From: a virus
Lineage: Duplodnaviria; Heunggongvirae; Uroviricota; Caudoviricetes
Length of the DNA: 30,023 nucleotides
Virus record (IMG/VR): IMGVR_UViG_2690316318_000018
Span: 1-30,023 of that record
Strand: one strand, 5' to 3'
Positions 1-30,023 of this stretch are shown here, one piece after another; the stretch's first letter is position 1; every line of letters starts with the position of its first letter. Made by a program: the position numbers and the translations under genes. Under the pieces are notes generated by a model. It was not told where the DNA came from. It did no database searches and saw only the letters and a list, made by a program, of their open reading frames with translations.

Positions 1-603
1 ATGGATAACGCCATATTAAATAGCGAGATTATCGCCACCAAAGCAGGGAATATTACAGTGTATAACTATGATAGTGAAACCCGGGAATATATTTCCACTT
101 CAAATGAATATCTTGCTGTTGGCGTCGGTATCCCTGCATATTCCTGTTTAGATGCCCCTGGCACACATAAGGCGGGTTATGCTATCTGCCGTTCGATAGA
201 TTTAAACTCATGGGAATATGTGCCGGACCATCGCGGTGAAATTGTCTATAACACCGAAACGGGAGATGCCAAAGAAATCACAGCACCGGGCGACTATCCC
301 GAAAATACAACCACTATCGCCCCGTTAACGCCATACGATGAATGGGATGGTAAGAAATGGGTGACGGATACCGAGGCACAGCATAGCGCCGCAGTAGACG
401 CGGCAGAAGCACAGCGCCAGTCACTGATTGATGCAGCAATGGCTTCCATCAGTCTGATTCAACTGAAATTGCAGGCCGGACGTAAACTGACGCAGGCAGA
501 AACAACCAGACTTAACGCTGTGCTGGATTACATTGACGCGGTGACGGCAACAGATACCAGCACCGCGCCGGATGTCATCTGGCCTGAACTGCCGGAGGCG
601 TAG
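1..603 (+). CDS. Tail fibre assembly protein (Tfa/gpG family), copy G1', convergent with the gene at 575..1027
   Basis: 200-aa ORF. About 95% identical over its first ~153 residues to the minus-strand ORF at 2391..2924, then carries a full C-terminal segment (…DVIWPELPEA) of the kind shared by Tfa chaperones. Starts exactly at the window edge. Confidence 0.8.
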   Translation: MDNAILNSEIIATKAGNITVYNYDSETREYISTSNEYLAVGVGIPAYSCLDAPGTHKAGYAICRSIDLNSWEYVPDHRGEIVYNTETGDAKEITAPGDYPENTTTIAPLTPYDEWDGKKWVTDTEAQHSAAVDAAEAQRQSLIDAAMASISLIQLKLQAGRKLTQAETTRLNAVLDYIDAVTATDTSTAPDVIWPELPEA

Positions 604-1027
604 GCCATTCAATATCTGGTGCACCGGAAGTATCGATCAGCTCCAGTGCGTCCAGATAATCCAGCCACAAATTATATTGCGCCAGTTCATCACCTTTCAG
701 ACGACCAATAGCGGCTTTGCCGGGCCATTGCTTACTGTTCATGTATTCGTTGGCCTGGTTAATTAGTAGCTGTCTTTCTGATTCAGTAATTTCAATAAGT
801 TCTTCATGCGTGGGTGGAGGAATATCTGCCCACGCAGGCAGCCCATCACCTCCGGCAATACGGATTTTTCCTTGTGGCGGTTCAGCCATAAATTCACTGA
901 TAATATTTTGATTCACCTCTTTAGCATCTGATAAATCCCATCCCTCTGATTTATATTTATCAATCATATCCACAGGGAAAAAAGCATTATGCCTTGCGCT
1001 ATAAACATATTCGTTCATATAAATCAC
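575..1027 (-). CDS. Tail fibre assembly protein (Tfa family), alternative copy G2
   Basis: 150-aa ORF directly downstream of the alternative tail-fibre C-terminal domain. C-terminal segment (…LWLDYLDALELIDTSGAPDIEWPTPP) parallels that of the 1..603 product. Overlaps 1..603 tail-to-tail by 29 nt. Confidence 0.75.
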   Translation of the reverse strand: MIYMNEYVYSARHNAFFPVDMIDKYKSEGWDLSDAKEVNQNIISEFMAEPPQGKIRIAGGDGLPAWADIPPPTHEELIEITESERQLLINQANEYMNSKQWPGKAAIGRLKGDELAQYNLWLDYLDALELIDTSGAPDIEWPTPPAVQAR

Positions 1028-1038
1028 CCTTAATAAAA

Positions 1039-2427
1039 TTACTCACCAACAGCCCACCAACTGTAATTCATCGATACTGTGGAACTGGTTGATGCAGTTC
1101 TGTAAGCGGAATTAAAACCGGTTAATGTTGGACCTTCTGCGGTCATCACGAATCCCCGTCCAGCACCTAAAGGTGCACCACCATCACCAGAATGGGTAAG
1201 CATGGCGCAGTCCACTTTTTTAGGAAAAGGGATGCTGAATGTAATTCTCATTGTTTGCGTCGATAATGTCGGCGTAATCGCACCACGACCATATTGCAGG
1301 ATTTTCCCGTTGGGTAATTTCATCCATCCATCACCACTGGCAAAAGAAGCCATATCCGGTATCTGATTTTCCCCTGTTCCCACATCCCGTTTTGCCGCTT
1401 CTCCCAAACCAAGGTAATCAAGAACTCCCTGAGTGCTGGTTTTACCAAGAATGGCACGTCCAACACTTGTCAACGCGGTTAACGCGGCACGATCTGCCCC
1501 TGTAAAATATGGGAGTTTATCTGCTGATGTAGCAAGCTCCGCCAGCGCCGTCAGGGTGGCATCCTTCGGTTGCTTACCCGCAAGCGCGTTAGTCATGGTG
1601 GTCGCAAAATTCGGGTCATTGCCCAGCGCCGCAGCCAGTTCGTTCAGCGTGTTCAGTGCATCAGGTGACGAATCTACAAGTGCGGCAATCGCGGCCATAA
1701 CGAAAGCCGTGCTTGCGATCTGGGTACTATTAGTCCCCTGTGGCGCTGTTGGTGTTGTTGGCGTTCCGGTCAGTGCCGGGCTGTTTAATGGTGCTTTCTT
1801 GTTCGTTTCATCCATTACCGCCTTAACAGCTTTTGGTGTCGCTGCCAGCGTTTCAGACGTGCTGTTCGTGGCGCTACTGAGCTGAACAATCCCTTTTTGT
1901 GTAGTGGTGGCGTTCTGGGCGGTATATTTCCCGTTAGCCAGGTCATATGCAGCCTTAACCGCTTTCGGTGTTGCGGCCAGTGTTTCTGATTCACTGTTAA
2001 TTGCACTGCTTAACTGAGTAAAACCTTTTACGGTCAGCGAGGCGTCCGGGTGACGTCGTGATTGTTCGTGCTCTGATATTTTATCATCCACATATTTGCG
2101 GGTTGCCAGAACCACAGACGGGTCGATTTTCAGCGTGATGGCTTCGGTGTTCGTGACAACCAGAATCATGCGGATAGTCTGTGTGCGTCCACTGCCTTCC
2201 TGCAACTGCGGTTTGTACGTTTCCGGGCAGTTTGCCACCGCAATGAGTACACCTTCATCATCATAAAGACCAATCTCACGGATCCAGAATCCTCCCTCGT
2301 TTTCAGGGATGATTTGCTCCGCAATAATCTGGCTCTGATTGTTAGGGTCAACACTCAGAAGATTCAGCGGTGCAATGCGTTTCTGGTTAATCAGTTTTGT
2401 TTGTGCAGGGTCTGGTGTTGGTAACAC
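1039..2427 (-). CDS. Tail fibre protein, N-terminally truncated duplicate of H with an alternative C-terminal (receptor-binding) domain
   Basis: 462-aa ORF. Its first ~343 residues are identical to residues ~38-380 of the 541-aa H product. After the shared …VLDYLGLGE it continues with a different ~120-residue C-terminus. The track start is GTG at 2427, which is a Val codon in full-length H; independent translation is uncertain. Confidence 0.6.
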   Translation of the reverse strand: MLPTPDPAQTKLINQKRIAPLNLLSVDPNNQSQIIAEQIIPENEGGFWIREIGLYDDEGVLIAVANCPETYKPQLQEGSGRTQTIRMILVVTNTEAITLKIDPSVVLATRKYVDDKISEHEQSRRHPDASLTVKGFTQLSSAINSESETLAATPKAVKAAYDLANGKYTAQNATTTQKGIVQLSSATNSTSETLAATPKAVKAVMDETNKKAPLNSPALTGTPTTPTAPQGTNSTQIASTAFVMAAIAALVDSSPDALNTLNELAAALGNDPNFATTMTNALAGKQPKDATLTALAELATSADKLPYFTGADRAALTALTSVGRAILGKTSTQGVLDYLGLGEAAKRDVGTGENQIPDMASFASGDGWMKLPNGKILQYGRGAITPTLSTQTMRITFSIPFPKKVDCAMLTHSGDGGAPLGAGRGFVMTAEGPTLTGFNSAYRTASTSSTVSMNYSWWAVGE

Positions 2428-2433
2428 ACCATT
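1398..2433. repeat. Direct repeat copy A (1036 bp) of the tail-fibre H constant region
   Basis: Identical by eye to 3403..4438 at an offset of 2005 bp. The embedded antisense ORFs 1433..1885, 1815..2006 and 2166..2354 have translations identical to 3438..3890, 3820..4011 and 4171..4359. Boundaries read directly from mismatches at 1397/3402 and 2434/4439. Confidence 0.85.
1399..1424. other. Putative Hin/Gin/Cin-family serine-invertase crossover site (26 bp, imperfect dyad around a central AA)
   Basis: Plus-strand sequence TTCTCCCAAACC-AA-GGTAATCAAGAA. The half-sites are an imperfect inverted repeat and closely resemble hix/gix/cix sites as I recall them (e.g. hixL TTCTTGAAAACCAAGGTTTTTGATAA). 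It lies exactly at the constant/variable junction of the tail-fibre reading frame, where it encodes VLDYLGLGE. Confidence 0.6.
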
Positions 2434-2924
2434 ATCAACTTCCGTCCGGCCTGCAATTTCAGTTGAATCAGACTAATGGAAGCCATTGCAGTATCAATCA
2501 GTGACTGACGTTGTGCTTCTGCCGCGTCTACTGCGGCGCTATGCTGTGCCTCGGTATCCGTCACCCATTTCTCACCATCCCATTTATCGTATGGCGTTAA
2601 CGGGGCGATAGTGGTTGTTTTTTCGGGGTAATCACCCGGAGTTGTGATTTCTTTGGCGTCTCCCGTTTCGGTGTTATAGACGATTTCACCGCGATGGTCT
2701 GGCACATATTCCCATGAGTTTAAATCCATCGAACGGCAGATAGCATAACCCGCCTTATGTGTGCCAGGGGCATCTAAACAGGAATATGCAGGGATACCGA
2801 CGCCAACAGCAAGATATTCATTTGAAGTGGAAATATATTCTCGAGTTTCACCATCATAGTTATAGACGGTAATATTCCCTGCTTTGGTGGCGATAATCTC
2901 GCTATTTAATATGGCGTTATCCAT
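2391..2924 (-). CDS. G: Tail fibre assembly protein (Tfa/gpG family), copy G1, C-terminus replaced at a duplication junction
   Basis: 177-aa ORF immediately downstream of H. About 95% identical to the 1..603 product through …QLKLQAGRK, then reads 19 unrelated residues (LIMVCYQHQTLHKQN…) into the duplicated H segment; the nucleotide junction is at ~2434-2442. Confidence 0.7.
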   Translation of the reverse strand: MDNAILNSEIIATKAGNITVYNYDGETREYISTSNEYLAVGVGIPAYSCLDAPGTHKAGYAICRSMDLNSWEYVPDHRGEIVYNTETGDAKEITTPGDYPEKTTTIAPLTPYDKWDGEKWVTDTEAQHSAAVDAAEAQRQSLIDTAMASISLIQLKLQAGRKLIMVCYQHQTLHKQN

Positions 2925-4549
2925 TATGCAGCCCTCACAATATAGTTAAATGCAATATTCCTTGGTCGAACCCTAAAACCAGCCCCTGCGCCTGCTCCAG
3001 TTGGTGGCAATTCGATAGAGGGGTATGCTGTTGCAGGGGAATATAAACCTTCACGGGAATCATAATCAGTCGTCATATAGTTAGACGTATTATCAGAAAC
3101 AGTTTCTGTCGGTCTGGTAACCAGACGATAAGAGCCAGTGGTTGGTGACCTGACCAGACCAAAACTTTCAACCAGAGTAGCTTTTTGAAAGCTTAATAAT
3201 CCCCGACCACTGTCAGCTCCGCGCCCATCATCCCAGCCACGAATAAACTCACCGCGTAAATCAGGCAGTTTATTTGTCGGATAAGCCTTTGCCAGTTTAG
3301 GATATTCAACGGCAGAAAATGCCGCACCGTTGCATTTCAGCCAGCCTGTTGGCGGAGTGGCGGAAGGCCACGGAACAGGCACACCCGCGGGTAATGCCGA
3401 ACCTTCTCCCAAACCAAGGTAATCAAGAACTCCCTGAGTGCTGGTTTTACCAAGAATGGCACGTCCAACACTTGTCAACGCGGTTAACGCGGCACGATCT
3501 GCCCCTGTAAAATATGGGAGTTTATCTGCTGATGTAGCAAGCTCCGCCAGCGCCGTCAGGGTGGCATCCTTCGGTTGCTTACCCGCAAGCGCGTTAGTCA
3601 TGGTGGTCGCAAAATTCGGGTCATTGCCCAGCGCCGCAGCCAGTTCGTTCAGCGTGTTCAGTGCATCAGGTGACGAATCTACAAGTGCGGCAATCGCGGC
3701 CATAACGAAAGCCGTGCTTGCGATCTGGGTACTATTAGTCCCCTGTGGCGCTGTTGGTGTTGTTGGCGTTCCGGTCAGTGCCGGGCTGTTTAATGGTGCT
3801 TTCTTGTTCGTTTCATCCATTACCGCCTTAACAGCTTTTGGTGTCGCTGCCAGCGTTTCAGACGTGCTGTTCGTGGCGCTACTGAGCTGAACAATCCCTT
3901 TTTGTGTAGTGGTGGCGTTCTGGGCGGTATATTTCCCGTTAGCCAGGTCATATGCAGCCTTAACCGCTTTCGGTGTTGCGGCCAGTGTTTCTGATTCACT
4001 GTTAATTGCACTGCTTAACTGAGTAAAACCTTTTACGGTCAGCGAGGCGTCCGGGTGACGTCGTGATTGTTCGTGCTCTGATATTTTATCATCCACATAT
4101 TTGCGGGTTGCCAGAACCACAGACGGGTCGATTTTCAGCGTGATGGCTTCGGTGTTCGTGACAACCAGAATCATGCGGATAGTCTGTGTGCGTCCACTGC
4201 CTTCCTGCAACTGCGGTTTGTACGTTTCCGGGCAGTTTGCCACCGCAATGAGTACACCTTCATCATCATAAAGACCAATCTCACGGATCCAGAATCCTCC
4301 CTCGTTTTCAGGGATGATTTGCTCCGCAATAATCTGGCTCTGATTGTTAGGGTCAACACTCAGAAGATTCAGCGGTGCAATGCGTTTCTGGTTAATCAGT
4401 TTTGTTTGTGCAGGGTCTGGTGTTGGTAACACACCATTTGCATCACCAACGGCCATTTGCGTCAGATTCAGCTTACTGCCGAGCATCGTCGCGTTAGCCA
4501 GTCGTGCTGCGCCCTGATTAGTCAGAATGGCGTAGTATTTCACTGTCAT
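2924..4549 (-). CDS. H: Tail fibre protein H (full length, C-terminal variant 1)
   Basis: 541-aa ORF at the P2 gene H position, downstream of I. Thr/Ala/Ser-rich central region with repeated …TQLSSA.NSESETLAATPKAVKA… motifs typical of myovirus tail fibres. Confidence 0.85.
   Translation of the reverse strand: MTVKYYAILTNQGAARLANATMLGSKLNLTQMAVGDANGVLPTPDPAQTKLINQKRIAPLNLLSVDPNNQSQIIAEQIIPENEGGFWIREIGLYDDEGVLIAVANCPETYKPQLQEGSGRTQTIRMILVVTNTEAITLKIDPSVVLATRKYVDDKISEHEQSRRHPDASLTVKGFTQLSSAINSESETLAATPKAVKAAYDLANGKYTAQNATTTQKGIVQLSSATNSTSETLAATPKAVKAVMDETNKKAPLNSPALTGTPTTPTAPQGTNSTQIASTAFVMAAIAALVDSSPDALNTLNELAAALGNDPNFATTMTNALAGKQPKDATLTALAELATSADKLPYFTGADRAALTALTSVGRAILGKTSTQGVLDYLGLGEGSALPAGVPVPWPSATPPTGWLKCNGAAFSAVEYPKLAKAYPTNKLPDLRGEFIRGWDDGRGADSGRGLLSFQKATLVESFGLVRSPTTGSYRLVTRPTETVSDNTSNYMTTDYDSREGLYSPATAYPSIELPPTGAGAGAGFRVRPRNIAFNYIVRAA
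3403..4438. repeat. Direct repeat copy B (1036 bp) of the tail-fibre H constant region
   Basis: See copy A; same orientation, offset 2005 bp. Confidence 0.85.
3404..3429. other. Putative Hin/Gin/Cin-family crossover site, second identical copy in direct orientation
   Basis: Same 26-bp sequence as 1399..1424, at the constant/variable junction of full-length H. Confidence 0.6.
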
Positions 4550-5187
4550 GCGTTTACTCTCAGGTTATCAATTAAATGAATGGCCGGGGCCGGGAAATAA
4601 TCCCCTTCGACAACAATGGACTCCGGGGTGTAGGGATAAACCGTCAGGGCGTCGCCGTAATAGCATCCCGTACCAACGAAAATCTTTCCGTTCACACTCA
4701 GACTGATCGCCAGCCCTGTCAGATGGCGACTTACTGGTTTTGCATCCGCAATAAGGCGCTCAAGTTCCTGATACATTTCATCGGTGATGCCCTGATCAAG
4801 TACTCCGACAACAATGCGAAATGTTCCAGGCTCCTCATTGAGTTGCCACCACTCCTTTACTTCAATCAGGTAGCCGAGAGGCTCCACGGCTCTTCGCAGT
4901 GCGCTGATGGTCCCTTTGTGTCGGTGTATCAGCCATGCATCACGAATCACCTGTCGCTTTGTCTCTTCCGGCCAGTTGCGATCCCAGCGGTCAACGGAAA
5001 ATGCCCAGGCGAGATAAGGCAGCAGATGCACCGGGCAGGTGTCCGGCGACCACAGCGTGTTGAGGTTTACCGGAATGTCTGTAATGCGCGTTCCGACAGC
5101 TTCGGCACAATGCATGAAATTGCTGGCTGATGGCGGTAACAGTGAATTACTCATTACGCCCACCTTCGCTGATGGTGAATGACTCAC
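4546..5187 (-). CDS. I: Baseplate assembly protein I
   Basis: 213-aa ORF between J and H, overlapping both by 4 nt (coupled); position and size fit P2 gpI. Confidence 0.8.
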   Translation of the reverse strand: MSHSPSAKVGVMSNSLLPPSASNFMHCAEAVGTRITDIPVNLNTLWSPDTCPVHLLPYLAWAFSVDRWDRNWPEETKRQVIRDAWLIHRHKGTISALRRAVEPLGYLIEVKEWWQLNEEPGTFRIVVGVLDQGITDEMYQELERLIADAKPVSRHLTGLAISLSVNGKIFVGTGCYYGDALTVYPYTPESIVVEGDYFPAPAIHLIDNLRVNA

Positions 5188-6043
5188 AGCGCGCCGCCTG
5201 TATGTCGCTGATGGCCATATTTTGTGTGGGTTCGATTATCTCCACGCGTTGCACACCGTGCACATGCAGTGCGGCAGCAATGGCTGACAACGCCACGTCC
5301 TGACCGATAAGCCCCTGCTCAGACAGCCACTTCCTGAACGACGATTCCGCCGCGGCCAGAATAGGTTCGGATTCCGGGCCGGGGTAAAAGTACAGTTTTG
5401 CATTCAGCCGCCATGTCACGATTCTGGCACTCTGTACGGTCAGGCGGTCGGCCACCGGGCGGGTATCCTCTGCATTCAGAACGGCGCGAACGGTATTAAG
5501 CAACGCCTCCGTTGCTGTGCCGTCGCCCTCAGTGGACAGGATGGAAACCGTCACGTTGGCCGGAGACGGGCTGATGGCCCGCGCATCGCGTACCAGACCG
5601 CTGGCGCTGCGTGCAAAATACTCGTATGCACCTGACGGGCCAGCAACACTCAGACCGTCATATGCCCGTTGCGCCCGTAGTCTCAGCGAGGTGTCACTTT
5701 CCATCACTGCGTCGGTGGTATCCGTTGCCGGAGTGATAACCAGGCGCTTTGTGTTCATATTGCCCGCGAGGTTGTCCAGGTCTGTCCCGGCGCTGTGGCT
5801 TAGCATGCAGGCGCGTGCACCCTCATTGACCCGCTGGCGTAACAGCATTTCACGAAAAGACATGGTTTGAGCGATAACGTTCAGGGGTTCCGATTCCAGC
5901 TTCAGCGCGGCGGAGACGGCTTCACGCTGTTCGGCAGGATAGGACGCAATTATCATGGCCTTTGTGTCAGCCAGAATTGCCTCAAAATCAGGCTCCGCGA
6001 TGATGGCGGGTTCCGGTAACTGGGAAAGGTCAACAGCAGGCAC
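5147..6043 (-). CDS. J: Baseplate protein J
   Basis: 298-aa ORF at the P2 gpJ position, between W and I; size matches. Confidence 0.85.
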   Translation of the reverse strand: MPAVDLSQLPEPAIIAEPDFEAILADTKAMIIASYPAEQREAVSAALKLESEPLNVIAQTMSFREMLLRQRVNEGARACMLSHSAGTDLDNLAGNMNTKRLVITPATDTTDAVMESDTSLRLRAQRAYDGLSVAGPSGAYEYFARSASGLVRDARAISPSPANVTVSILSTEGDGTATEALLNTVRAVLNAEDTRPVADRLTVQSARIVTWRLNAKLYFYPGPESEPILAAAESSFRKWLSEQGLIGQDVALSAIAAALHVHGVQRVEIIEPTQNMAISDIQAARCESFTISEGGRNE

Positions 6044-6046
6044 GAT

Positions 6047-6397
6047 TTACTCTCTCAGCGTGATGGTTAATTCAACATTCTGCATGGTCTGCATGACAGT
6101 GCCCGACAGCGTCACCCCTGCGCGGCCTCCTGCCTTCCAGACAACGTCGATGGCGTCCAGGGCAATGCGGGGTTCCCATCGTGTCAGCGCAATCACGGCA
6201 GCACTCATGCATTGCAGACGAGTTGTGTTATTCATGGGTTCGTCAATCAAATCAGGCACAAGGCTGCCATATTCCCGTCGCATAACCCGGCTTGCCAGCG
6301 GGGTGGTCAGGATGTCCCTGACTGACTGTTTCAGGTGCTCCGTATCGTTCAGGTTTCCCGTTCCGTCCGGGTTCATTCCTGTGTAGCGGGTTGTCAC
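6047..6397 (-). CDS. W: Baseplate wedge protein W (gp25-like)
   Basis: 116-aa ORF between V and J; size and position match P2 gpW. Confidence 0.8.
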   Translation of the reverse strand: MTTRYTGMNPDGTGNLNDTEHLKQSVRDILTTPLASRVMRREYGSLVPDLIDEPMNNTTRLQCMSAAVIALTRWEPRIALDAIDVVWKAGGRAGVTLSGTVMQTMQNVELTITLRE

Positions 6398-6975
6398 TGC
6401 GGGCCTCCTGTCGAATCGCTGCCACCTTTAACGCCACCGTGTTTATGCGTATGCACTGTGATGCCGTTTGAGGTGAAATTGCCGCCGCTGTGCGTGATAT
6501 TGCCGCTCATCTTTCCCCCTTTTGTGACGTCAAGCGTCGCCGTTCTCAGAAGGTCTGTGCATTCCACGACGGGTGTATCCAGTGTCACGCTGACGGATGC
6601 CTGCAGGGTGGCTGTTTTCATGCCGCTGGCGCTCAGTGCGCCAGCGTCTGCGTCGTAGCGGAACACCGCGCCATCCGGCGCGCTGACCACGATTTCTTTC
6701 AGGCTTTTGCCGGGGGCCGGATTGGCATCACTCCACAGGCTGCCAATTATCATGGCGGTTTCCGGGTTGCCGCCAATGCAGGCAATTACCACCTGTTCGC
6801 CTGGTGATGGCGGCAGCCACACATTGAAGGCTCCCGCGCGCGTGGTGTTCCAGCGCAACCAGCCTGTTTCCAGTTCGCCGCTGCGAACGCGCACGCGCCA
6901 GGACTTCTCATCAACTTCAGAGATGATCCCGGTGCGGATGATATTGCTCAGCAGTCGCATGAGTTCTGCGCTCAC
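6394..6975 (-). CDS. V: Baseplate spike/assembly protein V
   Basis: 193-aa ORF, glycine-rich C-terminus (…HKHGGVKGGSDSTGGPQ), between S and W as in P2. Confidence 0.8.
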   Translation of the reverse strand: MSAELMRLLSNIIRTGIISEVDEKSWRVRVRSGELETGWLRWNTTRAGAFNVWLPPSPGEQVVIACIGGNPETAMIIGSLWSDANPAPGKSLKEIVVSAPDGAVFRYDADAGALSASGMKTATLQASVSVTLDTPVVECTDLLRTATLDVTKGGKMSGNITHSGGNFTSNGITVHTHKHGGVKGGSDSTGGPQ

Positions 6976-7607
6976 CGTACAGCCTCCGCAATCCGGCCCA
7001 GCACCGTGTTATAAATCAGGCGCTCATCTGCCTGGCTGATACCCAGCAGCTCACGTACCGGGTAATCGGTGAAAATGCCCGGCGCAACCTGATCGCGCTC
7101 ACCGAACTGATGAACGCGGGCAATACGTGCGGCCACGCCGCTGTAACCCACAGTCACACCGGAAGCATCTGCACGGGCTTTCAGGTAGCGGGCGGTGCGC
7201 AGTTTTACAAACATGGGGACGCGCTTTGTGCTGTCCTGGTTGATGCGCCGGGTGCGTATTTCCAGAAAACGGTCGATGTCATCCCGGTAAAACGTGCGGA
7301 TATTGTTTTTATCCTCATCCCACCCGGTAATGGTTCGCCCGTATTTCCCCGTGTCGTGATGCCAGTTTTTCAGCGTGCGTGCTTCGTTATTCCAGATAAA
7401 GCGAATACGCTCCTGTATCCGGGTTACGCGGCGTCTGCGTGGTGCCCATGCGGTCCCGTCCGGCGCTTTCTGTGACCGGATACGTGCCTGCTGGGCGCGA
7501 CGTAAATCCTGTGCCAGCTTTCTGGCGATGTTATTGATGGCCTGCTGATTCAGGCTGTCGCGGATGGCCTCAAAAGTTTCATCCACGCGAATGAATGCCT
7601 TATCCAT
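6972..7607 (-). CDS. S: Virion morphogenesis / tail completion protein S-like
   Basis: 211-aa basic ORF between R and V, the P2 gpS position. It is longer than P2 S as I recall it, so the start may be internal. Confidence 0.65.
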   Translation of the reverse strand: MDKAFIRVDETFEAIRDSLNQQAINNIARKLAQDLRRAQQARIRSQKAPDGTAWAPRRRRVTRIQERIRFIWNNEARTLKNWHHDTGKYGRTITGWDEDKNNIRTFYRDDIDRFLEIRTRRINQDSTKRVPMFVKLRTARYLKARADASGVTVGYSGVAARIARVHQFGERDQVAPGIFTDYPVRELLGISQADERLIYNTVLGRIAEAVR

Positions 7608-8067
7608 CGCTTTCCCCCCACGTCACATCCTGGAATACATGCGACCAGTCGCCTTCGGAGGATGGCAGGCGGGGTTTTGGCTCCGGAAGGTGTTCTGCCT
7701 GCGGTGTGCCCTGACTGCTGCGCGTGATGCGAACACGTTCCCGCAGGGGAAGCGTAAACAGGAGATCGGCGCTGTCATCGTCATTGATAACGGCGGAGAA
7801 TTTGATGTCCTGATTACGCTCCGGATTGAGCAACAACTGTGGCTGATTTTCGGATAACCACGCCAGTAACGGCAGCGTGAGGTCGTCCAGCTCTCCGGCG
7901 TAATCCATGACAAACATCACCATCTGATAGCGGTAAACAAACGAGGGCGTTTCTCCGGTCGTTTCAATGTTGCCGCTCTCCACGAAAATGGTGAATTTTT
8001 CCGGGTTAGCCTGACACCATCGGCATGAACGGGTCATGGCTTCACGCAGGGAATCAGTTTTCAGCAT
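7600..8067 (-). CDS. R: Tail completion protein R
   Basis: 155-aa ORF after the lysis genes and before S; size and position match P2 gpR. Confidence 0.75.
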   Translation of the reverse strand: MLKTDSLREAMTRSCRWCQANPEKFTIFVESGNIETTGETPSFVYRYQMVMFVMDYAGELDDLTLPLLAWLSENQPQLLLNPERNQDIKFSAVINDDDSADLLFTLPLRERVRITRSSQGTPQAEHLPEPKPRLPSSEGDWSHVFQDVTWGESDG

Positions 8068-8374
8068 GGTTGTTATCCTCGTTGTTCAGTCGTTGCAGCC
8101 TGCGCTGTTCCAGTAATTCAATGGCCCGTTTATCCGCGTTACAGGTTTCAAGTGCATCCAGAAGGCGATCGCCCCATATACCGAGATTTCCCCATGTGGG
8201 AGTATCAGGGAAGGGGGGAGGCATTACCGGTATGGTCAGCGTCTGCGGTATAAGCCGGACTGACGGCGCTGGCCGTGGCGCGTTCTGCGTGCCTGCGCAA
8301 CCTGTCAGTAAAACGAGCGTCAGGCAAAGCGTGGGCGCATTCATCTTTTGCAATATCGTTGCGTAGCTGTTCAC
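8054..8374 (-). CDS. lysC: Outer-membrane lipoprotein spanin (LysC/Rz1-like), overlapping the 3' end of the i-spanin gene in another frame
   Basis: 106-aa ORF with signal peptide plus lipobox (…LTLVLLTGCAG…), proline-rich, embedded in and extending beyond the LysB ORF as in P2 lysB/lysC. The true start may be the internal Met (MNAPTL…). Confidence 0.7.
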   Translation of the reverse strand: MNSYATILQKMNAPTLCLTLVLLTGCAGTQNAPRPAPSVRLIPQTLTIPVMPPPFPDTPTWGNLGIWGDRLLDALETCNADKRAIELLEQRRLQRLNNEDNNHAEN

Positions 8375-8612
8375 GTCTGGCCTCTCCGTCCTGATTGCGT
8401 TGCTGATTTTCCACGCGGAGTTGCGCCAGCACCTGCTGCATATCCTGTACCCCGGCGCTGATGATATTCAGTGTGTCGACGGTACTTTTCAGGGTGCTGG
8501 CCTGTACTTCGTTTCTGGCGTTCTCCCGGCCAAGCGACCATGACAGACGCATGGATGTTTCCCATGCGGCAATCAGAAGAAAAGCGATGCCCAGAGAAGT
8601 CCATAACTTCAT
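8205..8612 (-). CDS. lysB: Inner-membrane spanin (LysB/Rz-like)
   Basis: 135-aa ORF with N-terminal TM segment (MKLWTSLGIAFLLIAAW) followed by a charged coiled-coil-like region; sits directly after the endolysin. Confidence 0.7.
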   Translation of the reverse strand: MKLWTSLGIAFLLIAAWETSMRLSWSLGRENARNEVQASTLKSTVDTLNIISAGVQDMQQVLAQLRVENQQRNQDGEARREQLRNDIAKDECAHALPDARFTDRLRRHAERATASAVSPAYTADADHTGNASPLP

Positions 8613-9154
8613 GCCGCTACGCGTTCCTTTATCCAGCCGTAGACAAACGACTCGTTGGCTTCGCGTTTTTCCGCCAGCTCCAGATAGCGTTCACCTTGTG
8701 TACAGTTCAGTGCTGCTAACATCACCATCTCGCCGTCCCGACCGCGTTTGTCCAGATATGCACGCAATGCGTTAATCGTGCGTGGGCCAGTGCGTCCGTC
8801 CGTGTCCATATCGGGATACAGTTTCCCGCCCTGATTGAATGCGTTCAGCCAGCGCTGCAGCATTCTGGTTGCCACAGACGGCCCCATATTTACTCCGGTG
8901 TCACACAGTTCTGCGGCAATATCCGGGGACAGCTTCGCTATCTGATCAAAACGCGGTCCGTACCAGTAATCAGCTTCAAGGATTTCCAGTGCCTGTCCGC
9001 GCGTTAAATCACGCATATCGCCACGGTATCCGTGCGCCCGTGCCACCTTTTCAGTGATGCCCCATTTTGTCGGGCCGCCTTTGTCATCCGGGTGATTGAC
9101 GTAGCCGCCTTCTTTGCCCAGAACGGCATCAAAAATTTCGTCTTTCGATTTCAT
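8609..9154 (-). CDS. Endolysin, GH108-type N-terminal domain with predicted C-terminal peptidoglycan-binding domain
   Basis: 181-aa ORF. N-terminal motif …LGKEGGYVNHPDDKGGPTKWGIT… is characteristic of GH108 (YbcS-like) phage muramidases. Located between holin and spanins. Not a P2 gpK (lambda R-type) lysozyme. Confidence 0.7.
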   Translation of the reverse strand: MKSKDEIFDAVLGKEGGYVNHPDDKGGPTKWGITEKVARAHGYRGDMRDLTRGQALEILEADYWYGPRFDQIAKLSPDIAAELCDTGVNMGPSVATRMLQRWLNAFNQGGKLYPDMDTDGRTGPRTINALRAYLDKRGRDGEMVMLAALNCTQGERYLELAEKREANESFVYGWIKERVAA

Positions 9155-9208
9155 TTCGCCACCTCTGTGAATGATTTTTATGGTGATTACCAGCTTTAAG
9201 CCTGAGAC

Positions 9209-9532
9209 TTATTCATCTCCCTTTTGGGTTATGCGGTTAAAGGCGGCAATGATCTTGTCGCGTGCTTTTTCTGCGCCCATAAAACCGATAGATGCGCCGA
9301 AAAACGTCACGGCATCTTCAGGAACTCCGAAGAAGCGCAACGACCCGGCCACGGCCATGGCAAGAACGCCGCACGCCAGCGATCCCGTTACGGTCTGAAC
9401 CAGCGTTCGTCCGTCATAAAGACTCATCAGCGCGGAAATGCTGACCGCCGCGCCTACTGCATACACCGTTGGCAGATGGTCAAAGAGCCACGCAATAACC
9501 TGCTCTGAGATCCCTGTTTGAATGGTGCTCAC
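9209..9532 (-). CDS. Holin (class II-like, two TM segments)
   Basis: The track ORF 9209..9751 is overextended across gene X. A GTG at 9532 preceded by GGGGGAG gives a 107-aa product (VSTIQTGISEQVIAWLFDHLPTVYAVGAAVSISALMSL…) with two hydrophobic segments and a charged C-terminus. Its start lies 3 nt after the X stop. Confidence 0.65.
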   Translation of the reverse strand: MSTIQTGISEQVIAWLFDHLPTVYAVGAAVSISALMSLYDGRTLVQTVTGSLACGVLAMAVAGSLRFFGVPEDAVTFFGASIGFMGAEKARDKIIAAFNRITQKGDE

Positions 9533-9534
9533 TG

Positions 9535-9735
9535 CTACTCCCCCCACAACTGAATCATTTCTCGTTTCTTCTTCTCTGGCTCCGGCATCTCCACTTCCTG
9601 CCCGGCGTCCAGAAATACCTGCTGACAGAGTCCGGGGTTGGCATCCAGCACCTTTTCGGTGACGCCCTGCGTCATGCCGTAGTACCGGAAACAGAGCGAA
9701 TCCACGGTGTCGCCTTCCAGTGCCTTCACTTTCAT
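9535..9735 (-). CDS. X: Tail protein X (LysM-like)
   Basis: Internal start MKVKALEGDTVDSLCFRYYGMTQGVTEKVLDANPGL… gives a 66-aa product matching the P2 gpX pattern (…GDTLD..C.RYYG.T.GVVE.VL.ANPGL…). Confidence 0.8.
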   Translation of the reverse strand: MKVKALEGDTVDSLCFRYYGMTQGVTEKVLDANPGLCQQVFLDAGQEVEMPEPEKKKREMIQLWGE

Positions 9736-10238
9736 CAGCACAACTCCGCAAAGATTCGCGGGCGGCACAGAATGTCAGAGATGGCCCAGCTCACATCGCG
9801 CCACAAATCCGATGTCTGTATATCCAGTGCGTCCGCCCGGCGGTCGCCCTTGTCCGTTGTGTCCGCATCGCGGTAACGCTCCAGAATCAGGGCGCGTGTG
9901 GCGGTATAAACAGCATTGCGCCAGTGCCAGAGATTGACGCTTTCTCCGTTAATTACGGGTGCCGGAACATCGGCCAGCGTCTGATGGCCAGCCGCCTGCT
10001 GTTCCTGCTGCCATGCTTCCAGCTCGCGGGTAACGTGAGCCACGGCCCCGGTGGCAGTATGCAGCAGGCGGGAGGTGGTCACGCGGCCCGGCAGTCGTAC
10101 CGCCAGACGCAGCTCGCGCAGCACAATATCCGGCCAGAATGCACCTGCTGAAATGCGAGTGTCGCCATCATCGGTATCGGTTATGTCGTCCTCTGCGGGT
10201 CCGGGGTTGGTTCTGGCAACCATACTCATGGGGTTCAC
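9735..10238 (-). CDS. L: Head completion/stabilisation protein L
   Basis: 167-aa ORF between M and X; size and position match P2 gpL. Confidence 0.8.
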   Translation of the reverse strand: MNPMSMVARTNPGPAEDDITDTDDGDTRISAGAFWPDIVLRELRLAVRLPGRVTTSRLLHTATGAVAHVTRELEAWQQEQQAAGHQTLADVPAPVINGESVNLWHWRNAVYTATRALILERYRDADTTDKGDRRADALDIQTSDLWRDVSWAISDILCRPRIFAELC

Positions 10239-10330
10239 TCCTGAAAAAATCGGGCGGTGGGTGCGCGGTGTAAACGGTCACGGAGTCAAACCGGAACACC
10301 GCGCACGCCGCCCGCTGACGGGGTCAGTCG

Positions 10331-11131
10331 TTAACCGCGCTTCGCCTTCTGCGTCGCGGTGGTTTTTCGTGTTGCAGGCTTCCGCGTTGTCTTTTTACTT
10401 TTGCTGCTTTCGTCCTGCGCCTGCTGTGCGCTGGCATCTTCTGGTGCGGCTGCGGAATCGGCTTTTTTCAGAGCGCGGGAAAGGGTTGCAATCTCGCGTT
10501 TAACACCTGCGTTCGAGTTCAGGTGCATCGCTTCGCGCAGCAGCTTCAGTGAAGAGGCCATGCTGTCCGCATCAGTCAGGCCACGGCGGGCAAAGGCGCA
10601 CGCCTTGCATAATTTGGCGCGCACTTCGTCCGGCATGTCCTGGTCGGTGACAATCTCCCGGAGGGTGTCCAGTGGTTCGATAAAGGCGGACAAATCCGCG
10701 TCGGCATCCGTCCCGGCCTGCGTCAGTACCGGATTACAGATTTCTTCGGTCAGTACCGTGGCAGCAGTACGGCCAAAGTTATCCGGCATGATGAGGTTGT
10801 GACGGACCACATACGCACCAATACGCAGCGCCAGCGGAAGATCGCCGCAGTCAATCGCCCACACCATCAGCGTGGCAATCACTTCATCCTGCTGCCCGCC
10901 GTCAGCCTCCAGCGTTCCCTCAATCCAGCCGGAAAAGTCCGGCAACAACTCTTTTTTGATGGCGGCTTTCGCGCTTCTGGCCTGTACGCCCTTAAGCCGG
11001 GCCTGTGCCAGACGCAGACGATACAGCACCTCTTCATGCGCGGTACGCGCGGCGTGGTCCACGCCTTCATTCGCCCGGCCTGCGCGCTGTGCCATCACGT
11101 TCTGCCAGTGTTGCTGTGCAGGAGTAATCAT
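10331..11131 (-). CDS. M: Terminase endonuclease (small) subunit M
   Basis: 266-aa ORF between N and L with basic C-terminal tail; P2 gpM position. Confidence 0.8.
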   Translation of the reverse strand: MITPAQQHWQNVMAQRAGRANEGVDHAARTAHEEVLYRLRLAQARLKGVQARSAKAAIKKELLPDFSGWIEGTLEADGGQQDEVIATLMVWAIDCGDLPLALRIGAYVVRHNLIMPDNFGRTAATVLTEEICNPVLTQAGTDADADLSAFIEPLDTLREIVTDQDMPDEVRAKLCKACAFARRGLTDADSMASSLKLLREAMHLNSNAGVKREIATLSRALKKADSAAAPEDASAQQAQDESSKSKKTTRKPATRKTTATQKAKRG

Positions 11132-11176
11132 TTTTTCTCTCCGTTACAGGCGGGTATGATGCCCGCCGTGAGTTGA

Positions 11177-12229
11177 TTAGCTGTCGGCGAACTTCAGGCC
11201 AGTGACCATCGCGCACTTGCCATAGTCTTCAACGACATAAGCGTCATTGATGGACTGGTAGGTGGCGATGCGGTTGTATTCCGGCTCGTCTTTCATCAGG
11301 CGACGCATTGTTCCTTTCTGCCAGTAAATCGACAGGTTGTTGAACGAGGTGATCAGCATCGTTGCATCCGGGAAGAACGGCGCAAGGAATACATCCAGCC
11401 CGCCAATGGCGCGCGATGACAGGATGAGCTGTCCGGCAAGTAATTCCGCATTGGGATTCTGGCCGCTGATGCTGTTCAGCACGGGCAGACGCAGCGAGTT
11501 AAACAGGTTGCGCCCCATAATCACCACGAGGTCGTCAGCTTCCTTGTGCCATTCATCCAGCAGGGATGAGCGCGCGTCCTGTACCAGTGCATCAGCGTTC
11601 GCATACTTACCCGCGTGCGCCACGGTGTTGTCCATGTTGCGGGAGGTCAGCGTTACATCATTCATAACGCGCTCGCTGGCGTCGGTTCTGATGTGCTCCA
11701 GCCATCCCACGTTAACGTCCTGAAGCAGCTTGTTAGTGCTGAAGTTGGACTCATCTGCGTGAGACGTGCCGTTGAAACCGATCATGATGCGGTCAAGCGC
11801 CACCTGCCGGGCAATCTGTGTGCTGACGCGGGACTGAAAATCAGGGTGTGCCGCCCAGGCATCAAGCTGCGGATACGAAATAAACGTGTCGTAGTTCACC
11901 TGTTCGCACTGGTATTTGCGGTTTTTCAGATCAACCACGTTATTCGGGTTACGGCGTTTTGTGCCGTCATAACTGGTATTCGTGCGCGCAATCGGCCCGG
12001 TGGTGTCCAGGAGGATTTTTTCGCCTTTCTGGTCAGTCACACCGAACACGTTAATTTTTTTTGTAAATTCAGTGCTCTCCTTTACTGCGTTTTCAAAACG
12101 CTGCTGCACCGAGGGTTCTACGGTAAATCGTGATACCAGTGCAGATACCGGGATATTGTTAAGCGACGCCTGCTGCGCCATATAGCAACCCAGCTTGTTG
12201 CGGGTAATATCTGACATCACCAGATTCAT
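11177..12229 (-). CDS. N: Major capsid protein N
   Basis: 350-aa ORF. Motifs such as …FTVEPSV…, …IMIGFNG… and …NLSIYWQ… match the P2 gpN pattern as I recall it. The start may be the internal Met (MAQQAS…). Confidence 0.85.
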   Translation of the reverse strand: MNLVMSDITRNKLGCYMAQQASLNNIPVSALVSRFTVEPSVQQRFENAVKESTEFTKKINVFGVTDQKGEKILLDTTGPIARTNTSYDGTKRRNPNNVVDLKNRKYQCEQVNYDTFISYPQLDAWAAHPDFQSRVSTQIARQVALDRIMIGFNGTSHADESNFSTNKLLQDVNVGWLEHIRTDASERVMNDVTLTSRNMDNTVAHAGKYANADALVQDARSSLLDEWHKEADDLVVIMGRNLFNSLRLPVLNSISGQNPNAELLAGQLILSSRAIGGLDVFLAPFFPDATMLITSFNNLSIYWQKGTMRRLMKDEPEYNRIATYQSINDAYVVEDYGKCAMVTGLKFADS

Positions 12230-12251
12230 AAAAATTTGCTCCTTTGTCTTA

Positions 12252-13121
12252 TCAGAAGTCAGCCAGCTGGTCGGAGGCTGCGCCCGTTGCGGTGAAGCGG
12301 TTCTGCGGATCGCCGTCCTGCGTGCGCAGTTTTTCCTTCAGTGCTGTCAGCTCTGTGGTCAGTGACGTGATTTTCTGGCGGTCCTGCTGATGGCGGGTTT
12401 CCAGCACATTAAAACGGTCGATAATGTCGGCCTGTGACGTTGCGACGCCTTCCACCGCTTCCTGAATACGGGAAAAACTGGCGTCATCCGCTTTGCGGCC
12501 ACGGCCAATAATCCCCATTACGCGGTTAAACCACTGGGTGCCTTCTTCCTGGCGTTGTTCTGCCATTTCGATGATTTCAGACTCGATGGCTTCGGAGATA
12601 AGCGGCGCTTCACCCTGGACACTGTTGAACGTCATTACCGCCTGACGTTGCTGTGCCGTGAATTTCAGGCGCTCAGTGCCCAGGCTTGCCGGGGTGTCGG
12701 TCATCGCCAGCCCGACCAGATAGGCGCGCCCGTTAACGGAGAACTGCGGGTGCAGTTCGATACTGGAATAGATTTTCTTGCCGTCAGCGACAAGCTGCTT
12801 CATGCGCTCTGTCGGTTCGATTTCTGCATACAGCGCAGTACGTCCGGCCAGCGGGCCTTCCGTAATATCTTCCGTACTCAGCGCGGTGACATCGCCCATT
12901 GCGGAAAATTCGCTTGACGGGCATGGCGAGAGATAGTGCTCAACGTTCACGCGGGCAGCGTAAACATCCGGGTTGAAGTTCTCGGCGGCTTCACGCAGAT
13001 GTACCGGGCTGATTTCGCGGCCATCAACAGTTGATCCGGAGACAGCCACGCGAAACTTTTTGCGGGATGTCTTTTTTTCATTAGCCATAGTTTTTGCCCC
13101 TCTGACTGGTTCTTCAGTCAT
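12252..13121 (-). CDS. O: Capsid scaffolding protein O
   Basis: 289-aa ORF divergent from P, acidic with a coiled-coil C-terminus; P2 gpO position. The start may be the internal Met (MANEKK…). Confidence 0.8.
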   Translation of the reverse strand: MTEEPVRGAKTMANEKKTSRKKFRVAVSGSTVDGREISPVHLREAAENFNPDVYAARVNVEHYLSPCPSSEFSAMGDVTALSTEDITEGPLAGRTALYAEIEPTERMKQLVADGKKIYSSIELHPQFSVNGRAYLVGLAMTDTPASLGTERLKFTAQQRQAVMTFNSVQGEAPLISEAIESEIIEMAEQRQEEGTQWFNRVMGIIGRGRKADDASFSRIQEAVEGVATSQADIIDRFNVLETRHQQDRQKITSLTTELTALKEKLRTQDGDPQNRFTATGAASDQLADF

Positions 13122-13242
13122 GATGGCAAAGCGTAACAGGCTGATACAAATGGCTTTTGTTGTAAGAAAACAGCCAGAACAGGGGGTTAAGGAGAACAGT
13201 TTCGCGCGCGGGTAATCTTCCTGTAATTACTCAGGGGGAGCA

Positions 13243-14994
13243 ATGATTCAGGACGCTTTTGTGCGCCAGCGTGCGCGGCAACTTTACTGGCAGGGTTATC
13301 CGCCCGCAGAAATATCACGTCTGATGGGAATAAACCCGAACACGATTTATGCGTGGAAAAAACGCGACCAGTGGGATGAAACGCCACCCGTGCAGCGTGT
13401 CACGCAGTCCATCGATGCGCGCCTCATCCAGCTCACTGAAAAACAGAATAAAACAGGTGGTGACTTCAAGGAAATAGACCTGCTGACCCGGCAGCTTAAA
13501 AAACTGCATGATGGCCAGCCGGATGCGACGGCCACAGGAAAGAAAGGCCGGGCGAAAAAGCTTAAAAATCATTTCACGCCGGAACAGATTGCCGCACTGC
13601 GGGAAAAAATCATCAGCAGGCTGGAGTGGCATCAGCGGGGCTGGTTTGACTCCCTGACCCTTTGCAGGGAAGCAGGGATACGTAACAGGATGATCCTGAA
13701 ATCCCGACAGATTGGGGCGACCTGGTATTTTGCACAGGAAGCGCTGCTGATGGCGCTGCGTGACGATGTGGCGCAACCTTACCAGCGTAACCAGATTTTT
13801 TTGTCTGCGTCGCGTCGTCAGGCGTTCCAGTTTAAAAGCATTATTCAGAAGGCCGCGGCTGAAGTTGATGTGGAGCTGAAAGGGGGCGATAAAATCATCC
13901 TCTCCAACGGCGCAGAGCTGCATTTTCTCGGCACTTCTGCTGCGTCGGCACAGTCCTATACGGGCAATTTTTATTTTGATGAATTTTTCTGGGTCAGTCG
14001 CTTTGCAGAACTGCGCAAGGTGGCTGGCGCTATGGCAACCCTCAGCGGACTGCGGCGCACCTACTTCTCCACGCCATCCACCGAAACGCACGAGGCATAC
14101 GCCTACTGGAACGGCGACCGCTGGAACGAGAAAAAGGCCACGCATAAACGCCAGCGTTTTTCTGTGGACTGGAAAACGCTGCATAACGGGCTTATCTGCC
14201 CTGACCGGACGTGGCGGCAAATTGTCACGCTGGAAGATGTGGTTAATCATGGCTGGAAACACACCGATATCGACGAAATTCGTGATGAAAACACCGAAGA
14301 CGAGTTCCTCAATCTCTATATGTGTGAATTTGTCCGCGAAGGGGAATCGGCATTTAACCTGAATATCCTGATTGGCTGTGGTGTTGACGGATACGACGAC
14401 TGGAAAGACTGGAAACCTTTTGCTCCCCGCCCGATGGGGAATCGTCCGGTATGGATTGGGTATGACGCAAACGGCAGCAGTGGTAACGGCGACAGCGGCG
14501 CTGTGTCCGTGGTGGTTCCTCCGTCTGTTCCTGGTGGCCGTTTTCGAACGGTGGAGACGCGACGCGTTCAGGGGCTGGAGTTTGAAGAACAGGCCAGAGT
14601 CATTGAAGAGTTCACGTGTCGCTACAACGTGGAACACATCGGCATTGATGTGACGGGCGGGAACGGGGAGGCTGTTTATCAGATAGTGAAACGGTTTTTC
14701 CCTGCCGCTATTCCGTACACCTTCACGCTGTCATCAAAACGGTCGCTGGTACTGAAAATGCTGCAAATAATGCGTGCCGGGCGGTGGGAATACGATCGCG
14801 CCGAACGCGAGCTGGTCGCGGCCTTTAACGCCGTGCGTAAGGTGAAAACACCGGGCGGCTTTATCACTTACGAAACGGACCGAGCGAGGGGGATCAGCCA
14901 CGGCGACCTTGCGTGGGCAACCATGCTTGCTGTCATTAACGAACCGATTGGCGGCGAAGGAGAAAACGAGCGTTTCACGGTTATGGAGTTCTGA
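13243..14994 (+). CDS. P: Terminase ATPase (large) subunit P
   Basis: 583-aa ORF divergent from O and followed by the portal gene, as in P2. Confidence 0.85.
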   Translation: MIQDAFVRQRARQLYWQGYPPAEISRLMGINPNTIYAWKKRDQWDETPPVQRVTQSIDARLIQLTEKQNKTGGDFKEIDLLTRQLKKLHDGQPDATATGKKGRAKKLKNHFTPEQIAALREKIISRLEWHQRGWFDSLTLCREAGIRNRMILKSRQIGATWYFAQEALLMALRDDVAQPYQRNQIFLSASRRQAFQFKSIIQKAAAEVDVELKGGDKIILSNGAELHFLGTSAASAQSYTGNFYFDEFFWVSRFAELRKVAGAMATLSGLRRTYFSTPSTETHEAYAYWNGDRWNEKKATHKRQRFSVDWKTLHNGLICPDRTWRQIVTLEDVVNHGWKHTDIDEIRDENTEDEFLNLYMCEFVREGESAFNLNILIGCGVDGYDDWKDWKPFAPRPMGNRPVWIGYDANGSSGNGDSGAVSVVVPPSVPGGRFRTVETRRVQGLEFEEQARVIEEFTCRYNVEHIGIDVTGGNGEAVYQIVKRFFPAAIPYTFTLSSKRSLVLKMLQIMRAGRWEYDRAERELVAAFNAVRKVKTPGGFITYETDRARGISHGDLAWATMLAVINEPIGGEGENERFTVMEF

Positions 14995-16040
14995 TGAGCA
15001 GAAAAAATAAAAAAGTGCGCATGAGTTCACGCATTGATCTCGCTGATGCGCTCAGGAAAGAATCATCGCTCAGTGCATTCACATTTGATGGTCCTTATCG
15101 CCTGACCGGGCATGACCTGCTGGACAATATGTACTGTGCTGATAACGGGCGGTGGTATGAAACCCCAGTGGACTGGTACGGTCTGGCAAGAGCTGCCCGG
15201 CAAACGTCCTGGCATCAGTCTGCGCTTTACTTTAAGCGCAATGTATTGCTCGGTTGCTACATCCCGCACCCGCTGCTTTCCCGGCAGGATTTCTCGGCGC
15301 TGGCGCTGGACTGGTTTGTGTTCGGTAACGCATTCCTTGAGCTTCGAAGCAATATGCTCGGCGAACCGCTTAAATTACGGCACGCCCTGGCGAAATACAT
15401 GCGACGCGGAAGCGATCTTGAATCATGGTGGTATGTGCAGGATGGCAAGGATGCGTTTCAGTTTCGTCCTGGCAAAGTGTGTCACCTGATGAATCCTGAC
15501 ATTAACCAGGAAATCTACGGCATGCCGGAATATCTCGGCGCATTACTCTCGGCCAGCCTGTCTCATTCGGCGGACATGTTCAGAAAACTGTATTACGACA
15601 ACGGATCCCACGCCGGGTGCATCATCTACATCGGTGCAGCGCAGGTAAACCGCGAAAGCATGGACTCCCTGAAAGAAACGCTACAGGGTGCGCGTGGTGG
15701 TGGTGCGTTTAAAAACGTGCTCATTCATGCGCCCAACGGGGGCAAAGAGGGGGTGCAAATTTTGCCGTTCCAGCAGATCACCGCAAAGGATGAGTTCATG
15801 AATGTTAAGGCGGCATCCCGTGATGATGTGCTGGCTGCGCACCGCGTTCCGCCGCAACTGATGGGGGCGATGCCGGGTGAAAAAAGTGCGTTTGGTGATG
15901 TGGAGAAGGCCGCGCGGGTTTACGCAATTAACGAGCTGATGCCCGTCATGGAGGCCATGAAGCACATCAATGACTGGCTTGGCGAAGAGGTGATCCGCTT
16001 TAACCCTTACGCACTGTTAGACATCCAGCCCACATTCTGA
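14994..16040 (+). CDS. Q: Portal (capsid portal vertex) protein Q
   Basis: 348-aa ORF overlapping the P stop (ATGA); last late gene before the cos region, as in P2. Confidence 0.85.
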   Translation: MSRKNKKVRMSSRIDLADALRKESSLSAFTFDGPYRLTGHDLLDNMYCADNGRWYETPVDWYGLARAARQTSWHQSALYFKRNVLLGCYIPHPLLSRQDFSALALDWFVFGNAFLELRSNMLGEPLKLRHALAKYMRRGSDLESWWYVQDGKDAFQFRPGKVCHLMNPDINQEIYGMPEYLGALLSASLSHSADMFRKLYYDNGSHAGCIIYIGAAQVNRESMDSLKETLQGARGGGAFKNVLIHAPNGGKEGVQILPFQQITAKDEFMNVKAASRDDVLAAHRVPPQLMGAMPGEKSAFGDVEKAARVYAINELMPVMEAMKHINDWLGEEVIRFNPYALLDIQPTF

Positions 16041-16066
16041 CGCGCTTCGCTTGTCTGCTGCTTCGC

Positions 16067-16091
16067 CGGGGCATAAAAAATTTATGCCCCG
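16067..16091 (+). terminator. Perfect palindromic stem-loop 27 nt after the Q stop (possible terminator)
   Basis: cGGGGCATAAAaaaTTTATGCCCCg. GC-rich base and A/T-rich top; no clear U-tract follows. Confidence 0.4.
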
Positions 16092-16512
16092 ACTCTCCAG
16101 CTCCTGTATCAGTCAGATAATTTCACGACGCCTTCCAGTTTATCGCCACCATCGACGGTCAGACTCTTACGCAATCCCACCGCGTTGACTGCATGTTCTC
16201 GCCGCCTCAGTGCGATTTTGACGGCCTTACCTTTCACCCCATCAAATCAGAATCCCTCACGTATTTTTCACGCTCAGCGTGAGAAATACGGCCATTCTGT
16301 CGTGTCGCTGCGACATCGTTAAGGGAACGCTATTTACCCCCTGAAACGCGGGCTGTTCCCCCGTCACCTGCGCGCAGAAAAAGCGCGTTTTTTTGTGCAC
16401 GCACGGATCCCTGACGGATCCAGCCGCCACGCGGGCCAGAAGGGCAAAAATTCGTTCAAAAAAATTGTGCAAATTTGTGCACTATCGTGCATGTAAATTC
16501 ATAAAAAAATTA

Positions 16513-16538
16513 CAGAAAAAAGGCCGCTTTCGCGGCCA
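16513..16538 (-). terminator. Rho-independent terminator of the ATPase-protease operon
   Basis: On the minus strand, directly after the protease stop: GGCCGC-GAAA-GCGGCC followed by TTTTTTCTG. Confidence 0.65.
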
Positions 16539-16544
16539 TAAAAA

Positions 16545-18749
16545 TTACGTGTCGAGAGAAATTTGTGTGCGCAGTTGAATAGGATTCAGAATTGTATATC
16601 GCTGGCGAATAACATTATATAAATCAAAGTCTTTTACCCTTACGCTTATTACCATCGCATATTGCATATCAGGGGCTGAAACTCCCTTAACATGGCGCGA
16701 AGAATCTCGGGCATGATACCGTATATCAAAAACTGGATCGCTTAATAATGTATCAGCACTGAACTTTTTGCTTCTGTGCAAACAAGTTTCCCACTTATGA
16801 CCTTCACTCCTACACTCCCTTTCAGTCTTATACTGGCTTTTTTGACCAAAGAAATCATCTGTATCGGTATCGTCAAGGCCGAATCTTGGGCGGAAAGTTA
16901 CCTGCATACCGGCCCTTGTATAGTTTACTGAATGTTCAGGATCTACTGGGGTTTGAATGCATAAAGTAGCGGTAAGCTCAAATGCTTCGTCAAAGGGAAC
17001 ATCAGGGAATGGGATCGGTGCCCTTAAATATTTATTTTTTGCTAATGAACCATAGTAAATTACTGTAGCAGTATCATTTGGACAATCGATTAAAACGTTA
17101 GGATCCTCACTAAACCGTCCCCAACCGATATGTTCACGCGAATATTTTCTTGATGTTTCAGCATGATGAACAAGCAACGCTTTCAATGCAATGGTGTTCA
17201 ATGGAGTTCCTGATAGAGCCGCAACTCCAGCGGCCGTTCTCAATGCTAATGGAGAGGCATAACTGGTTCCTTGAACTCCAACTATAGAACCAAGCAGAGG
17301 GTTGTAAGTGTAAAAAGGCTCGTCGTCGCTTCCACCAAAAATAACACCATCAGGTTTAACGAATCCGGGGCTTCTGCCTGGCCCAATACAGCTATATGGT
17401 GCCCGCCCCCATTTTTCACCGCTACGATCAGCAGCACCAATCGCTAGCGCGTTTACCATATCGGAAGGAGGTTGTATTCTCGCTGCATCACCGTCCTCAT
17501 TGCCATCATTCCCAACAGCAACAGTAAGTAATATCCCATGCTTAGCACAGATTTGGTCTAAAACAGCAGTCCATACATGAACCTCATCATCACCAATTGG
17601 AAGATGAGGACCAATACTTAGATTAGCGAACTTATAGTCACCACTATCAAGAACGGACTGTATTTTCTTAAGGACATCAAATAAATCCCAATTGCCATTG
17701 TCACCTGATGTCGGTGAAAGAACTCTATAATGATCTACATTCATAAACGGTCTTTTAAAAGAAGGTGCATTTTCCTCGACACGTCCGAATAAGAAAGTGG
17801 ATGTCACTTCATTACCGTGCTGCAATAATAATCCGCTTGTTTCTTTGGTGTCTGGATACACGTATTCCGTAACCCAATTACTCAAGTCAGCTGTCCCCAA
17901 GCCACCATCAAAAATGGCAATACGTTCGGATTCAAGAACAGCTTTAGAATTAGGGAGCTCCGGTGTAACTATATTAGATAACTTTCTGACAATGTTCGGC
18001 TGAGTACACCTGAGAGACGGCATCGGCCGCACAACGCGGATTAATGAAAAATCGAGTGTTTTTTTCATATCTTCAGGTCGCGCGTGTGCAACGATGAAAG
18101 TCAGCCCACCAACTTGGATTCTACTTTTGTAATCAACAGAGACATCATATTGTGCCGCATAGCTAATATAGGCTTTAACGATATCATCGTCTTCAACCCC
18201 AGCATGAAGAACCACTTCAAATTTTATCAAATCACTTTTCGCATGCTCAAAATTGCGTGCTCTCTCTTTTCCTTCAAAAAAGCTAACACTTTCAATTTCG
18301 ATCAAATCCTTTTGTACGCCCTTCGGAGCTGTAGGGGAATTTAAAATTTCCTTAAATCTTATAACGGCATCATCATCACCGCTAACAAACAGTTGCGCCG
18401 TTACTAAGTCCTTATTCTGATCGCACTGACGTGCCGCTTTCCGTGGGCGAATGATTACCTGACGGCTGCCGACATCCCGTAAACCTGTCGCTCTAAGCAA
18501 TCCTTCCGGAAAGTAGCTTTTACCCAAAAACGCTGGGTGTAAAGTTAAATTGAATACACTCTCCCCCCTTGGCTTAGCCGCATCATCCAAACTGCGAAAG
18601 CGTGAGAGTAAAGTATCAATCTCTGGGTTTAAATGCTCCCTTACTTCTTCAAGAGTATAGGGATAGCGCTTACCATCCCTTCCTTTAGGCAAAGGTTCCT
18701 TTTTTGTCAGAACATGACCGTTACCTAAAAGTAAGTTCCTTTCCATCAT
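16545..18749 (-). CDS. Subtilisin-like serine protease (peptidase S8 family) with ~270-aa N-terminal and ~230-aa C-terminal domains of unknown function
   Basis: 734-aa ORF. S8 catalytic motifs in canonical D-H-N-S order: …RIAIFDGGLG… (Asp ~281), …LLQHGNEVTS… (His ~311), …VAVGNDGNE… (oxyanion Asn ~414), …GVQGTSYASP… (Ser ~496). Start overlaps the upstream ATPase stop (ATGA). AT-rich codon usage. Confidence 0.85.
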   Translation of the reverse strand: MMERNLLLGNGHVLTKKEPLPKGRDGKRYPYTLEEVREHLNPEIDTLLSRFRSLDDAAKPRGESVFNLTLHPAFLGKSYFPEGLLRATGLRDVGSRQVIIRPRKAARQCDQNKDLVTAQLFVSGDDDAVIRFKEILNSPTAPKGVQKDLIEIESVSFFEGKERARNFEHAKSDLIKFEVVLHAGVEDDDIVKAYISYAAQYDVSVDYKSRIQVGGLTFIVAHARPEDMKKTLDFSLIRVVRPMPSLRCTQPNIVRKLSNIVTPELPNSKAVLESERIAIFDGGLGTADLSNWVTEYVYPDTKETSGLLLQHGNEVTSTFLFGRVEENAPSFKRPFMNVDHYRVLSPTSGDNGNWDLFDVLKKIQSVLDSGDYKFANLSIGPHLPIGDDEVHVWTAVLDQICAKHGILLTVAVGNDGNEDGDAARIQPPSDMVNALAIGAADRSGEKWGRAPYSCIGPGRSPGFVKPDGVIFGGSDDEPFYTYNPLLGSIVGVQGTSYASPLALRTAAGVAALSGTPLNTIALKALLVHHAETSRKYSREHIGWGRFSEDPNVLIDCPNDTATVIYYGSLAKNKYLRAPIPFPDVPFDEAFELTATLCIQTPVDPEHSVNYTRAGMQVTFRPRFGLDDTDTDDFFGQKSQYKTERECRSEGHKWETCLHRSKKFSADTLLSDPVFDIRYHARDSSRHVKGVSAPDMQYAMVISVRVKDFDLYNVIRQRYTILNPIQLRTQISLDT

Positions 18750-19828
18750 TTAATCCCCCACTTTTGTAATTTATTCGCGATTGTTGGATGTGAAACACCA
18801 ACTAATTCAGCTATCTTCCTATTTGAAAAACCGTCAAAATGATATTTAATTATATTGAGATCATTATCGCTAAACTCATCCAATGAAACCCTCTCCGTAA
18901 TTACGGCTTCTATTAATGAGCTTTCAAATGGAATATTTCTAAGTACCTCATTCTTTTTGGAGAAATTCAAAATACGGTTAATGATGGCAAAGGACATGCC
19001 ATCTAATAATGGTGCAAGTTTTTTAGATAGTTCAGGTTCAATATTATGATTGACTAAATATCTATCTATCAGTTCTACTGATGGCATATTAAATTTAAGG
19101 ATGTGCTCAAATCGACGCCAAACAGCCGGATCTAAGATATCAGGGTGATTAGTCGCAGCAACAAGAAGCGAGGTCGCTGGCCACTCATCTATGGTCTGTA
19201 GGAGTACAGTAACTAAACGTTTTAATTCTCCAACGTCCCTGTCATCATCACGTCTTTTTGCAACAGCATCAAATTCATCAAGCAAAAGGACACATGGTTT
19301 CTCTTTGGCATAATCCATAACGGATTTAATATTATTACCTGTTTTTCCCAAAAGAGAACTCATTACAGATGAGAGATCCAATGTTAAAAGAGGTAAATTT
19401 AACTTTGCAGCAAGCCAATGTGCGGACATTGTTTTGCCTACGCCTGGCGGGCCAGAAAGTAAAACCGTCTTCACAGGTTCAAGACCAGCTTTGAACAAAG
19501 AAACCGCATTCTCTCTTTCGTTAACAATTGACTCCAGCTTCTTTGAGATATCCGTATTCCATACAGGTTCTTCAACAATTGCGTTGACAGATGTTTCCTG
19601 CAAAAGGTTTCGTCTGGAGTCTCCATCCACAGGCATAGGAGCCTTACTAGATGCCCCACGTAATACTGTTCCCTCAGCAACTAACGAAGCCAGCTTAGAA
19701 GCTAAAGCCTCATCATTTTTACGGATGTTGTTAATCATCTTTCTGCATAGGAGTGTAAATGCATTTGCGTTGCCTTTGATGCCTTGCTCGATGAGTTTGA
19801 AAAGTTCATCCTCCCTCACGTTTACCAT
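18746..19828 (-). CDS. Classic-clade AAA ATPase with predicted C-terminal helix-turn-helix
   Basis: 360-aa ORF. Walker A LSGPPGVGKT (~126-133), Walker B VLLLDEFD (~180-187), second region of homology …LLVAATNHPDILDPAVWRRFEH… (sensor-1 Asn, Arg fingers). C-terminal segment …SNRKIAELVGVSHPTIANKLQKWG… resembles a LuxR / sigma-70 region-4 type HTH. Confidence 0.85.
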   Translation of the reverse strand: MVNVREDELFKLIEQGIKGNANAFTLLCRKMINNIRKNDEALASKLASLVAEGTVLRGASSKAPMPVDGDSRRNLLQETSVNAIVEEPVWNTDISKKLESIVNERENAVSLFKAGLEPVKTVLLSGPPGVGKTMSAHWLAAKLNLPLLTLDLSSVMSSLLGKTGNNIKSVMDYAKEKPCVLLLDEFDAVAKRRDDDRDVGELKRLVTVLLQTIDEWPATSLLVAATNHPDILDPAVWRRFEHILKFNMPSVELIDRYLVNHNIEPELSKKLAPLLDGMSFAIINRILNFSKKNEVLRNIPFESSLIEAVITERVSLDEFSDNDLNIIKYHFDGFSNRKIAELVGVSHPTIANKLQKWGIK

Positions 19829-20132
19829 AAAACCCCCAATAAAACATCAGCTTGTGTAAGCTGGTAACTACATTAATGAAAATCATTGACTAATGTTACC
19901 ACTCTTGCTGGCGTAATTCAAAGAGTATCCTTACTTTTTTACTGTATGGATAATCAGCATAAAATCTATCCAGTTGGGTTACTCGAACATACTGTCAATA
20001 CTTGTTTCCAACGATTGATCAGTTCTACAGTTTTATCTCCTTCACTTGTGTTGGCAGCATGCTTATTCCTGAACCAGCTCGATTACTTGGCCATTTGAGA
20101 AAGATGTGTAGATCTTCTGATGGTTTGTATTG

Positions 20133-20164
20133 GAACGGGGTGTATAGTGATTTGCACCCCGTTC
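20133..20164. other. 10-bp perfect inverted repeat (hairpin or operator candidate) between parR and the ATPase operon
   Basis: GAACGGGGTG-N12-CACCCCGTTC, followed on the plus strand by TTTATGTT. Confidence 0.4.
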
Positions 20165-20206
20165 TTTATGTTATGGGATTGGTGGCAGGGCGAATACGCC
20201 CTGATG

Positions 20207-20518
20207 TTATTCAGGAAATAACGCCCGGATATTTCCGGCCATCTGACTGGTTATCTGTGCGGTTGATACTGGCTGTGACGCGGGGCGTTCTGTCTTGGTT
20301 TGTGTCACTGATAACACCTCATCATCAGCCCATGCAGCCAGTCGGTAAGCCTCTGCCGGATTCATTTTCAGAAGTGCCAGCCCGGCCAGAAAAGCCACGC
20401 GTTGGCCGCTTTTGCGGGCTTCTGGTGTAAGGCTGTCCAGCCAGGCGCATGCTTCTCCTTCGTTCTTGACGGCGGTGGGCTTCAGATAGAAACTTATCCG
20501 TCTGGTTGGAGTCGTCAT
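20207..20518 (-). CDS. parR: ParR-like centromere-binding partition protein
   Basis: The track ORF is N-terminally overextended; starting at the internal Met (MTTPTRRISFYLKP…) gives 103 aa. Pattern …ISFYLKP…LDSLTPEARKSGQRVAFLAGLAL…IRALFPE resembles plasmid R1 ParR as I recall it. Starts 5 nt after the parM stop. Confidence 0.7.
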   Translation of the reverse strand: MTTPTRRISFYLKPTAVKNEGEACAWLDSLTPEARKSGQRVAFLAGLALLKMNPAEAYRLAAWADDEVLSVTQTKTERPASQPVSTAQITSQMAGNIRALFPE

Positions 20519-20522
20519 TGGT

Positions 20523-21482
20523 TTACTCCTTGTCCATTGCGTACAGCCCATTAACCAGAGCAAACTGTGGCACCCCGTCCGCGATGAAAGTCGCATTAAC
20601 TCCGCAGGCTTCGCGGATAGCGGGTGCCACAATCTCCGCCCCTCCACCGACAACCATCACCCGCCCGTAACCCGAAAAAACCGCCAGCGCGCGGATCACG
20701 CGTTGTTTCAGTGTTTCCTCCTTTTCACGAATAACCGCCATCAGGCTGTCGTAATGCGCGTCATTGTGGATGTGCTGGCGCAGCCAGGCTTCATCATAGC
20801 GATGTTCGATAATGGTATTGGCGATGTGGTGACTGGTGCGCATACCGTTAGTGGCCATCACCGACAGCACGGCATCGGCCATCAGAGAAACGCCTACGTG
20901 TGGATCGCAAAACACCTGGCTGATACCTGCCAGTTGCCCCTGAACCTTTGCCACATCCAGCGTGGTTCCGCCCAAATCCACAATCAGCAGGGATTCAAAC
21001 GGACTCATGTCAGCCAGTGCTTTAAAGCCAGCCGGAATGGATTCAGGCATAACCCGCACGTTACGGATAGTGAATGCTTCGCCGTTCTGGTACTCCACCG
21101 GGCGCATAACGTTCGCTTTTTTGCGGTTGATGTTGGCCATGTCCGGCTGTGCGTTTGTGTCGAAATACTCGCTCAGTGGCAGGGTGACAACCACATCCAC
21201 CTCCTGTGGTGTGATGCCTGATTTGACCAGCGCGTGATGAATGGCAATGACATTCACATCGCTGTATTGGTATTGCGTGTCGGTCGTCTGGACAAAGCGA
21301 TCGCTGACCGGATCAAAACCATAGCGCACGCCATCAAGCATGTAGTTCGCGGGCTGCGTGCCACCGAACGGCGCAGACCATTCCGACTTGAAGCTGTTCG
21401 GGCTGATGGCGTTGCGGCGTTCGCCGTTCTCAGTCCATGCCAGCTTGATGTTGGTGGAGCCGTCGTCGATACAAATTTTCAT
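20523..21482 (-). CDS. parM: ParM/StbA-like actin-family partition ATPase
   Basis: 319-aa ORF. N-terminus MKICIDDGSTNIKLAW…ISPNSFK…YQYSDVNVIAIHHAL…VMPESIPAG…LIVDLGGTTLD… closely parallels plasmid R1 ParM (…FIDDGSTNIKLQW…ISPNSFK…WQYSDVNVVAVHHAL…VMPESIPAG…) as recalled from memory. Confidence 0.85.
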   Translation of the reverse strand: MKICIDDGSTNIKLAWTENGERRNAISPNSFKSEWSAPFGGTQPANYMLDGVRYGFDPVSDRFVQTTDTQYQYSDVNVIAIHHALVKSGITPQEVDVVVTLPLSEYFDTNAQPDMANINRKKANVMRPVEYQNGEAFTIRNVRVMPESIPAGFKALADMSPFESLLIVDLGGTTLDVAKVQGQLAGISQVFCDPHVGVSLMADAVLSVMATNGMRTSHHIANTIIEHRYDEAWLRQHIHNDAHYDSLMAVIREKEETLKQRVIRALAVFSGYGRVMVVGGGAEIVAPAIREACGVNATFIADGVPQFALVNGLYAMDKE

Positions 21483-21513
21483 GTCGCTTTTCCTTATGTT
21501 GATTAATTAATCG

Positions 21514-21625
21514 TTTACGGGATTCTGAAATCCCGTTTTTGCCTGTTTTCTGCGCGCTTCATATATCGCTGCGCGTTTTTTGCTCATTTACGGGATTCGT
21601 GAGTCCCGTTTCTGTCTGTTTTTTG
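21514..21625. repeat. Two near-identical ~35-bp hairpin-plus-T-tract modules flanking the gene A stop, upstream of parM (parC-like or terminator candidates)
   Basis: TTTACGGGATTCTGAAATCCCGTTTTTGCCTGTTTT at 21514..21549 and TTTACGGGATTCGTGAGTCCCGTTTCTGTCTGTTTTTTG at 21588..21625. Each contains a 6-7 bp palindrome ACGGGA(T)…(A)TCCCGT. Confidence 0.5.
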
Positions 21626-24426
21626 TTTCCACTGGTCAGGCCACCCCGCAGCAGGTCTGCTTTGCGGCGGGCGCGTTCAGTGGTTTCACTGATTCTCTGT
21701 GCGTGCTCTGCGTCGCGGATGGCGCGCAGCATGTCAGAAAGCACGGTAACGGGTGTTTTCATGGTGTTCTGGTCCTGCTGAAGTGTGGATGCCAGGCGTG
21801 CGGCGGCTTCAGGGTCTGATGCCCCCAGCTGTGTCAGATAGCTGGCGACCGGGTTATGGCGGATCTCCGTGCTGCTTACGCCATGATTACGGCTCAGGCG
21901 CTGCCAGAGCTGCGTGATTCGGCTGTCCGGGCGGGTATCCGGTTTGCGTACAATTTCAAATCCCTGCGGTGCAATGATGCTGCCGTCAACGTACAGACTG
22001 CCGCCCCGTAACAGGTGCTGCATCTGTTGTTCACCGATATGCAGGCCGAGAGATTCAGCAGACTCCCGCCATTCTTTAGCGAGTAATTCGTGGTTATCAG
22101 GCAAAGGCCGCTGCTGTTTGCGGCTCTGTGTCCAGCTCTGCATTTCATCACTGCTGTTTTTTGCCTGTTTGTCACGAAGCGAACGCATCAGCGCCCGGCG
22201 TTCGTGCCGTTTCAGTGAGCGCATCCATTCATCCACATCAACGCCGTCAGGGAGCTGCGGCCACGGTGCTGGCCGTTCTTCCGGCTGTTCTGTCCCGTTG
22301 TTGTCCGTTTCCTGTACACGGGGACAGTTATTGCCACGAGTCCAAGGGGCGGCAGGGCCGCCCTGAAGGTCAAAACCATTTTCGCGGGCGCTGTCTTCCG
22401 CTTCCGGTTTACGTCTTACCAGCTTCCAGTTATCCGGATGTGTGCACACACGGGAAGACTCCCCGATGAGTGGTGACCAGATCCCGTAAATCTGTACGCT
22501 CTGTTCGCCGTAATCGTTCAGCTCATCTGCGAGGTCGTAGGCGGTGCGAATCAGGTAGTCTTTGCGTGGAACAAGTACGCCGCCCTGTTTTTCAATGTAG
22601 GAGGCAAAACACCCGGCATCAGCGGCAGCGAGCACTGCATCCATTGCGTCATCCTTCAGTCGTTGCGGGCCTTCCGGGTTGCGTGCCATCTGGCTGGCAA
22701 GGCGGCGCAGTTCACGCCACACCTGACGGGAGGGGATGCCAAAGAACTGGAACTGGCGGACCCGGTGAAGGCGCGCCCAGCCGATGGCGCGCTCCACGCT
22801 CTCGGCCATTGATTTTCCGGTTTCGTGGTCAACGCGTGGCTTGCCCGTTTTCGGGTCGATACCATCCACGGCGCGGCTGTCCAGGTTCTTTCCGATGTAG
22901 GTGGCGATGTAGCTGGTTGGCGTGCCTTTTGAGCCGTCGACATACTCCGCCTTAAAGCGCGGAGTAATATCATTGCCCAGCTCGTGGCGGTCTTCCTGAA
23001 TGGCAATATCGCGGGTGATGGCCACGATGCTGTCGATTTCTTCCGGATGAGCAAAGACCATCATATGCCAGTGCACAGTGCCGTCATGGTGAGGCTCCAC
23101 CGTGCGGATGCCATACCAGCGCAGGCCGTCGCGGTTCAGTTTCTTGCGGACCGCCGCAAAAAACGTGTTAACCAGGTAATCGCTGGAGTCGCGCATGGTG
23201 GCCCCGTTCCATTTGGGGTTCGGATGACCGTTCTCTGTTGTGGCGTGGTATTTTGACGGGCAGGTGACAGTCAGAAACACCGCTCTGTCGCCACGGGCTT
23301 CGGCCAGAAGTTCCAGTCCCTTCATGGTGGCCATCATTTCTGCCTTACGGTGAACCGGGTTACTTACTCCCGCGTAATACACTGTCTCGAGATCAATCGT
23401 GAACCCGTCTTCATTTTCCAGCATGAAACTTTTCAGGAAATCGCGTGTTTTCTCGCGCTGTGCGCGAAACTCGCTTAACGCGTCCTGGCTCAGATAGGGT
23501 GATGTTTTTCTGGAAACCAGACAGGCGGCGCGGAGTTGTTCTTCTCTCCACTCGCAACGTAACAGCCACAGTTTGCGTTTCCACCATTCCGCACAGGTCA
23601 GGCGAAGGATTGCGCCCGGCAGCAGCTCCGTGTCCGGTTCGTTCCTCCGGTCTTTGTCTGTTGTCAGTGCGTCATAATGTGGAGGCATGGCGTGCAGGTG
23701 TAACGCCATGCGGGCCAGCATCTGATACGCCTTCAGCGTTACATCCATGGTCAGTTCGCCATCAGTCGCGCCAAAGCCATCGCAGAGTTTTTCGAAGGTG
23801 CTGCTGAACATCGCCGCCGTCATGGTGGCCAGCGTCTGTATCTGGTGTTTGTTGAGCTGCGGCAGGTAAAGCAAATCGTCCAGGCGTTCGCGTCCGGCAA
23901 GGGAGCGATAACCCGGTGTCAGCCAGCGGTGGTCGGTGCGGTCCAGACGTTCGAATATTTTGCGCAGGGTTCCGCGCGCGTAGCGTTCCGCCTGCCAGCT
24001 CTTTTTGCCTTTCTGACGATCGGCTTCCTGCTTCTTGCGCAGGAAAGAGAGGTGGCGGCTCAGAGGTTCTCGCAGATAAACGGGAAGCGCCTTCAGTGTG
24101 GCAAAGGCACGGGCTACCGGGTCTTGTTCTGTTGCCCGGCGCTTACTGATGATGCTCTGTGCCAGCTTTTCACGCTGTCCGGCTTCCTCAAGGGATGCCA
24201 TGAGTTTTTTACCCATGGCGGATTGTGCGAAAAAGGCTTCTTCCTTCGCTTCCTGTTCTTTCTGTGCCCTTTTGTCCGCCTCAAGGTAGTAACGGATGGC
24301 GCGTTGCAGGTCGGTTTCAGTTTCCTGCCTGTGCTCCGTAAATCTGGCTGGATCAATGGCTGGCCGTGGTTCATTCCAGCTCCATGCAAACTCACTCATG
24401 GCTGGTATCCCGTCACGCGCTGCCAC
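21559..24426 (-). CDS. A: Replication initiation protein A (rolling-circle replication endonuclease)
   Basis: 955-aa ORF at the P2 gene A position, the largest early gene, after the small early ORFs and before the accessory interval. Longer than P2 gpA as I recall it. Confidence 0.75.
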   Translation of the reverse strand: MAARDGIPAMSEFAWSWNEPRPAIDPARFTEHRQETETDLQRAIRYYLEADKRAQKEQEAKEEAFFAQSAMGKKLMASLEEAGQREKLAQSIISKRRATEQDPVARAFATLKALPVYLREPLSRHLSFLRKKQEADRQKGKKSWQAERYARGTLRKIFERLDRTDHRWLTPGYRSLAGRERLDDLLYLPQLNKHQIQTLATMTAAMFSSTFEKLCDGFGATDGELTMDVTLKAYQMLARMALHLHAMPPHYDALTTDKDRRNEPDTELLPGAILRLTCAEWWKRKLWLLRCEWREEQLRAACLVSRKTSPYLSQDALSEFRAQREKTRDFLKSFMLENEDGFTIDLETVYYAGVSNPVHRKAEMMATMKGLELLAEARGDRAVFLTVTCPSKYHATTENGHPNPKWNGATMRDSSDYLVNTFFAAVRKKLNRDGLRWYGIRTVEPHHDGTVHWHMMVFAHPEEIDSIVAITRDIAIQEDRHELGNDITPRFKAEYVDGSKGTPTSYIATYIGKNLDSRAVDGIDPKTGKPRVDHETGKSMAESVERAIGWARLHRVRQFQFFGIPSRQVWRELRRLASQMARNPEGPQRLKDDAMDAVLAAADAGCFASYIEKQGGVLVPRKDYLIRTAYDLADELNDYGEQSVQIYGIWSPLIGESSRVCTHPDNWKLVRRKPEAEDSARENGFDLQGGPAAPWTRGNNCPRVQETDNNGTEQPEERPAPWPQLPDGVDVDEWMRSLKRHERRALMRSLRDKQAKNSSDEMQSWTQSRKQQRPLPDNHELLAKEWRESAESLGLHIGEQQMQHLLRGGSLYVDGSIIAPQGFEIVRKPDTRPDSRITQLWQRLSRNHGVSSTEIRHNPVASYLTQLGASDPEAAARLASTLQQDQNTMKTPVTVLSDMLRAIRDAEHAQRISETTERARRKADLLRGGLTSGNKKQTETGLTNPVNEQKTRSDI

Positions 24427-24785
24427 TCCTGCGAGAAGAGGGTGGAAAGGCGGTTAAATTCAGCGGTGTATTCACTCAGCGAGGCACACCCGCCAGCAGT
24501 GCGATGCGCCAGCATTGCCGCAAATACGGAGGCCGGGGAGTCGTAATACGCCAGTAGTGATTCGCCGTGTGGTGTCAGGCAGTGCAACGCCAGCCCGTGT
24601 GGTGTGAAGTCCACGCGGTAGCAGTCGTCTACTGTGAAATAAAGGGTGTCTGCATTCTCTGGTTTTGTGGTGCGTGCTCTGTTGTCACGACCACGGATGT
24701 AGAGATCAAATAATCCCTGAAGAACGGGAGCCAGACGGGTGTCCTGTGTGCGCACCCATCTTGTGAAGTCATGAGCGTCAATCAT
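24396..24785 (-). CDS. Hypothetical early protein (129 aa) overlapping the start of A
   Basis: ORF immediately upstream of A in the same orientation, in the interval of the small P2 early ORFs; no motif recognised. Confidence 0.5.
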   Translation of the reverse strand: MIDAHDFTRWVRTQDTRLAPVLQGLFDLYIRGRDNRARTTKPENADTLYFTVDDCYRVDFTPHGLALHCLTPHGESLLAYYDSPASVFAAMLAHRTAGGCASLSEYTAEFNRLSTLFSQEWQRVTGYQP

Positions 24786-24857
24786 GCTGCAATTCTCTTT
24801 ACTACAGATGTGCGAAGGCCTCCCGCCGCAAGGTGCAGGAAAGGCCCGGAACAGGAA

Positions 24858-25088
24858 TTAATGGAGTTTGTTTTGCTGCTGGATGAGCTGTTGAAGCTCG
24901 TGCAGATCATCCGCCAGATAGCTGAAAACAGAGGCGGAATAGATGTTCGATAGCGCGTGGCTGCGCTCATGCAGCATATTGATGTGCATGATTTGCGCGA
25001 CGCGTGATGCGCGGAAAAGTCTACGGTTGATTTCAGTCTGGATGTGACGACGCGCAGCGTATGCGCGCTGTTGTTTGCGGTTTGCCAT
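24858..25088 (-). CDS. Hypothetical basic small protein (76 aa)
   Basis: ATG at 25088 preceded by AAGAGG at appropriate spacing; basic N-terminus (MANRKQQRAYAARRH…). Confidence 0.5.
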   Translation of the reverse strand: MANRKQQRAYAARRHIQTEINRRLFRASRVAQIMHINMLHERSHALSNIYSASVFSYLADDLHELQQLIQQQNKLH

Positions 25089-25265
25089 GGTGTGGCCTCT
25101 TTGCTCGGTGATAGAAATAACTCACCATCCAGAGTTGAGAATCTCGGGGTGGCGAGACGTACAGGGTTCTCAACACCGGAGAGCAAAGAATCCGGCCCGA
25201 CCGAAGTCGGCCCCGTACGCCCCGCCATAATTCTGACGCGAAAAAGACGTGGCAATACAGTACGC

Positions 25266-25290
25266 ACAAAAAAACCGCTTGCGCGGTTAT
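25266..25290 (-). terminator. Rho-independent terminator (minus strand) downstream of the 99-aa gene
   Basis: Minus-strand reading AACCGC-GCAA-GCGGTT followed by TTTTTTTGTG. Confidence 0.45.
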
Positions 25291-25358
25291 GCGCTTTGCT
25301 CTGTATCGGGTTGAGAATCCCGGCACCCGTTTTATGAGGTGCAGCGGAAATGTAACCT

Positions 25359-25390
25359 GACCGATTGCGGCATGGCAAGCGGTTTTTTTG
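25359..25390 (+). terminator. Terminator-like hairpin plus T7 tract on the plus strand
   Basis: CCGATTGC-GGCATG-GCAAGCGG followed by TTTTTTTG; imperfect stem. Confidence 0.35.
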
Positions 25391-25410
25391 TGTGTGCATG
25401 TTCTGGTTTC

Positions 25411-25710
25411 TTACTGGTTCAGAAAAAAATCAAAAACCTTGTCAATGCGTTGCAGCAGCTCTTGCTGCATTGCTTCCGGCGTTTCCGGTTCGCCAGGTGC
25501 TCCCAGCGTTGCGCAGAAATCAGCGATTTCATGATGGAGCGTCAGGCGAATGGCAGGGGCCGTGGTTTTGGCGTGCTCCAGCTGATCCAGCAGTGCCAGC
25601 ACAGCAGACGGCGAGAGCATTGCGCGAAATGCCAGTAATTTTTGAGGCGTTGCCATTCGTTGCAGGGCAAATGCCAGTTCGCGTAGCTTCTGGTGGTTGA
25701 TGGTGCTCAT
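25411..25710 (-). CDS. Hypothetical early protein (99 aa)
   Basis: ORF in the early operon, 4-nt overlap with the upstream gene; no motif recognised. Confidence 0.5.
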   Translation of the reverse strand: MSTINHQKLRELAFALQRMATPQKLLAFRAMLSPSAVLALLDQLEHAKTTAPAIRLTLHHEIADFCATLGAPGEPETPEAMQQELLQRIDKVFDFFLNQ

Positions 25711-25973
25711 GTTCTGGCTTCCTTCAGTAGCTGGTTAAACATGTGAGTAAGTGGATTGCTACACCCGAACGGCATCGGGTTTGCGTGGTAAGAAGCCTGG
25801 CCTCCAGTTTTGCGAGCGCGACCACCTGTGCTGCGGTTTGTTCTGATGACTAAGCCGCTGCGCCAAAGTCGGCGTAACTCAGCATTAATAGCTGTGGTTG
25901 GGGTGTTCAGTGCTGCGGCGATTTCTCCGCCGCTACAACCCGGATGTGTAGTGATGTAGTCCAGAATGGTCAT
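25707..25973 (-). CDS. Hypothetical early protein (88 aa), possible winged-helix DNA-binding fold
   Basis: …GCSGGEIAAALNTPTTAINAELRRLWRSGLVIR… resembles a winged-helix recognition segment; 4-nt overlap with flanking genes. Confidence 0.45.
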   Translation of the reverse strand: MTILDYITTHPGCSGGEIAAALNTPTTAINAELRRLWRSGLVIRTNRSTGGRARKTGGQASYHANPMPFGCSNPLTHMFNQLLKEART

Positions 25974-26173
25974 TTGCGTGGCTCCTGTACCTGTCGGATA
26001 AGATTCACCCGCGCCACGTTGGTGGCGCAGAAGTAAGTGCCGTCAGTGAGGTAGATGTGGTGTGCATCCTTTTCCGAACGGTGTTTGTCGATTGTGGTAA
26101 TCAGGCGTTCGTCGACTTCGTATTCACGTCCTCTGGAGGTAAAACGAACGACAGGAAAATGCTTAATTGCCAT
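25970..26173 (-). CDS. Hypothetical early protein (67 aa)
   Basis: ATG at 26173 preceded by AAGGAGG at ideal spacing. Confidence 0.55.
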   Translation of the reverse strand: MAIKHFPVVRFTSRGREYEVDERLITTIDKHRSEKDAHHIYLTDGTYFCATNVARVNLIRQVQEPRK

Positions 26174-26259
26174 TACGCCTCCTTGGCGTGTGTGAATACC
26201 TCCGCGAATGCGGATTGTTTTTACATTTTCTTATTTAACCTGTGGTTTTATTTGCGCTG

Positions 26260-26373
26260 TTATTCGCCAGTGAAAAAGCGTTCAATCTTTTTCACTGAAT
26301 TAATAATTCGCATAATCCCAATGGCGCAGGCCACCGAAATAATCAGAACAAGCCATGAGATAAATATACTCAT
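26260..26373 (-). CDS. Unlisted 37-codon ORF encoding a single-TM hydrophobic peptide, translationally coupled to the upstream 81-aa gene
   Basis: Hand translation of the minus strand gives MSIFISWLVLIISVACAIGIMRIINSVKKIERFFTGE and a stop. Its ATG overlaps the TGA of the 81-aa ORF (ATGA). Below the 60-aa cutoff of the ORF track. Confidence 0.4.
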   Translation of the reverse strand: MSIFISWLVLIISVACAIGIMRIINSVKKIERFFTGE

Positions 26374-26615
26374 GCGATATTTCCCAGCTTATACGGTTCA
26401 ATATGTTCCCCGCATTCTGCGGCACAGATCAGCTCGGAAAGTTCGTTAAGTGCATCCAGATCATCAGCGTAAAAAGCCACGTCATACAGACTTCGGATTG
26501 CTCTGGTCAATGAGTCACGGGCCGCACGTTCAGCATGAGCGCCTGATGCACTTAAGCGAAAATAAAAACGCTCAAGTGCTTTGTTAATGAGAGTTTTATA
26601 TTCTTTGCCCATCAC
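26370..26615 (-). CDS. Hypothetical early protein (81 aa)
   Basis: ORF in the early operon; acidic and helical by composition. Confidence 0.5.
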   Translation of the reverse strand: MMGKEYKTLINKALERFYFRLSASGAHAERAARDSLTRAIRSLYDVAFYADDLDALNELSELICAAECGEHIEPYKLGNIA

Positions 26616-26623
26616 AACGCCCT

Positions 26624-27259
26624 TTAATCTGCTTTCTGTATTTCAGCTTCTGAATCCATACAAATAATTTCGATATAGGGTTCATCGCCATTAACCTGGC
26701 GTGCCTTTTCAGCTTCGCTGATGATTTCTCGTACGGTCTGGTACGGAAGTTCCACAAGCAGTCGCGTGCCGTTCAGATAAACGTAAGTGGCTTCGTCGGC
26801 TCCGTTTTTACCCGCCGGAGTCACTCCGTCAATAGCGGATGCACGTAATAACAGTTCACCGCGAAAATCAATAAAACGGATAAATACACCTTGTGCATGG
26901 TCTTTGGTCATAAAGCACCTGTTATAAATCAGCCTGTTTAATGAAATTCTGTCCGCGCAGCAGACGATCAACTGGCGTAGCGCTTCGTACAATGTGAAAT
27001 CCTGCCCAAACTGATTGTCGCCACAGCTCAATGCAAAAATGCGGTTTCCGGTAAACGGATTGCGTGGGCATTTGTGGATCACGATTCCAGCTTTCTCAAT
27101 CAGCCAGGCGTGCTCGCCGATTTGTTTTACTGGGTAGCCATCCGGCGTTGCGTGTGTATCACTCAGGCTGTAGCGGATGTTGCTGCGTGATGCACTGGTA
27201 GTGAAACGGTTAGCGTGGCGTTCTGCTCCGGTACGAAAATTACGGCGTTGCTTCAGCAT
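26624..27259 (-). CDS. Hypothetical early protein (211 aa) at the position of P2 orf78/B
   Basis: First large ORF after the Cox-like gene; no motif confidently recognised. Confidence 0.5.
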   Translation of the reverse strand: MLKQRRNFRTGAERHANRFTTSASRSNIRYSLSDTHATPDGYPVKQIGEHAWLIEKAGIVIHKCPRNPFTGNRIFALSCGDNQFGQDFTLYEALRQLIVCCADRISLNRLIYNRCFMTKDHAQGVFIRFIDFRGELLLRASAIDGVTPAGKNGADEATYVYLNGTRLLVELPYQTVREIISEAEKARQVNGDEPYIEIICMDSEAEIQKAD

Positions 27260-27273
27260 AAAATGACACCTCG

Positions 27274-27552
27274 TTATTTTGTCATCTGCACGTATTTCTC
27301 TGCGTTTCTGATGGTTTTCAGGAAAATTGCGAAGAGATTTACTGTACGTTTTGAGTTTTTTTCTTCTTGGTTGATGGGAAGGGCTGCTCTGTCAGCCTGC
27401 CTTTTCACTGCATTAACAGTTTGATTGGTACGCTTCGCGTAATCTTTCAGGCTTTCTTCGAGTACCGGTAATCCATGCTCATCGCGGTATGGGTAGAACG
27501 CCGCCAAACGCTCAAAATCCGCTTGCTCGTATGTGTTCAAGAGCTTTGTCAT
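27274..27552 (-). CDS. cox: Cox/Apl-like excisionase-type regulator (HTH)
   Basis: 92-aa ORF divergent from the C repressor gene. Central segment …DYAKRTNQTVNAVKRQADRAALP… follows the P2 Cox HTH pattern (…AKLIGKSTGAVRRMIDKGKLP…) as I recall it. Confidence 0.6.
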   Translation of the reverse strand: MTKLLNTYEQADFERLAAFYPYRDEHGLPVLEESLKDYAKRTNQTVNAVKRQADRAALPINQEEKNSKRTVNLFAIFLKTIRNAEKYVQMTK

Positions 27553-27643
27553 GATGTGATAACCTGTTCAGTCTGTGGTTATTTGTTGCTAAAAGTCGTC
27601 TCTAGGCGACTTTTAGGGTTAATTTAGTCGTCTGGAGACCACC
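27553..27643. promoter_or_regulatory. Divergent early/repressor promoter-operator region (immunity switch)
   Basis: 91-bp interval between the divergent cox-like and C genes. 8-bp direct repeats AGTCGTCT at 27594 and 27626, and an 8-bp perfect inverted repeat AAAAGTCG-N8-CGACTTTT at 27591..27614. Confidence 0.55.
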
Positions 27644-27955
27644 ATGTCAAGTGGGTACGAAAAAAAACTGAAAGAGATACGGAAAAGTGAAGGGTTAACT
27701 CAAGCTGAGTTTGCAGATGTTACTGGGATAAATCTCGGAACTATAAAGAATTATGAGAGCGGTAAAAGAGAGGTTGGTTTAAGCGTTGTTGATCGCGTAA
27801 TTAATTCTAAGGATTTCGAAAAATACACTATATGGCTTATGACGGGAAAAACAAATGAGGCTGCTGGGCAGATCAGTCCCTCTCTCTCCCCTGATGGGCC
27901 AGAAAACACATCGTCTTCTCAAAAATCCCGCAAGACTGGTACACAGCCCGGCTAA
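27644..27955 (+). CDS. C: Immunity repressor C (P2 C-type HTH repressor)
   Basis: 103-aa ORF. …RKSEGLTQAEFADVTGINLGTIKNYESGKR…KYTIWLMTGKT…GQISPSL… parallels P2 C (…RKSEYLSRQQLADLTGVPYGTLSYYESGRS…KYTLWFMTNQ…GQIAPAL…) as recalled. Confidence 0.85.
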   Translation: MSSGYEKKLKEIRKSEGLTQAEFADVTGINLGTIKNYESGKREVGLSVVDRVINSKDFEKYTIWLMTGKTNEAAGQISPSLSPDGPENTSSSQKSRKTGTQPG

Positions 27956-28004
27956 TCATGGAACGCTGGGGGCATGGTGGTCTTGTAACGCTGGGGTTTC
28001 ACGA

Positions 28005-28982
28005 ATGAGCATAAAATCAATTCCGGGAGGGTATCTTCTTGACATGCGCCCGGAGGGGCGTAAAGGCAAACGCATTCGTAAAAAATTTAAAACGAAATCG
28101 GATGCAGTTTTATATGAGCGGTGGGTGCTGGCGCAACAGCATAACAATGAGTGGAAAGGAAACTCTATTGATCGCCGTCCTCTGTCAGTGCTTATTGACT
28201 TGTGGTGGAAATACCACGGCCAGCTAATGAAGTCAGGGCATAACACGCGCCTTAAATTGCTGCGCTTGAGTGAGGCAATGGATGACCCGTGCGTGCATAA
28301 ACTTAATACAACGATGCTCACCGAGCTACGTGTGTCCAGGATAGAGCAGGGGATACAGCCCAGCACCATAAATCGAGAGATTGGGGCGTTAAGCGCGATG
28401 TTTACCGCACTCATCTCATCCGGCCATTTTCTTAACGATAACCCCGTTCAAGGCCTTAAAGGAATGAAGGTTAACGAGCGCGAAATGGGATACCTGAGTA
28501 AGTCTGAATGTGTTCAGTTGCTGGATGCACTGGCTGAAAATCCCGATGAACGGCTGGCTGTCGAAATCCTTCTGTCGACCGGGGCGCGATGGGGCGAGGT
28601 AGCGGCACTGGAGCAGCGCCGTGTTCTTCATTGTCGAATCACTTTTTCAAAAACGAAGAACAGTAAAAACCGCACTGTCCCGATCTCCGAAAATCTGTTT
28701 GAAAAGATCAAAAAACGGGGCGGGAAACTAGTGTTTCCAACGCTGGATTATCCATTGGTTCGCGATGTCATCAAAACGGTCGCACCTGATGTTCCTGACG
28801 GCCAGGCTGTTCATGCGCTGCGCCACACCTTCGCCAGTCATTTCATGATGAACGGCGGTAATATTCTGACGCTCCAGAAAATTCTGGGGCACGCAAAGAT
28901 TCAGACAACGATGATTTATGCCCATCTTGCGCCGGATTACCTGCAGGATGCGGTGAGGTTTAATCCCTTGGGAGGAATGTAA
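28005..28982 (+). CDS. int: Tyrosine integrase (P2 Int family)
   Basis: The track ORF is overextended; ATG at 28005 gives 325 aa. C-terminal catalytic motifs …HALRHTFASHF… and …LGHAKIQTTMIYAHL… (R…HxxR…Y). Confidence 0.9.
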   Translation: MSIKSIPGGYLLDMRPEGRKGKRIRKKFKTKSDAVLYERWVLAQQHNNEWKGNSIDRRPLSVLIDLWWKYHGQLMKSGHNTRLKLLRLSEAMDDPCVHKLNTTMLTELRVSRIEQGIQPSTINREIGALSAMFTALISSGHFLNDNPVQGLKGMKVNEREMGYLSKSECVQLLDALAENPDERLAVEILLSTGARWGEVAALEQRRVLHCRITFSKTKNSKNRTVPISENLFEKIKKRGGKLVFPTLDYPLVRDVIKTVAPDVPDGQAVHALRHTFASHFMMNGGNILTLQKILGHAKIQTTMIYAHLAPDYLQDAVRFNPLGGM

Positions 28983-28984
28983 CT

Positions 28985-29485
28985 ATGGAAATAAAAAAAC
29001 CTACAAAAAAAGAGTTATATGACTATTTACTATCGAAATATATAGAAGATAAATGCAAAGAAGAAGCTGATGAAATCAATAAGAAGTCGATGAGTCGTGT
29101 CAATAAACATAAGGAGCGGCTGATGGAGATTACGCCAGAAATCTTCTTCCGTTTCTTGTCTGAGAAGGAGGTTTCCAGTGTCTGCCCTTCATGTGGATCG
29201 TCTCGATTATCTGTGCCTGAAAGTATGGATCTTTGCTGGGATAAAAATAAGAAACCAGAAAATTTTAACAATCTACCCTTGGAGGAGCAGAGTGAGTTAA
29301 TTAAAGAGAACATAAAGCATTATGTATCTTATACTTTTTTGGGTGATGTTAAGAGCATACCTGATATGCGCAAAACTTATTACACGCTGCATTGCCTGAA
29401 TTGTGGTTACCTGAGCCTTTACCGTACGTCTGCGGTGCTGAAGTGGTTGGAGAAAGACAAAGCACAGGATGGTGAAAATGGGTAA
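28985..29485 (+). CDS. Hypothetical Lys-rich protein with two Cys pairs (possible zinc ribbon), AT-rich cargo
   Basis: 166-aa ORF starting 3 nt after the int stop; CPSCGS … CLNCGY; strongly AT-rich codon usage unlike the phage backbone. Confidence 0.55.
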   Translation: MEIKKPTKKELYDYLLSKYIEDKCKEEADEINKKSMSRVNKHKERLMEITPEIFFRFLSEKEVSSVCPSCGSSRLSVPESMDLCWDKNKKPENFNNLPLEEQSELIKENIKHYVSYTFLGDVKSIPDMRKTYYTLHCLNCGYLSLYRTSAVLKWLEKDKAQDGENG

Positions 29486-30023
29486 TGTAGCAAGAAACCT
29501 GTTCGGTAATTCAGCAGGTAGTATGTCGCATTCTGAGCGTGATGTGCTTTATCATGGCGGCGATGGCGGCAGTAGTGGAGGTGGAATGTCAGATAAACTT
29601 GAAAGGCGAATTGAGCGACTCGAAAGTGATTTATCGCTAACAAGAAACGACCTTGCGACGCTTGCTGAACGCACTACAAACCTCTCAACCAAAGCCGATG
29701 TTGGTGAGGTGAAGGGTGAGCTCAAAGCAGACATTGCTCATCTGAAAGGTGAGCTTGAATGCGATATTGCGAATCTGAAAGGTGAGCTTAAATCTGATAC
29801 AGCTAATCTGAAAGAGCAGCTCAAATCAGACATTAACAGCCTGAAGGGTGAGCTTACCGAAGCGATGGATAAACGCTTTGACAAGATTATGGATGAGATG
29901 AATCGGCGGTTTGACAAGGTTGATGATAATACGAAGTGGCGTTGGAGTGGCATTATTGTGCCAGTGTGCACAACCATTTTCACGGCGGCGGTCGCGTATT
30001 TTGTTGCTAAATTTGTTGGCTGA
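29469..30023 (+). CDS. Hypothetical tail-anchored coiled-coil membrane protein with five tandem 11-residue repeats
   Basis: 184-aa ORF overlapping the upstream ORF by 17 nt. Gly/Ser-rich linker, then repeats …VGEVKGELKAD / IAHLKGELECD / IANLKGELKSD / TANLKEQLKSD / INSLKGELTEA…, then a single C-terminal TM helix (WSGIIVPVCTTIFTAAVAYFVAKFV). Ends at the window edge. Confidence 0.55.
   Translation: MVKMGNVARNLFGNSAGSMSHSERDVLYHGGDGGSSGGGMSDKLERRIERLESDLSLTRNDLATLAERTTNLSTKADVGEVKGELKADIAHLKGELECDIANLKGELKSDTANLKEQLKSDINSLKGELTEAMDKRFDKIMDEMNRRFDKVDDNTKWRWSGIIVPVCTTIFTAAVAYFVAKFVG

Follow-up and report, generated by a model that had tools for sequence, protein, structure and literature searches.

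At the right-hand end of the window, that is, the whole 30,023-nucleotide stretch of viral DNA analysed here, lies a short ORF for a repetitive protein with a hydrophobic C-terminus. To which family does this protein belong, and what could it do for the prophage that carries it? The first-pass annotation had read the ORF as five tandem 11-residue repeats ahead of a C-terminal membrane anchor, and had speculated about a membrane-disrupting effector similar to the XhlA-like haemolysins. Both the existence of the ORF (29469..30023, + strand; 184 aa from 29469, stop at 30021-30023) and this reading of its sequence were borne out. Sequence comparisons gave good support for a small tail-anchored protein of the DUF1640/CCDC90-like type, predicted to sit in the inner membrane and consisting of a head, a neck, a stalk and an anchor. 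The explanation that we prefer as a whole, with slightly better than even confidence, is a DUF1640/CCDC90-like tail-anchored stalk protein that is paired with a Zn-ribbon protein (ZnR) and encoded in the lysogenic operon.

The 11-residue repeats were genuine, Tandem Repeats Finder, lag-11 identities and a shuffle test being in agreement. Tandem Repeats Finder reported a 33-nt array at 29710-29834, with 3.8 copies and 74% matches. Between residues 73 and 140 there were 27 lag-11 identities, compared with 4.6 +/- 2.0 in 20,000 shuffles (maximum 14), and the signal was echoed at lags 22 and 33. Five LKGEL-type hendecads of 33 nt each (VGEVKGELKAD, IAHLKGELECD, IANLKGELKSD, TANLKEQLKSD and INSLKGELTEA) occupied positions 29700..29864 (+), the first unit starting at residue 78. 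Pairwise, these units shared 15-28 of their 33 nucleotides. The first-pass annotation had described what follows as a helical segment beyond the repeats. Helical it was, but not free of repeats: positions 29865..29930 (+) encoded two more 11-residue units of an RFDK type (MDKRFDKIMDE and MNRRFDKVDDN, 22/33 nt identical to each other), continuing the register of the LKGEL units. One of the two was absent from some homologues. In total, the periodic stalk comprised seven units, from residue 78 to 154.

The coiled-coil and transmembrane domain (TM) predictions proposed with the first-pass annotation gave a period of 3.68, a 1-4-8 stripe and a hydropathic C-terminal TM. The hydrophobicity spectrum of residues 77-158 peaked at 3.68 residues per turn, with a power of 96 versus 2.3 at 3.50. 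Among 108 distinct units from the homologues, V, I, L, M or F were found at positions 1, 4 and 8 in 79%, 72% and 82% of the units, and at any other position in at most 22%. This pattern argues strongly for a hendecad coiled coil with core positions 1, 4 and 8. Such hendecads would build a nearly untwisted, rod-like stalk, probably a trimer by analogy with relatives of solved structure, and the unit count would set its length, at ~1.6 nm per unit (11 residues with a rise of 1.5 A). The comparison of copy numbers among homologues, also proposed earlier, revealed 1-7 units, with protein lengths stepping by 11. Measured from the TK.D motif, the membrane-proximal W was 39, 50, 61, 72, 83 or 94 residues away, values that all equal 6 modulo 11. 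All length changes preserved the frame and the hendecad register, and the dN/dS of the protein core was 0.19-0.32.

The start codon of the ORF was uncertain. Candidate ATGs were found at 29469 and 29478, the second being the version kept in homologues, while the RefSeq start in close copies was an internal ATG at 29586, resulting in 145 aa. The long form carried an N-terminal extension (MGNVARNLF...SERDVLY; 29478..29552, +), predicted to be disordered (AlphaFold2 pLDDT <50), the start of which overlapped the ZnR stop (ATGGGTAA). In all variants the frame of the extension was open and its indels were in-frame, with a dN/dS of 0.14-0.55; by these two measures, the extension is coding-like. Next came a Gly-rich linker (HGGDGGSSGGG; 29553..29585, +), whose codons contained a GGAGG (29577-29581) separated from the internal ATG by 4 nt. 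This GGAGG, or GGAGA in the Klebsiella copy, was retained 4-7 nt 5' of the internal ATG in 12/12 distinct variants. The ORF probably gives rise to two in-frame products, of 181 and 145 aa. The start of the 181-aa form would be coupled to the stop of the upstream ZnR gene, and the 145-aa form would start at the invariant internal ATG, with its own GGAGG. The conserved GGAGG could also merely mirror a common ancestry of the Gly codons.

The invariant Met40 of the internal start opened a short "head" helix of 32 residues (MSDKLERRIERLESDLSLTRNDLATLAERTTN; 29586..29681, +; RefSeq start, alignment A4), with a hydrophobic period of ~3.56. The neck, directly 5' of the first hendecad, was formed by the beta-layer motif L-S-T-K-A-D (residues 72-77; 29682..29699, +). 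In DUF1640 proteins, the beta-layer motif reads [aliphatic]-A-T-K-[polar]-[DE] and is found "at the beginning of the C-terminal stalk" (PMC4786415). LSTKAD fitted this motif, with S replacing A, and its T, K and D were invariant columns in the homologue alignment A4. Also invariant in A4 were a W and a P of the C-terminal TM anchor (SGIIVPVCTTIFTAAVAYFVAK; 29946..30011, +), which was followed by ~3-4 residues and the stop. The single C-terminal TM claimed earlier was upheld by hydropathy, its sole support as a TM (Kyte-Doolittle 19-residue mean of 2.14, residues 162-180). AlphaFold2 placed a helix over the anchor (residues 153-180 of the 181-aa form) and, with low confidence, a continuous helix between head and anchor (37-146). 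As a whole, the modelled protein was one long low-confidence helix (pLDDT 59.8), lacking the beta-layer because it was modelled as a monomer. The head and the stalk should face the cytoplasm, because the protein has no signal peptide and has a charged N-terminal part of ~160 residues. The head and the stalk would then be cytoplasmic and the anchor would lie in the inner membrane, and the stalk would keep the head and its tethered peptide at a set distance beneath this membrane.

The best specific sub-threshold Pfam match of the tail-anchored protein was PF07798 (CCDC90-like), with an E-value of 3.4e-5 and 24.2 bits, below the gathering cut-off of 33.5. The alignment spanned profile positions 68-171 of 175, corresponding to the stalk and the anchor. 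For the canonical head (profile positions 1-67), the Pfam HMM had no match in the protein. The homologue P0052 passed the cut-off with 46.1 bits, and P0024 and P0050 came near it, with 33.1 and 32.2 bits. Membership in PF07798, as judged from these profile scores, is transitive via the homologues and not direct. Close copies were named "DUF1640 domain-containing" or "CCDC90 family" in RefSeq, and NCBIfam had no specific family for either ZnR or the tail-anchored protein. The DUF1640/CCDC90-like family was previously named and is uncharacterised, and our protein is a prophage-borne member of it. Human MCUR1 and CCDC90B and yeast Put6/Put7 are further DUF1640/CCDC90-like (PF07798) members. Reportedly, Adlakha described them in 2019 as head-neck-stalk-anchor proteins, the head of which is said to mediate partner binding in MCUR1. 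In our protein, a short coiled helix, following a Gly-rich tether and a ~30-residue N-terminal peptide, stands in place of the canonical DUF1640 head.

Many other matches of the tail-anchored protein were generic coiled-coil noise. For example, the matches in a direct PDB sequence search were all of this kind, with E-values >= 0.09. A PDB profile search had 6h9l_A as best match, with a marginal E-value of 0.013, aligned from its ATK.D motif into the 11-residue repeats. Searched with the profile, 1.84 billion representatives yielded 1882 clusters at E <= 1e-3. The best 144 of these 1882 clusters often had a C-terminal TM (112/144), an [AS]TK.[DE] motif (89/144) and lag-11 repeats (112/144). Viral and genome profile scans with alignment A4 recovered close relatives alone. 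A protein search of phage records added the DUF1640 genes of the Liberibacter phages SC1 and SC2, found in another context, after a primase.

The partner gene, ZnR, started 2 nt after the integrase stop and encoded a 166-aa Zn-ribbon protein (28985..29485, +). It had four invariant Cys (C67, C70, C137 and C140) and an "ITPExFFxFL" motif (alignments A1-A3), and matched phrog_4293, of unknown function (E 1.2e-21). Its AlphaFold2 model had a pLDDT of 86, and the fold search with this model gave no informative neighbour. In all 31 loci with a ZnR gene (~20 distinct pairs), the ZnR stop overlapped or abutted the start of the next ORF, and in 31/31 this ORF encoded a C-terminally anchored coiled-coil protein. 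The tail-anchored gene is the second member of a conserved pair, with the Zn-ribbon gene first. The pair was kept across Escherichia, Salmonella, Klebsiella and Providencia, with motifs intact and the four Cys invariant throughout, at a ZnR identity of 21-62% between alleles. When the pair was used as a nucleotide query against phage records, a single Klebsiella record was recovered.

The element carrying the pair was a P2-like prophage inserted beside btuC. The first gene of its rightward (lysogenic) operon encoded a C/CI-type HTH repressor (27644..27955, +; HTH_3 E 2e-10; phrog_147 transcriptional regulator E 1.3e-35), annotated as such in RefSeq loci with 98% identity. It was followed by a tyrosine integrase (28005..28982, +; Int_N E 2.9e-28; Phage_integrase E 3.1e-20; phrog_1 E 1.1e-72), with the start taken over from RefSeq copies and the ORF open from 27855. 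The order C, int, ZnR, tail-anchored gene and btuC was found in E. coli and Salmonella, and in the Klebsiella phage record it held as far as the tail-anchored gene. The pair was co-directional with the C repressor and the integrase, and the sole terminator-like site was 3' of the pair. For a P2/186-like prophage, low-level transcription of repressor and integrase under all conditions tested has been described (PMC7067206). Transcription of the pair in lysogens would probably be low-level as well.

These results place the pair in a variable interval of the btuC-adjoining P2-like prophages, between the integrase and the attachment site. Among 5426 complete E. coli genomes, the counts for four allelic types of the pair were 23, 16, 86 and 19, and 158 genomes had an unrelated 131-aa gene in the interval. 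Strains with the locus include O103:H2 12009, O145 RM9872 and O157:H7 FRIK944. The interval is variable accessory cargo. Both genes of the pair were strongly diversified allelically, beside an integrase conserved at 95-99%. In its classical hotspot, the same prophage carried IetAS, a known defence system.

With respect to function, the Zn-ribbon partner would most likely be bound to the head or the tethered peptide. From the position of the genes, the structure of their operon and their allelic diversity, and from nothing else, we tentatively infer a role in lysogenic conversion, for example in excluding superinfecting phages or defending against them. In PADLOC-DB 2.0, no defence family matched ZnR, the tail-anchored protein or any allelic variant, and the matches on the helical region were coiled-coil noise only (LmuB, ZorA and similar, E >= 1.6e-5). 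A more specific version of this role is doubtful: ZnR and the tail-anchored hendecad protein would form an unrecognised two-gene prophage module for phage exclusion or abortive infection. Such a module would be found in roughly half of the btuC-integrated E. coli P2-like prophages, its diverged allelic types numbering at least four. Its specificity would sit in ZnR and in the co-varying N-terminal tether, the hendecad number would tune the reach from the membrane, and the ratio of the 181-aa and 145-aa products would control activity.

Nearly as likely as the exclusion or defence role, and still improbable by our reckoning, is a pure membrane scaffold or lysogenic-conversion factor without any part in phage conflict, which would organise or regulate a host inner-membrane complex in the manner of MCUR1/CCDC90B. 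The eukaryotic DUF1640/CCDC90 members studied so far were described as scaffolds (PMC7519068; bioRxiv 10.1101/2025.10.14.682030). The family link holds also for this reading, and distant stand-alone bacterial homologues were found among ordinary chromosomal genes, without a Zn-ribbon partner. However, the canonical head, reportedly the partner-binding part of MCUR1, is absent here, and there is no known host partner. Both genes are, moreover, strongly diversified allelically next to a conserved integrase, a pattern more typical of conflict genes.

The earlier analogy with XhlA-like haemolysins stood with respect to the 11-residue-periodic helix and the single C-terminal anchor. The link to XhlA and to membrane disruption found no significant support, whether in homology or in gene context, although the protein might damage membranes when triggered. 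The eukaryotic DUF1640/CCDC90 members studied so far function as scaffolds and do not form pores. A lysis accessory of the XhlA or holin type, in which the tail-anchored coil forms oligomers in the inner membrane and contributes to its disruption during the lytic cycle, is in our view a distant prospect. A cytoplasmic coil plus a C-terminal TM agrees with its overall architecture, and weak matches were found to XhlA (PF10779, E 0.3), a holin (phrog_689, E 0.0047) and a hemolysin (phrog_1193, E 0.022). L023, a short allelic counterpart of 99 aa from ETEC-type prophages, also matched XhlA, with an E-value of 0.0024. However, the XhlA scores of our protein (11.7 bits) and of L023 (18.5 bits) were both far below the cut-off of 34.7, and the PHROG "holin" and "hemolysin" matches (E 0.005-0.02) lay amid dozens of coiled-coil noise matches. 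The gene belongs to the C-int operon, at the attachment-site end, and the prophage already has its own holin, endolysin and both spanins in a lysis cassette ~20 kb from the pair (about 8054-9750, -). Lysogens should express the genes behind the repressor and integrase, which suits a constitutive lytic protein poorly.

Two further identities were ruled out. An Rz-type i-spanin would have its TM at the N-terminus and not at the C-terminus, a periplasmic coiled coil and an o-spanin lipoprotein gene embedded in or next to its own, and the spanin pair of the prophage was found in the lysis cassette (8205-8612 and 8054-8374, -). For a virion structural protein, homology to which had been named beforehand as speaking against a membrane effector, no such homology was found, and the gene is outside the late operons.

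We also give little credence to an amphipathic 11/3 helix lying on the membrane surface, of the kind known from apolipoproteins, alpha-synuclein and LEA proteins, that would coat or bend the membrane and form no stalk. An 11-residue periodicity is common to this class, the best Pfam E-value was that of Apolipoprotein A1/A4/E (PF01442, 2.8e-6), and the PDB sequence matches included apolipoprotein A-IV (E 0.1-0.3). On the other side, the Apolipoprotein match had 27.6 bits versus a cut-off of 90, and the repeats had no proline punctuation. They were hydrophobic at 3/11 positions only, and such a narrow 1-4-8 stripe is what the core of a coiled coil typically shows. The beta-layer motif and the 6h9l profile match, running from ATK.D into the 11-residue repeats, favour a bundle, and the neck-anchor length, fixed modulo 11, suggests that the rod is rigid and its register fixed.

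Decaying or neutral cargo, with the array as slippage-prone DNA without a selected function, is very improbable: the copy number differs between near-identical alleles and truncated or frameshifted copies exist (P0039 and P0040), but the core dN/dS is low, every length change retains frame and hendecad register, and the pair is conserved, motifs intact, over four genera.

Bacterial DUF1640 proteins form thousands of clusters, and no paper found in our literature search assigns a function to a member from bacteria or phages. The family name is already in RefSeq; the pairing with ZnR and the prophage operon context are new. The prophage subgroup offers a tractable handle, with a fixed gene partner, a defined position in the lysogenic operon, natural variation of stalk length in exact 11-residue steps and a possible dual start. 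If the exclusion or defence role is true, a small and common cargo module would be added to the repertoire of P2-like hotspots, and the bacterial branch of the MCUR1/CCDC90 family would have its first functional clue. If it is false, the protein would be an ordinary member of a named family.

Among known systems, the 11/22-mers of apolipoproteins A-I, A-IV and E (PF01442) share with our protein the 11-residue periodicity and a weak profile match, and differ from its narrow hydrophobic stripe, membrane anchor and lack of Pro punctuation. XhlA of the PBSX lysis cassette is likewise small and phage-encoded, with a coil at the N-terminus and a TM at the C-terminus, but has no significant similarity to our protein and no hendecad array. 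In PBSX, the XhlA genes adjoin the holin and endolysin genes, whereas the tail-anchored gene is near the integrase and far from the lysis cassette. Accessory exclusion genes are found in P2-like lysogenic operons, for example glo of Vibrio phage K139. P2-like phages also have cargo hotspots (Rousset 2022; bioRxiv 10.1101/2024.10.15.618418). The pair resembles both as variable cargo of a P2-like prophage near CI and int, but is unrelated in sequence to all known exclusion and defence proteins (PADLOC). The archaeal protein 6H9L, of the Kcr-0859 type and deposited as "Uncharacterized protein", has an ATK.D followed by tandem 11-residue units (ATKEDIEALRK...), a likeness resting on the marginal profile match. 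It differs in its head and repeat consensus, and its ATK.D recurs in every unit, in contrast to once here. With the DUF1640/CCDC90 proteins, our protein shares the C-terminal TM, the long coiled-coil stalk opened by an [aliphatic]-[A/S]-T-K-x-[D/E] beta-layer and, as we infer here, an N-terminal part on the cytoplasmic (matrix) side. It lacks their canonical head ("...KLxxAGFxxxQA...", seen in P0113, P0116 and P0119), which is replaced by the short coil, the Gly-rich tether and a variable N-terminal peptide. Unlike them, it is prophage-borne and encoded behind a Zn-ribbon gene, probably with two in-frame starts.

The + strand ORF at 29469-30023 encoded 184 aa, identical in sequence to the first-pass annotation's transcription, which had described five tandem 11-residue LKGEL repeats, a helical segment and a C-terminal TM helix. 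The repeats were real. Tandem Repeats Finder detected a 33-nt array at 29710-29834 (3.8 copies, 74% matches), and residues 73-140 of this tail-anchored protein had 27 lag-11 identities, with echoes at lags 22 and 33, against a mean of 4.6 ± 2.0 and a maximum of 14 in 20,000 shuffled controls. The five LKGEL-type units, of 11 residues each, began at residue 78 (nt 29700). The segment following them comprised two further 11-residue units, MDKRFDKIMDE and MNRRFDKVDDN, in the same register. The hydrophobicity spectrum of residues 77-158 peaked at 3.68 residues per turn (power 96, versus 2.3 at 3.50). Among 108 distinct homologue units, V, I, L, M or F occupied positions 1, 4 and 8 in 79, 72 and 82%, respectively, and the remaining positions in ≤22%, which is a hendecad (11/3) coiled-coil pattern. 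The TM helix was supported by hydropathy at residues 162-180 (Kyte-Doolittle mean 2.14), with few residues beyond.

Reading the repeat as the stalk of a tail-anchored, DUF1640/CCDC90-like protein explains it well. The family name is already in public annotation, RefSeq naming copies 97-99% identical "DUF1640 domain-containing protein" or "CCDC90 family protein". Against PF07798 (CCDC90-like) the protein scored 24.2 bits, below the 33.5 cut-off, the match being confined to profile positions 68-171, which correspond to stalk and anchor. The numerically top Pfam match was Apolipoprotein, with 27.6 bits against its own 90-bit cut-off. One phmmer homologue (P0052) exceeded the PF07798 cut-off with 46.1 bits, and two others (P0024 and P0050) fell short of it by about one bit. 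Directly ahead of the first hendecad, LSTKAD (residues 72-77) matched, with S replacing A, the beta-layer motif [aliphatic]-A-T-K-[polar]-[DE], which begins the C-terminal stalk of DUF1640 (PMC4786415). The T, K and D of this neck motif were invariant in the alignment of homologues. The family profile, searched against 1.84 billion representative proteins, gave 1882 clusters at E ≤ 1e-3; a C-terminal TM was found in 112 of the 144 top matches, lag-11 repeats in 112 and [AS]TK.[DE] in 89. Its top solved relative was PDB 6h9l_A (E 0.013), the alignment spanning the ATK.D motif of that structure into tandem 11-residue units. Several of the profile matches (P0113, P0116, P0119 and P0124) had an N-terminal region which we take to be the usual DUF1640 head. 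This head was absent from the tail-anchored protein and from a subgroup of its homologues (P0098, P0099, P0102-P0105, P0108 and others), in which a variable peptide at the N-terminus was joined instead through a Gly-rich linker to a short "LE(R/K)RVExLE" helix. Based on the sub-threshold PF07798 match, P0052, LSTKAD, 6h9l, the shared TM, motif and lag-11 features, and the head of the subgroup, we filed the protein as a putative member of the head-neck-stalk-anchor class, below the PF07798 cut-off and with a non-canonical head.

The repeat number differed between homologues. There were 1 to 7 LKGEL-type units per homologue, varying even between alleles otherwise 90-99% identical, and the lengths stepped by 11 (112, 123, 134, 145 and 156 residues from the short start; 148, 159, 170, 181 and 192 from the long start). 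In the E. coli-type lineage, the T of TK.D was 39, 50, 61, 72, 83 or 94 residues from the conserved membrane-proximal W, a distance of 6 modulo 11 throughout; the Salmonella-type lineage had a 4-residue insertion and a distance of 10 modulo 11 throughout. Because the neck-anchor distance is fixed modulo 11, the array grows and shrinks in whole hendecads only, which is what a rigid rod would need if neck and anchor are to stay in a fixed register. The stalk span, computed at 1.5 Å per residue, was ~6 to 16 nm.

The window is a P2-like (Peduovirus) prophage, ~65% of which aligned at 95-97% identity to phages such as P88. The + strand carried, in this order, the C repressor (27644-27955), the integrase (to 28982), a 166-aa ORF (28985-29485) and the tail-anchored gene (to 30023), followed in complete genomes by a hairpin and btuC, which adjoined the near-identical loci. 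This hairpin, strong and terminator-like (L001 8534-8548; GGCCGCTCTGCGGCC, then a run of T), separates btuC from the tail-anchored gene, so it is all that stands between the end of the prophage and the btuCED operon.

In the 166-aa Zn-ribbon protein, four Cys, making up two CxxCG motifs, were invariant and an "ITPExFFxFL" motif was conserved; the sole match of this protein was phrog_4293, of unknown function. Its AlphaFold2 model was confident (pLDDT 86), with a long N-terminal helix, a small beta domain with the Cys pairs and a C-terminal helix. Homologues were found in Enterobacterales only. In 31/31 Zn-ribbon loci (~20 distinct pairs), sampled from Escherichia, Salmonella, Klebsiella and Providencia, the next ORF overlapped or abutted the Zn-ribbon stop and encoded a coiled-coil protein with a C-terminal TM. 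These partners had 100 to 195 aa; those from Providencia and of the ETEC type consisted of tether, short coil and anchor, without the hendecad array. N-terminal extension type and Zn-ribbon allele switched jointly, and the junction of recombination fell at the Gly-rich linker. This co-variation fits an interaction of the two proteins, or alternatively mere linkage.

At 29478, the ATG shares nucleotides with the stop codon of the Zn-ribbon gene (ATGGGTAA); loci of the other allelic group begin with a GTG placed directly after that stop. The 36-codon N-terminal extension, predicted by AlphaFold2 to be disordered, was open in every variant, with in-frame indels and a dN/dS of 0.14-0.55; its synonymous divergence exceeded that of the remaining gene several-fold. 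An internal Met codon (29586), also the RefSeq start, was invariant across variants. GGAGG was found 4-7 nt before this ATG (29577-29588 for the two together) in 12/12 distinct variants (GGAGA in the Klebsiella copy), including variants with <40% protein identity, and was formed by the Gly-rich linker codons even where the amino acids differ. The conserved GGAGG and the invariant in-frame ATG suggest that translation also starts internally and yields two products in one frame, so that both a 181-aa and a 145-aa protein may be made.

The integrase was present in ~299 of 5426 complete E. coli genomes, mostly at 95-99% identity, with one of five cargoes between int and the attachment site. Downstream of int were the pair with a type-1 Zn-ribbon (23 genomes), the pair with a type-2 Zn-ribbon (16), a third pair type (L022; 86), a fourth (L023; 19) and an unrelated 131-aa gene (158), these counts coming from separate searches with position checked in part. 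The 131-aa protein, the commonest alternative cargo (L021 3191-3586; E. coli O104:H4 C227-11 and 157 other complete genomes), had no match in Pfam or PADLOC. On the circular phage map, we take the cargo interval described in the literature to include the int-attachment site interval. The classical P2 cargo hotspot, between portal and replication genes (16545-19828, -), carried an IetA/IetS anti-phage system: a 359-aa AAA ATPase (IetA; PADLOC E 3.6e-89) and a 733-aa subtilase (IetS; PADLOC E 6.6e-41, Peptidase_S8 E 4e-17). This 4-kb stretch was missing from the prophage of strain TW10590, which is 97% identical elsewhere.

The tail-fibre region had a 490-nt inverted repeat (1-490/2435-2924, 95% complementary), a direct repeat of at least 300 nt (1398-1697/3403-3702, 100% identical) and a segment common to two long tail-fibre ORFs (462 and 541 aa). 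As the related prophage encodes a recombinase close to its tail-fibre genes, this arrangement may represent a host-range cassette that can invert or has been duplicated. The endolysin (8609-9154, -) was a different one from the M15 metallopeptidase encoded by the TW10590 prophage, a close relative, and the two prophages ceased to be similar at 8616-9232; judged from this comparison, it looks like a swapped lysis enzyme in an otherwise conserved cassette.

For the tail-anchored gene we observed hendecad periodicity, a neck motif, an anchor, exact-11 length polymorphism, obligatory gene pairing and an operon position. By analogy with its family, the stalk would be parallel and probably trimeric. 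Head and stalk are predicted to be cytoplasmic, as there is no signal peptide, the ~160 N-terminal residues are charged and 3-4 residues follow the TM. From int to the pair, no terminator-like site was found. The repressor and integrase of a P2/186-like Salmonella prophage were transcribed at a low level under all tested conditions (PMC7067206), making expression of the pair in lysogens plausible; from its context, this would be at a low level. The context points tentatively to a role in lysogenic conversion, most likely phage exclusion or defence. Neither gene matched PADLOC models, thus no known defence family can be claimed. A plain scaffold role ranks only just behind in likelihood. The earlier guess of an XhlA-like, membrane-disrupting effector drew no support from homology (XhlA, E 0.3) or gene context, the lysis genes (holin, endolysin and both spanins) lying at ~8054-9750 on the minus strand; such a lytic function is improbable, as is a surface amphipathic helix.

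In the literature searched we found no description of the strict Zn-ribbon gene pairing, the non-canonical head with tether, the likely dual start, or the range of alleles found at the int-att junction in P2-like prophages. The Liberibacter phages SC1, SC2 and FP2 have a DUF1640 gene directly 3' of the DNA primase gene, with 44% identity over residues 69-163 (SC2: L004 3917-4294). As no Zn-ribbon partner is annotated at these genes, the Liberibacter phages represent a different phage context with the same stalk-anchor module.
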